A stretch of DNA of 64,000 nt, from assembly GCA_035084275.1 (NCBI GenBank), contig CM068757.1, positions 10,540,001 to 10,604,000 on the forward strand, given 5' to 3'. Shown here piece by piece: positions 1 to 64,000 of this stretch (positions are counted from its first letter, which is position 1; each line of letters opens with the position of its first letter). Below the pieces are notes generated by a model. That model worked only from the letters and a program-made list of their open reading frames with translations. It searched no databases and had not been told where the DNA came from. Made by a program: the position numbers and the translations under genes. Source of the stretch: Hydrolagus colliei. Taxonomy: Eukaryota.

Positions 1-270
1 AGGCAAAACCATCAACAAGTTTCCTTACTCCATCCAACGGATAATCCTCTAATCCTCCCAAATATATATATTTTTAATTGGTAATTTCAATCCATGACTG
101 TTTGTGGGACACAGCTGTGCACAATTGGCTGCTGTGTTTCACCCACAAATATATAGTTGATTCACTTTACAGCATATTCTATGAAACAATTAAGACGTCT
201 AAGGTGCTATACAAATGTAATTTTGTTGTTGTCTAGAAGACATGAAAAACGTTATGTCAAATGTAAGCCT
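1..270 (+). mobile_element. Short tRNA-derived SINE, head cut by the window edge
   Basis: AAGTTTCCTTACTCCA, body GACTGTTTGTGGGACAC..GCAATTGGCTGC, and LINE2-like tail. Confidence 0.7.
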
Positions 271-292
271 TATTTATATACTGTTATAGAAG

Positions 293-626
293 ATTGACTG
301 TATTTTGTAGGCAAAGCCTGGCAGGTCAGTTGTGCACAGAAATGTCCTCCAAACAGCCTTGGATTGAGTGACCAATTTTGTTTTGGGGATTGTTTGCCAG
401 GACACCGGGAGAAACTACACTTTTCGAGTAGTGCCATGGGATCATTAATCTCTACCAGAACAGGGAGACAAGACCTTGGTTTAACGTCTCATCTGAAAGG
501 TAGCACCTCCGACAATGCAACCCTCCCACTGCTTTGGAGTTTCATCTTAGATTATGCAAATTCAAGTGCAGACATGGGATTTGAACCCATAACCTTCTGT
601 CTCAAGAACCACTGTGGCAGGCTGAC
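293..626 (-). mobile_element. Deu-domain SINE (SacSINE1/AmnSINE1-like)
   Basis: Reverse complement of the Deu core (GTGCCATGGGATC..GGTTTAACGTCTCATCTGAAAG) and tRNA head (TTGAACCCATAACCTTCTG). Confidence 0.8.
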
Positions 627-1480
627 GCACACCGACACATGCCCTGTGAGACCACAATGTCTTTACGACCATAATGTCCTGTAATTTACAATCACACAGA
701 ATTGTGCAAGAATCTGCTTTGTTTTTAAGAACATTAGAAAAATGGCTTCCAGTCTAAGGCTGCATTCAAAAATTTACCACAGTTCAACATCAATGTACAT
801 TTTAAGGCAAAATGGTCTCAAAGGCTAAGGCGAGGGGGAATTTCAGCTTCTTGATTCACAGGTACCCTCCAGCCAGGGTGAGGGGCAATCTTCAGTGAGA
901 TAAAAACAGATTGTTTGACAATTTGGAATCCAATAGCTGGCCTGCTCAGCAAATTCCCAATTCTGAACTGACAGAAACAGACCCTTATATGAAGATCACA
1001 GAGAGAGAAAAAAAATCCTTGCATTTGGTACAGCACCCGTTAAACCTCCAAATTCCACCTAGTTATAGCTAGCCAGAAAAAAACATTTATTAAATGTACT
1101 AAATGTAAGATATGGAGATTTGTGAAAATGCCTTCAACACTTCCGCACTGCAATTCTTTCTAAAGAAAACGGGCATCAAATTGAATTGAAGAATTTTCCA
1201 TAGCACAGCGTAATATTAAAATCAAAGTCGTAATGTTTTTACAAGCTAAGATGAAGTGGAATTTTATGTCCACAATGTCAAAATGCCTTGAAGTGTCCAG
1301 ACAAGTTGGTGATTCGGGTCATGGCTGTTTGTAAGCCTTTGCTTTGGAGTAAATTGGCTGCGGCGTTTGCCTGCAATTAATCAGTCACCACACTTAACAG
1401 CAATTCTGTGTGATGAAAGGTTTCAAAATGATAGGTGCCATCTAAAATACAATTATTATTTATTGAACAGCAGGTATTTT

Positions 1481-1640
1481 GTTGGGTTAGCTAAGTGTCT
1501 GACACAATTAGAAACCGATCACCATTCTCAAGAGTATCCAAATTAGACTGAAAGTTCCACATATCCCATCAACACATGGACATTCCTGTGTAGAGCGCGC
1601 TCTGTTCCAAACATTAAATTATAACCAAGTTAATACCAAC
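1481..1640 (-). repeat. Unclassified dispersed repeat 'X', 3' part
   Basis: GTGTCTGACAC..GAGTATCCAAATTAGACTGA..GGACATTCCTGTG, the reverse complement of the copy at 10331-10572. Confidence 0.6.
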
Positions 1641-2232
1641 AGCAACATAGTCTCAATGATCTCTCAAGATGTGTTCAAATCACATGCTACAGATTACTTT
1701 CTACCTGATCTCTTTCCCTGATAGTATGTTGATATTTGATTCTGAGAGGTGCCTCACCCGAATAGTAAACTTCAAACAATGAGCCTAATAATCCTGAATT
1801 TGTCTACAAGATGCCCAAAATTTGACTTGGTTTTAGACTCAGTAGTATTCCAATACCTCGTGTTAGATATAATGCTCTATCAGATCAAAGCATCTCACAC
1901 AGTCACTGTAAAATGAATGAATAATAACCCTCATACATACAGTTCAAAGCTCCGCGACACTACCACACATGAAGGGTACTACAGTATATAAATGCAATTT
2001 GTTGTTCTTGTTGTAAATGGTAAGAGATTGTGTATTTTGTAGATGCGCAGCAGCTAATTTGTAGACATCAATGACCCAAAACAGTCAGGAGGGAATGATC
2101 AGTTTTACCTGGGGGATTGTTGGCCACAACTCTGGGGGAATTTATCTTCTCTTTTCGAACAATGTTATGGCATCTTTTATGCTAGGCTGGACAGGCAGTC
2201 GGAACCTCGATTTAATGTCTCATCTGAAGGAC

Positions 2233-2586
2233 GTGGAGTCCTGTATTGGTTAGAGTACTCACTTCGCAAACGAGAAGAATCGGGTTTGATTTCCAGGTGG
2301 GGCGAAAGCGTAGGCAAGTTTCTTTAACTTCACACACCTCTGTTTACCCAGCAGTAAGTAGGAACCAGTGTGTTAGTCGATTGGCTTTCTAGGGGTAATT
2401 ATCAATTATAAATAAATGATAATAATAATTGCCATTTAATTTACAACTGTTTGTGGGACACTGTTGCGCACACTGATTCAATCACAAAATAATAGTCAAT
2501 TCACTTTACAGTGTATCTTGTGAAGTGTTTTCAGACATCTCGAAGACGTGACAAGATGCTACATCAAATGTAAAGACTATTATTAC
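2233..2586 (+). mobile_element. tRNA-Ala/Val-like SINE with extra internal domain (CCTCTGTTTACCCAGCAGTAAGTAGGAACC)
   Basis: GGAGTCCTGTA..GGTTAGAG A box, GGTTTGATTTCC B box, LINE2-like tail ending in (ATT)n. Confidence 0.8.
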
Positions 2587-3614
2587 TAGCGCTAGTGTCT
2601 TAATATTGAAGATTGTTCAGAATTTGGCTTAATTCGGAAAGCATTATATAGGTCCAGGCTATTGCTCTGTCAAGTTTCCACTACTATTACACTTAAAATC
2701 TGCTCACTCAGCAGGGAGTGGACTTGGTTTGTCCATTTGCCCCTTGGCAGCTGAGTGGGATAATAATACTTTAATACGAATAATAATCCTTGATTTGGTA
2801 TAGCACCTCTTATATCAGTATGATAAGTCAAAGCACTTCACAGATTTACCATTAAGTGGAGTGACCATGTATTTGTAGGCAAATGCAGCATAGTCCATCA
2901 AATTGGGAGAAACTGTGGAATCAAATGAGATAGCAAAACTCCTATGAAAAGGGCTTGATAGTGTATGAACAAGGGCTGATAACTGGCAAAAGGTAGTTTA
3001 TTAGAGATAACTGCAAGATATACTAAGAAAGTTTTTTTTACTTTTGATAACAACACATTATTGAGATATCTCAATGTGTTTCACAAGATACACTGTAAAG
3101 TGGGTGAAATCGGGCAGCCAATTGGTCCAGTGACCAATTTTATTTTGGGGACTGTTTGCCAGAATACTGGGAGAAATTCATGGTATCGTTGAGATCTTTA
3201 ACATCCACCTGAACAGGCAAATGGAAACTCGGTTTAAATCTGAAAGGATGGTATATGCCTTGTGTAACATTCAGCAGTATATAATCTTGTCCACATGTTC
3301 TGATATTGCATATAGGAAGTAAGAATAAGAAACACAAGTAGCCATGCCGGTGAGAAAAGGGGAAAGTGAAAGAGATTGTGGGGTGTTGGGTGATGCTTTC
3401 TTCACTGTGAGAGAACAGTGGGAGACAATAAACAAGGCAAACACATTATTATTTTTAATTTGTTCGCATTTAAAATAATAACAACATTAAAGTGAACATA
3501 CTTTCCCTTTATCAGAACTTTAATATCAGATTAGCCTATATCAGAGTTGTGAGATAATAACGATGGTAATGATTATTACTATTACTTCACTCAGCTCCGA
3601 GTTTCACTGTCATT

Positions 3615-3795
3615 CTAGAGGTGATTAAAACCCCTGCTCTCTTCAAAAGCTCCACTTATAGACACCTACCGATAAGACATGGACATTTCCACGTGTAGGT
3701 GACCTACTTACATGGTACTCAGGTCGGGTTTGTATACCCTTTATTCAGCATGGTAATGGTTTCCTCATATGTCAGACACCTGACTGACCAAAAAA
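3615..3795 (+). repeat. Unclassified dispersed repeat 'X'
   Basis: GGACATTTCCACGTG..CTCAGGTCGGGTTTG..GGTTTCCTCATATGTCAGACACCTGACTGACCAAAA. Confidence 0.55.
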
Positions 3796-3804
3796 AGTAC
3801 ACTC

Positions 3805-3870
3805 ATACACAACCATACTCACACACCCGATCTCACACACACACACACATACTCTTTCTCTGACACACAT
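3805..3870 (+). repeat. (CA)n microsatellite, degenerate
   Basis: CACACACAC tract seen directly. Confidence 0.8.
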
Positions 3871-4539
3871 TGAAACACAAATATGCATGTGAAGGCACAT
3901 GGAACAACTACTTGAATTTAGAAAGCGCCCTTCTTGCAGGGAAGCAATTCAGAGCATTCAACAATAAAATTACATTTGTATAGCGTCTTTCACATTGGGA
4001 GGACGTCCCAAGGTGCGTGCACACACACTTACTTTCCCCATGGCTGCTCACCTACGAGACACCAAAAAATAGCCACTCACAGGCACACTGACATAAAAAA
4101 CAACTTGTCACATTACTAAGAATAGAAGAGTAAATAAGTTTGATGCAGAGTTTGTTTTTTCCAGTTCTTTTTAACCTGATTATATAACAGCAGAAAATGT
4201 TTTTATTAATAAATGGAAGGCTGCAGCAAGCATACAATATATTGCACTGTTATCAAAAAACAAAACATCTGATCTACTACTTCATACTAACAGAACGTCC
4301 AGAATGGGTTCTATTTAAAAAAATATTAATAATGTACTAATCAAGTCAAGTCATAACACACACTTTCCTTCTTGTTTAGCTTTCTGTGTTTAGACTGAGA
4401 GGATTTTTTCACAGTTCTGACAGATTTTATACAGAAATAATTTTTATTATTGCAACCCTTAATTGCAACGCATTGATACAACCCCCCCAACAATACAGGT
4501 TGTATAAATGCAATTTGTTGTCACCCGGCTCAACTGACT

Positions 4540-4865
4540 CCACATCCTACAGAGGATGGAGTTCCAAATCCTCATCCTCACCTTCAAAACCCTCCAGGGC
4601 CTTGCTCCTCTCTACCTCTGTGACCTACTAACTTCACGTAGATTTGTCCGCTCCCTCTACTCATCGTGCCTTGACCTGTTCCATGTCCTTCACCTGGTCC
4701 ACCCACCATCAGTGGGGCCTTCAGCCTCTCCACCCTCACTCTTTGAAACTACAACCCACAGTCCCTTTGCCTCTTCCCCTCCCTTACTTGCTTCAAGTCT
4801 CATCTCAGGTCCCCCCTCTTCGACCGCACCATCAGTCATCCTCCTACAAATGTAATTTGTTGTTA
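4540..4865 (+). mobile_element. LINE2 3' fragment, degenerate
   Basis: Translates EFQILILTFKTLQGLAPLYLCDLL (LINE2 ORF2 C-terminus) and ends in AAATGTAATTTGTTGTT. Confidence 0.85.
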
Positions 4866-5016
4866 TAATTTGCCTTTCATTGGCATCTCTGTGGTCCACC
4901 GCAAAGCCACAAGCTCACCTGTGCATTCTCTCCCAGCCTCGCCCACTCCCTCCTAGGTACACATGCATCCTAGTATGATCACTGTTAAATACACAGCACA
5001 TTAAGTAATTTCATTA

Positions 5017-5285
5017 ACAACCAAATTACATTTATACAGCTCCTTTCACGTCAGGAGGATGTCCCAAAGCACTGAACAGTCAGGGCTTGGGATCCGAGCA
5101 TGGGGCAAGGGTAGGGGGGAGGGGATGGAGAGAGGTGGGAGTGTGGCAGAAGGCACGATCGAAAAGGAGGGTCTTGAGACTGGCCTTGAAGGATGCAAGG
5201 GAGGAAGCGAGACAAAGGGCCTGGGGGATGGAGTTCCAGAGTGTGAGGATAAAGAGGCTGAAATGTCACCAACAAGGCAGAACAC
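5017..5285 (-). mobile_element. LINE2 3' fragment
   Basis: Reverse-complement tail CCTTTCACGTCAGGAGGATGTCCCAAAG and GGGATGGAGTTCCAGAG (LWNSIP). Confidence 0.85.
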
Positions 5286-6329
5286 AAACCAACCAGGCTG
5301 GTTAAAAAGCAGGCAGATGATTGCCTAACTCTCCTTGACAAACACATATGCTCTGTCCTCCATACGCAGATACACACTTCCTCACATACATATGTAAACA
5401 GATAAATGCACATACACCACCAACACAACCACAAAATTACATTTGCATCACTTTTCACATCATGAAAGGTTATTTGCACATGCAGTGACTTGTATTTATA
5501 TAGCTCCCCTCACACAGTTTAGTCCCAGAGAAATTGGTACACATTAATGCCTAATATTCATTCATGCAAACATTCACAGGTGCACAGACACACACCCAAC
5601 ACCTGTGGATATATTTCAGCTTCCCTCTTGGTAATTTGTAGCCCATCCATGTGTGTTTCCTATTCTTACTTCCTCTATATTCATCCATATTTTATTTAAT
5701 TTGCCAATTGTCAGTCCATGCCCATGCTATCAAGCTCCCTTTGTTGAGAAACAAAATTGCTGGGATACTTCAGCAGGTCAGGCAGCATCTATGGAGAAAG
5801 GAAAGTGAGTCCACGACCTTTCTCTGTAGATGCCACCTGAACTGCTGAGTTTTCCCAGTAATTTCCATTTTTGTTTCAGACTTTCGGCATCTGCAGCATT
5901 GTGCGTTTTGTCTCTGTGTTGAGTGAGACCTTTACTGCTTCCTCTGATTTCCCAATTCTCCCTCTTCCCCCAACTTGGTAACACCTGCAAATGTAGTTAT
6001 GTTACACTGTGACTGTGAGTCCAGGTCATTCATTCAGGGGACAGTAGTGTAATGATTCTCAATCCACACAACTAATACATCCAAGACAACAGCCATAAAT
6101 CCACAACAGTTGCCCTCCCTTTTTATGCAAAGTCTGATGACCTCCTCATCTCCACCTGCATTCTCTGCTCCAATACTCTCTGCTCCCTTTTTGCAGTCAG
6201 CCGCCACTGGTACTCGTGGCGGCTGACTGCAGACCTCTCAGTTTTAAAAGGATCTAGTATTACTTCTGGCCTAAATTCCATGTAGGAGATAGATGTAACA
6301 TTCTGTGTCTAATTTTCAGGGTCCTCTCT

Positions 6330-6725
6330 GCCCGTTCAAGTGGATGTTAAAGATCCTGTGGTACTATCCGAAAAAAGAAGGGAGTTTCTTTCTCCCAGTG
6401 TCTTGGCCAACAATTCCCTGAATAAAAGAATTGTGGCTGTTTGTTGGGCTTTGCTCAAATAGACTGCCCTGTTCAATCCGCTTCACAGTGTATCATTTGA
6501 AGAGCTTTAAGATGCACTCCCAAAATGAAAGGGGCTACAGCAGAAAAACAATGTGGTCTTTCAATCCACGACTGTTTGCGGGGCAATGCTGAGTGCAATT
6601 ATGCAGGTCGTATTATGTCCACAAAATACTGTCAATCCACTTTACAATATATTCTCTGAAGCGCTTTGAAACATCTCAACAACACAACAAGGTGCTACAT
6701 CAAATGCAAAGATTATTATTATTCT
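6330..6725 (+). mobile_element. Deu-SINE 3' half followed by a second SINE tail
   Basis: GTGGATGTTAAAGATCCTGTGGTACTA..GTCTTGGCCAACAATT, then two tails in tandem. Confidence 0.7.
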
Positions 6726-7646
6726 GTCAGGAGTATTACAATGAGACAGTTCACTGATGGACTAGAAATCAGGTGATTTCAGAATGTTGCAAATATCTCA
6801 TTTAGGAGGTGATAAAGAGACACATGAAATCAATCAGGGATGTCTGTATTAGATAAAGGAACTTTACCTTATAACCTATTGGTATGATGATGTCAGGCAT
6901 GACCCGGTCTGGTGGTGAATAAAGCCTCCTATTCAAGGCCCCAAAAATGTGTTTTATAATTTTATTATAATTGTTGCATTTCTTATAGTGCCTTATCAAG
7001 TCTTTGAGACATGTGGCATGAATTCATACTGTGGCATGAATTGACTGTGTATTTTGTGGTGAAACATATTATTTTATATGACTGTATATTTTTAGTCTCA
7101 TAAAAGTGTCTCATTAAATTAAAGACAACAACCCTTATTTTTATAGCACCTCAAGTTGTTGAAATGTTCTTCACCGGTCATTGCTGTCCAGTGCAATGGC
7201 TGTTCTTTATGGGCAGAAGCAACACCAGTGAGGTACCACAAACAACTGAAGAATCTGATGGACTCTTGGCTAGGACATATGGCGTGACTTTGAATTAACA
7301 CCTGATCTGATGATGCTACCGTTGCTTTAACCTATAAATTTGGTTACTGAGTCTGCCTGCAATTGCACAGTCACTGCACTTAATGTTAACTCTCTGCAAA
7401 AAACTTCCTTAGGATTATAATCAAACAAAGTCACCATGGGTTTCGATTTACTCTCATTATGTTGAGAGTAAATCAACATTTCCAAAAATGTTGCGTTTCA
7501 GGGCATCTAGAATTGGACAATTTGTCTAATTCAGTTTCAACTTTGAAGTTGGATCCTAATACTCCTTACATTGAATATAGTGCCTTATAACACCATTGAA
7601 ATGCTTCAGAGTATTTCACAGTATTTAATGTAGAATGAAATACAGT

Positions 7647-8170
7647 GGAGTCCTGTAGCTTTGTGGTTAGGAACATAAGAACAGAGGAGTAGGCCATTCA
7701 GCTTTTCAAGCCTGTTTCTCAATTTAATTAGATCATTGCTGATCTGTACATTAACTAATCTTTTCAATTCCGATTTCCTGCTTTCTCCCCATAACCCTTA
7801 ATACCCTGACCTACCAAAACAACAACAACAACAAAATTAAATTTATCAACTTCACTCTTGAAGTTGTGGATACATCCACAACCATTTGGAGGAAGAATTC
7901 CAGATTCCGACCACCTTTTGAGTGAAAAATGCTTTCTGATTTCACATTTAAATGGCCTGGTTTCTAATTTTAAGACTATAGCCCCTTGTTTTGGATTCCT
8001 CCACTAGAGTAAATAGTTTCTCTGTATTTACCCTATCAAAACCATTTTTCATCTTAAATACCTCAATCAAATCACCCCTCAACCTACTAATCTCAAGGGA
8101 ATACTTTTAGAGGACATGCCTCGCAAGCGAGAGGACCTGAGTTTGAGTCCAGTACAGGACGAAAACCTAA
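7647..8170 (+). mobile_element. tRNA-Ala-like SINE head split by a CR1 insertion
   Basis: GGAGTCCTGTAGCTTTGTGGTTAG (7647-7670) resumes as AGGACATGCCTCGCAAGCGAGAGGACCTGAGTTTGAG after 8110. Confidence 0.75.
7671..8104 (-). mobile_element. CR1 LINE 3' end
   Basis: Typical CR1 3' end on the minus strand (GAACATAAGAAC..GGAGTAGGCCATTCAG); homologous to 34655-35415. Confidence 0.85.
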
Positions 8171-8240
8171 CCTAAATCTGCAGGATAAAAATGCAAGTTA
8201 ATTCTTCCTAAAGCAGATTTTTCCCCCAATGTTATAATTG

Positions 8241-8269
8241 TTCTGACTGTGGTTTGACCCCTTGTGCAG
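8241..8269 (+). other. Putative branch point and 3' splice acceptor of a 5'UTR intron of LRRC10B
   Basis: TTCTGAC (8241-8247) followed by TTTGACCCCTTGTGCAG|G, 22 nt before the first ATG. The upstream DNA is retroposon-derived, so it is unlikely to be a core promoter. Confidence 0.55.
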
Positions 8270-8291
8270 GGAGGAGGGGCTGCCTCCAAGA

Positions 8292-9182
8292 ATGAAAATG
8301 GGGAACGCTTTCCAGAAGGTTGCCTCTGCCTTACCCTTTGGCTCCGAAGACGGACTGAGCTGCATCAGCACCGACATGGAGGAAGTGAGCGCAGACAGGA
8401 TGCTGGATGTCAGCTACAAGAAGATAAAGAGGTTTCCATCTCCCATCTGCTCCTTCACCTATGTGGAGAAGTTGTACATTAGCAACAACCGATTGAGGGA
8501 GCTCCCTGGTGAGTTTGAGCAACTGGTGAACCTCAAGATCCTAGCCCTGGACTATAACAAGTTTGAAGATGTGCCTAAAGTCGTATGCACTTTGCACAAC
8601 CTCACAAGACTCTACCTTGGCAGCAATAGATTAATGACCATTCCTTCAGAAATCAGGAACTTAGAGAATCTCAGGTGTCTCTGGATAGAGAGCAACTATT
8701 TCAGAAAATTTCCCAAACAGTTACTTGACATGCCCAGTCTAAAGTCCCTCCAGATGGGAGACAACAGGCTGAAATCCCTGCCAGAGGACCTGGTCAGACT
8801 CCTAACTCTTCGAGGGTTTTGGTTGTACGGCAATAGATTTGAGGACTTCCCTCGGGTGCTGTTGAAGATGGAGTTTCTTGAGATCCTCGATGTAGACAAG
8901 AACAAGATCACTCAGTTCCCCAACATGGAACATCTGGAGAGGCTCAAGCTCTTTTGCTATGACCACAACCCTGCCAAGCGCCCCCCAAAGGTGGCAGACG
9001 GGGTAACACTGGTGGGAGATGGGGCAGAGGAACTCCTGGCTGCCAAAGCTCAGCAGATCCTGGACAACCAAGAGAACCAGGACAACCAGGAGCCTCTGCA
9101 TGGAATCCTGAAAAACGGCTCCACTGCATTGGAGCCAAAGAGGACCTATTCACCCTTAGACTGTTCTCAGGAGGAGACGTGA
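8292..9182 (+). CDS. LRRC10B: Leucine-rich repeat-containing protein 10B, uninterrupted CDS (alternative start ATG at 8298, MGNAF...)
   Basis: Long ORF with tandem LxxLxLxxNxL repeats. The motifs LTRLYLGSNRL, LRCLWIESN, LKSLQMGDNRL, LRGFWLYGNRFEDFP and YDHNP..PPKVAD.V.LVG.GA match my recollection of LRRC10B rather than LRRC10. ATG 8298 has a strong Kozak context (AAAATGG). The ORF-track start at 8262 is TTG and overlaps a splice acceptor. Confidence 0.9.
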   Translation: MKMGNAFQKVASALPFGSEDGLSCISTDMEEVSADRMLDVSYKKIKRFPSPICSFTYVEKLYISNNRLRELPGEFEQLVNLKILALDYNKFEDVPKVVCTLHNLTRLYLGSNRLMTIPSEIRNLENLRCLWIESNYFRKFPKQLLDMPSLKSLQMGDNRLKSLPEDLVRLLTLRGFWLYGNRFEDFPRVLLKMEFLEILDVDKNKITQFPNMEHLERLKLFCYDHNPAKRPPKVADGVTLVGDGAEELLAAKAQQILDNQENQDNQEPLHGILKNGSTALEPKRTYSPLDCSQEET

Positions 9183-9826
9183 TTCTGGGCACTAACCACC
9201 ACCTATGGATTATCACGTGTGGGAATGCCCTGTGACAGCCTTGCTGGAGTCACAGTCTGAAGGGTGATTTACCCATGTTCTGTATCAGCGGGACGCAAGG
9301 CAGGCAGATAAGCTGACATTATCTCAGAATGTGGGGGTAGGGTGGGGGGGTGGGATGGGTGGGAAGTCACTGATCTTCTGGGAGGGTCAGGAACAGGCGC
9401 TTGGCGAGTGGAGGGTGGGGGCAGGAGAAAAAGGGAGAAGAGAAATCCCAGGCCCTAACACCCAACCCCCTCCTCCACCCCCAACTCGGGAGAAGGCAAA
9501 AAGCCTTTCTTCACACAATCCAATCCATGATGGGCTTCAGGAGGTGGTCATGCAAGGATGTGAGGTCTATGAGCTGGTTTGTGGAAGGTCTATGAGCTGG
9601 TGTGTGGAGCCGTGACAAGCCGTTTATCAGCGGTTTGGGTTAACACAGGATAGATACGCCACAAGCAATTCAGGACCTTTTGTATCTGCATTAGTAAGTC
9701 AATCTGTGAATGTTTGTGATCTGGAATCTGAGAATCAAGGCATCTTGGTGATATTTAATGCAGACAGTTGCCACTCAATGACAGAGCAGTAAAACAAGAG
9801 GCTGGGGTACTCTGTTTCCATCCCAC

Positions 9827-9920
9827 AATAAAGGTTTTGGGGGAGGGGGAAGAGCAAGGTTTGACATTGATGAATAAGGTGCACTTACTAATTAATTTGT
9901 AATACTTGGCGAAAAATAAA
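9827..9920 (+). terminator. Candidate polyadenylation signals for LRRC10B
   Basis: AATAAA at 9827-9832 and 9915-9920, at the end of ~650-740 nt of unique sequence after the stop codon and just before repeats resume. Confidence 0.5.
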
Positions 9921-10330
9921 TTACAGGCTGTCAATCTGGTCTGATCACTGCCGCAGTGTAATATACTAATAAGAGTCACTTGCCTTTATACTTGTGGTTT
10001 GGGACATCCTCCCAACATGAAATTACAAATGCAATTTCGTTGTTGTTGTTCTCATCTAAAATAGTCCTCTCGTAGCACTTTACTGACTAAAAATGATTCA
10101 AATGCTAATATGCTATCACAAGATCAGTTTGGATGAAGAAGGTCCTTCGGACTATCTGATCTCACTCTTTCAGAACACCCACCCTACCATTATAGTGCTG
10201 AGCTGTCTATTAAGTAAGTCTAGTGTCCTGGCCTCAACAACGCCTCCTGGTAACCCCATTAATTACCCTTGTCAGACAGTGCCTTCAATATATACATGCA
10301 GATTGTTGTTCAGTGATTTTTTAGTTATGA

Positions 10331-10572
10331 GGTTTTAGATAGTTAAACTCCAGCAGTTACCCCAACGCATACTATGGTGTCCCCAAACCTTGGCTCTTGC
10401 CAACCTGCGCCCAGTACTCCAGGGAATTAAGTAAGCAGGATCATCCCTCTGATGAGAGAGCGCACATTCCATTCCAGTACACAGGAATTTCCTTGAATGG
10501 AATTCTCAGTCTGTTTGGGTACTCTTAATAGTAGTGATGAGTTTCCACATGTGTCAGACATCCCACTGACCA
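10331..10572 (+). repeat. Unclassified dispersed repeat 'X', near-complete copy
   Basis: GGTTTTAGATAGTTAAACTCCAGCAGTTACC...GTGATGAGTTTCCACATGTGTCAGACA, aligns with 46829-47058 and 51368-51625. Confidence 0.7.
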
Positions 10573-10585
10573 CACCCAGCTAGGC

Positions 10586-11045
10586 CAGTCTCTGGCTCAG
10601 TGGTAGCACTCTAGCTTCTGAATCAGAAGGTTGTGGGTTCAAGCCCCACATTGGGACTTGGAATCACACTTGGAATGTAAGATAACACTCCAGTGTTGCA
10701 GTGCTGGGTATGTGTTGCATTGTCAAGGTGCTCTCTTTCAGATGAGACATTAAACCGAGGTCCTGTTTGCCTGTTGAGTCAGGTGTGCATTCAAGATCCA
10801 TAGCACTATTGAAAATGAGAATGGAGTTTCTCCCGTTATCCTGGCCAACAGCAATCCCCCCATCAAATAAAAAAAATTGGTCCCACATTCCACGGTTGTT
10901 TGCGGGACATTGCTGTGTGCAATTGCTATTGTGTTTCAACCACAAAGTACAGTCACCCCATTTTGCAATATATCCTGTAATACACTTTGAGAAGTCTTGA
11001 TGATGTGATAAGGAGCTATATCAAATGCAAGGATAATTATTATTT
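10586..11045 (+). mobile_element. Full-length Deu-domain SINE
   Basis: tRNA head TGGCTCAGTGGTAG/GGTTCAAGCCC, Deu core GATGAGACATTAAACCGAGGTCC..AGATCCATAGCAC, LINE2-like tail. Confidence 0.9.
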
Positions 11046-11501
11046 TCTTAAAAAAAACTGAGCCTGCAACATCCTGTAAAGTGTTAATGAGAAAATAAGT
11101 TGTATCATTTAAATTTGGAGTTTAATTGGTGATCAGGAGGGGAACAGAAGCCAGGATAAACTGAGGGCGGAGAGGAAGGGAAAGAGGGACAGTAAATGGC
11201 TGCTTGCAGATGCCAACATATTCCCTTTACGTCTGCCTGGGTCACCAGTAACGGCAGAACTTAAACCAACAACAGCTCAATGTAAAAATGTACTATCATC
11301 GCCAAACATCCTGCAGTGCTTTGAAATGAACCTTTTTGTTTATGCTTGAAATAATTCCACTTGTTAAAATAAGATTTCAGTCCGTCTGTGGCAGGGAGGA
11401 AGGGTAAGAGGGGAGGAGAGAGATGTTGGGGGGGGTGGGGGGGTGATTGTTTTGTGGGGAAGCAAATTATATTGAGTGTGGGCTGGCCTGGGCTTCTATT
11501 C

Positions 11502-11511
11502 CCTTAAATGG
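11502..11511. promoter_or_regulatory. Perfect CArG box (SRF consensus CC[A/T]6GG) in unique G-rich DNA
   Basis: CCTTAAATGG; motif match only. Confidence 0.25.
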
Positions 11512-11839
11512 CAAGGCCCCGATGCACTCACTGTGTGAGGAATGCAGCAGAGATCTATGAACAGATTCTGTCTTTACTTCCGTTTAGGGAGAAAGGATTT
11601 GTGGTATTAGACTACTATAATATTGGGAAAGAGGCAAATTGGGGGAGTGGGTTAAATAACATTACTGGATCTGTATACTGCTCTGGGCGAGTATCCTCAA
11701 GGCATCTACTTCCACCAGTCATTACCACACAGCACTCAACAACAACAATTACAGTGCCCTTCACATCAGGTGGACATCTCAAAATATTCACTGTGAAGTG
11801 TAGTGACTCAGCATTTTGTCTGCAAATGTATGTTTTGAG

Positions 11840-12168
11840 GGAGTCCTGTAGCTCAGTGGTTAGAGCAGTCGCTTTGCAAGCGAGAGACCTGCTTTTGATT
11901 TTTAGGCAGGGTGAGACCCTGGGCAAGATTCCTTACTCCACATGCCTGATAATACTCCCTTGAAAAAAACACAATAATAAATTGGTCATTTTTCAATCCA
12001 CAACTGTTTGTAGGACACAGCTGTGCGCAATTGGCTGCTGCATTTTACATACAAATATACAGTCAATTCACTTTACAGTATATTCTGCGAAGCACTTTGA
12101 GATGTCTAGAAAATGTGAAAAGCGCTTTATCAAATGCAAGGATTATTATTATTATTATTATTATTATT
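11840..12168 (+). mobile_element. Full-length short tRNA-Ala-like SINE
   Basis: GGAGTCCTGTAGCTCAGTGGTTAGAGCAGTCGCTTTGCAAGCGAGAG head; tail AAAGCGCTTTATCAAATGCAAGG(ATT)n. Confidence 0.9.
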
Positions 12169-12589
12169 CATCGACTTGAGCACAGATAGAAAGGAGGACG
12201 GACAGAGAAGTTGAGGGAGGAAGATCTAGAGGTTTCAGGGTAAGGAACCAGAATGCTTGGAACCTGTTGGTGGTGTGGAGTGGGCGGGGGATAGACTGCA
12301 AAACCGACTCAGACCTTAATGGATTAGAATCTGTCTGCATATTGAGGTGGGTATTAAACATCCAATGACACAATTTAAAGAGAATGGAATTTATCAGAAA
12401 TCAACAATCCCCCAAATAAAATTGGTCACTCAATCCATGGCTTTTTGTAGGACATTGCTGTATGCAATTGGCTGCCACATACCACCCACATAGTCAGTTT
12501 ACTTTACAATATAGCCTGTGAAGCTTTGAGAAGTCTCGATGATGTGATAAGGCGCTATATCAAATGCAACGTTTGTTATTAGTGACTGT

Positions 12590-12800
12590 GTATTTAAAAT
12601 CTAAAATAACCAGCAGATCTGAAGTGGAGTTTGGGAGGCACTTCTTCGTGCAGAGGGCGGTGAGAATGTGGATCTCACTGTGGTTGAAACAAAAAACATC
12701 AATGTATTCAAGAGAAAACGTAATGCATCCATTAGTGAGAGGGGAACGGAAGGTTTGTGCGGAGTATAAACACTAGTATGGACTAGTTTGTCCAAACAGT
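12590..12800 (+). mobile_element. Old CR1 3' fragment
   Basis: GGAGGCACTTCTTCGTGCAGAGGGCGGTGAGAATGTGG (RHFFVQRAVRMW), a CR1 ORF2 C-terminal motif. Confidence 0.6.
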
Positions 12801-13354
12801 AGCTACCCACTCCCAGCACACACTCCCTCCCTAAGAAGGGAATGATAATAATCCTTGCATTTGCTACAGCACCTTATCAGAGTCTCAGAGCGCTTCACAT
12901 GGTTGTACAGCAAAAATGTATTTGTGAGCAAATGCGGCACCTAATTTGCACACAGCAATGTTGCACAAACATTCCATGATGGTGAATGATGCATTTATTT
13001 GGGGGATTGTTGGCTAAGACACCGGGACTGAAACTCCCATCTGGTTTTGAATAGCGCCGTGGGAAATCACAAGACAGGTTTGGATGGAAGTGGGGGGTGT
13101 GGGTTGGGGGGTGTTGTGTGGGTTGGGAGGGAGGTGTTCTCTGGCTCCCATTACAGTCACGATTATTTGTCCCACACCAGAATGATGCAAGTAGAAATAC
13201 ATGACCCAGGCTGGATTGAATTGTTGCATGGTGGGCTGGAGGTGCACGGTTGGGTAGGGAAAAGAAAGGCCCAACATTGTCACAAGACTTGATTGGAAAG
13301 ATCCATGATCAATTCTGATCACTTTACTGTAAAACTGCAAGCATTCTGCTGATC

Positions 13355-13626
13355 AACTTTTATTCAGGAGATTGTTGGCCTAGATACCAGGAGAGACTTC
13401 TTTCTGTTTTCGAACAGTGGCATGGGATCTTTAACATCCACCTGAACAGGCAAACGAGACGTTGATTTAATATTTCATCAAAAGGATAACAACTCCAACA
13501 ATGCAGCTCAACACTGCACTGGAGCAGCAGCCTAGATTGTGTGAGCTCAAAGTCCTGTTCATAGATCTTACACCCACAACCTTCTGATCCAGAGTCAAAG
13601 AGTGCTACCAACTTAGCCAGGCTGAC
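13355..13626 (-). mobile_element. Deu-SINE 5' half
   Basis: GGCATGGGATCTTTAACATCCACCTGAACAGGC..ACCCACAACCTTCTGA..AGCCAGGCTGAC. Confidence 0.85.
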
Positions 13627-13719
13627 ATGCTCTAGGAAATATTTCATTCCAAGCTACTCCTAGTTGCTAGATTACAATCATAATAATCCTTGCATTGATA
13701 TTAAAATAATAATACGCTT

Positions 13720-14015
13720 TGCATTTGATCGAGTGCCTTATCACTTCTTTGAGGTGTCTCAAAGAACTTTGCAGAATATACTGTAAAGTAAATTGACTAT
13801 ACATTTTGTAGGTAAACCGAGGCAGCAAATTGGGCATTGTCCTACAAACAGTTATGGGGTTTCTTTCCTAAATTTTTGGAGGGATTATTATCCACAGAAA
13901 CACGATCCGCCAATCGACTAACAAATGGATTCCTATTTACTACTAGGTAAACAGAGGGGTGTGGAGTAAGGAACCTTGCCTAACATGTTGCTCTACCCAG
14001 GAATGAAACCTGGTC
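13720..14015 (-). mobile_element. tRNA-Ala-like SINE with extra internal domain
   Basis: Tail, then GATCCGCCAATCGACTAAC..GGTAAACAGAGG..GTGGAGTAAGGAA. Confidence 0.75.
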
Positions 14016-14729
14016 CATATTTTGCCTTGTCACATCATTGAAACTTCACAGGATTTTACCTAGAAGTGTAGTGACTGTGTTTACAGGTGAATGTAGAGCC
14101 AATTTGAGCGCAGCAACATTCCACAAACAGCCATGAAGTGAGTGACCAATGTTATGATTTGCTGGGCTATACTGGGCTGCCAGCTCCATCCTATCATTGT
14201 GGGGTGTACCCTAGCAGCTGAACTGCCTCAAAGACCTCCCACTGCTACTTCCCACCAGTCCATCATCTCTCCAATCCCACGGGAAATCAGACACAGAGAG
14301 ATGAAATGCCGAGTCCTGGCAGTTTATCTTCCTCACCATAGGAGAACATGCTGGTGAGCTGCAGGATCCATCTGGCAGTGGAGCTAAGCCTTGGCACAAC
14401 ATGTCCAATACGCAGGTGAGGTCCAATTTCCCCACAGTCCTTCTGGCCCATCACAGGGGCTGCCAAAATATAGGCAGTTAGGTGTCTACTTTAATTCCTC
14501 CTCTAAGATTCTCCTGCACATTGTACATTTTTCCTAACAAAAATAAATTGAGTGACTTGGAACCTGAACACAGGCTTATATTTGACTAATATGTCCCGCC
14601 CTTAACCACCTCAACCCTCCTGATCTGCCCCTTTGCTAAAATCAATGTCCTCCAGTCATGATTCAGCAATCAGCGGAAATAATTTCTCCCTCATCATCTC
14701 AAAGACCTCTGTCAGGTCTCTCCTCAATC

Positions 14730-15073
14730 ATAATAATAATCCTAATAATCCTTACATTTGATATAGCGTTTTTCACATCTTATCGACGTCCCAAAGTTCT
14801 TCACAGAATACACCGTAAAGTGAATTGACTGTATATTTGTGGGCAAATCGCGGCAGCCAATTGCACACAGCAGTGTCCCACAAACAGTCGTGGATTGAAA
14901 TGACCAATTTTATTATTATGGTTCTTTTTTGGACAGATTATTATTAGGTGTGTGGAGTGTGGAAACTTGCCCAAGATTTCACCCTGACCAGCTTGGATTC
15001 GAACACAGGTCTCCCCAGTTTGGTTTCCCCAGCTTGCAAGACAGGTGCTCTAACCACTAAGCCACAGGAGCTC
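14730..15073 (-). mobile_element. Short tRNA-like SINE, variant with a duplicated segment in the head
   Basis: Complete tail, body and head; near-identical to 19725-20056. Confidence 0.9.
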
Positions 15074-15434
15074 CGCTCACAAGTCAAACCATTTATCCCT
15101 GGTGTCTACAATATGCCACATGGAGACAGGGATAGGGGGTTTATATCAGGTACATTTCTACTGTAGTGCTGTATTCCTGTTGATATCATCCCAGCAGGAT
15201 GATATCAGCAAACTGAAGTAATCATATGGACTTGACCCAGTGGAGAAAGCCTGATTTCATCCGCCCAAAAGGACTTCCAGTGGATTGTGGTTCAATAAGG
15301 GTTAAAGGGAAATTAAATAATTTTATATCATTTAGAGAAGGTGTTTTATTTTTGTCAGGTGCTGGACAGTTAAGGATTTGCACCCAAGCTGGGGTTGGAA
15401 TCAGGAGGGGTTGGGGGTAGAGGATGTGGGAGGA

Positions 15435-15730
15435 TGGCTATCCTTTGGATGAGACATTAAACCAAGATCCCATCTCTCTATTCGGGTGGATGTCAAGATC
15501 ACATCATTATTCAAAAAGAGAAAGGAATTTCTCTCTCCCATTTTCCTGGCCAACCACCCCCCAGAAAAATTGGTGGTTCACTTCATGGCTGCTGATGAGA
15601 CATTGCTGTGTGCAATTGACTGCCGCGTTCACCCACAAAATTCATGGTCACTACACTTCCCATGTGTTCCTGTGAAGTGCTTTGAGATGTCCTACCAACT
15701 TGAAAGGCGTTATATCAAAATGCAAGTTTT
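15435..15730 (+). mobile_element. Deu-SINE without head
   Basis: CCTTTGGATGAGACATTAAACCAAGATCC..tail. Confidence 0.8.
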
Positions 15731-15959
15731 AAAAAGAATTATCATACTTTAGCTGTAATTCTTAAAATCTTCATTCTTCAAAATAACAAAGCTTCCAATT
15801 AAGATCGATTGACTGATTGAAATCAGGGATCATAGATCTAAATAGTTATAAAGTCACCTCAAAAGGAAAAATATGAAAGTGTTTGAGAAAGCTAGACAAA
15901 GGAATTCTGAAGACAAGGAAAACGTGAATTCCAGAAAGAACATGGAGATTGAAAAGAAT

Positions 15960-16265
15960 AGGTTTAGCAATGAGATGATTTAAAACATCGCAGATGAGAA
16001 AACTGGGTTTGATTCCCGGCAGGGTGAAACCTTGGGCAAGTTTCCCTACTCCACATGCCTGATAAATATCCCTCAAGAATAAAAATAAATTAATAATTTG
16101 GTCACTTCAATCCACAACTGTTTGTGTGATGCTGCTGTGCTCAATTGGCAGCTGCATTTTGCCCACAAATATACAATATATTCTGAGAAGCGATTTGAGA
16201 CGCCTAGAAGATGTGAAAGCACTATATCAACTGCAAGAATTGTGATTACTATAATTATTATTACT
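15960..16265 (+). mobile_element. Short tRNA-like SINE
   Basis: GGTTTGATTCCCGGCAGGGTGAAACCTTGGGCAAGTTTCC, body and tail. Confidence 0.8.
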
Positions 16266-16394
16266 AGACAGTCAGCCGAAGCTCCACAATTTTCCAGTCT
16301 TTGAACCCACAACCTCCTGACTCAGAATGAAGAGTGCTACCAACTGAGCCTTCAACTCAATGCATCAGTGACTGAACTCCTGTCTTCAAAATGT

Positions 16395-16960
16395 CACAAG
16401 AGAGGTTTGGATGAAGAAGGTCCCACCTGATCCTCTCCTTCTAAGAAACTCACCCTACCATCCTTCCATCACATGTCAAGCTGCTTTTTTAATGAGCTAG
16501 TTTCTGTCCTGATATTGCCCTTTGCAGCACTAAGCCTGTATCATCTTGTTCTTCTCTTTGTCTGGGTACATCCCAAACTATTGTTCCAACTTTACTTTTT
16601 CAATCCCATTTCGAAATGTTGTACGCATCTATGAGGTTCCTTCTGAATCACCTTCTCTCAAGGCTGAAGACCTAGGCTGTCTAATCATTGCTCGTCGCTC
16701 ATTCCATGTTCCACTAAGAACCTCTTTTTTGCTCTTCTCTGTATTGCCTTGGGAGCCTTAAGTCACAATGACTGGAGCTGTACTCATTCCCCCGGATGAA
16801 GTCTGGCTAAGGCACAGCTTGAATCTGTTTCTTGAATCTGAACTCTTAGCAATACAACCTAGCATCGCTTTTGTTTATTGCTGGCTCACACTGTTTTGAC
16901 TTGGTGAGCAATGAGTCACCCAATACCCCTAGATCTGTCTCGGCTCCCCTCTTGTCAAGT
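16395..16960 (-). mobile_element. Ancient CR1 3' end
   Basis: The reverse complement of CCTTCTCTCAAGGCTGAAGACC is an FSLERR-like CR1 motif. The 3' end TTTGGATGAAGAAGGTCC also occurs at ~10128 and ~19378, and on + at ~58850-58910. Confidence 0.6.
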
Positions 16961-17094
16961 CTCTCTCTCCCAGTCACCGTGAGCTTACTCTGCATTTGTT
17001 ACTATCAGTGTTAAAGGACCCATAAGGGATCAAGATGGTTGAGGTACTGGATCCCTTGACTAAGATGACAGCAATGATAAATACAGCTGCCTGT

Positions 17095-17365
17095 TTCTCC
17101 CCTCTCCCCCCCATAACTACCTCTTTACTTCCTCCACATATCTCTGCCCTCCCCGCTTCCCTCCTCTTCCTCCCCCAACTTCCATTTCCCCATCTCCCTC
17201 CATCTCACCCGCCTCCTCCATCTCTCTCTTTTTCCCATCTCCACTTTCTGTCTCCCTTCTCCCTTTCCGCCTTCCTATTGTTCCTCTCCCTCCACCCTCC
17301 TTTCCCCTCTGCCCCCACCCCCCTTTTGTCCCTCTATTCTCTCTCCCCTTATCTCTCCTTTACCT
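17095..17365 (+). repeat. Polypyrimidine (CT-rich) low-complexity tract
   Basis: ~270 nt almost free of G. Confidence 0.85.
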
Positions 17366-18689
17366 GACAATGTTAATTTTAATGGGACTTGAAGCTCAGT
17401 GAAATATCAGATGTGGAGTAACTGTGAGTGATTGAGGCCAGCAGCCTGTGAGTTGAGATCAGAAGATAGCCTGTGACTTGCTCCTCCTTCAAGGCCATTG
17501 ATATTATTTAACTGTCATTACCAACGCAGCTCAGCTTAAATTACTGAACGTGTATCTCAATACCAAAGTCCAGGCCGTTTATTTTAACCACACCCTGCAA
17601 TTGCAATCACGCTTATTACAGCTGAAACAAACACTCAGAAATACACAGTCACTACACTATGCATGCTGGAAATGAAGAGCTCTGAGACATTTGACCAACA
17701 ATTGACCCAATAGAATCAGTCACCAATTCCATGGCTGTTTGTGTGACATTTCTGTGCGCAAATTGCGTAAATTGGCTGCCACTTTCGCCTGCAAAACACG
17801 CAGTCACTACAAATTACAGTAAATCCATTTGAGACACTTTCAGGACAACTTGCATCTATATAGTGTCCTTTACAAAAGATAACATCTCAAAGTGCTTACA
17901 GGGTTGGTGAGGGGCTAGGCACTGATCAAGGTAGCAAGGGGCAGTAGGAGTAGGAGGTAGACATAGGCAGACAGTGGTAGCAAAAAGTTAATTCCAAGCA
18001 ATACTGTATATGAAATAGCACCTGATGGTGTTATAATGTCTCAAAGTCCTATGAAGTCCTATAGCTCGGTGGTTAGAGCATTCACCTTACAAGCGAGAGA
18101 CCTGGGTTGAATTCCAGGCCGGGCGAAACCTTGGGAAAGACGGTGAGCTCAAAGTCATGAAGTGGGTCTTGAACCCACAACTTCTGACTCGGAGTGCTAC
18201 CGACTGGGTCTGACCAGCACATATGGGCTTCACACTTAAAGGGCAATATTCATGGTGTTCATGTGAAAAGGTCACCAGCAGGTAGTCATGTGTACACCGT
18301 GTAGTGCAGTCTATCTAACGCAACACTTTTGATCCATGTCCCCCAGTGCCTATTAATAATACATAGAATATATACTGTACTTCAAATTGTGCGTGCAAAC
18401 CACAGTGAAAGGGAATCTCTTATCACTGCGGGTTAAACTGGAGGGATCCAAACCACAACAACGAAGGAACATTTATATACTCTAGCGCCTTTCACATGGG
18501 GGAGGATGTGTCAAAGTGTTTCAGGAAGATGGCTAGGAACCTGATCTATTGTGGTGGTAATAATAATAATAATATTAATAATCCTTGCTTTTGATATAGC
18601 TCTTTTCACATCTTCTAGATGTCTCAAAGCGCTTCACAGAATATACTTTAAAGTGAACAGACTGTATATTTGTGGGTGAAACACACCCT

Positions 18690-18982
18690 GGCACCTCCCT
18701 ACCTCTCTAACCTGCTCACACTTCATTCCTAAGCCAGGCCCCTTCGTTCGGTTTACACAGGCTGTGCACTCCACCATCGTGGCCATGCCTTCAGCCACTG
18801 TGCCCTTAAACTGGAACTCCTTGCCTCAGTTCCTCCATCCCTCTTTATCTATCTTTAAATCCCACCTCTTTGATCCTGCCCGTGGTCAACTCCCGCCTCC
18901 TCTTCTCTACGTCCATTCCCAACACCTTGCAGGGCTATGAGACTCTACCCTGTATGAAAGGTGCAATATAAATGCAAGTTGC
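18690..18982 (+). mobile_element. LINE2 3' fragment
   Basis: GGCCATGCCTTCAGCC..CTGGAACTCC..GAAAGGTGCAATATAAATGCAAGTTG. Confidence 0.75.
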
Positions 18983-19724
18983 AGTTTGCAGTTTCTCCTG
19001 ACATCCTGGCCAACAATTCCCCAAGTCAAATCATTTAGTTCCTAAATGTTTGCGGGACGACACTGTGTGTAAATTGGCCACTGTGTTTCTCCACAAAGTA
19101 CAGTTACTGAGTTCGACACTGTGGTTGAAGTTGTGTGTCAGACTGTGAGGAGCAGCGCAGTAAGTGGACCCAGGACTTCACGAGCGGCAGATGGAAAGAG
19201 ATTGATTTTCGCTGAGCTCAGCATGTCTGAACCATCCTGTATTTCATCCTGTTAGATTATATGGAGGGTAAATCACATCTCTTTTCCTGGCACAGTTAAA
19301 GGCTCATGTTTATGGGTACATACCAGAACACGGAGGACACCAGGAGGCTCGGGGTGATACTGCATCTTACTATTGTTTTATGAAGAAGGTCCTTCTCAGG
19401 CCATTTGATCTCATCCTTTAAGAACAGCAACCCAACAAGCCTCCCATCACACCATCAAGCTCTTAAATTGAGCGCCTTGGGATGTCCTTCCGACTTGAAA
19501 GGCGCTCTATAAATGTAATTTTGTTGTTGTTGTATTTCTTTGATGAGTCCATTATCCTGGCCCCAATCACTCTTTCTGATAACCTGTCCCTGCCAATCAC
19601 ACTCAGTGAATAAATACTTCAGCAATATCACAGAATTCTCACATGATAAGTTTTGTTTATTAAATATTAATATTTAATAAATGATATCAATAATAATAAT
19701 CCATACTTATGATAGAACACTTTA

Positions 19725-20056
19725 ATAATAATAATCCTTGCATTTGATATAGCGCTTTTCACATCTTATCGACGTCCCAAAACGCTTCACAGAATATACT
19801 GTAAAGTGAATTGACTGTATATATTTGTGGACGAATCGCGGCAGCCAATTGCGCACAGCAGTGTCCCACAAACAGTCGTGGATTGGAATGACCAATTTTA
19901 TTATTGTGGTTTTTTTGGAGGGATTATTATTAGGTGTGTGGAGTGTGGAAACTTGCCCAAGGTTTCACCCTGACCTGCCTGGATTCGAACACAGGTCTCC
20001 CCAGCTTGGTCTCCCCAGCTTGCAAGACAAGTGCTCTAACCACTAAGCCACAGGAG
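19725..20056 (-). mobile_element. Young short tRNA-like SINE, variant with a duplicated segment in the head
   Basis: CpGs retained; GGTCTCCCCAGCTT occurs twice in the head. Confidence 0.9.
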
Positions 20057-21214
20057 GTCAACTTTATTACGTTATCACAATGTCTCAAAACGCTGCCCAG
20101 GATATTTTAAAGTGTGTTTACTTTATTATTATTATTATTCACTGTGTATCTTGTGGGAATATCACTGCCAGTTCTACACACAGCAATGACCCACAATCAA
20201 CCGTGGAATGAGTGACCAATTTTATTTGGGGGGTTGTTGGCCTAGACAGATGGAAGATACTCTTCTCTGTTCGAATAGTGCAGTGGGATCTTTAAAGGTT
20301 TACTTGAACAGTCAGACAGGACCTTAGTTTAATGTCTCATCTGAACGACACTGCTCCCCCTACCTCTGTGTCAGGAATTTGTTTGTGGGAAATTACTGAC
20401 GCGTTTGTCTGCAAAATACACATGTACCTGTAACTACTATCTAACCTGTTTCTATGCGTTAGCCCCTTGTTGCCCTTCTATATCACCTATCTATTCTATC
20501 TGATGTACAATCAGAACTGGAAATATTCAAAAGCATAGGCATGAGGTTAAAGATGGTTGATTTGTGGGTATAAATGTAATTGCAGTAACAGGATGTGCCC
20601 ACACGATGGCACTGCAACTTTACAGAGCATTAGAAATAAACAATGATTTTCATTTATACAGTGCCCTTCACACAGAATAATATCTCAGAGTCAGAGCACT
20701 GCAAAGCGATGGGGACAGACATCAAATGGGGGCGGAGGGGGAGTGGGGGTGCGAAGTGGAGGCACCTGTGGGTCAAATAAGTACATGTTAAGGTAGGACT
20801 TGAAGACAGAGCGGGAGCAAAACGATTTGATATAGAAAGTTGTCACGTCTTCGACATGTATCAAAACGAATTCATTTACAGAATTCACTGTAAAGTGAAT
20901 TGACTGTATATTTTGTGGCAGCCATGCTTTCAGCCACCACATCCAGAACCTCCAGACTGTCCTTTCTCAATCCCTCTGCCCTGCCCCTCTCTTTGCCCAT
21001 CTTCAGAACCCCACAGCTCGATCGTGTATTTCCACTGGACCTTTAATATACACCTGGACGAGCCGACTCTCCTTAAGGTGGGCTCTGGTGCTGCCCAGAG
21101 AGGTCAAAATGCCCGTTCTAACCTCAACAATGCAGTGTGTTCTAACCCTTACACTGTGAGCTCCATGTCCCGATGTGGGACTTGAACCCACAACCTTCTG
21201 TTTCGGAGATGCAT

Positions 21215-21512
21215 AACAATAATAATAACAATAATAATAATATTACTTGCATTTGATATAGCACTTTTCACATCTTCTAGACATCTCAAAGAGCTTCACA
21301 GATTATTCTGTAAAGTGAATTGACTGTATATTTTGTGGGCGAAACGTGCCACCTGATTGCGTCCCACAAACAGTCATGAAAAATGATCCGTTTTTTTTTT
21401 ATTGAGGGAGTATTATCAGGCGTGTGGAGTAAGGAAACTTGCCCAAGATTTTGCCCTGCTTGAAATCGAACCCAGGTCTCTCGCTTGTAAGGCGAGTGCT
21501 CTAACCACTGAG
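21215..21512 (-). mobile_element. Short tRNA-like SINE
   Basis: (AAT)n tail; head ATCGAACCCAGGTCTCTCGCTTGTAAGGCGAGTGCTCTAACCACTGAG. Confidence 0.85.
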
Positions 21513-22156
21513 TGTTACTGACTGAGCTCGGATGACACCTGCACAGGCTTTGTAAGGGTTCTACACTCCGAATAGCCAGACCACTGCTCACCTTAAACTG
21601 TGATTTTTCTGTTAACGAGAGTTGACGTCCCTTTCTGTCCTACCCTGTAAGTGAAGACATTTACAGACATTAACTCAGGGATTAACTCCTGCCAGGCGCT
21701 TAATGAGAACTAACAACAGTGTTCAGAACAGGGAATTAGAACTCACTCTCACTGACATCTCAACATCTGTCACGGAGCCACAGATTGCGTTGCGCTGACA
21801 GTGGCTCCTTTGCACAGAGGAAAGTACCATCGCTGCTCAGAAACCTGTGGGTTCAAGCCCCACATCACGACCTTGAGCTCACCATCCAGGCTAACGCTCC
21901 AGTGCAGCAGTGCAGTGCTGGGGAACGCTGCATTGTCAGACGTGACATGTTTGGATGAGATGTTGAACCAAGGTCCTGTTCAGGTGGACGTCATTCATCG
22001 AAAGGCTGTTTGTCGATCGTTGCCTACAAATGCACAGTCACTACACTCAACAGCTTAGCCTGTGAAGAGATTTGAGATGTTTTGGCATTTTAAGAACTCT
22101 AATGGAAGGATGATGGGTTACGTACGACATGAACAGCAGAGGTGACCCCCCTTTGG

Positions 22157-22190
22157 TGTAATACCATTCAGCACCAGCAGAGGGAAGCAC
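22157..22190 (+). promoter_or_regulatory. Candidate CTCF site with upstream motif
   Basis: TGTAATACC, a spacer, then CACCAGCAGAGGGAAGC. Resembles the CTCF upstream motif (TGCAGTACC-like) plus the core CCAGCAGAGGGCAGC with one mismatch. Confidence 0.4.
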
Positions 22191-22369
22191 AGTCCACAAT
22201 ACAGTTCCTCTTCTGCAGATCAAGAGCGAGTGTCTCAGGCAGATATTTATTATTGATCATATTTCATTGCAGCAAATGCCATGGGGTGGGGGGAGCGGGG
22301 GGAGAACTTTACAATGCAACAGTTGATAGTAAGCAATTGACATTAAGCACAAACAAACGTGAAGAAAAT

Positions 22370-22705
22370 TGATCAATCTTATTTGGGGGATTGTTGGCCA
22401 GTACACCAGGAGAAACTCCCATTTCTTTTGCAACAGCTTCGCAAGATCTTTTGCGTCTAACTAGTTGGACGCACTCACTTTACTGTAGTGTCATAAGCTT
22501 AAGCGCCCTGAGTAGCTACCCTTCATAAGAGGCGCAACGGGATCTCAGTTTAACAAGCTTGTCAGATAGCGCTAATAAGCTGATACTTATCTCCAACACA
22601 CTCTGGGGTGCGCAAGCCTTGACTCTTGACAACCTACAGTGTGGGCCTTAAACCCACAACTCTCTGACCCAGAGGCAAGAGGGGAATAACTAAACAAGGC
22701 TGACA
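22370..22705 (-). mobile_element. Deu-SINE copy with remodelled, self-complementary middle
   Basis: Both flanks match the Deu-SINE (GGGGATTGTTGGCCAGTACACCAGGAGAAACTCCC; AACCCACAACTCTCTGACCCAGAGGCAAGAG..GGCTGAC). The middle is ~60 nt longer than in the 13.4 kb copy and highly diverged. Confidence 0.75.
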
Positions 22706-22999
22706 GATAAGCAGGAGGTGAGGGGAGTGGGGAGGGCAGGGTTGGTCCGAGCATTCCTCAATCTTTTTTTCTAGGGAAATAAATATGGCTCAGACAGAGA
22801 GATAACAGCGCAGAACTGCCATTAATACAGGGGGTAATGGAGCAATCTCTTTTATTGTATAAATTTAGATTCTACGGAAATAAAAGCTGTCAAACTATAT
22901 ATTAAGAAGCATTGAAATGGATTTTTGATGGCTCCTTGTAAACGTACCACTACACTGCTGTTTGCAATGCTGAACAAAACAGTCAGAGGCTATAATATC

Positions 23000-23240
23000 A
23001 GGCATTAAACCGAGGTCCTGTGTGCCTGATCAGGTGGACGTTAAAGATCCCATGGTACTGGTGGAAAAGATAAGGGAGTTTCTCTCTCCGGGTGTCCTGG
23101 CCAACAATGCCACAAATAAAATTGGTTCCACAAACAACCATGGCTGTTTGTGGGACATTGCTGTGCGTAACTGGCTGCTGTGTTTTTGCCCATGAAATAC
23201 GTTATCACTCCACTTGCAGTATATTCTATGAAGGATTTGC
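23000..23240 (+). mobile_element. Deu-SINE central and 3' part
   Basis: TTAAACCGAGGTCC..GGTGGACGTTAAAGATCCCATGG..GGTGTCCTGGCCAAC. Confidence 0.85.
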
Positions 23241-23334
23241 CAAAGACTCAGCCTCAAGGTCAAAGTTCTGACCAGGAGGACATCTGCCCAAAGGGTTGAG
23301 TTCAAGACCTCAGAAGGTGGGTGCTGATGGCACA

Positions 23335-23450
23335 TAGCACACACACTGCATCACACTCACACACTGCACAGCACCACACCTCACACACCACATACACCAA
23401 ACCACACAACACACATAACAAACAAACCACACCACACCTCACACACCAAG
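23335..23450 (+). repeat. CA-rich degenerate microsatellite
   Basis: CACAC/CACCACAC tract. Confidence 0.8.
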
Positions 23451-23674
23451 TCACAATGTGTTAGAATCTCTGCAATAACCTCTGCCTCTTCTGCTGAAAA
23501 CACAACTACATGTGGAACTGTGGTGGAGTGTGCAAACTCCCCCTCACCCCTGTTTATTAGGATATTGGTAGAATCTCAGAGGGTTGAGCCTGGGAATGAG
23601 TTATGGTTTAACAGCGTAGGAGGCGTGTGACTGGAAATAAGATTGCCCCCTCCACTCACCTCCACCATTGCCTG

Positions 23675-23965
23675 TGGAGTTAGAGCACTCACCTCACAAG
23701 TGAGAGACCTGGTTCAATTCCCGGCAGAGCGAAACCTTGGACAAATTTACTTACTCCATATGCCTGATAATAATCCCTAAAACCCAATAATAAACTGGTC
23801 ATTTCAATCCTCGACTGTTTGTGGGACGCTGCTGTGCGCAATTGGCTGCCCCGTTTTGCCCACAAATATAAAGTCAATTCACTTTACAGCATATTCTGTG
23901 AAGTGCTTTGAGACGCCTAGAAGACGTGAAAAACGCTATATCAAATGCAAGGATTCTTATTATTG
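23675..23965 (+). mobile_element. Short tRNA-like SINE
   Basis: GTTAGAGCACTCACCTCACAAGTGAGAGACCTGGTTCAATTCC, body and tail. Confidence 0.85.
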
Positions 23966-25869
23966 ATATTATTGTTCTTGGTTTTCTTTCTCAATCCCAT
24001 TTATTATCCTCTGTATTTCTATCAGGTCTCCTCTGAGACATCCTCTTTCAAGACTGAAGAGCCTGACCCAGGATTTTGAATTCTTCTTGATGATTTGAAA
24101 GCGAAGCCAGAATTCAATAATCTATTTAATTCTGGATGCTCAGAAATGCTGCATAAATGCAGTAAAACGAGACCCAAGTGAAATTTCTCTGCAAAAGTGC
24201 TTTGAGGTTTTTATGTTACGTGATAATGCAATATTAATGCAAGTCTTTATTTCATTGAAGACAGGAAAGAGCAGCAGGATGAGATCAGGGATTATAACTC
24301 TAGTGGGCTCAGTGAAATGAACGCATTTCTGCCCTTTATTTAATTTCAAACGGTTTTCAGTAAGCAGAGGTGACATTCTCGAGAGTAATTTGGAAACAAC
24401 ATAAAACGTTTCAAAGTTAAATAATAGGGTCCCCACCCAAGGATGCTGCTTGCTCTCAGTAACGCCTTAATATTAAGAAGAAGAATAGTATTGCCCACAC
24501 AAGCTAGAGGAAGCAGCTTTAAATCCCAGATGCGGCAAAACCTTAGGCAAGTTTACTTACTCCATTGGTTGCAGGATTAACTGTGAAGTGGTGTGACTGC
24601 ATTTTGTGAGCGAATACTGCAGCCGATTTACACACAACAACGTCCCACAAACAGCCATGGACTGACTGAGTGACTAATTTTATCAGGGGTGCAGGGTATT
24701 GACCTTCTGACCCTGAGGCAAGAGGTTCAATTTGGTCTTGACGACCTGGCCAATAATTCCCCCAAATAAAATGAATCCTTTCATGGTTTCTCGTGGCACA
24801 CTGCTGTGCATAAATGAGCTGCCACATTCACCAAGAAAATACACACAGTCACCACGCTTTACAGTACAATCCGTGCAGGGCTTTGAGACGTCCGCCTGAT
24901 GTGAAAGAACACAATGGCAAATGGAAGGTGCTGAGATGGTGCTGAGTGTCTAAGGTGGGTGATGGGCACCCAGAGCATTAGTGTCCTCCCACTACTCATC
25001 ATCCTCCTCCTACGATGTGCTGACAGCTGTTAGGTTAATACCATCTGAAGTGTTGTGGGATCTGGATGATTCATCTGTGTGGGCCAGAGTCGTTATGGGG
25101 TAAAATTCCTCCCTGGATGGAGAATCACTCTTTTTATGTCTCGTTTCAGAGCGATTGAGGCATTGTCAAATTGTTTAATTCGGTCTTAACTTTGAAGCCA
25201 TTCTTTTCTGCATTTCTTACAGGAAACGTATAGAAAAAGGGACTCAACGTGAAGAATTTGCCAAATTTTAATGATCTGAATACATGCGGTTCAATTATCA
25301 TGTAACCTAATAATAATATTACTTGCATTTGACAGCACCTTTCACATCAGGAGGACATCTAAAAATGCTTCATGCGAATCACTGCAACATGCAGCGTCTG
25401 TATATACTACAGGCAAATACGGCAGCCTGGTTTTACACAACAATGTCACACAAATAGCTACGAAGTGACTGATCAATTTTAACTCAGAGGTTGTTGGCCA
25501 GGACTCCCTTCTCATTACAAACAATGCCGTAAAGTCTTTAACATGCATTTTAACAGTCACAGATGTTAAAGGTGAACATAGAGGAGAATGTTTGTCTCCT
25601 CAATCCTAAACAAATCACTTTGTCTCTATGGTTAATGGTACTTGTAGATTTCAACTGAGGATTGCCTTAATGAGCCATTACAATTCAATATTTGCTAACG
25701 AGCTGTTACAATACCATATTAAGTTGGTGGAAATCAATTGCTAGTTTTAATGATTTTCGACGGATGAAAATCGAGGGTTATTTTTAGTTCATCTTTTCCC
25801 GTTTTCAATCAATATTTTCAATTAACAAACTAACTGGATAATCCTTCTATTTGGTCCAGCTTCTTTCGC

Positions 25870-26116
25870 AGGTTTACTGTAAAGTGTAGTGATGGCCTAT
25901 TTTGTAGGCAAAAGCAGCAGCCCATTTGCACATAGCTGCACAGCCCCGAAAGTGATCCCGCCAATCGACTAACAACTGGATTCCTACCTACTGCTAGGTG
26001 AACAGATGCATGTGGAGTGATAAAATGCACCTAAAATTTGTCTCTGCCCGGGAATCAAACCCAGGTCCTCACCCTTGCAAGGAGAGTGCTCTGACCAGTA
26101 AGTTACAGGACTCCAC
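25870..26116 (-). mobile_element. tRNA-Ala-like SINE with extra internal domain
   Basis: GATCCCGCCAATCGACTAAC..CCTTGCAAGGAGAGTGCTCTGACCAGTAAGTTACAGGACTCCAC. Confidence 0.8.
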
Positions 26117-27317
26117 AATGTTATTATTAAATACCGATGGAGAGAAGGCGAGAGGGAACAGGAAAGGGAATGAGATCCAGTGGTTAGGTGGAAGAATCAT
26201 AAAGCCAGGCTTTAGTAATTTAAGACTATTTTCACCCACTAAACATACTGTCAATTCACTTTACGGTTTATTCGGAGTAGTGCCTTGAGACGTCTAGAAG
26301 GCAGAGGTAGAGGGTGTGTGAGCAAAGGAGTGGGGTAGGAGGCGATCATAGAGATAGAGAACCAGAATGACACTTTCAGAAATACCTGCGGTACAATTTT
26401 TTCAGTCCAGAATATCTCAACGTGCAATTAAATATCCTACAATTCAAGTACTGTGTAATTTCACTGCCATACAAGCAATTCACTGAAGTTTCAGTGTGTG
26501 GGCTGCTCATGTCAGATCCTCTCCCCTTTGCCAATGCTCAGCACTTTCAATGCAGCAAATTTCCTTTTCGACTGGCATCTGGTTGTGCTTTTAAGTAGCG
26601 ATCTCAACACAATCAAACACACTGCCCGCAATACTTTATTAATTCTTCCATTTGATATAGTGGCTCATCACATCGTTGAGACAACTCAAAGAATTTCACA
26701 GAATATATTGTAAAATGGACTGACTGTATTTTGGGGGCTTCTTTTGTGAGTCTAAAAAATGCATTTTGCATACCCCATACTTGCTGTTATTTCTCCAGCC
26801 ACCTTTTGAAGTCTTCAAGTATTAAATTGCTATTTTGTTTTTGTGATAATAGCACCAAACAGGGCTTTGATATATGTATTCATTAAAAGCAATTAAATGA
26901 TCGCATATAGAAGTCTCCAACCTACACACTGGTCTTTCCTTTGCTCTCTCTGACAGCAGTCGTTATAAATTATACCCCCTACACATGCACACACACATTC
27001 TCCCCAGGATTCTGGGACTGGAGTCATCTGTGCAGTCTGGAAATTCTGCCGAGAGTGAAAGTAATAGAGAGAGAGAAAGCATGAAAAGAAATCTGAAGTT
27101 ATCAGTGTGCTTCAGTAAAGAAATATCACTTCTATTATTTATGAAACAGAATAACGTTGAGATTTTCTTCAGGACAAAAAATAAAGACAGTTGAACCTTC
27201 AAGCACTTGATCGCTATGCGAACGAGCACGAAAGATGCATTCAAAGCCAAGTGGTGAATGAGGTTGTTGATAGTGAAGGACTTGCAAGTAATTAAACACA
27301 GGAACATTTGAACAATG

Positions 27318-27775
27318 TTAGCTTGGCTCAGTTGGCAGCACTTTTGCTTCTGGGACAGAGGGTTGTGGGTTCCAGCCTCACATCAGGAATTTAAATTACA
27401 TAGTCTAAGGTGGATGCAGTGAAGAGACTGATCAATTTTAACTCAGGGGTTAACCCAGTGCTGGGGGTGTGTTGCATTGTCTTGTTCTTCAGATGAGACA
27501 TTAAAGCAAGGTCCCATCTGCCTGTTTGGGAAAGCACATTAAAGATCCCTTGGCACTATTCGATAAGAAAGACCCTGGCCAATAAATCCCCCAAATAAAA
27601 TTGTTCACTTGTTTCATGGCTGTTTCTGGGACACTGTTGTGCACAATTGTGCTACTGCCTTTGCTTATATGTACGCAGCACCTCAGTTTCATAGTAAATC
27701 GGGTGAAGCGCTGAATGACGACCTTCCGAAGTGATAAGACACTATACCAAATGTAAGGATCATTATTATTATTAC
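27318..27775 (+). mobile_element. Full-length Deu-SINE carrying a small foreign insert
   Basis: Head TTGGCTCAGTTGGCAGCAC, Deu core and tail. Confidence 0.85.
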
Positions 27776-27961
27776 TTACCAACTGGTCGTGTGCTGTCTT
27801 CAGATAATGTGTGCAAAGACAAACGGAACCCACACCATCTATAATCAGAGATTGCACCAAATGACTATATTTTCATTGGAATAGAGAAGATCGAGAGAAG
27901 ACTTGATGGAGATCTTTATAATGTTGTTTTGACAGAGTTGACAGGGTGAACATTTTTTGTT

Positions 27962-28890
27962 ACTAACAACAACAAAATTGCACTTATGTAGCGCCTTTCA
28001 CGTCGGGAGGATGTCCCAAAGCGCTGAACAGTCTGGTCTGGACCCGAGCAGGGTGGGGTGGGGGGGTAAGGGAGGGTTAAAGTAGGGGAAAGGGGAAGGA
28101 GAGTGGGAGAGGTGGAAGAGTTAGTGGGGCAGCCGACGGCATGGTCGAACAGGAAGGTCTTGAGACCGGCCTTGAAGGAGGAAAGGGAGGAAGTGAGGCG
28201 GAAGGGCTGTGGGATGGAGTTCCACAATGTGGGAGCAGAGAGGCTGAAAGCCCGGCCGCCGATGGTTGGGCGGTTAGGGCGGTGGACGCGGAGCAGGCCT
28301 GAGTCTGCTGAAAAGAGGGTGCGGGCAGGCTGGTAGGGAGACAGTAGGTCAGATAGATAGGGGCAAGGCCGTGAATGGCCTTGAAAGTGAGGACAAGGAT
28401 CTTGACTTCGATCCTCTGGGTGACGGGGAGCCAGTGGAAACGGGCGAGGGTGGGAGTGATGTGGTCGCGAAGCCTGGTACAGGAGAGTACACAAGCTGCA
28501 GAGTTCTGAATGATCTGCAGCCTGTGATGGGAGGAGCTGGGGAGGCCGATGAGGAGAGAGTTCCCGTAGTCGAGCCTGTAAGTGATAAAGGCGTGGACGA
28601 GGGTTTCGGTGGCGTGGGGGGTGAGGTAGTGGCGGAGTCTGGCAATATTGCGGAGGTGATGGAAGGCTGATGATGCCCCTCATGGAGCGGAGGAAGGATA
28701 GCTCGGGGTCGAACAAGGCGCTCAGATTCTTGATTGGCTTCGAGAGGTGGAGAGAGCAGCCTTGAATGCTGATGTTGTCAGAGGTGCGGAGGCGCTGACG
28801 TGAGCCTATCAGGAGGGCTTTCGTCTAATCAGTGAATCAGTGACGAAAGGGCATTGATGTTTAACGGAGAGAGTTGCAGCTTCCTGAGAT
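27962..28890 (-). mobile_element. LINE2 3' ~0.9 kb (ORF2 C-terminus, frameshifted)
   Basis: Minus-strand translation includes LFDPELSF and LSDLLSPYQPARTLFSADSGLL..GGRAFSLSAPTLWNSIP..FKAGLKTFLF; (CAA)n tail at the left end. Confidence 0.95.
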
Positions 28891-28914
28891 GGAGTCCTCC
28901 AGAGCCTGTGTGTG

Positions 28915-29125
28915 AGGAACTCCATCCCCAGTCCCTCCGCCTCGCCCCCTCTCTGGCCTCCGTCATGCCTCAAGACTCTCCTCTTCGATGGACCCATCAG
29001 CACTTCCTAATCCCCCTTTCCCCCCACCGTCCTAAACTCGAGTCTGAAGCAGTAACTGTCCAGCACCATGGGACGTCCTCCTGACGTGAAATGCTCTATT
29101 CAAGTGTAATTTTGTTGTTGTTGTT
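28915..29125 (+). mobile_element. LINE2 3' tail, back-to-back with the previous copy
   Basis: GGAACTCCATCCCCAGTCCCTCCG..GGGACGTCCTCCTGACGTGAAA..(TTG)n. Confidence 0.85.
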
Positions 29126-29475
29126 GAAATGCTTCCTCACCTCAGTACTAACTGTCTTGGTTCAGATTTTAAGGTTGAGCCCTGAAACGCGTAGCCCTCA
29201 CAGCACTTCACAGGGAACTGCCGTCAAGTATAATGACTGCATAATTTGTAGGTTAAACACAGCAGCCAATTTGCACACAGCGAGGTCCCATAAACAGCCA
29301 TGAGGTGAACGACTCTTTAATCTGGCCAAGACATTAGAAGAGAACTTTACACATAATATTGTGGCATGTTTGGTGACCGCGTGGGAGAAGTTTCACGCGG
29401 CTCTAGATTTACTCAATTAACTAACGCAGCTTTGCAGCGAGTCCAACATTCAGTAAATTATTGAATTCAGTATGT

Positions 29476-29860
29476 GCCAGACTGGCTCATTTGGTAGCCC
29501 TCTCATCTCTGAGTCACAAGGTTATGGGTTCAAGCCTCATGGCAGGACTTGAAATTGCATAGGCTGATACTCCAATTAAGTTCTGGGGGTGTGTTCCATT
29601 GTCGGAGTTATCAACTTTCGGATCAGACCTTAAACTGAGGTCCCTTCTGCCTATTGCAGGAGTGTGTTAATGGTCCCGTGGCACTGTTTGAAAAAGGAAG
29701 GTAGTTTCTCCCAGGCCAAAATTCTCCCAAATAAAATTGGTCACTTATTTCAAGATTGTTTTGACTGTTTTGACTGTCTAGTTTGCCCAGTGAAGTGCTT
29801 TGAGGCTGCCTCTCAATGGCACAATAAGGCACTATATTAAATTCAAAGATTATTGATATT
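29476..29860 (+). mobile_element. Deu-SINE
   Basis: Head TGGCTCATTTGGTAG..GGTTCAAGCC, Deu core and tail. Confidence 0.8.
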
Positions 29861-29887
29861 TGTAAGCTATGGTTGGGGGAGGTTAGC

Positions 29888-30325
29888 AATAATAATAATA
29901 ATAATTTCATTTGATACTGCAACTTATGTTCTTGAGACATCCCAAAACACTTCACAGGATACACTGTAAAGTGTATTTTGTGGGCCAAACACAGCAGTCA
30001 GTCCCACAGTGTCCCACAAACAGCCATGGCATGCTTGACCAACTTTATTTGGAGGATTGTTGGCCAGGACACCAGGAGAAACTCCCTTCTCTTTTTGAAT
30101 AGTGCCAAGGGATCTTCCATCTGACATCAAGATTAGATGTCCATCTGAACAGGCAGACAGGACCTTGGTTCAACATCTCATCCAAAGGATGGCACCTCCG
30201 ACAATACAACACACCCTCAGCACTGCACTGGAGTGTCAGCTTGGACTGCGTGAGTTCAAGTCCTGCTGTGGGGGCTTGAGCCCCAAACCCTCTGAGTCAG
30301 AGGTGGAGCGCTACTACTGTGACAG
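29888..30325 (-). mobile_element. Full-length Deu-SINE
   Basis: Tail, GGCCAGGACACCAGGAGAAACTCCC, Deu core and head. Confidence 0.85.
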
Positions 30326-31379
30326 ACTGATGCATAAACCATTAATTTGGGTATACAACGTGATAATTATCACTAACCGCATTTTCCTTCCCATCGGATC
30401 ATGAATTGTTCAAGTCCCCAGACTAAATTTGATTCTTCACCCTTCACTCAGTTGTCCTGCACCCTGTATTTTAACCTTCACTCTGATTGGGGGAAACAAC
30501 AGGTAGTGAAGTGAACCAGCTGTGACAGACACTAAGATTACATCGGAATTACATTACACGGGCTTATTGTGGCCTCATCTTTAAACCACCAATCACTGTC
30601 TCTTGCGGAACAAGGAAGTATTTCTAGCTGGTGATTAATTCTCGCTGCTGCCAGAAAAATTTATTTTAATTTCAGAGAACTGTAAAATAAACAGTTGCAC
30701 TGTTGCTCTCAGTCTTCGAAAGACATCCATCAAGTATGTTCACAGTGCACCGGCAAATTGATGTGCAGTTAAGGACTCACATTTATGAAGGAAAGAATGA
30801 TCCTTTTTAGGCCTCTTCAGCACTTCATTTAGAAATGATTATCTTCTGAAATGCAATGGAAAAGTGAACCAGTAAGTCAGAACTTTTTCTTTGACAGGAT
30901 AGGATGCAGAGAGCGAGCACAAGACAAATAATAAGGAAATTAGGCCCTTCTCTTAATCACTTACTTGTGCGTGTTTGCTTACAATTCACAGTCATGAAAC
31001 TTTGCAATAAATCCTGTGAAACTTTGGGACGTCCTCCTGACATGAAAGACGCTATCTATTTGGAGCATCTCATGAGAAGCCTTTAGCATCTCCTGCCCTG
31101 AAACTCTCCACTGCCTACTGATTCAAGTATTAATCCATTGCTTTTTAGTAATGCAGGCTCTGGGCTGCTGTTTGCTATGCTGAGTGTCAGTCTGTTCCTT
31201 CAGTCAATAATTCTGAACTTGGGAGATTCTGTTTCAAGTCAAGCCTGAGGCCCTCTTTAGCTTGTATTCATGTCCTTGGGCTCTTCTGCCTTTGCTTAAG
31301 CGAGTTCTCCACATCGTCTCTCCCTCCTCTACGTGGCCCTTTGAGTTTCGATTGAATTTCCCTTTCTGCCGTCACAATA

Positions 31380-31826
31380 ATAAGAACAAATAATCCTTAC
31401 ATTTTGAAACAGCTCCTTTTACATTGGGGAAACATATCAAAGTGCCTTTCGCAGGATTTACTATAAGGTGCAGTGACTGTATGTATCGTAGGTGAACACA
31501 GCGGCCAATTTGCTCGTAGCTATGTCCCCCAAACAGCCATGAAGTGAATGATTGATTTTATTTTGGGGGATTATTGGCCAGGACACCGGTAGAAACTCCC
31601 TTTTCTTTTCAAGTAGTGCCACGGGATCCTTAACATCCTCCTGAATAGGCAGACGGAGATCTTGGTGTAAAATTTCATCTGAAAGACAGTACCTCTGACA
31701 ATGCCACACATCTCCAGCACTGCACAAGAACGTCAGCTTAGTATATGTGATTGCAAATCCCAAAGCGGACTTGAACCCACAACCTTCTGATTTAGGGTGA
31801 GAGTGCTATCACTGTGCCAGGCTGAC
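31380..31826 (-). mobile_element. Full-length Deu-SINE
   Basis: Tail through GGACTTGAACCCACAACCTTCTGA..GCCAGGCTGAC. Confidence 0.85.
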
Positions 31827-32548
31827 ACACCCAAATTAAGTAAACTGGAGCAGGCTTGATGGACTGAATGGCCTCTTCTTGATACTGTTTTCCTACGTTC
31901 CAATGAGACATTTTACGGCAATGCATTAAATGCAAAGAGTGTTCTTAATATCAATTCAGGTCCTGTGTGGTTTGTGCTTCACGGAGGATGTATAGAGACA
32001 TCCCCCCCCTCCCACCCCCCCAGGGAAGCATTTTGAGACGCTTTGTCAATATGGGCACAGTTAAGCATTTGTCTTCCAACTGAAATTATTCACCAGGAGG
32101 GAAAATGATTCTGCGATATGAAAGGGACTCTCAACTCCAATCATAGCAGAACAAAACAGGTTCAGGTCAGTGAGAGTTTGCCACAGCAGGAAGATATTCA
32201 AGTGTAAAATTACCTACACTATTCAGACTCCAATATACTGTGCAATGTGTGGGCAAGTAACAGATGCCATGGCCTATTTATTTGATCTTCCTCACACAAT
32301 AATAAATAATCCGTGCCTGAAATGCGGTGACATATCAATTCAAAGAACTGCTGTGGAGGATGAACATTTGGAATAAAAGGTACAAAATCACTATAATCAA
32401 CCCATTCCTTCGAATTATCCCCTTGATTGTGCTGCACTAAATGCCTAAGGCCAGACACAAAAGTTACGTAACACCAGACCAAGCTTCGAGCATGTTAACA
32501 AGGCTAATGTCCCCAACAGATAATGTGTAAGGTATTTAATTCCAACTT

Positions 32549-33205
32549 TGCCTGTTCAGGTGGATATTAAAGATCCCCTAGGCACTATTTGAAAATACAT
32601 AGAATGAAGTTTCTTCCGGTGTCCTGGCCAACAATCTGGCAGAATTTTTTTTATTCACTTCATAGCTGTTTGAGGGATATTGCTGTGTGCAAATTGGCAT
32701 ACAAAATACACCCACAAAATACCCAGTTACACCACATTACAGTAAAATCCTGTGAATCACATCCTACTGACATGAAAGGCACAATATCAAATGCAAGGGT
32801 TGTTGCAAGGAATATAGTGAGCAGACTTGGGTGTGTAAAGGACAGGTTAGACTGTTTTATTACACAGAGGTTTGTTATATATAATTGATCAGCCTGACTC
32901 CATCCTCTCGCCTCTAAGTCAAAAGGCTGTGGGCTCAAGCTTACGTCATAGATTTCACTCGGCAGGGAAACCTTCCAGGCAGGGCGAAACCGTGGGCAAG
33001 TTTCCTTACTCCACACACTTGATAATTATCCCTTAAGAAAAAAAAATTGGGTCACTTCAATCCACAACTGTTTGTGGTTCACTGCTTGTGGTTCACATTT
33101 CGCCCACAAATGTACAGTCAATTCGCTTTACAGTATATTCTACGAAGCGCTTTGAGGCATCTAGAAGATGTGAAAAGCGCTATATCAAATGCAAGGATTA
33201 TTATT
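32549..33205 (+). mobile_element. Cluster: Deu-SINE 3' half, Deu-SINE head, and short tRNA-like SINE
   Basis: GCCTGTTCAGGTGGATATTAAAGATCC; TCAGCCTGACTCC..GTGGGCTCAAG; GGCAGGGCGAAACCGTGGGCAAGTTTCCTTACTCC..tail. Confidence 0.75.
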
Positions 33206-34654
33206 CATTCAATGCAATACTGAGGGAGAACTGCGATGTCTCGCAAATGTCAGTAGGTCTATAGCTATGTTCAACCAAGATTAGACCTTTGAGACTATTG
33301 TGTCTACCACTATTTTGACTGTGCAGTAGTTTCCTGGTGCAATGTGTGTTCAGTGTATTGCGAGTCAGGTTCCTCACTGTCCAGCGAGGGGCACCACAGG
33401 CACAAGTCTGACATCGGCAAATGTAACCACTGTACTTTGCTGTCCTGTGAGTCACAGGGCACCACACGCACAGTCAAATTGTTGATTCAGCAATATTCCT
33501 TCCCCATCAGTTTCCTTCTTCTTCCTCTGAAAGTGCTAACTCATCATGGGAACAGTTTCAAGGGTATGTGGTCACTCGGGGAGTGGGGTGGGGCAGGGAT
33601 TCTTCCCAATCAGTCCCTACATGCCCAAAGCCCTATCAGATCGGAGGAGGGGGGGGGGGGTCCAGATAGTGCTCTCAAAGGCAAGCTGTTAGGCAAAGGC
33701 AAAGGAGCTAAACTCCGAACAGTTCCCTCAACACATGCTTTGTGGTCCCCATGGCTTTGCTCCTGCTAACCTGTGCCTAACACTGCACAGAGTTAGGTAA
33801 GAGAGTATACCCTTCAGGAGACAGTGCAAACTCCATTCTAGACACAGGGAAATTCCCACTACCGCAGCCCTCCCCAGCCCCAGTTTAATATTTGCACAAA
33901 ATGCACTTGGATGCAGCCTGAGACGGAGGGGAGACAATGGCATCTTTGATTGCTAACTGGCTAACACAAAGCCCTATTTCAATAGACACACTTCCGCCAG
34001 GTTTCCCTCGAACTAGGCCTCGTTTCCACAGCAACCAAAACCATTGCAAGCACAGGGTTAGATTACCAACTCACACATGTCCCTCCCGGGATGAGACAGA
34101 TTGCATTGGGTGTGACAATCTTCGCCTTGTGCAAAGGTGTAAATGAATCATTTTCAGTCGCCTACTTCTGATTTGGTGCAGGGCCCCTTGGCTCAAGACA
34201 ATGTGTGGGAACTGATATGGAGAGAAGTCAGGCTATCTTCACACACTCTCACAAACACACGCGCGCCCACGTTATTTTTGGCGCGTCTTAGATCAATTTC
34301 TATATTTAAGTTTTACGTCTTTCACTCAATCAGCCTTCGCCTGAGTTCAAAAAGATAAACTTTTGTATTTTTAATGGTCCGCAATGGTCTGGAACCCTTG
34401 CAGTGAGTGAGGTAGCAAAGGAAAACCTGAATTCAGCCGGCCACCATTTACTGCCACCATTACATGGTCTAAACAATTCAGGAGCTTATTTTTGGGGAAC
34501 ATTCTTCAATTTGGGAAAACCTTTCCTTCCAATAACTATGGGAAGCTCACTTAGCTTGAAGGCCAAATGGTCTGAAGGCTAAAACCATGACAAATTTGGG
34601 GCTTCTTAGAATAGTAGATTCAAAATGCAGAAGGATGACATTCCACCCACAGAG

Positions 34655-35415
34655 CAAACCGTCTGGATTAGTTTTGGGCACCACACCTCAGGAAAGACAT
34701 ACTGGCCCTGGAAGGGGGTGCAGTGCAGGTTCACCAGAATGTTACCAGGGTTAAGTGGTAAACCCTTAAAAGGGTTAAGTTACAAAGAATGGCTGAATAA
34801 ACTTGGATTGTATTCCTTTGAATTTAGATGGTTGAGAGGTGTTTTGATTGAGGTATTTAAGATGATAAAGGGGTTTGATAGAGAGAAACTATTTCCTCTG
34901 GTGGGGGAATCCAAAACAATGGCACATAGTCTTAAAATGAAAACTAGGCTATTTAAGAGTGAAACCAGGAAGCATTTTTTCACTCAATGGTGGTAGAAAT
35001 CTGGATCCATCCATCCAACAACACAACAACAAAATTACACTTGTATAGCACCTTTCACCTCAGGAGGACGTCACAAGGTGCTGGGACATGACCTTCACAC
35101 TTTAAAGCAGTCACTTATAGTCCATTAAGCTGTAGCTGAACTCCGCCCTCTCCTGGCTCTTTGTACAGTCAGCAATGGTTGGTGTCTTGTCTTTCCGTGA
35201 AACCTGCCTCAAGTTTGCATCAGTTATTGTAATACACAGCTTCAAGAACGAAGTTGATAAATGTTTGCTAGGCCAGGGTATTAAAGGATACGGGGAGAAA
35301 GCGGGAAATTGGAATTGAAAAGATTTATAGAGGTACATATCAGCCATGATTTAATTCAATGGCGGAACAGGTTCGAAGGGTTGAATGACCTACCCTTGTT
35401 CCTATGTTTCTATGA
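34655..35415 (+). mobile_element. CR1 LINE 3' end, interrupted at ~35005-35238
   Basis: Translates VQCRFTRMLPGL..GLYSFEFRWLRGVLIEVFKMIKGFDREKLFPL..RKHFFTQ (CR1 ORF2 C-terminus); the 3'UTR ends CCTATGTTTCTATG. Confidence 0.9.
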
Positions 35416-36254
35416 GTTTAAGAACCTGAGTTTGTACAAATTCCCTTCCAATATTTCCCAGTTATGTCGAAAGGTCATCGACCTGAGAAATTGTGTCACA
35501 ATGGTGTGCTATACGGAATGCAAGGATTTCAGTCGCAGTTAACGTTGCCAGTTCCATCTTGCTGATACTGCATTTCAAAACTTTGGAAACATTTAGAGAG
35601 AAATGAAACATCACACATTCCTCAGAAATGTTTCACAACTCCTTGAATCTTCAGATTGTGTGTCATTCTTGCTTTAAAGCAGTCACGTATAGTCCATTAA
35701 GCTGTAGGAGACCACCGCCCCTCCTCCCCCCCCGGCACCTCTTTGTACAGTCAGCAATTGTTGGCGTCTTATCTTTCCATCAAACCTGCCTCGAGTTTGT
35801 ATGTCACTGTAATACAACCCAAGGTCTTGCTCATTATTACTAAATGTTTCCTTTTAATATCTGGTGATCTTACATGTACACCCACAAGTCACCCATTAAT
35901 AATCCTTGCATTTACATTTGATGGACTGCCTTACCATAGTTTTGAGACATCGCAATGTCCTTGGCAGAATATACTGTAAAATGAATTGACTGTATATTTT
36001 GTGGGAGAAACTCAACAAATTGCTCCCTATTTAACTAATCCAAACCCTTCATGGTGTAGTACTCTCATTGAAATTCAGCAGTGGAGTCCAATAGGCAATA
36101 ATTCATAATGCGATTCACTAATGTAGACACACAAAAGGCACAAAAAGGCAATCCCTGATGGTTCTTGGAAGTGCATCATTTTGACCCTTAGGAATTCTGC
36201 AACCTACTTCCTGGTCCCTACAGGTCTATGTCATGCACTTCCTGTTACTGTAGG

Positions 36255-36612
36255 ATCAGTGCACTGCTGGGTGGAGTGGGGAGGGGTGAGCTGTATTTTC
36301 AGAATTGCCTTCCTTTGCATGAGATGTTAAATTGTCTGTTCCCATCTGCCTGTTCAGGTGGACATCAAAGATCATGTGACACTTTTCAAAAAGATAAAGG
36401 ATTTTGTCCTGGTATCTTGGCCAACAATCTGTCAGATAAAAATTGATCCTTCACTTCATGGCTGTTTGTGGAACATTGCCACCTGTAAATGGGCTGAGGT
36501 GTTTGCCTACAAAATACCTAGTCACTGCCCTGCACAGTATATGCTGTGAAGCAGGAGACGTCCTCCTAATTTGAAAGGCGCAATATCAAATGTAAAAATG
36601 ATTACTAATATT
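36255..36612 (+). mobile_element. Deu-SINE without head
   Basis: CTGCCTGTTCAGGTGGACATCAAAGATC..tail. Confidence 0.75.
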
Positions 36613-37477
36613 ATGTGCTGATGCCTGCAAGCCTGTAGACTTGTCAGAATACATTTCCATCCCTGCAGCTCCTCAGCCCCACAAGCGACCTTTCCAGTCA
36701 CTCAATAGGACAATGCACAGATTGGCTCGGCCATCTTAACACTCCAGAGGGCAAAGATCAGCCATGTTGACGTGTATTCCTGGCTTCTCTATTGGAGGCA
36801 AGAGCCTTTGACATTCATACGCCTCTGTTAGCATCAGAGAACAGGAAATTTGTTTAAGCTCTTGCCTATAGAACAACACACAGAGAATGCACTCTCTCTG
36901 CATTGCCTACAAACCTATATGTTCCCAAAGCAGAGGCCTGAGAAGTACAAGATCAGCCAGACTGAGTCAGAAAACTGATTGATCTGGATTTCCTCCAGAT
37001 TCATTTACATTGGGACACATTCCAATTGGATCCAACTGGATTCATCCCTTATCTCAACCCGAGTCAGATAGACTGCTCTTCGCTGTTAACACAAGTCCTT
37101 GCGCTTCACATGACGGAGCCACACTGCGACCAGCGCAAAGGAATTAGTTAACAGATTTTTCAATTTCCTTTAATAGAATTTGACAAATAAAGACAGTGTG
37201 TGAGAGCTGGAGAGGAAAATCGGCCACCTGTTTTCTTGCACTCGGCTGCTTGCCTCCTGTTCTCGCCAGGTTCTTTATCCACAAACAGTTGGCTCTATTC
37301 TCAGCCCTCCTCGGCTCTGTGGCTGTGTAACTAGCTGTGCCCCTGCCAGACTGCTTGGCTCTCTGTTGCATTACCCCACATTGCTCTTGCTCTTAGACTT
37401 TATAAAGAAGCTACAATTGAGAGGCCAATATCCGCACTGATCAGCACCCTTCGTAGATATGAGAACAATAGGGATGT

Positions 37478-37841
37478 AATAATAATAATAATAATGCTTA
37501 CTTTTGATATAGAGCCTTCTCATGTCATCGAGATGTCTCAAAGTGCTTCATAGAATATATTGTAAAGTGGATTTACTGTGTATTTTTGTGGGTGAAACAC
37601 GGCAGACAATTGCGCACAGCCGTTTCCCACAAACAACCGTGGATTGATTTCTTTTTGAAGGGATAATTATCCCCAGAAAGCAATCTGACAATCAACTAAC
37701 ACCTGGGTTCCTACTAACTACTAGGGAAGCAGAAGTGTGTGGAGTAAGGAAACTTATCTAAGCTTTTGCCCTGCCAGGGAAACAAACCCGGGTTCTATCA
37801 CTTGCAAGGCGAATGTGCTAACCACTATACTACAGGACTCC
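37478..37841 (-). mobile_element. Full-length tRNA-Ala-like SINE with extra internal domain
   Basis: (AAT)n tail through CTTGCAAGGCGAATGTGCTAACCACTATACTACAGGACTCC. Confidence 0.85.
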
Positions 37842-38054
37842 ATATAATACAATAATTCTTGCATTTGATATAGCGTCTTATCAGATCATCGAGACGTCTC
37901 AGAGCGCTTCACAGGATTTGTGGGCAGATATCATCATCGTGCAGAATGCAATGTACAGCACTAAGCAAAACCCTCTTCCATTAGGAGTGTTACAGTCACT
38001 GTGGCATTCCCTCTGTTAGATTTCCTGGGCTCCCAAGGTCACTGGGCTCAGTTA

Positions 38055-38440
38055 CTAATAACAACAACAAATTGCACTTATATAGCGCCTTCCACGTAGG
38101 GCTGTGTGTCAGAGGGCTTAACAATAGCGCAACCTGCCCCATAGCTGGCGGAGGGGGGAAGGTAACCGTAAACACGGTTGAAAAGGAAGGTGTTAAGATG
38201 GGACTTGGAAAAGGGAGAGAGGGAGCAAGATGGAGGGATTGAAGGAGAGTGTTCCAAAGTTTAGTGCCTGAAAGCATGATCTCCGATGGTGAGCGGAGGG
38301 TGTGAGGGTCGAGCAGGAGGCCAGTGCCAGTCGAGCAGAGGTGTCAGTTGGTGGATTGAGGTGGGGGGGGGGGGTGGGGTGATGTAGGGAGGTGCCGGAG
38401 AGTGAAGGGATTTGAACATAAGTATGAAGATCTTGAAGTC
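38055..38440 (-). mobile_element. LINE2 3' fragment
   Basis: (CAA)n tail; minus strand reads KLWNTLLQSLHLAPSL. Confidence 0.75.
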
Positions 38441-39704
38441 AGTATCTGTCTGACTTGCTGAACTGGAACCTGATACCTATTCTCTCTGATTCTATTCCTC
38501 TTACCAACTCTCTCTTGCTGACTTACCCTTACTCTCGCTAAATCTCTCTCTCTCTCTCCCTTACTTACTCACTCTCTCCCTCACTCTCCCCCTCTTTCAC
38601 TGACTCTCTCATGTGGAGTATAATCAACAGCAAGGACTAGTGTGACTGAAAGGTCAGTTTCAGATCTATAAAGTCTATGTATTTCTATCCACCCCATTCT
38701 GTACAATTACAAGAGCTTTCCGCCTTGCACTCACAGTTTTTGCTCTCACTTGGGAAGCTCTGAACACTGGTTAGAATTCACATACAAGTGACATATCAGC
38801 AGATAAACAGACCTGCAATTATCTGGCATGCAAATAGGCATCACTCGGAGAAATGTTGTTTGTTTGCTATGTGCATCATGAGGCAGTTGTTGTTCCCACA
38901 CAAGCACACAGGGCCGGTTCAGAAAGTCAAACCTCCCCCTAATTTGTGTGACACCTCAGCCTGTATATTATCCTATATGCACACACCCAGCCTACCTATC
39001 ATGCTTTCTATACAATACCAGCAAATGTGTAGTCCTGTGTGCAATGTAACCCAAGAATACATTATCCTATATGTACCACAATCACATATCAGTCAGTGGA
39101 CCATGATGCACATACCCCAGTCTAGCATTACACCAGACAATATTTCCTGCCTTGACAGCTCAGCTTGATGTCCACAGTAACAATCACTGGCTTGAATTTT
39201 CATACAACCCTGAGTCCAGAGGTAAACAAAGAGAGCAACAAATCCATGGTTTTATGTATAAACAAACAGGTCAGTGAGGCAGATCAATACACACGATGAG
39301 AGCCTGTGGGAAATGTCTCTCTGTAAAGAACTCCTCGATACAGTAAAGCAGCACTAATTAAAGTGGAATAAAGAGACTCTAAATATAGGCGGGCAAGGAA
39401 CGAGCGGAATTTGAGACCGAAACATCGAGCGGATTTTATATTTTAGTTTGGGTTGTCATGAAGACAATTCACAAATAGGAAACAGTTCACAGGCAGAGGA
39501 GGGCTTACCTCAAAGGTTCAGCTTTATCCTAATGAGTTTGTAGGCTATCTTGCTGTGTGTGTAATTAGAAGAGGAAAAGCTGTGAGAAGCTGGGCCGGTT
39601 TATTTGATTATCTGCCCAAATAGTTGACGTCAGTGTCATTCTGTCTCGATTGACCCAGTGATGCCACTATATTGGTGATCTTAGATTTGTTACTGAAATC
39701 TCAA

Positions 39705-40300
39705 CTCATTGCTGCATTGCTGGAGGTGCTACCCTTTGGATGAGAATTTAAAACAAGAGCATTTCCGCGTGTTCTGGGGGGGGGGGGGGGGGTTAAAGAT
39801 CCCTTGGCACTATTCAAAACCAGAAAAGCGTTTCTCCTGGAGTGCTTGCGAACAATCTCCCAAATAAAATTGGTCATTCACATCATGGCACCGTGTTTGT
39901 AAGAACTTTACTGTGTGTAAACTGGCTGCTGTGTTAATCTACAAAACATCTACTGCCTTTAGGGCATTGGTTAGAGCACTTGTCTCGCAAGTGAGAGCAC
40001 CCAGGTTTGATTCCCGGGCAGGTTGATACCTGAGCCAAGTGTTCTTAATTCGCACCCCTCTGTTTACTTAGCAGTGAGCGGGAACCTGGTTGATTGGCGG
40101 AGCACTTTCCGGGGGCAATAATCTATTTTTTAAAATGTGGTCACTCAATTCCTGACCGTTTGTGGGACACACTGTGGTGCAATTGGCTGCCGCATTTCGC
40201 CAACAAAATAAAAGGTCAATTCAGTTTACAGTAAGTTCTGAAATACTTTGAGACGTCTCAATGACGTGATGAGGTGCTTCATCAGATGCAAAGATTATTG
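39705..40300 (+). mobile_element. Deu-SINE fragment followed by a tRNA-Ala-like SINE
   Basis: GGAGGTGCTACCCTTTGGATGAGA..TTAAAGATCCCTTGGCAC; then GGTTAGAGCACTTGTCTCGCAAGTGAGAG head, body and tail. Confidence 0.8.
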
Positions 40301-41339
40301 TTAATATTGTGAATCACTTAAAGACATTCTGACAACATGATAATGCGCTACCTCAAATGCAAGAATTAAAAATGTCTGCCATGTGATAACACGGGGTCTT
40401 GTTGTAAGGACTGGGCTGGAGCTCCAACAGAGGACCAATTTCTCTCTCTGTTGAAAAATTGCCGGAAAATCAATGCAACAGGGTTTGAGACAAGCGAAGC
40501 GTCATTCTGTTTCCGTTCTCCAGTAGAGCCTTTGTGCGATATAATAGGGATTTTGTGCTCCCTTTAATTAACTTGAGTAGATTTTATGTGGGATAATTAC
40601 TTGAACGAACAATATCAAACACAACCAAATCCAATTAATTATGTACAATTACGTTGACTAACAAATGACTATCTGAAAAAAAGTTGACACAAACTGAATT
40701 TGATGCCAGTCAGTGCACACTGACACCAGAGCAACACATTGTCTTTCTTTGTTTGTACAGGAAAGAGAACATTTATTCTGCTAAATCTGTTTCTAAATCT
40801 GTTTCCCTTTCAGTAAAAATGTGACAGTTTCCCAAGAGGCCAGCTGGCCAGACTGTGCTCAAAATGATTCCGGAGTGATCACATCCAGCTGTTTTTCCTC
40901 TTGTTGGACTTCCTAAGGCTCCCCTCTCCGCACGCCTCCTCCTCCCCCCACCAGCCTGGTATTAGATAAACAGGGTGCTTCCTCCCAAGGAGAGTGTGTG
41001 GGCTCTATTCCAGACACTGGGAAATTTCCATGCGGATGTGGAAGTGTGAAGCCCTCTAAATATTGAGTTGGCTGACAGTTGGCCAAGGAATGTCAGAATT
41101 GAGCTTGCCTTCTATGGAAATCTCGATCATCCTATTCCTGAGCTAGGAGGGTCCACAGTATTCCAGGGCATTGACATTGACAGCACAGCCCAGCCTAGAT
41201 CATCTGAAGGACCTGGACGGGCGGACGAGTCACTAAGGACAGGCATTCCTTGCCCCACTTAACTCCTGTTAACTCTGCAAACCAAAGCCCAAAGCCAAAG
41301 GATGGAATGATCCCAGCTCGACAAGTGGTGCGAAGCTTG

Positions 41340-41720
41340 CCTCACCCTTGTCTTCAAATCCCTCCACTCCTCTGCACCCCCTACATCTCTGACCTCCTCT
41401 CTCCTCAAACCAGCACCCATTGCCTTCGCTCAACTGGGTCTGACCTCCTCCATATCCCTCGAATCTTCCGCTCTACCCTCAGCGGCCATGCCTTCAGCCA
41501 CTATGCTCCGAGGCTTTGGAATTCCCTTCCTCACTACCTTCGCCTCGCCCCCTCTTTTCTCAGCTTCAGGTCCCAGCTGAAGACCTTTCTCTTCGACCAC
41601 GCCTTTGGTCACCTTTCTACCCCTGCTCCTGGCTCGGTCCCGGGATCCACTATTGTGAAGCGCTCTGAGACACTGTCCGGCATGAAGGGCACTATATAAA
41701 TAGAAGTTGTTGTTGTTGTT
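41340..41720 (+). mobile_element. LINE2 3' fragment
   Basis: PYISDLLSP..SGHAFSHYAPRLWNSLPHYLRLAPS..FRSQLKTFLFDHAF and (TTG)n tail. Confidence 0.9.
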
Positions 41721-41804
41721 GCCAGTCAGGACTTTCAATCACTCTGTATGAATATTTAGCTGGTTAAACTCCAGCAGTACTCCTACCTTCACAAGAGGCT
41801 AGGT

Positions 41805-42155
41805 ATAGTGACTGTGTAGCTGTGGGCGACTGGAACAGTCAATTTGCACACAGCCATGTCTCACAAACAGCCATCAAGTGAATGACCAATTATATCTGGG
41901 TGAGTGTTGGCCAGGACGTTGGAAGATTCCATTCTCTTTTTGAATAGTGCCATGTGGTCTTTCACATCCACCTGAACAGGCAGAGAGAGTGGCCTTGGTT
42001 TAATGTCTCATCCAAAAGACAGCACCTCAGACAATGCACCACAAGCCCCGTCATTGATCGTCAACCTAGACTGTGAGTTCGACGTTCCAATGTGGTGTTT
42101 GAACCTGTAACCTTCTGACTCAGAGGCGAGAATATGACCAACTGAACCAGAATGA
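41805..42155 (-). mobile_element. Deu-SINE
   Basis: Deu core and head TTGAACCTGTAACCTTCTGACTCAGAGGCGAG. Confidence 0.85.
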
Positions 42156-42471
42156 CTGCAAGACCTTATTCTGTGAACAATACCTCAAATGTGGCCTGTC
42201 TCTAGGGAAGGCTTTATCTTAATAATACAATAAGAATAATACAGGTACTTACATTTGATATAAATGTTATTACTGTCAGAAAACAAAAAGAATGAAAAAT
42301 GGTTCTAGCCTGGAGCCAGAACATGGTAAAGAAAAAGAAAGAGATGAATGATGCACGTGTTATGAAGATTTCATAAGCCTTAATTATACTTCTATTATAT
42401 TTTTGATTGTATTACCACTGAATATATTTTCAGATCCCATGACATGAATGTTGCTTGCTTTGGAGAGATGG

Positions 42472-42752
42472 AATAATAATAAACCTTGCATTTGTTATAG
42501 TACTTTTCACATCTTCTAGACGTCTCAAAGAGCTTCACAGAATATAATGTAAAGTGAATTGACAGTATAAATGTGGGCAAACCGTGGCAGCAGTGTCCCA
42601 TTAACAGTTATGGATTGAAGTGATCAATTTTTCATGAGGGGTTTATTAGCAGGCATGTGGAGTAAGGAAACTTGCCCAGGTTTTCCCCCTGCCTGGAATC
42701 GAACCTCTCATTTGCAAGGCGAGTGCTCTAATCACTGAGCTACAGGACTCCA
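42472..42752 (-). mobile_element. Short tRNA-Ala-like SINE
   Basis: Head TTGCAAGGCGAGTGCTCTAATCACTGAGCTACAGGACTCC. Confidence 0.9.
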
Positions 42753-42920
42753 CGTAGCGCTTTATATAGTGCCTAAGCAGGTCGTTGAGATGTCTCAAAG
42801 CACTTCGTAGAATATACTGTAAAGTTAATTGACTGTACATTTTAAGTAATACAAAATATAAGCAAAGAAATTGAGGTGGCGGAAAATGGCACGGACATCT
42901 CTCAGTCTCCTTTTATAAAG

Positions 42921-43098
42921 CAACGACAACAACAAAACTACATTTATATAGCCAAAACTACATTTGGCTTGTGGTGCATTGTCTGAGGTGCTGTCTTTTG
43001 GATGAGATATTAAACCAAAACCACTCTCTCTGCCTGTTCAGGTGGATGTGAAAGACCACATGGCACTATTCATGTTGGGAGGACGACCTAAGGCGCTG
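42921..43098 (-). mobile_element. LINE2 tail interrupted by an inverted copy of 41941-42047
   Basis: CAACAACAAAACTACATTTATATAGC [insert] TGTTGGGAGGACGACCTAAGGCGCT. Confidence 0.8.
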
Positions 43099-46000
43099 GT
43101 AAGCTCTACTGTCCAGCTGTCCCAAACTAAAATAACAACAACAAAACAACATGCACACCAAACTATCGCGACTTCCTGGTGAAAAAAAGTGTTTACGATG
43201 CTGATGCTTAAGAATGATGTGTTCAGAAAAGGGTTCATGAAGCAGGCCCAATTAATGAAGAGAGATCCCTGCTCAGGTTTCGTAGCTAAGAGATTCATTT
43301 ACGAAGAAACATTTACCCCATTATGGATAATAGTTTCTTAAAGGTGTATCATTCCTTCAATATGCTTAAAGAGAGATGCTAAAATTAAGCTCTTTGATAG
43401 AATCAACTGTTCTCGTTTTTATCCAGCTTGGAACATCAACTAAAACTGGATGTAAATTCATCTTGCAGATGCAGGATGTAATTAAATGCAAACCAAGTCA
43501 AAGCCCATCTTTTACAAGCTGAGGAGACTACACTGCTTCACAAAAGAACATCACAAATGCTCTTCTGGTCATTCTATATGAGGTAGCAGGGCCTCTTAGC
43601 AGTAATCATCATCCATTGTTGAAATGATCTAATTGTCCCTTGAAGCCAAGTCATCTGCTCTAGGAGACGGTAGTCTTTCACGAGGATATGGCCACCCCTG
43701 TCAAACGCTCATTAGTGTCACAACAGTGATAGATGACCTCCAATTGAGACTCAGCTGCTCAAAGCAACACAATTCATTTCAAGGGACACTTTCCATCATC
43801 AGAGCTGGTTATTGCTGGCAATTCACGGAATGAATTGTGCAGGGATGTCAGTTGTCCCAAAGAGAAGCTGGGAATCATACAACAAGTGAGTGTGGAGGTG
43901 GGTGGGAGAATACTGTTAGCCAGAATGCTGGGAGAAACTCCCTTTGCATTTGAATTTAAATAATACACATATACAATGAAACAATTTCACACTGTCAGGA
44001 GAATGTCTCAAAGGGCTTAACAGTGCTGATTGCATACCTTATCTGGTGTGAACCAAATGTGCATTTGATATAGCGCCTTTCACACCAGGGAGTCGTCTCA
44101 CAGGATACACTGACTGTAGATTTTGTAGACAGTTAGATTTATTGAAACCATATGACATAAATCAAAATATTCAATCAAGATACTACTGGAAACACACTAC
44201 CAATTGATCACAGACTTACCTGGACTTGTGAGAATATTCAGGAAGGGCCACTTCTTGACATAATAACACAGTTTGGCTGATTCTGAATTAAACTGAATGA
44301 TGAGTTGTCCAGTTTTGCATCTGATTTCTACACGAGGGTTCAATTGTTATTCCTCAGAATTGCCAAAAAAAAATCCAAATCCGGTGAGAAAAGTTCTCCA
44401 TGCTTCTTCCTCGCAGAAAGATCGCTGACTTTGCCTGCAGCGCATCTCGCAGGAATGTTCATCCTCAAAGTTTAATTAAAAGAAAACTTTTCTTTCTATA
44501 TCTCCTACTTAGACCATCGTTCACAACTGTCAGAAATCTAATTTTGTTAATATCTATTATTAATATCCTCCAACCTTCTTTTCGTTCCTGACAGAGTTTA
44601 GTGTGATTGCCCCTGTAAAAAGGGCTTTCAGTAATTTGCTGTCAAAACTTTCATCTTTGTCACAAGTGTCAAAGTTTTTAGCCTGTGGGCCATACACTGT
44701 TATCTAGAGTGTGATTACGTTTTTTTGTTGCAATTTAAAACCCTCCCTCACAAAGTACAGTACTTCACAGAATAGACGGTAAAGTGAATTGACTGTATAT
44801 TTTGTGGGCGAAACATGGCAGCAAATTGCGGCCAGTAGTGTCCCACAAACAGTCGTGGATTGAGTGAACAAATTATTATTATTAACCAACTAAAACTAAT
44901 CCCAATTAAAAAAGGGATGAGATATGGAAAAAGATTAACAGTTCCATAGAGAATGTAGTTAAGTCTAATCTCGTTGAAGTTTATAAAATGTTAAGTAGTA
45001 TAGATAATGCAAAGCCAGACAATTACTGCACAGTATGACAAGAATATATGACTCAAAGATAGAAATGGATCTGGTTAAAATTTGAAATACAAGAATATCA
45101 GGCAGAAAACTTTCCTCAGAGACCCAGTGCTCTGTGTTGTATCAATTTAAGTAAAATATACTGGAAGTTGTGTCCTTCACTGTGTCAACTCCAACAAGGT
45201 CTTTCAAATTCCATGTTTTTAGCCTTAAGTCCATTGCGTTAAAATTTAAGATAATGCAGAATATTGAAAAGTTTTTAAATTATTAAGAACATTGTAAACA
45301 TGATTCTCAAATTATGATTGAATTTAAAAAGCTTCCATCAGTCACATATTTTAAGACCAAGAGAGTTAAGCCTAAAATCGTCTGAATTTCCATTCCTCTT
45401 GGGTTCTTGTGTTTAATTTTGGTCACAGTGTTACAGAGAGGGCATCTTGGCATTGGAGGGAGTACAGGAAAGGACAACTAGATTTTGGCTAGAATTACTC
45501 ACCTGAGGTCTAAGGAGGGGTTATGAGGCTGGGAATGTTCACACTGGAGAAGAGAATTAGATAGTGTGACATAGCACAGAAAAAGGCTATTTGGTTTTGC
45601 CAGTGTTTATACTCCACACACGCATCCATCCCCTCTGTTCCCCTCTCCTCTAACCAATCTCTTTCATGTATACATCAAGTATTCTCTTAAAACATATTGA
45701 TGGTTTTTACTTCAACCACAGTTACTATCAGTGAAGGGAACAACCAATTTTAATCTGGGGTTTGTTGGCCAGGACAGCAGGAATAACTACCTTCCATTTT
45801 CAAATCTGTAATGTCCGCTTGAATAAGGAGGCGGGAGCTCGGTTTAATGTCTAGGATGAAGGCTGACATTTCCAACAATGAAACACTGCATTAAAGTGGC
45901 AGCCTGTGAGGTCGCAGTCCCAGTGATGAAGGTTCTTGATGCCCTTCAAATCATGGGATCATTAAAATTGTACACAATACTTAACTCTGGCCAAACTAAG

Positions 46001-46828
46001 TTCTCCTACAAGGTAACAACAGGGAGAGGTTCTACACGGGTCTGGACTTTGTCTGTTGGTTATTTTAGAATGCCCAGAATTTGACAAATTTTTGCATCTA
46101 GCGATAATTTTGCAACAAATATTGCTTCCTGTAGGTTCTTTTTAAAGGCCGCGCGAAAAAAAAACGCAGCTTCAAAATTAAGACTGAACTTAAGCAAAAT
46201 CTAAGTTGTGGATGCTGTGAAATACTAGGAGAACAGTGTTAAGTCAGTTGGGGGAAAATTGCTTGATTATGAGTGTGATGGAAGCTTAAAGTGAAGCACT
46301 GACACGGAACATCAGGTTTTCTATAAAACATCCTGGCCCAGTCCTGCTAGCAGTATGAAAGGGAAAGCAGTCAGCTTTGGAGAATATTAGATTGATGTCT
46401 TGCCGTTTTCAGTTTCATTGCCTTCAGGGTTAGGGCACGTATCACCGAATCTTCGCTTATCAAAGACATGGAGGCAAGAGTCTGAGACGCCGGCAAACTG
46501 CATTGGGCTCAATGATGGAGAGGCCTTGGCAGGCCAAGTGGTCCTTTCTTGTTCTATTCCACACTGTAAATAACTTGGAGGACAAATCTGCTGCCAGTCA
46601 GCTGGGCTGCAACAGTGATGCACTTTCAGGCTTTGGTCAGTCTCGTAAAAGTAATAAGCCTTTCACTGCACACACTGATGAGAGGAAACACTTCCCATGC
46701 TACTGTTTGGCGCACAACAAAGGGATGAGATAAAGAGATAAGATATATCTCTGAAAATCATTATCAGCCATTATCCTGAACCAGGACACTGTAGACGATG
46801 AAGCAATGTGAAGCTTAGTGTTAAATTG

Positions 46829-47058
46829 TGGGGTTTTAGCTGGTTAAAGTCCAGCAGTTACCTCAATGCACGCTCTAGGGTCCTCAAACTTTTGTTGCTG
46901 CCCACCTACATGGAATACTCTCCTGAATTAGGTATGCAGAGTGCACATTCTATTCCAGATATATCTAGGTAGCTTACGTGTATGGAATTCTCAGTTTGGT
47001 TTGGATATTTGTAAGCACAACAATGAGTTTCTGCATGTCTCAGACACATGGCTGACCA
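46829..47058 (+). repeat. Unclassified dispersed repeat 'X'
   Basis: GGTTTTAGCTGGTTAAAGTCCAGCAGTTACC..GGAATTCTCAGTTTGGTTTGG..TCAGACACATGGCTGACC. Confidence 0.7.
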
Positions 47059-47974
47059 TCACAAAGAAACTGTTAACAAATTAGTTGAAGAGAAACCATC
47101 TCTGCCATACACAGAGAACAGAGTTATAATAATTGTAATAGTCCTTGCATTTAATATAGCAACTTATCACATCATTGAGGTGTCTCAAAGTACTTCTCTC
47201 TCTGGCTCTGTGTGTGTGTCACCCTGTGTTAGCACGCATGAGTGGGTGTGTGTCCCTTTATTGATCTGTGTGTGACACTGAGTTTGTCTCTGCATAGTGT
47301 TAAATTTAAGGAGAAAATGGTCTCTAACTGAGAAGAGGTTGGATTTCTGTGATTTTGAGCAGGATGTTCACTAGCTTTCATCGGAGGGTCTGAGCCTGAG
47401 GTGGAACGAGTACCATTCCCACGTGCATTAAACTGGAGTCCACACCATTACCGCAAGTCCTGCTCTGTCGAGCAAACAGAGCTGCACACCATTAGCATAA
47501 GGAATATTGTGATAGTGCCTTATCTTCTAACTGGTTTAATTAAACATGGAGTGCTGTGTGTGCTGTTCCTTAAATCGGCAGATTGCAGATACCTCTGTTT
47601 GTCACCCAGTAATTAAATTAGATAAGGGATTGGTTGGCAGAGCTGGAAACAGGCTGGAGGGAGCTGGCTGTAGATTCCAGCCATTCACTGAAATTATTTG
47701 TTATGTCAAGTTGAGGAGTGAGTGTAGAGTACGGGGCTCTCTCTGCTAGCTCAGCTCAGTTAACAATGCTCTCACTTCTGGATCGGAAAGAGCAATGGTA
47801 GAGGTGCGTAATTAATTCCGCCCAATCTTCGCCTGCGAGATCATTTTGTCTTCATTTTTAATGTCTCGGGGATATTGTTGAAACTTTTCAATTTAGTCTA
47901 AATTTGGAAACCGGATTTCTTGAAAAGAAACTAGCTTCCTAACTAAGGAGTTTTCCAAAATTCTGCATGTGTCA

Positions 47975-48110
47975 CTCTGTGAGTGTGGTTGTGCATGGTT
48001 GTGTGTTTGTGTGATTGTGTGTGTGTGTCTATATGTGTGTTGTGTGTATAGATGTGTTCATGTGTGTTTGTTTATCTGTGTGTGCTTGTATTTATGTGTG
48101 TGTGGGTGTC
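47975..48110 (+). repeat. (GT)n degenerate microsatellite
   Basis: GTGTGT tract. Confidence 0.85.
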
Positions 48111-48229
48111 TTCATTTTTAAGACACAGCAGAATTTGTCTTGCCTGTAGCCCAGAATCTACAGGCTAAGACTAGGTGGATTTTCAGATCCCAGGTTCAGT
48201 TGCGATATGCCCTAAAAACAAAGAGGTGT

Positions 48230-48625
48230 GGGCTTGGCTCAGTTGATAGCTGGGAGTAAGAACATTGTGAGTTCAAGCTCTGCATCAGAACTAAGAGTTC
48301 ATAGTCTAGGCTGATACTCCAGTGCTGGGGGAATTCTGCGGTGGTGCTTCCTTTGAGACATTACACCAATACCCTGTTTGACTGTCCGGATGGATGTTAA
48401 AGATCCCATGGTACTACTTATGGAAAGAGAGGGGAGTTTTTCCTGGAGTCCTGGCCCACACTTTTTCAGTTTGCTGGGCATTGCTGCGTGCAAATTGGCT
48501 ACTGCTTTTGTCTGCAAAATACCATCACTGTATTCACAATTTATCCTGTGAAGCGCTGTGAGACGTTCCTCCTTGAGATGATATAAAAGACACTATCAAT
48601 ATAATGAATATCATAATAATAATTA
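48230..48625 (+). mobile_element. Deu-SINE
   Basis: Head TTGGCTCAGTTGATAGC, GGATGTTAAAGATCCCATGG, and tail. Confidence 0.8.
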
Positions 48626-49699
48626 TTAATATTTCTCTGGTTTATTCTAACACAAGATGGGTTATGAGCTGAAAGGTTAAGGCATGGAACGATGGAATGT
48701 GCTCAGTTAGTCTGGATTCTGGCTTGAATTACATCTGTGCACAGGGCAAACTTTAAAGAACTGTTCTTCAGAAGATGGAATGAGTGGAGTCATGTTTAGT
48801 ACAGAGCAGATCACCTCTGTGCTATTGTTGCATGGTATCAAGAACTGACCAGCTTGGCACAACCTTCTGACTCCGAAGCAAGAGCCAGGTGGTAAGTCAA
48901 GGCAATGGGACTTTTGAGCTGATCACTCTTTGCCTGCATTCTATAACCCTGTTCATTGGCAATACATCAGGACCCGATGTAACGGATTGCTGTCAGAACA
49001 TGAAAAGCCAGGAATTAGCAGAGGAAATACAGCCCATACTCTGGTGACATGACTGTGTGCATGAATCTTCTCCCCCTTTCCACATTTAGACATGAAATAA
49101 TTACGCAGCCACCTTTTTATTTCAGACGTTGATAGATCACTGATAAGATGTGAGAATTTTATGCTAAATTTAGCTGCTCTATTGTTAGAGTAAATTACCA
49201 ATCTTCCCTTCGAGAGCCTCACCTGTTCTTTTATCCGAATTCTAACAAAAGCTGGAGCTCCGAATGAAAAACGCCCTCACCCCCCACACACACAAGCACA
49301 CCCACCCACACACACAAACACAGTCATGTATACACATGGAACTACATCTACATTAAAGGGTAGAAATTAGAAAGAAAAACAGGAACTGGAGGAGGCCATT
49401 CAGCCCACTGAGCCTGTTCTATCAGTTTTCTTGGCAGATGCCTCACAAAACACACAGCCACTACACTTTACAGTATAATCTGTGAAGCGCTTTGAGACAT
49501 CTCGAAGATGTGATAAGGCAAAATATCAAATGCATGGTATTACAATATATAATTATTCTATAGGAAAACTTGCATCAGGCCCAGACCTCTGCGAGCTGAT
49601 TTTAGCTGTCAGGTGGAACCAAATGACCTTCCTGACATGTAGATTTCACTTCTGCAAATAAACAGGGAGCTGACCTGGCTAAATCACTCTATAGGCTTG

Positions 49700-49830
49700 G
49701 AAAGCACAAACACACAAACTACCACAAAACACACACACCCACTTAACCTCAAACTCACACACACACACACACACACAGTCACACACCATGCACATGCACC
49801 ACGTACATATTCACACAGACATGCACCTGC
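49700..49830 (+). repeat. (CA)n microsatellite
   Basis: CA tract. Confidence 0.85.
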
Positions 49831-51367
49831 ACAACATCAGCATCATCATCATGTATCTTGGTCCATTTTCTTTTACAGAAACGTGTTGTACATCATTAAT
49901 ACACATTCACAGTTGCCCATGAATATGAATGTTTAACAAGACCAGCGATTATTCTCCTGACTGTTTACACCAGTCTGCTAGAAATCAGTTTGCTTTGCAT
50001 TTACCCTCTGAGCAACGTGCAGAAACGGCAGTCCTGTCTCCACACAAGGCACAGAATGTGTAGCTACACAAGGGATTTGACGACCTCAAACTCACAACTA
50101 ATGGAAACTTCCAGCTGAGACACACACACACGCAGATAATCTGGAGGTGAACTGCAGTGACTGAGACTAATATCTGAACAAGATGTCCATCCACTTGGGA
50201 ATTTAACGCAAGCTGCTGAGTAGTCTTCGTGGAAAATAAGTACATTTAGAAAAAATTGCTGTGGAAAATTTTCCCTTGACTTCCTGATTACCATTCGCCT
50301 CTGAATCAATAGGCTATGAGTACAACCCACATCACGGATTGTCTCCAGGTGTTTAATACCCCCAGCTCGTATGCCAAGCTAGGAGTATTAAACACCTTGG
50401 GATGTCCTCCAGGTGTGAAAGTTGCTGTATAAATGTAAATATGTATTATAAGGTACCATATTAAATGTAAGATTTAATATTATTTGACCATCAGGTGACA
50501 CTTGAAGCTCAGGATTGCCTGTTTGGGTAGACAATAACAACAACAAAATTATATTTGTGCAATGCCTTTCACATCAGGAGAAGCAGTTGCTGCACATTTG
50601 TCTATAAAAACAATCACTGCACTTGACCGTAATCACTGCTCCTTGTGACATTTCTACACACTAAGAAGCTGAAAGATGCAAGTTCTTCCTATATCTTCAA
50701 CAGTTATACTTTACAGTCTGGTTTACACTCTTGCTGTGATTTCTCAGGCAGAATGGACAAAAACAGAGCTATTCAATTTCTTATAAACAGAATTTGTTAG
50801 TGAGATTTATACACAATTGGAAGTCTAAACACTCATTTTTCGCCTCCCCCTCACCACAAGTCTCATTCCTCTGTTATTCTCTTCAATAATATCTCTCTCG
50901 ATTACCAGCCGGCATTGATTTCACTCGTGTTCCCAAAAACGTATTCATTTTTTTCTCCTCGAGAACATTATTTCCTCCATTATTCCTTCTTCCATGACCC
51001 ACTCCATCTTCTTCACCTCAGTGACATTTTGAGCTCTTGCAAACAAAATACATTCTGTCATATGCCAGGCATTGAAAAGGAATTTTGTTCTCACCACTCT
51101 GAACAGCAGCAAGATTTTCTATTGCTTTGTGCTTTTCTCTTCCCAAGGCCAAATTTTCTTGCGCTAGACAATCTGTTGTCTTGAATGGTACATGAATTTA
51201 CAATCCAATCCAATCTGTCCGCGTCTATCCATGTCTAGCCAGACACCATCTGAATTCAGCCTCCGCAAAGTTTTCCTCTACTCTGCAAATAGTTTTGAAT
51301 TTAAGTAATCTTTCTGCAACTTTCTCTTTCTCACTCCGTCTCTTCAAACAGTGCTAGCAATGACTAT

Positions 51368-51625
51368 GTGGTTTTAGCTCGTCAGCCTTCAGGAGCCCCC
51401 AACAGATCATCTGGGCTCCCTAAGCCTTGGCTCTTGTCAACATGTACCTATAGAATTAGGTAACCAAGATGTACCCCTCCAGGGAGAGAGTGTGCATTCC
51501 ATTCCAACAATCTATCTCTGGGATTTCTATCTTTAGGTCGTGTGCATGTAATTCTCCATTCAGTTTTGTGACTTATAAGCATCGTGATGGGTTTCCAAAT
51601 GTGTCAGACACCTGGCTGAGCAAAA
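51368..51625 (+). repeat. Unclassified dispersed repeat 'X'
   Basis: GTGGTTTTAGCT..CCTTGGCTCTTGTCAAC..AATTAGGTAA..CATTCCATTCCA..GTGTCAGACACCTGGCTGAGCAAAA. Confidence 0.7.
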
Positions 51626-51764
51626 AAATAATAATCTCCTTTGAAGATCATCAAAATTATTTGATGAATGATCTGCCACTTGACCTATCGCACCCTGGGT
51701 TTGACAGGAGGTAAGACCGATCTTATTTCCAATCATCTTCTCTTTTTCAACAATCATAATAATC

Positions 51765-51965
51765 CGTCCAAGAAACCCCACAATAATAAAAAATTGGTCA
51801 TTTTCAATGCACTACTGTTTGTGGGACACTGCTGTGTGCAATTTGCTGCTGGGTTTCGCCCACAAATATAATCAATTCGCTTTACAATATATTCTGTGAA
51901 GCGCTTTGAGACATCGATAAGATATGAAAAGCACTATATCAAATGCAAGGATTATTATTATAATC
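51765..51965 (+). mobile_element. SINE body and tail
   Basis: AATTGGTCATTTTCAAT..GCGCTTTGAGACATCGATAAGATATGAAAAGCACTATATCAAATGCAAGG(ATT)n. Confidence 0.8.
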
Positions 51966-53448
51966 ATCAGGGATGTTTGTCTCTCTGAAATAGAAAAACG
52001 TTCTCCAATCACTCAAATTGTTCTTCTGCCTTCTATTCGAAAAGAGAAGGGAGCTTCTCCCAGAGACCTGGCCAACATTCCCCCCAAATAAAATTGGTCA
52101 CTCACTTCATGGCTGACACTCCCATGCCGTGTTAGGGGAACACTTGTAGAGTCAGCGATCAGTCCTTCGGATGGGTTCGAAGAGAGACATTGTGGTACAC
52201 ACAATGCCTGCTACCTTCATCTATAAACACAAATCACTACACATTTCAGAAACCTTGTGAAGTGTTTTGTAATGATTACAGCTACTTTGGATCATCTTCT
52301 AGATAAAAGTATCCTGTCTCTGTCAACAGCAAGAACCTTCAATGAAGTGAACTCAGTGGTTACGTAAATCACAGGGCACAACTGCAATAATTGGCAATAA
52401 TTGGGACTAGATTGTCAATTTCAATCACTCACAACCTATAACACAGTTATGTGCCTTTTCTCCAAACTTCAATTCTGTAGCCAAACAATGAGGTTAAATA
52501 ATGTAATCATCTGCCTGTTCAGGTGGGCGTTAAAGATCCTGTGGCACTGTTTCTCAATAGAGAATGGAGTTTCGTCCAATGTCTTGACCAACAATCCTCC
52601 AGACAAATGAATGAATAATGAATTCCCCATGATATGACAAAATGGCAGAATAGGCTTGAGTGGCTGAATGGCCTACTGCAGTTCCTGTTCCTATAATAGT
52701 TGTGAGCAAGGAACTGTGTGGAATAAGGAAACTTAGTTAAGGTTTTGCCCTGCCTGGGATAGAACCTGGGTCCTCCTACTTGCGTAAAGCATATATTTGT
52801 GCAGAATTATGGAAAATGGTAATATTCTGTCTTAATTTGAAAAATGGTTTTCCATAATAATTAACAATAATAATAATCCTTTATTTTGCTATATCACACT
52901 GGTGAAATTGTCAAAGTGCTTCATAGGATTTATACTGTGAAGTGTAGTGACTACTTGTTTTCTAGGTGAATTAAGACTGAGTGAAATAATTTTTCACAGT
53001 TCTTGACAAAATAAAATTTTATGATTGAAGAGGCCAAGTCTGGCCAATTGCAGGCCAAGTCTGGATAACATCCTTCACCTTGATGCAAACACACATCCAA
53101 TGTTTCCTTTATTGGAAAATGGTGACCAAGGGGCCAGAGAAATGGGGATTAATGACGGCCAGAAAGAATAGAGCCACAAGCAACAATATAATACTGCTTC
53201 TTCTGCCCTTCTGTGTTGATATTGCGCTATGAAATCAACTGAAAATCAAAGCATTTGTTTCAAAGAAGAACTCCCGACCAGAGAGATATAATAAATAATG
53301 ATAATAATTCTTATATTTTATGGAGCTCATGTCATGCATGGAGCATCTTCAAAGGTTTTACTTGGCTCTTGACAACCCATACTGATAACCTAAAGTATTA
53401 AATAAACTGTGTATGTCCCTCCAGGGGAGAGAGTGTGAAAATAATAAT

Positions 53449-54160
53449 CCGTGCCTTGACCGGCACCGCTTATTTCCACCTATGTAACATTGCCAGGCTC
53501 CGCAACTATCTCACCCCCTTGAAAGCTGCCGAAACACTCGTGCATGCATACATCACCTCACGGCTGGACTATGGAAACTCTCTCCTCGTTGGCCTCCCCA
53601 GTTCCTCCATTCACAGGTTGTAGGTCATCCAAAACTCTGCAGCCCATGTACTATCCTGCACCCGCCTCCGCGGCCACATAACCCCCACCCTCGCCCGTCT
53701 CCACTGGCTCCGCATCCTCCAGAGGATCGAGTTCAAGATCCTCGTCCTCACCTTCAAGGCCTTACACGGCCTTGCCCCACCCTATTTAACCGATCTACTC
53801 TCACCCTATAAGCCCACCCGGACCCTCCGTTCAGCAGGAAGTGGCCTGCTCCAAGCCCCTCGCCCGAACCGCCCCACCATCGGAGGCCGGGCCTTCAGTT
53901 TCTCCGCTCCCACCCTGTGGAATTCCATCCCCTAATCCCTCCGCCTTGTTTCTTCCCTTTCCTCTTTCAAGGCCGGTTTGAAGACTTTCCTCTTCGACCG
54001 TGCCTTTTGTTCCTCGAACTTTTCGACCTCCCCTACGTGTTTCACCCCTTCCCGAACACTCCCCTCCCAGCTCGGGTCACACGCCTCCTGTGCAGCGCCT
54101 TGGGACGTCCTCCCGACGTGAAAGGCGCTTTATAAGTTTAAGTTGTTGTTGTTGTTGTTG
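53449..54160 (+). mobile_element. LINE2 3' ~0.7 kb, relatively young
   Basis: [39 protein letters not shown], then LHWL..IEFKILVLTFKALHGLAP; CpG-rich; tail AGCGCCTTGGGACGTCCTCCCGACGTGAAAGGCGCT..(TTG)n. Confidence 0.95.
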
Positions 54161-54929
54161 TGGACGCCCGGCTGCTGAGGTGTTGTAGTATGTTCATTGA
54201 CCTGTAATACAGCCACAGAGCATCACCGCCTATGGGAGGGGATACTTATCTAAGATGTTGGGGCACTAATCAAGCAAGCGTTTCTGTCCTGAGCTCGATG
54301 CGTGCACCCCACCACGTTCAGCCTCTTTTATTCGCGTGCCGGCTCGGTAACCGGGAAGCTGGGAGATTGGTGGAGTGAGATGTGATGAGACGAAAGGCAG
54401 ATCGGATTCAAGTTGCGGGACCTCAATCTGCTCCTATTAACATGCTGTTAGTGTCTTCCACGTTTCTGCAGCAGGCAGGTCTGTGCAATTCACCAGAGCC
54501 CTGAGGTGACCTTGAACTGTGCTCTGCAGATTCTACCATTAATCACCCAATAATGATACCCAGTCACATGCCGATGACCTTACAGTGTGTTCTCAACCTG
54601 TTACAACAGGATGTAAATAACCCCACATGCTTCAGTACAGAAACGCATTTCTCAAACATGAACTGTCAGGGTGGCCGTTGCTTGCTTTACAAATTAATAT
54701 TTTTTCAATAATATTTAATATTCCTTCCTTCCGATGAATTGTGAATCTGAGATCCATTTATGTGGAGCCCCAAAGCATAGTGGTTAGCAAACGACCCTCA
54801 CAAACGAGAGGACCCGGGTTCAATTCCCAGTGGGGGGAAAACCTTGGGAAAGTTTCTTTACAACTGGCCAACAATCTTCATGGCTCTCCGTGGGTCACTG
54901 CTGTTTTGGGAATGTCTACTGTGTTTATC

Positions 54930-55325
54930 ATCATTCTTGCATTTTGATATTACACCTTCTCAGCGTTCCACAGGGTTTACTGTAAAGTGTAATGATTGTG
55001 CATGTAGTAGGCAAATGGGCAGCCAATATGTGCTCAGTAATGTCAACAAACAGCCAAGAAGTGAATGAATTAATTGGGGGTATTTTTAGCCAGGACATTG
55101 GGAGAAAATCTTTTCCAATAGTGCCATGGGATCTTTAACGTCTACCTGAACAGACAGACTGGATCTGAGTTTGATCATCTCATTCAAAGGGCATGTCTGA
55201 CAATGCAAAACACTACCCACCACACACACTACACTGGAGAGTCAGCATATAATATATGTCCTGACATAGAGTTTGAACCTACATACAGTCTTCAGACTCA
55301 GAGTGCTATCAACTGAGCTAGATTA
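54930..55325 (-). mobile_element. Deu-SINE
   Basis: ATAGTGCCATGGGATCTTTAACGTCTACCTGAACAG..AGTGCTATCAACTGAGC. Confidence 0.8.
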
Positions 55326-55429
55326 ACACCTAAAATGTACAGTTACTTTATTAAGAACAATTTCCTGCAAATTGTTTTGAGGCGTTTCGACATTGCAGGC
55401 GTTAGTTAAATCTTATTAATATGGTTTTT

Positions 55430-55700
55430 GAGAACAAGATGAAAGATTTGAAACAGAATCACTGAGATCAGGAAGCATTTCCTCACACAGAGGCTGTGAA
55501 ATGAGGAACCCTGTGCCCTAGAAAGCTGGTGATGTAGAATTAATAGTCATTTTTAAAAGCGAGACAGATGGAGCCTTGGGGAGCAGAAGTATCAAGCAGT
55601 AAATGCAGGGATTGGGATTAAAACATCTGCTAAAATTTTAAATGAGTGGACAAGCTCGATGGGCTGAATGGCCACCTGTCTCTGATTTCCCATGTTGAGT
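55430..55700 (+). mobile_element. Old CR1 3' fragment
   Basis: CAGGAAGCATTTCCTCACACAGAGG..GATGGGCTGAATGGCC. Confidence 0.65.
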
Positions 55701-55824
55701 TATGCAATACAGTCCCCCATTGGGACTTCTCTGCACCATTTACCTTGAACTGTTGTGTACCGATGCACTCCAATCAGATTTGTTCATATTGATTTAACTG
55801 GGGCTTCACTAATAATAAAAACAG

Positions 55825-56200
55825 TAATAATAGTAATCCATGCATTTGATGTGGTGCCTGATCACATCATTGAGACTTCTCAAAGCGATTCGCAGAATAT
55901 ATTGTAAAGTGAATTGACTGTATATTTTGTGAGCAAAATGTTGTAGCCAATTGGGCACAGCAGTCTCCCACAAACAGTCATGGATTGAGTGACCAAATTA
56001 TCAATAATTTTTTTTAGAAGTGATTATTGCTTCCGGAAAATGATCTGCCAATTGACTACCAACCAGGTTCCTACTTACTACAGTACATGCTAGGTAACCA
56101 GAGGCGTGTAGAGTAAGGAAACTTTCTTAAGGTTTCCCCCAGTACGGGAATCGAATTTCAGTCCACTCACTTGCGAAGTGAGTGCATTAGCCACTACACT
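55825..56200 (-). mobile_element. tRNA-Ala-like SINE with extra internal domain
   Basis: Tail, body, GGTTCCTACTTACT..GAGTAAGGAAAC, and head. Confidence 0.8.
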
Positions 56201-56616
56201 CCAGTGGCTATGGTAGAGATCAGCCTTTGGCAATAACAACTTCCCATCTTACGTTCCATCAGGAACAATCGCTCCAGGATCAGGGACAACAGAGGTTAGA
56301 AACCGAGTGAAACTGCTTCCTGTTCCCCTCCAACAACATCCATTAATCTCAATTTCAGTACAATGCTGCTCTAATTCTTTCCAATTTCAACACCAGCTGT
56401 TCTGTGACCTCTGAGACTGGAAGTCCCACACGGCACTCAACTGAAGGCAAATAACCCCTAACATTTAAGAAAAAAGTCCTGCAACAAGCACAGAGGGGAA
56501 AGCTTACTAGCGAGCATTGCAGTGTTAAATATATCCTTTCATAATAATAATCATCTTTGCATTTCATAAAGCGTCTTATCATGCAGTTGAGACATTTTTC
56601 AAAGCGCTTTACAGAT

Positions 56617-56980
56617 TAATAATAATAATAATAATCCTTGCATTTGATATAGCGCTGTTCACGTCTTCTGGACGTCTCAAAGTCTTTTATACTATAAACT
56701 GGATTGACTGTATGATTTGTGGGTGGAACGCAACAGCCAGTTGTGCACAAGAGTATCTCACAAACAGTCGTGGATTGAGCGACTATTCCATCCAAAACAA
56801 CAAGAGGGATTATTACTTGTGGAAAGGGAATAGCCATCAATTGGCTAACAACCAATTGCTACTTACTGCCGAGGTGTGTGTGAAGCCAGGAAATTTGCCT
56901 AAGAATTCACCCTAACTGGCAATCCGATTCAGGTCCTCTCCTTTGCGAGGTGAATGCTCTAACCACTACGCTACAGAATT
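56617..56980 (-). mobile_element. tRNA-Ala-like SINE
   Basis: (AAT)n tail through TTTGCGAGGTGAATGCTCTAACCACTACGCTACAG. Confidence 0.8.
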
Positions 56981-57669
56981 CTACCTTTGATTATACTTTT
57001 GATTATACCCTAGACTTTGAGCTCCCAGTGTCGTTTGACACTGCAATGGAGTTTTGGGGATGCGTTGGATTATCAGAGATAAAATTGGTCATTCACTTCA
57101 TTAATATTGTTATATATTATATATATGTTAATGTCCACCCAATTATTATTAATTATAATTGTCATTATTGGTACCATTCTTAATTATAATTCATGATAAT
57201 TAATAACGATAATAATAATCCTTGCATCTAATATATCACCTTTTATGTTAGGAGGACTGCTCAAGGCACTTCCTAGAATTTCATAACATAATAATATTAA
57301 CATTCAGCATTATATATATAATGCCCCAAATTCACGTTAGAATCCTAGAGTGCTTGATTTGGTGGGAAAGGTGTGTCAACAGGACTGAACGGTTTGCTCT
57401 TTCAAAAACAAACCTACAGACACGGTGGGTAAATTCTACAGTTCTCCTCCAACTGATTTAAAACACTGCACGTTTTTTTTTACAACAAAAAAAGTGAATA
57501 TAAATAACAGTTGGATATCACCCCCTGGAGAAACATTAAACTCTCATTAAAAAATAAATGAACATTAAAAAAAACATGAGCTATTTCTGTTCTGTGAAGT
57601 TAACAAACCTTTAATGGGACACAGGGAAATTCGACTCGTAAATCAGTGATGAGAACAGCTTTCAAATCA

Positions 57670-57850
57670 CCCTTTGGATGAGGCGTTAAACTGAGGCCCC
57701 GTCTGCCTTTTCAGGTGGATATTAAAGATCCCATAGCACTACTCAACAAGAGAAAGTCATTTCTTCTGATATCTTGGCCAGCAATCCCCCAGATAAAATT
57801 AGTCATTTACTTCTTGGCTGTTCAAGGCACAATGCACAAATTGGCTGCTA
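57670..57850 (+). mobile_element. Deu-SINE central fragment
   Basis: GGATGAGGCGTTAAACTGAGGCCCCGTCTGCC..TTAAAGATCCCATAGCAC. Confidence 0.8.
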
Positions 57851-60095
57851 TGATCACTCAACAATAAGAATAGTAATAAGAAGTAGAATCATCCTTGCAT
57901 CTAATATACATCAGAAGGGCTCAAAGCTGAAAGGATTTTACGGAATCACTGTGTTTGGTAGAAATTCCACCCACATCTCAAGTGCAGTGACTGTGTATTT
58001 TGTAGGGAAACATGGCAGCCAATTTGCGCAGTCACAGTATTTTACCGACTGTGACAGTAAGCACAGTCACTACACTTTACAGCAAATCATTTGAGATATT
58101 TCTATGACATGATAAGGCGCTGGATCAAACGCATGGATTGTTATGATTCACATTCCAGTGGGCAGTCCGTCAGTTGATAGTTTAGGTTGTTTCTTGATTG
58201 CCACTGTAACACCGCTTCCCAGGACCCTGCTGCCTGTGGCTCTCGGCTACAAACAGATGGGGACAGAAGTCAGATGTTCACACTTGCACCAGTACACCCC
58301 GACACCATGCAGATTAAAGTGCAGAGCGGAGCAGACATCACCATGGAGACGGGCACACACAACCCAGCTCTGAGGTTGGTGTCATCTGCCTTCAAAATGT
58401 CACTGGATTGTGGTCACAGAGTTGGCGAATAATAATAATAATAATAATAATAATTGTTGTATTCGATATAGCGCCTCTTCACGTCTTCTAGACGTCTCAA
58501 AGTGCTTAGCAGAATATGCTGTAAAGTGAATTGGCTGTATTTTTTGGGCAAAACGCGGCCTCTTTTCTCTCATTTAGGCTTGGAATGGACAGCTCCACTG
58601 GAATCTTTGGCATAATTCTGCATCGTGTTAAATTTAAAGACATAACAATGTTGCTGGCTAAGAACAGGTAGAATTCTGGGTCCAGGGATCAAGATATAAC
58701 TAAAAGGAATAACTGAACTACCAAATGTCAGACAATGAACATAAACGTGAAATAATTTTTGCTCAGAGGGTAATTAATGGCAGGAAACAGGTTGCAAGTC
58801 AGGGAGGGTGAGGCTGAGACACTGTGATGCGGAACAGTAAGGTGGGTGTACTGAAAGGATGAGATCAGATGGGCCAAAGGGCCTTGTTCACCCAAACCAA
58901 TCTTGTGATCCAGTTAATCAACTTACCCAATGATGGACAGTCCGCAGACTATGGAATAACCAAATGCTAAGCAGTCTGCCTGAATATGAAAGTCCATCAC
59001 AGAATGATGGTAACAATAATATCATTTTCTTTCAGTTCTGTGCTTTTTGCTGCCTGAGGATCTCATTAAATCTTTTGCTTTGCTCCCACTTGTAATGAGC
59101 ACCTGAGGGCTGACAGACTCCAGGATGGCAACAAAATCAACCTCTCTCTGCCTCGATATAAGCTAGCGCTGCTCTCTCACTCCGTGCATCCAACAGGAGG
59201 AAATATCCACATGGCAATTTATGAAGGAGGATTTCGGAAAACAGATGAACCTTCATAAAGCAATGTGTCCCCAGAATGGCTGGGAGGGAAAACGGGACTC
59301 GGCTGAATAAGGAACCAAAACAAATCTCAAACGGTATTTCATCGACGAGTGAAGAACTCAGAGCTTTTAGACCAAGAAACAAGTCATCAAACAACAATAA
59401 CAAATCATATTTGCATTGCGCCTTTCAAGTCAGGAGGGTGTCCCAAGGTGCTTGACAGTCAAACCTGCTGTTTTTCTTGTATTGGCCTTCAGGCAGACAT
59501 CTTGGTTTACATCACAGATTCCAATATAACAATCAAATAATTATTCATAACCCAGAAAGTAGCCAATTTAGAGCAAAAGTCAGCCAGCGGGCAGAAAGCA
59601 GATTGACTGCATGGTTAGGCCGGCTGCATAGGTGAGTTTCATGCACGCATAGTGCAGCTGTGTTCTGACTAAATTCCTGCTGCAAGAGAAATGTTTTGTC
59701 GTGAGGCTCTGCCGTGCAATCTTCATTTTCATAGAATTTTACAGCACAAAAGGAGGCCATTCGGCCCATTATGTCTTTGCCGGCTCTTTAAAAAGAGCCA
59801 TTGAAAGTCAAGCCCACTCCACAGCTCTCTCCCCATAACCCCTCAAACTTGTCCTCCCCAAATAATCATCCACCTCCCTTTTAAAAGTTGTTATTTTGAA
59901 GCCTGTTTTCGACACATCTTTTCAAGCACTAGAGAGAAAAAATGCCTTCAAAATTAAGACTGAGTTTAGGAATTTGCCAAATTGTGGCATAATATAATTG
60001 TGGTATACTAATGCCAATCATTACATTTGATATAGCGCTTTTCACACCTTCTCTGAAACACTGTAAATCTGGAGCCAAGTGGACTGAAACGATGG

Positions 60096-60173
60096 CTATT
60101 TTTAGCGAATAGCATGCAACAAACTCATTTAATTTCCCATTCTAAAGAGTCAGCGAAAGGGTTGTTATATTTA
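60096..60173. promoter_or_regulatory. Pair of MEF2-consensus motifs in unique DNA
   Basis: CTATTTTTAG (60096-60105) and TTATATTTAG (~60165); motif match only. Confidence 0.25.
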
Positions 60174-60619
60174 GCGATCGGGCACAAATAAACCACAATT
60201 CCTGCCTTGTACTTTGAGACCTCAGAATAAATCCCGGTGCCTCTGGCGGTTTCCAAAAAAGCTGTTGGCGATCTGTTATAAAAACCCATTCCTGTTCAAA
60301 ATGGGCTGTTTGCACTGATGGCCTGAAAGTCCCTCCCGGGAAAGGCAACCTTTTGATGTAAATTATGGTCTTTACCATTTTTGCACTTGTATCAATAAAT
60401 CACAAGTCACTATTGTAACTTGTGATTCCTCAAGGGCATTTACACTGCTAATTGTCCTCCTGCAAAGCGAGTCTGACACTAACTAGTTTTCAATATAATG
60501 GATTTGACAGTCTCCTACACTGGGGAGAAAATGCCTCCACAGAGGTTTTACTTTTGCAAATCCAGAAAGTATGGGTCACAAATCATCTTGTTCTTGTGCT
60601 AGGTTCAGATTCAACCCTA

Positions 60620-60890
60620 AAGACACACAGACACACGGACAATTGGGCACAGAGACACACACACAGACATAGGTATGTACACATGCACACAAACATGCAC
60701 ATTAGGACATACTCACACACGTGTGCAGACTGGGACAGACAGACACACATACGCACAAACAGTCAGAAGATACATACCACACTCATCCATACACACAGGT
60801 GCGTATGCATACATAATTAGATAGGGACATACAAACAGGCAGACAGACAAACACACACGCGCGCATACACACTAGCACACACAGATCACA
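60620..60890 (+). repeat. CA/CAGA-rich degenerate microsatellite
   Basis: Seen directly. Confidence 0.85.
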
Positions 60891-61435
60891 CCATCCTCTT
60901 TGATTGTGCTACAGTCACTTCCCTCTCTCCCCAACTCGGCGACAGACACTGTCACTAAAACACTACTCACTTGAAAGATGATACAGTATACAAATGCAAG
61001 TTGTTGCTGTTGTATATTATACAAAAAGAAATATAGTAGCAAGAGGAAACCATTTGATTATATGAAGCTGCTCTGTAATTTTATTAAATCACCTGGCAGC
61101 CATTTATACTCTATTCGAATTTACTCACCTTTTCTCCTCAGCCCTTTTGACCCCCTTCCCAAGCATCTGTCTGTCTGTCTGTCTTTTCAACATCCCATTC
61201 TGCATCTATGGCTTTCTGGGGCTGTGGATTCCACATTCCTACCACCCTCTGTGTGAAACATATTTCTGATCTAATTTCAAACAAGGCTTAGCTCCAATTT
61301 TACCATTGTGCAATGAGGCATATAAAGCTTTCAGTAAAACAGAAATACATATATATGTATATATATAGAGAGAGAGAGAGTGAAACATGCATACACACTA
61401 CACATATACACACAATGCGGACAGAGTCCGTGTTG

Positions 61436-61660
61436 TGGAGTTGCATAGCGTATTGGTTAGAGAACTCGCCTCGCAAGTGAGAGGACCTGGGTTTGATTCC
61501 CGGGCAGGGCAAAACCTTAGACAAGTTTCATTACTTCACAAATCTGTGTTTACCTAGCAGTAAGTAGGAACCCAGTTGTTAGTTGATTGACGGATCACTT
61601 TCCGAGATAATAATCCCTTCCACAAAAAATGTGGTCAAGTAATCTATTTGTGGGACACCA
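61436..61660 (+). mobile_element. tRNA-Ala-like SINE 5' part with extra internal domain
   Basis: GGTTAGAGAACTCGCCTCGCAAGTGAGAGGACCTGGGTTTGATTCCC..CTGTGTTTACCTAGCAGTAAGTAGGAACCC. Confidence 0.85.
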
Positions 61661-62477
61661 CTGTTTATTTTCGATAGTGTTATATGAGTGTGAGTTAAGC
61701 TGCTCTTGAAGTACAGCTTTTTTTGGCAAAACAGCTAGATTGACACCTCTGCCCCCTCGGTAAGAATAAATCACTACCACCCTGAAAACACAGATTTATT
61801 TTGTGTAGATACAGTGACAAAAAAAATGAAATGACTGCCAGAGCAAGTATAAATTAATGGCTGATGTACAGGACATGTGAGTTTGGAAAGACATTGTAGG
61901 ACTGTCATTAGCATTGGGAAGAATGCCCACAATGTACCAGAGCTACACCATCTGCCATGTGCAAGCTCATTTTAGTGCCCTCCGCACAACTGAGAGGCAG
62001 CCTGAACCGTTTCAACTTCAGACGATTAACAGACATCCACTGTCTAATGATAGTGCATATTCTTAGTGCTGACAAGATCTCTTTATGGTGACTGCAGTGT
62101 AATATGTGGATGTCTTATTTATTTATGCTTCTCCCCTCCCCCCACGCACTCTCACACAGACACGTACATATACAAAAGAAACAAGCAAATTCCCATGTCT
62201 TCACAATAGCAGCTGGCCTCTGTGTTGATTAACTCCTTCAAAACAAAATTGGATAAACATCTACTTGTGGACAGGGATAAGGGGCAGGCTGAGATGGGCA
62301 AACAATTCAGGAGATCCACCCAATGGCTTGTGTGTTATTGGGCTCAGTAGGGAAATATTGTCTGTGAAGGAAAGGAGATCAAGTCTGAATATTGAAGACA
62401 GATGAGTATCGAAGGGTTTGGCCTGATTGATTATTGCACTAAGAGATAGAGTGGTGGTTGAAGACCATGATAGGTGG

Positions 62478-62790
62478 TAACAACCACTCGCATTTATATA
62501 GCGTCCTACACATGGGGCAAGGCTTCAGAGCATTTAACTGAGTTCGGCGCCAAGGCAGGATAGATGGATGTGACCATAAAGAAATTCAAAGAGGAAGCTC
62601 TTCAGACATGAGCTAAAGGAGGGATTGGAGGAAGAGAGTTCCAAAGGTTTCTGGCGTAGTGACTGAAAGTGCATCTGCTGAGTGTAGGGCATGAGGGAGT
62701 AGTGGAAGGCCAGAGCCCAGTGGAGCCAGCAGGTAGGGAGTGGGGAGTAAGCAGGGAGGTACCAAGGTGTGAAGGGATTTGTGGACGAGT
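62478..62790 (-). mobile_element. Old LINE2 3' fragment
   Basis: Minus strand reads TFSHYARNLWNSLPP; tail GCATTTATATAGCG. Confidence 0.7.
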
Positions 62791-64000
62791 AAGCAAACCA
62801 TGGAGGTAATTCCGTGAAGAGTTTTGAGATGTGACAATGATATGATAAGGTGCTATATCAAAAAAAGGGGTTTATGATAAAATGCAAGGATTTAAAATAA
62901 TAATCCTTGCATTTGATATAGCGCTTTTCATCTCTTCTAGACATCTCAAATGCTTCAACAGAATACACTGTAATTTTTTTAATTAAAAACTGCCTAATGT
63001 TTGTCCTAAACTTGCCCTTCAAAATCCTCTTGTCGTGTGGGTTGTTGTCGCGTCAAGAAGAGTTATCATTGATCAGTCACTGTCTTGAGTGCACAAAGTG
63101 ACAAAACCTATCGCGATGCAAATACCTGGTATAAGTGAGCTGACACCTCACGATGGCATCAATTTGATTTTTTCACTACTGAAAGAAATTAATTGCTCTG
63201 TTGCGTACTTAAAGCAAAACACTCAGTACAGTAATGAACTTTAGAGTAATGTGCATGAAAAAAAACATTTGTCAGCTACCACAAAGTCGATTCAAATTGT
63301 CAAAATATTTTCTTTAAATTTAGTTAAAAGTTCAGTAAATTGAGTTGCAGATATATGCACTGAATTTTAAACTCTTGGAGCACAACTGTGATTGAATTCT
63401 CATTAACAGGAGCATGGACATCGTCATTTCATATTCATCTGCAGATGATGTCTTGCCTTAATAATCTCTCTGATCGGCTGCCATCCCACTCCACTGCCAG
63501 CCCACTCCACTCAGCTTACACAGGCCTGCTTCACAGCTCCTAACCTTGGCACCACGATCTGTGTTGTAGCTTTCTCTCAGCTGTTCGTCTCTGGATCTCC
63601 CTACCTCTACCTATCTTTAAATTCCATCTTCTGCTGTGCCTATACTGCCCCTTGTGCCTTTCTCAGCATCAAGCCTCTTCATTGTGAATCTCGTTATCCT
63701 CCCGAAGGGCACAATATCAATATAAATTGCAATAATAATCCTCATATCTGACACCGTGCCTTTGACACTGGGAGGATATCTTGAAATACTTTGCAGAATA
63801 TACTGTAAAGTGTAATAACTATTGAATTTTCATGGCACTTGATTGAAATATATTCATTGTAAAGAACTTTGTGCATTTCACCCACAAAATATACAGCAAA
63901 TTCATTTTACAGTATATTCTGTGAAACACTGAAGCATCTCAAAGGTGTGTTATGGTGCCATATCAAATGCAAGATTATTATTATATACAGTGTATCTATT

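What the first reader, a model, noticed from the sequence alone, without database searches (positions are those of the whole stretch)
22425..22645. Deu-SINE whose middle is rebuilt into a CpG-retaining, palindrome-packed ~160-nt rod-like fold-back
Seen: both flanks are ordinary Deu-SINE, but the centre is ~60 nt longer and far more diverged than sibling copies. It keeps many CpGs and is crowded with palindromes: TGCGTCTAACTAGTTGGACGCA (22452-22473, 10 of 11 pairs plus one G:U), GCTTAAGC, GTAGCTAC, ACAAGCTTGT (22553-22562), TAGCGCTA and TGCGCA. Complementary blocks nest around one axis (~22557): ATAAG 22525-29 / CTTAT 22586-90; GCGCCCTGAGT 22503-13 / ACTCTGGGGTGCGC 22600-13; AAGCTT 22495-500 / AAGCCT 22614-19; ACTGTAG 22482-88 / CTACAGT 22634-40. 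Known: Deu-domain SINEs such as AmnSINE1 have been exapted as conserved elements. Inference: the substitutions look directed towards self-complementarity rather than neutral decay. This could be a structured RNA downstream of a degenerate Pol III head, an undescribed hairpin-forming SINE subfamily, or the product of repeated quasi-palindrome template switching.
Basis: partly seen in the sequence, partly recalled or inferred. Interest (0 to 1): 0.72.

Follow-up and report, generated by a model that had tools for sequence, protein, structure and literature searches.

The report
Palindrome-rich copying scar inside a SINE
One old mobile-element copy in a chimaera (elephant-shark-like fish) has its middle replaced by a piece of another repeat plus a back-to-front copy of its own neighbourhood; the result is predicted to fold into a hairpin, but related fish show no clear sign that it is preserved, so it is likely a one-off scar of sloppy DNA copying rather than a working RNA gene.

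Summary
A decayed, tail-less SINE (minus strand, 22348-22708) carries a ~64-nt insertion (22463-22535) and has ~85 nt swapped for a fragment of a second old repeat (22555-22637, E 5.5e-17). Palindromes of 8 bp or more are truly crowded (6 versus 0.84 expected; 1 of 10,000 shuffles), and 22474-22513 is a gapped inverted copy of 22600-22645 (1 of 2,000 shuffles), equally on both strands and as DNA. The whole rod is only modestly stable (z -2.3), and -1.4 on the strand a Pol III head would read. It is single-copy and real: contigs from three other studies bridge it. In relatives the centre changes as fast as its flanks, CpGs decay (3 of 9 changes), no compensatory change is seen, and this allele lacks 15 nt. 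Best reading: an inherited complex templated-insertion scar from polymerase template switching (snap-back and trans copying), a known mutation class. A selected RNA is not excluded: divergence is only 2-4%, and the outer stem has few changes.

The parts
22348..22462 (-). Body of the host SINE (Deu-type by recalled motif; probably SacSINE1-CM); ends at about 22348 without the 3' tail
   Evidence: 88 of 114 aligned bases match the sibling majority; no tail match below 22348; profile hit 22348-22708, E 1.6e-28
22426..22454 (.). Equal-length rewritten tract in the SINE body: small hairpin 22426-22446 and palindrome AAGATCTT 22443-22450 around the SINE's own GATC
   Evidence: cluster of mismatches to siblings; helix probability 0.94
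22452..22473 (.). 22-bp zero-spacer hairpin at the left junction; right arm (22463-22473) is a fold-back copy of the SINE's left arm
   Evidence: 91% complementary; the right arm keeps the G that pairs with the C siblings have at 22458, so the left arm changed after copying; broken further in X7 and X8 at 22468 and 22470
22463..22535 (.). Insertion X, about 64 nt net, in place of about 10 nt of SINE
   Evidence: 104 versus 40 nt between SINE anchors; no other copy in G000
22474..22513 (+). 5' arm: gapped inverted copy of 22600-22645; also weakly like the SINE/L2 3' tail in inverted orientation
   Evidence: 33 of 40 bases identical to the reverse complement with 7 gaps; duplex test 1 of 2,000, local-alignment test 159 of 3,000; tail likeness 74 of 2,000 and 24 of 2,000 shuffles
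22494..22521 (.). New palindromes TAAGCTTA, GCTTAAGC (overlapping) and GTAGCTAC (12 bp in all four other runs, which have G at 22511; one inner change in X6)
22536..22554 (-). Short surviving piece of the host SINE
   Evidence: aligns to the sibling majority
22553..22638 (+). Fragment of a second, old, about 550-bp interspersed repeat ('family 2', unclassified), replacing about 85 nt of SINE; its AAGCTT and AGCGCT cores are inherited, its GCGC at 22610-22613 is private
   Evidence: 39 other matches in G000; profile hit 22555-22637, E 5.5e-17; L055, L025 and L019 share the cores; the GCGC pattern occurs once in G000
22587..22588 (.). Site where this allele lacks 15 nt that X4, X6 and X8 carry; the extra piece lies between TATC repeats and adds a 6-bp inverted repeat (read by eye)
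   Evidence: table 4
22600..22645 (+). 3' arm: end of the family-2 fragment running across the junction into the SINE head
   Evidence: junction pattern unique in G000
22639..22708 (-). Degenerate tRNA-type SINE head; A box lost at its place, B box with one mismatch
   Evidence: box motifs recalled; ARAGORN finds no tRNA

Best explanation
This is a single, inherited mosaic inside one decayed SINE copy, most likely the scar of a polymerase that repeatedly switched templates while repairing or replicating this spot, and likely without function. Shown: the SINE centre is replaced by a fragment of a second repeat and by a ~64-nt insertion; the insertion begins with a fold-back copy of the adjacent SINE bases, continues as a gapped inverted copy of the far junction, and holds new zero-spacer palindromes; it predates the split of the related species laid. 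Inferred: a break or stalled fork in the SINE was patched by microhomology-primed synthesis, copying in trans from a family-2 element (junction microhomology of about 3 nt on each side, read by eye) and in cis by snap-back on its own nascent end, as Pol theta end joining (SD-MMEJ) and MMBIR do; because the 5' arm mirrors the SINE/family-2 junction and the private GCGC, it was made during or after the swap. The fold is a by-product of that copying, and since then the locus has changed like its flanks. Whether it was one event or several, and which polymerase, is not resolved.
For: Mosaic anatomy. Strand-neutral inverted repeat, significant as DNA and on both RNA strands. Zero-spacer palindromes, several inside the long stem and competing with it. 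Polarity at 22458/22467: perfect when made, decayed later. Single copy. Orthologous contigs from 3 other studies: 9 substitutions in 194 nt of centre versus 16 in 536 nt of flank, p 0.36; 3 of the 9 hit CpG (3 of 16 versus 6 of 173 bases, p 0.031); one paired change breaks a pair (22468), four swap a Watson-Crick pair with G-U, four are unpaired, none is compensatory; a 15-nt deletion is polymorphic within the species. The mutation class is documented: Pol theta alternates snap-back, trans and untemplated synthesis (PMC4912351, passages); germline 'complex' templated insertions from up to five templates (PMC8421209, passages); template switches create hairpins in one step (PMC7954356, passages). 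A second SINE copy in the same window also carries a perfect 16-bp-arm hairpin in a replaced middle.
Against: The outer stem has only 1 listed change in 86 nt (up to 3, since X6 has unlisted differences) against 8 in the other 108 nt: p 0.045 at 1, 0.19-0.35 at 2-3, and 0.22 once CpG events are removed; that one change (22511) turns G-U into A-U, and the two stem CpGs are intact. Divergence is only 2-4%, so weak selection would be missed. Seven gaps in a 40-nt arm is a lot for one copying event, and exact local inverted k-mers cover the insertion only modestly better than background (164-267 of 3,418 tiles at k 7-8, 734 at k 6). About 165 nt with 7 or more switches is far longer than the 7-bp median Pol theta insertion. 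No donor copy of family 2 was identified among 37 other hits in 264 kb.
Confidence: 0.68

Rival explanations
1. The chimera was made at insertion: an L2-type reverse transcriptase jumped from SINE RNA to family-2 RNA and back, with snap-back synthesis on the cDNA, and the product has been neutral since.
For: Template switching between SINEs is the accepted route to hybrid SINEs (PMC4824008, passages; PMC5499810, parts 1-3). The family-2 piece replaces a SINE piece of similar length in register. If family 2's coding remnant is on the minus strand (recalled Ingi/Vingi-like motif), both donors are in the same sense.
Against: The 3' tail needed for priming is missing, and tail-like motifs sit inverted in the middle (weak). 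Family 2 has an A-run at the other end, so its sense is uncertain, and no tool classed it. No target-site duplication was looked for or seen.
Confidence: 0.14
2. However it arose, the outer 35-bp stem has been kept or improved by selection as a structured RNA element (pri-miRNA-like hairpin, intronic or lncRNA stem).
For: Plus-strand fold z -2.74 while 12 sibling copies give -1.42 to +1.30; outer stem of 35 bp; only 1-3 changes in it, the listed one improving a pair. SacSINE1-CM-like sequence lies in two reported elephant shark miRNA precursors (PMC5499810), and template-switch hairpins have become miRNAs in primates (10.1101/2023.04.19.537475, abstract).
Against: No compensatory change; centre not slower than flanks; CpG decay; polymorphic 15-nt deletion. 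The 'loop' is 86-101 nt and branched, the stem has six bulges or internal loops. No Rfam family near threshold. Pol III boxes broken and on the other strand.
Confidence: 0.13
3. It is one member of a low-copy hairpin-forming chimeric SINE subfamily.
For: The own-genome DNA search skips common words and scores only the best candidates, so old diverged copies could be missed.
Against: Exact or 2-mismatch patterns over both junctions and the centre hit only this locus, plus one ordinary family-2 copy; none of 39 family-2 matches extends past query base 197 into the SINE head; depth over 22472-22533 comes from the orthologous contigs alone.
Confidence: 0.04
4. Assembly artefact.
For: Fold-back palindromes can be sequencing or assembly chimeras (general knowledge).
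Against: Contigs from 3 other studies bridge the centre with ordinary differences: X4 22391-23000, X8 22391-22703, X6 22443-22544 and 22515-22987, X7 22447-22591.
Confidence: 0.01

Closest known systems
Complex templated insertions (MMBIR-linked MMB-TI, 'complex' class; PMC8421209)
   Same: Germline insertion stitched from several templates in both orientations, with microhomology at joins; no gross rearrangement.
   Different: Here it is old and fixed across related species, so templates are no longer exact; one template is a remote repeat with no identified donor; unusually many short palindromes.
Pol theta end joining / SD-MMEJ snap-back insertions (PMC4912351, PMC5728401)
   Same: Deletion plus insertion, fold-back copies of flanking bases, alternation of cis and trans templates.
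   Different: Far longer than the typical product (median 7 bp in cells; remote inserts over 30 bp were ascribed to another mechanism); polymerase not testable from sequence.
Short-range template-switch mutation clusters and the hairpins they make (PMC7954356; 10.1101/2023.04.19.537475)
   Same: One-step creation of inverted repeats seen as clustered substitutions; raw material for new hairpins.
   Different: Those give one near-perfect inverted repeat; here at least five local palindromes plus a gapped 40-nt arm; no expression shown.
SacSINE1-CM, the Deu-domain SINE of Callorhinchus milii (PMC5499810)
   Same: Host lineage fits (LRRC10B 99% identical to C. milii); tRNA-type head, abundant old copies, L2-type tail in siblings.
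   Different: This copy lacks the tail and part of the body; family name rests on a recalled motif, not on alignment to the published consensus.
Exapted Deu-SINEs such as AmnSINE1 (recalled)
   Different: No sign of conservation: centre changes as fast as flanks over the 2-4% divergence tested.

Membership tests
DeuSINE / SacSINE1-CM | Central Deu domain matching the published consensus | not testable with these tools
   No repeat library; the paper's supplements could not be read. Assignment is from memory plus the paper's statement that C. milii has one CORE and one Deu family.
DeuSINE / SacSINE1-CM | Flanks belong to the genome's abundant SINE family | tested here: met
   Profile from 30 siblings hits 22348-22708, E 1.6e-28.
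Active or transcribable SINE | Intact A and B boxes and LINE-derived 3' tail | tested here: not met
   A box lost, B box one mismatch, tail absent (box motifs recalled).
New SINE subfamily | Several dispersed copies sharing the diagnostic centre | tested here: not met
Complex templated insertion (MMB-TI / TMEJ scar) | Inserted sequence traceable to nearby inverted templates | tested here: met
   22463-22473 and 22474-22513; about 22514-22535 only partly traceable.
Complex templated insertion (MMB-TI / TMEJ scar) | Microhomology at the switch points | tested here: inconclusive
   About 3 nt at each family-2 junction by eye; not tested against chance, donor unknown.
Complex templated insertion (MMB-TI / TMEJ scar) | Pre-event allele without the insertion | tested here: inconclusive
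   All four runs laid carry the mosaic; the pre-event state is inferred from sibling copies only.
Complex templated insertion (MMB-TI / TMEJ scar) | Dependence on Pol theta or a BIR polymerase | not testable with these tools
   Historical germline event.
Conserved structured RNA | Compensatory base-pair changes and slower change than flanks | tested here: inconclusive
   0 compensatory changes among 9; centre 9 of 194 versus flanks 16 of 536; outer stem 1-3 of 86; low power.
Conserved structured RNA | Match to a described RNA family | tested here: not met
   Rfam, 21500-23500: best E 2.8, all far below gathering scores.
pri-miRNA | About 35-bp stem with a short unstructured apical loop | tested here: not met
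   Stem totals 35 bp but with six interruptions and an 86-nt branched interior (criteria).
pri-miRNA | Processed 22-nt reads from both arms | not testable with these tools
   No RNA run was available to lay.
Ingi/Vingi-derived non-autonomous LINE (family 2) | Homology to the post-RT region of Ingi/Vingi proteins | tested here: inconclusive
   Resemblance is recalled; atlas search blank; the one protein hit is a repetitive unrelated protein.

The most novel reading that the evidence does not exclude
A repair scar stitched from two repeats created a 35-bp stem in one step, and the outer stem has since been held by selection as a new chimaera-specific structured RNA element or hairpin gene downstream of LRRC10B, while its palindromic interior decays: a de novo RNA gene caught soon after birth.
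Probability: 0.1. Interest if true: 0.65.

Novelty: new member of a known kind. Interest (0 to 1): 0.27.

Why it matters
As it stands it is an unusually elaborate natural example of multi-template copying fixed in a slowly evolving vertebrate genome, and a warning that palindrome-rich 'rods' inside repeats can be repair scars with inherited CpGs rather than selected RNAs. It would matter more if a genome-wide scan showed such scars to be common in chimaeras, or if the outer stem proved to be expressed and conserved, since that would document a hairpin gene born from two transposon fragments in one event.

Tried and rejected
Sequencing runs: no RNA holder listed. Only 4 of the 10 listed runs were laid (X4, X6, X7, X8); the most distant-looking ones (X9, X10, small shares) and those of the possible source sample were not, so deeper divergence and whether the 15-nt deletion is heterozygous remain open. 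The longer alleles were not folded; their effect was judged pair by pair from positions. No related whole genomes are held. Rfam: nothing. tRNA scan: nothing. Gene context: besides LRRC10B at 8247-9182, 150 of 326 unmasked open frames gave no Pfam hit over cut-off and no C2 exon lies in the window, so intron versus intergenic is unresolved. Donor search among 37 other family-2 hits in the window and 200 kb around it: best score 64 versus 166 for self, no donor. SINE-tail origin of the insertion: suggestive only (74 of 2,000; profile E 0.51, 24 of 2,000), kept as a lead. Classing family 2 by protein search failed. Hammerhead or HDV-like ribozyme: considered by eye only, no core seen, and no Rfam hit. 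Earlier notes near this place or by sequence: none. Paper searches listed nothing describing this locus; the library is partial, and supplements of PMC5499810 (consensus alignments) could not be read.

Full report
Setting. The window is G000:C24:10540001-10604000 of a 1.0-Gb genome. Its one clear gene is a single-exon LRRC10B at 8247-9182, 99% identical to the Callorhinchus milii protein, so the animal is a plownose chimaera or close to it. The finding lies about 13 kb downstream; no other coding exon was found (150 of 326 unmasked frames scanned).

Check of the observation. Palindromes of 8 bp or more number 6 in 22452-22640 against 0.84 in shuffles (1 of 10,000), and in 352,285 bases only a CGATAT-type simple repeat is denser; shorter palindromes are not or barely enriched. 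The plus strand folds at -68 kcal/mol, z -2.74; the minus strand, which a SINE promoter would read, at z -0.89. Without the left hairpin the rod gives z -2.27, a level that 24 of 124 window tiles reach on one strand (14 shuffles each); 12 sibling SINE copies give -1.42 to +1.30. Only the outer 35 bp are well determined. The two arms, 22474-22513 and 22600-22645, are complementary beyond chance (1 of 2,000 shuffles as plus RNA, 1 of 2,000 as minus RNA, 0 of 2,000 as DNA; 2 of 6,368 window 40-mers pair as well), though a plain local alignment test is marginal (159 of 3,000). CpG content is raised but not rare (6% of windows).

What it is made of. Sibling alignments place a SINE on the minus strand from 22708 to 22348, with broken promoter boxes and no 3' tail. 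Between two SINE anchors normally 40 nt apart there are 104 nt (insertion X, 22463-22535). After 19 nt of surviving SINE, about 85 nt of SINE are gone and 22555-22637 belongs to a second old repeat, family 2 (39 other matches; profile E 5.5e-17). Other family-2 copies (L055, L025, L019) already carry the ACAAGCTTG and AGCGCT cores, so two of the six palindromes are largely inherited; the GCGC at 22610-22613 is private. Insertion X starts with a fold-back copy of the 11 SINE bases before it; its G at 22467 pairs with the C that siblings have at 22458, so the hairpin was perfect when made and decayed afterwards. It continues as a gapped inverted copy of the family-2/SINE junction (33 of 40 identical) with new palindromes, and resembles the SINE/L2 tail weakly. 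A further rewritten tract lies at 22429-22446. Exact local inverted k-mers cover X only modestly more than background (top 5-8% at k 7-8, not at k 6). Family 2 could not be classed; an Ingi/Vingi-like reading is recalled.

Copy number and reality. DNA and pattern searches over the centre and both junctions find this locus alone, plus one ordinary family-2 copy. Contigs from three other studies bridge the centre (4 of 10 listed runs laid), so it is not an assembly artefact and is older than the split from the related organisms.

Evolution since. One search lists 9 substitutions in the centre: 22468, 22470 (X7, X8), 22511 (all four runs), 22527, 22536, 22562 (X6-X8), 22514, 22570, 22580 (X6), and 15 extra bases behind 22587 in X4, X6 and X8 (X7's contig ends 4 bases later). 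X7 and X8 are low-depth contigs, but each of their centre changes is shared by at least two runs. Centre versus flanks: 9 of 194 versus 16 of 536, p 0.36. Three of the nine hit CpGs (p 0.031), so CpGs are being lost, not held. On the predicted fold, 22468 breaks a pair, 22470, 22511, 22570 and 22580 swap a Watson-Crick pair with G-U, four are unpaired, none compensates. Relatives have longer palindromes at 22510-22521 and 22523-22528 than the window. Against my reading: the outer stem has just 1 listed change in 86 nt (up to 3 with unlisted X6 differences), p 0.045 to 0.35 against the rest of the centre and not significant against the flank, and that change improves a pair in the window's allele. 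With 2-4% divergence the test is weak.

Mechanism. The pattern of deletion plus foreign fragment, fold-back at the junction, inverted copy of the far junction and zero-spacer palindromes fits microhomology-primed template switching at a break or stalled fork. Pol theta alternates snap-back, trans-templated and untemplated synthesis, with a median insertion of 7 bp in cells and remote inserts ascribed to another route (PMC4912351, passages); SD-MMEJ makes new inverted repeats by snap-back (PMC5728401, passages); human germlines carry complex templated insertions from up to five templates (PMC8421209, passages); short-range switches create stable hairpins in one step (PMC7954356, passages), some of which became miRNAs (10.1101/2023.04.19.537475, abstract and outline). 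The anatomy, single copy and allele pattern are shown; the polymerase, the number of events and the lack of function are inferred. Reverse-transcriptase jumping at insertion is the main mechanistic rival (PMC4824008 and PMC5786205, passages; PMC5499810, parts 1-3 of 6) but fits the missing tail poorly. Earlier AI notes describe similar scars in other genomes; they are leads only.

Verdict. Real, single-copy, more palindromic than chance, but best read as a new and rather elaborate member of a known class of copying scars. No description of this locus appeared in the paper searches. Interest 0.27; about one chance in ten that the outer stem is a selected RNA.

Noticed in passing
window 8247-9182 (+): Single-exon LRRC10B, 99% identical to the Callorhinchus milii protein.
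   Followed up: yes
window 6192-6231: Perfect inverted repeat with 16-bp arms and 8-nt loop in the replaced middle of another SINE copy (6044-6545); tile z about -7.5. Possibly the same kind of event, or a small inserted element.
   Followed up: partly
window 5748-5877: Hairpin with 48-nt arms, 81% complementary, tile z about -6.9; probably a small fold-back transposon, not examined.
   Followed up: no
L002-L030, L055, L058-L068; window 10323-10576, 51346-51642 and others: Family 2: an old, about 550-bp interspersed repeat, 38 profile hits in 264 kb, copies 70-80% alike, A-run at one end; reading on the other strand recalls Ingi/Vingi LINEs but no tool confirmed it.
   Followed up: partly
window 22374-22462 and 23032-23124: The neighbouring SINE (22757-23298) lies in the opposite orientation, forming a long inverted repeat with the host about 600 nt away, which could have made the spot break-prone (inference).
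   Followed up: no
L034:323-511 and 953-1141; L004:1093-1281: CGATAT-type palindrome-rich, CpG-rich repeat shared between loci, probably part of a DNA transposon.
   Followed up: no
window 57062-57250: AT-rich stretch with 18 palindromes of 6 bp or more, including repeated AATTATAATT.
   Followed up: no
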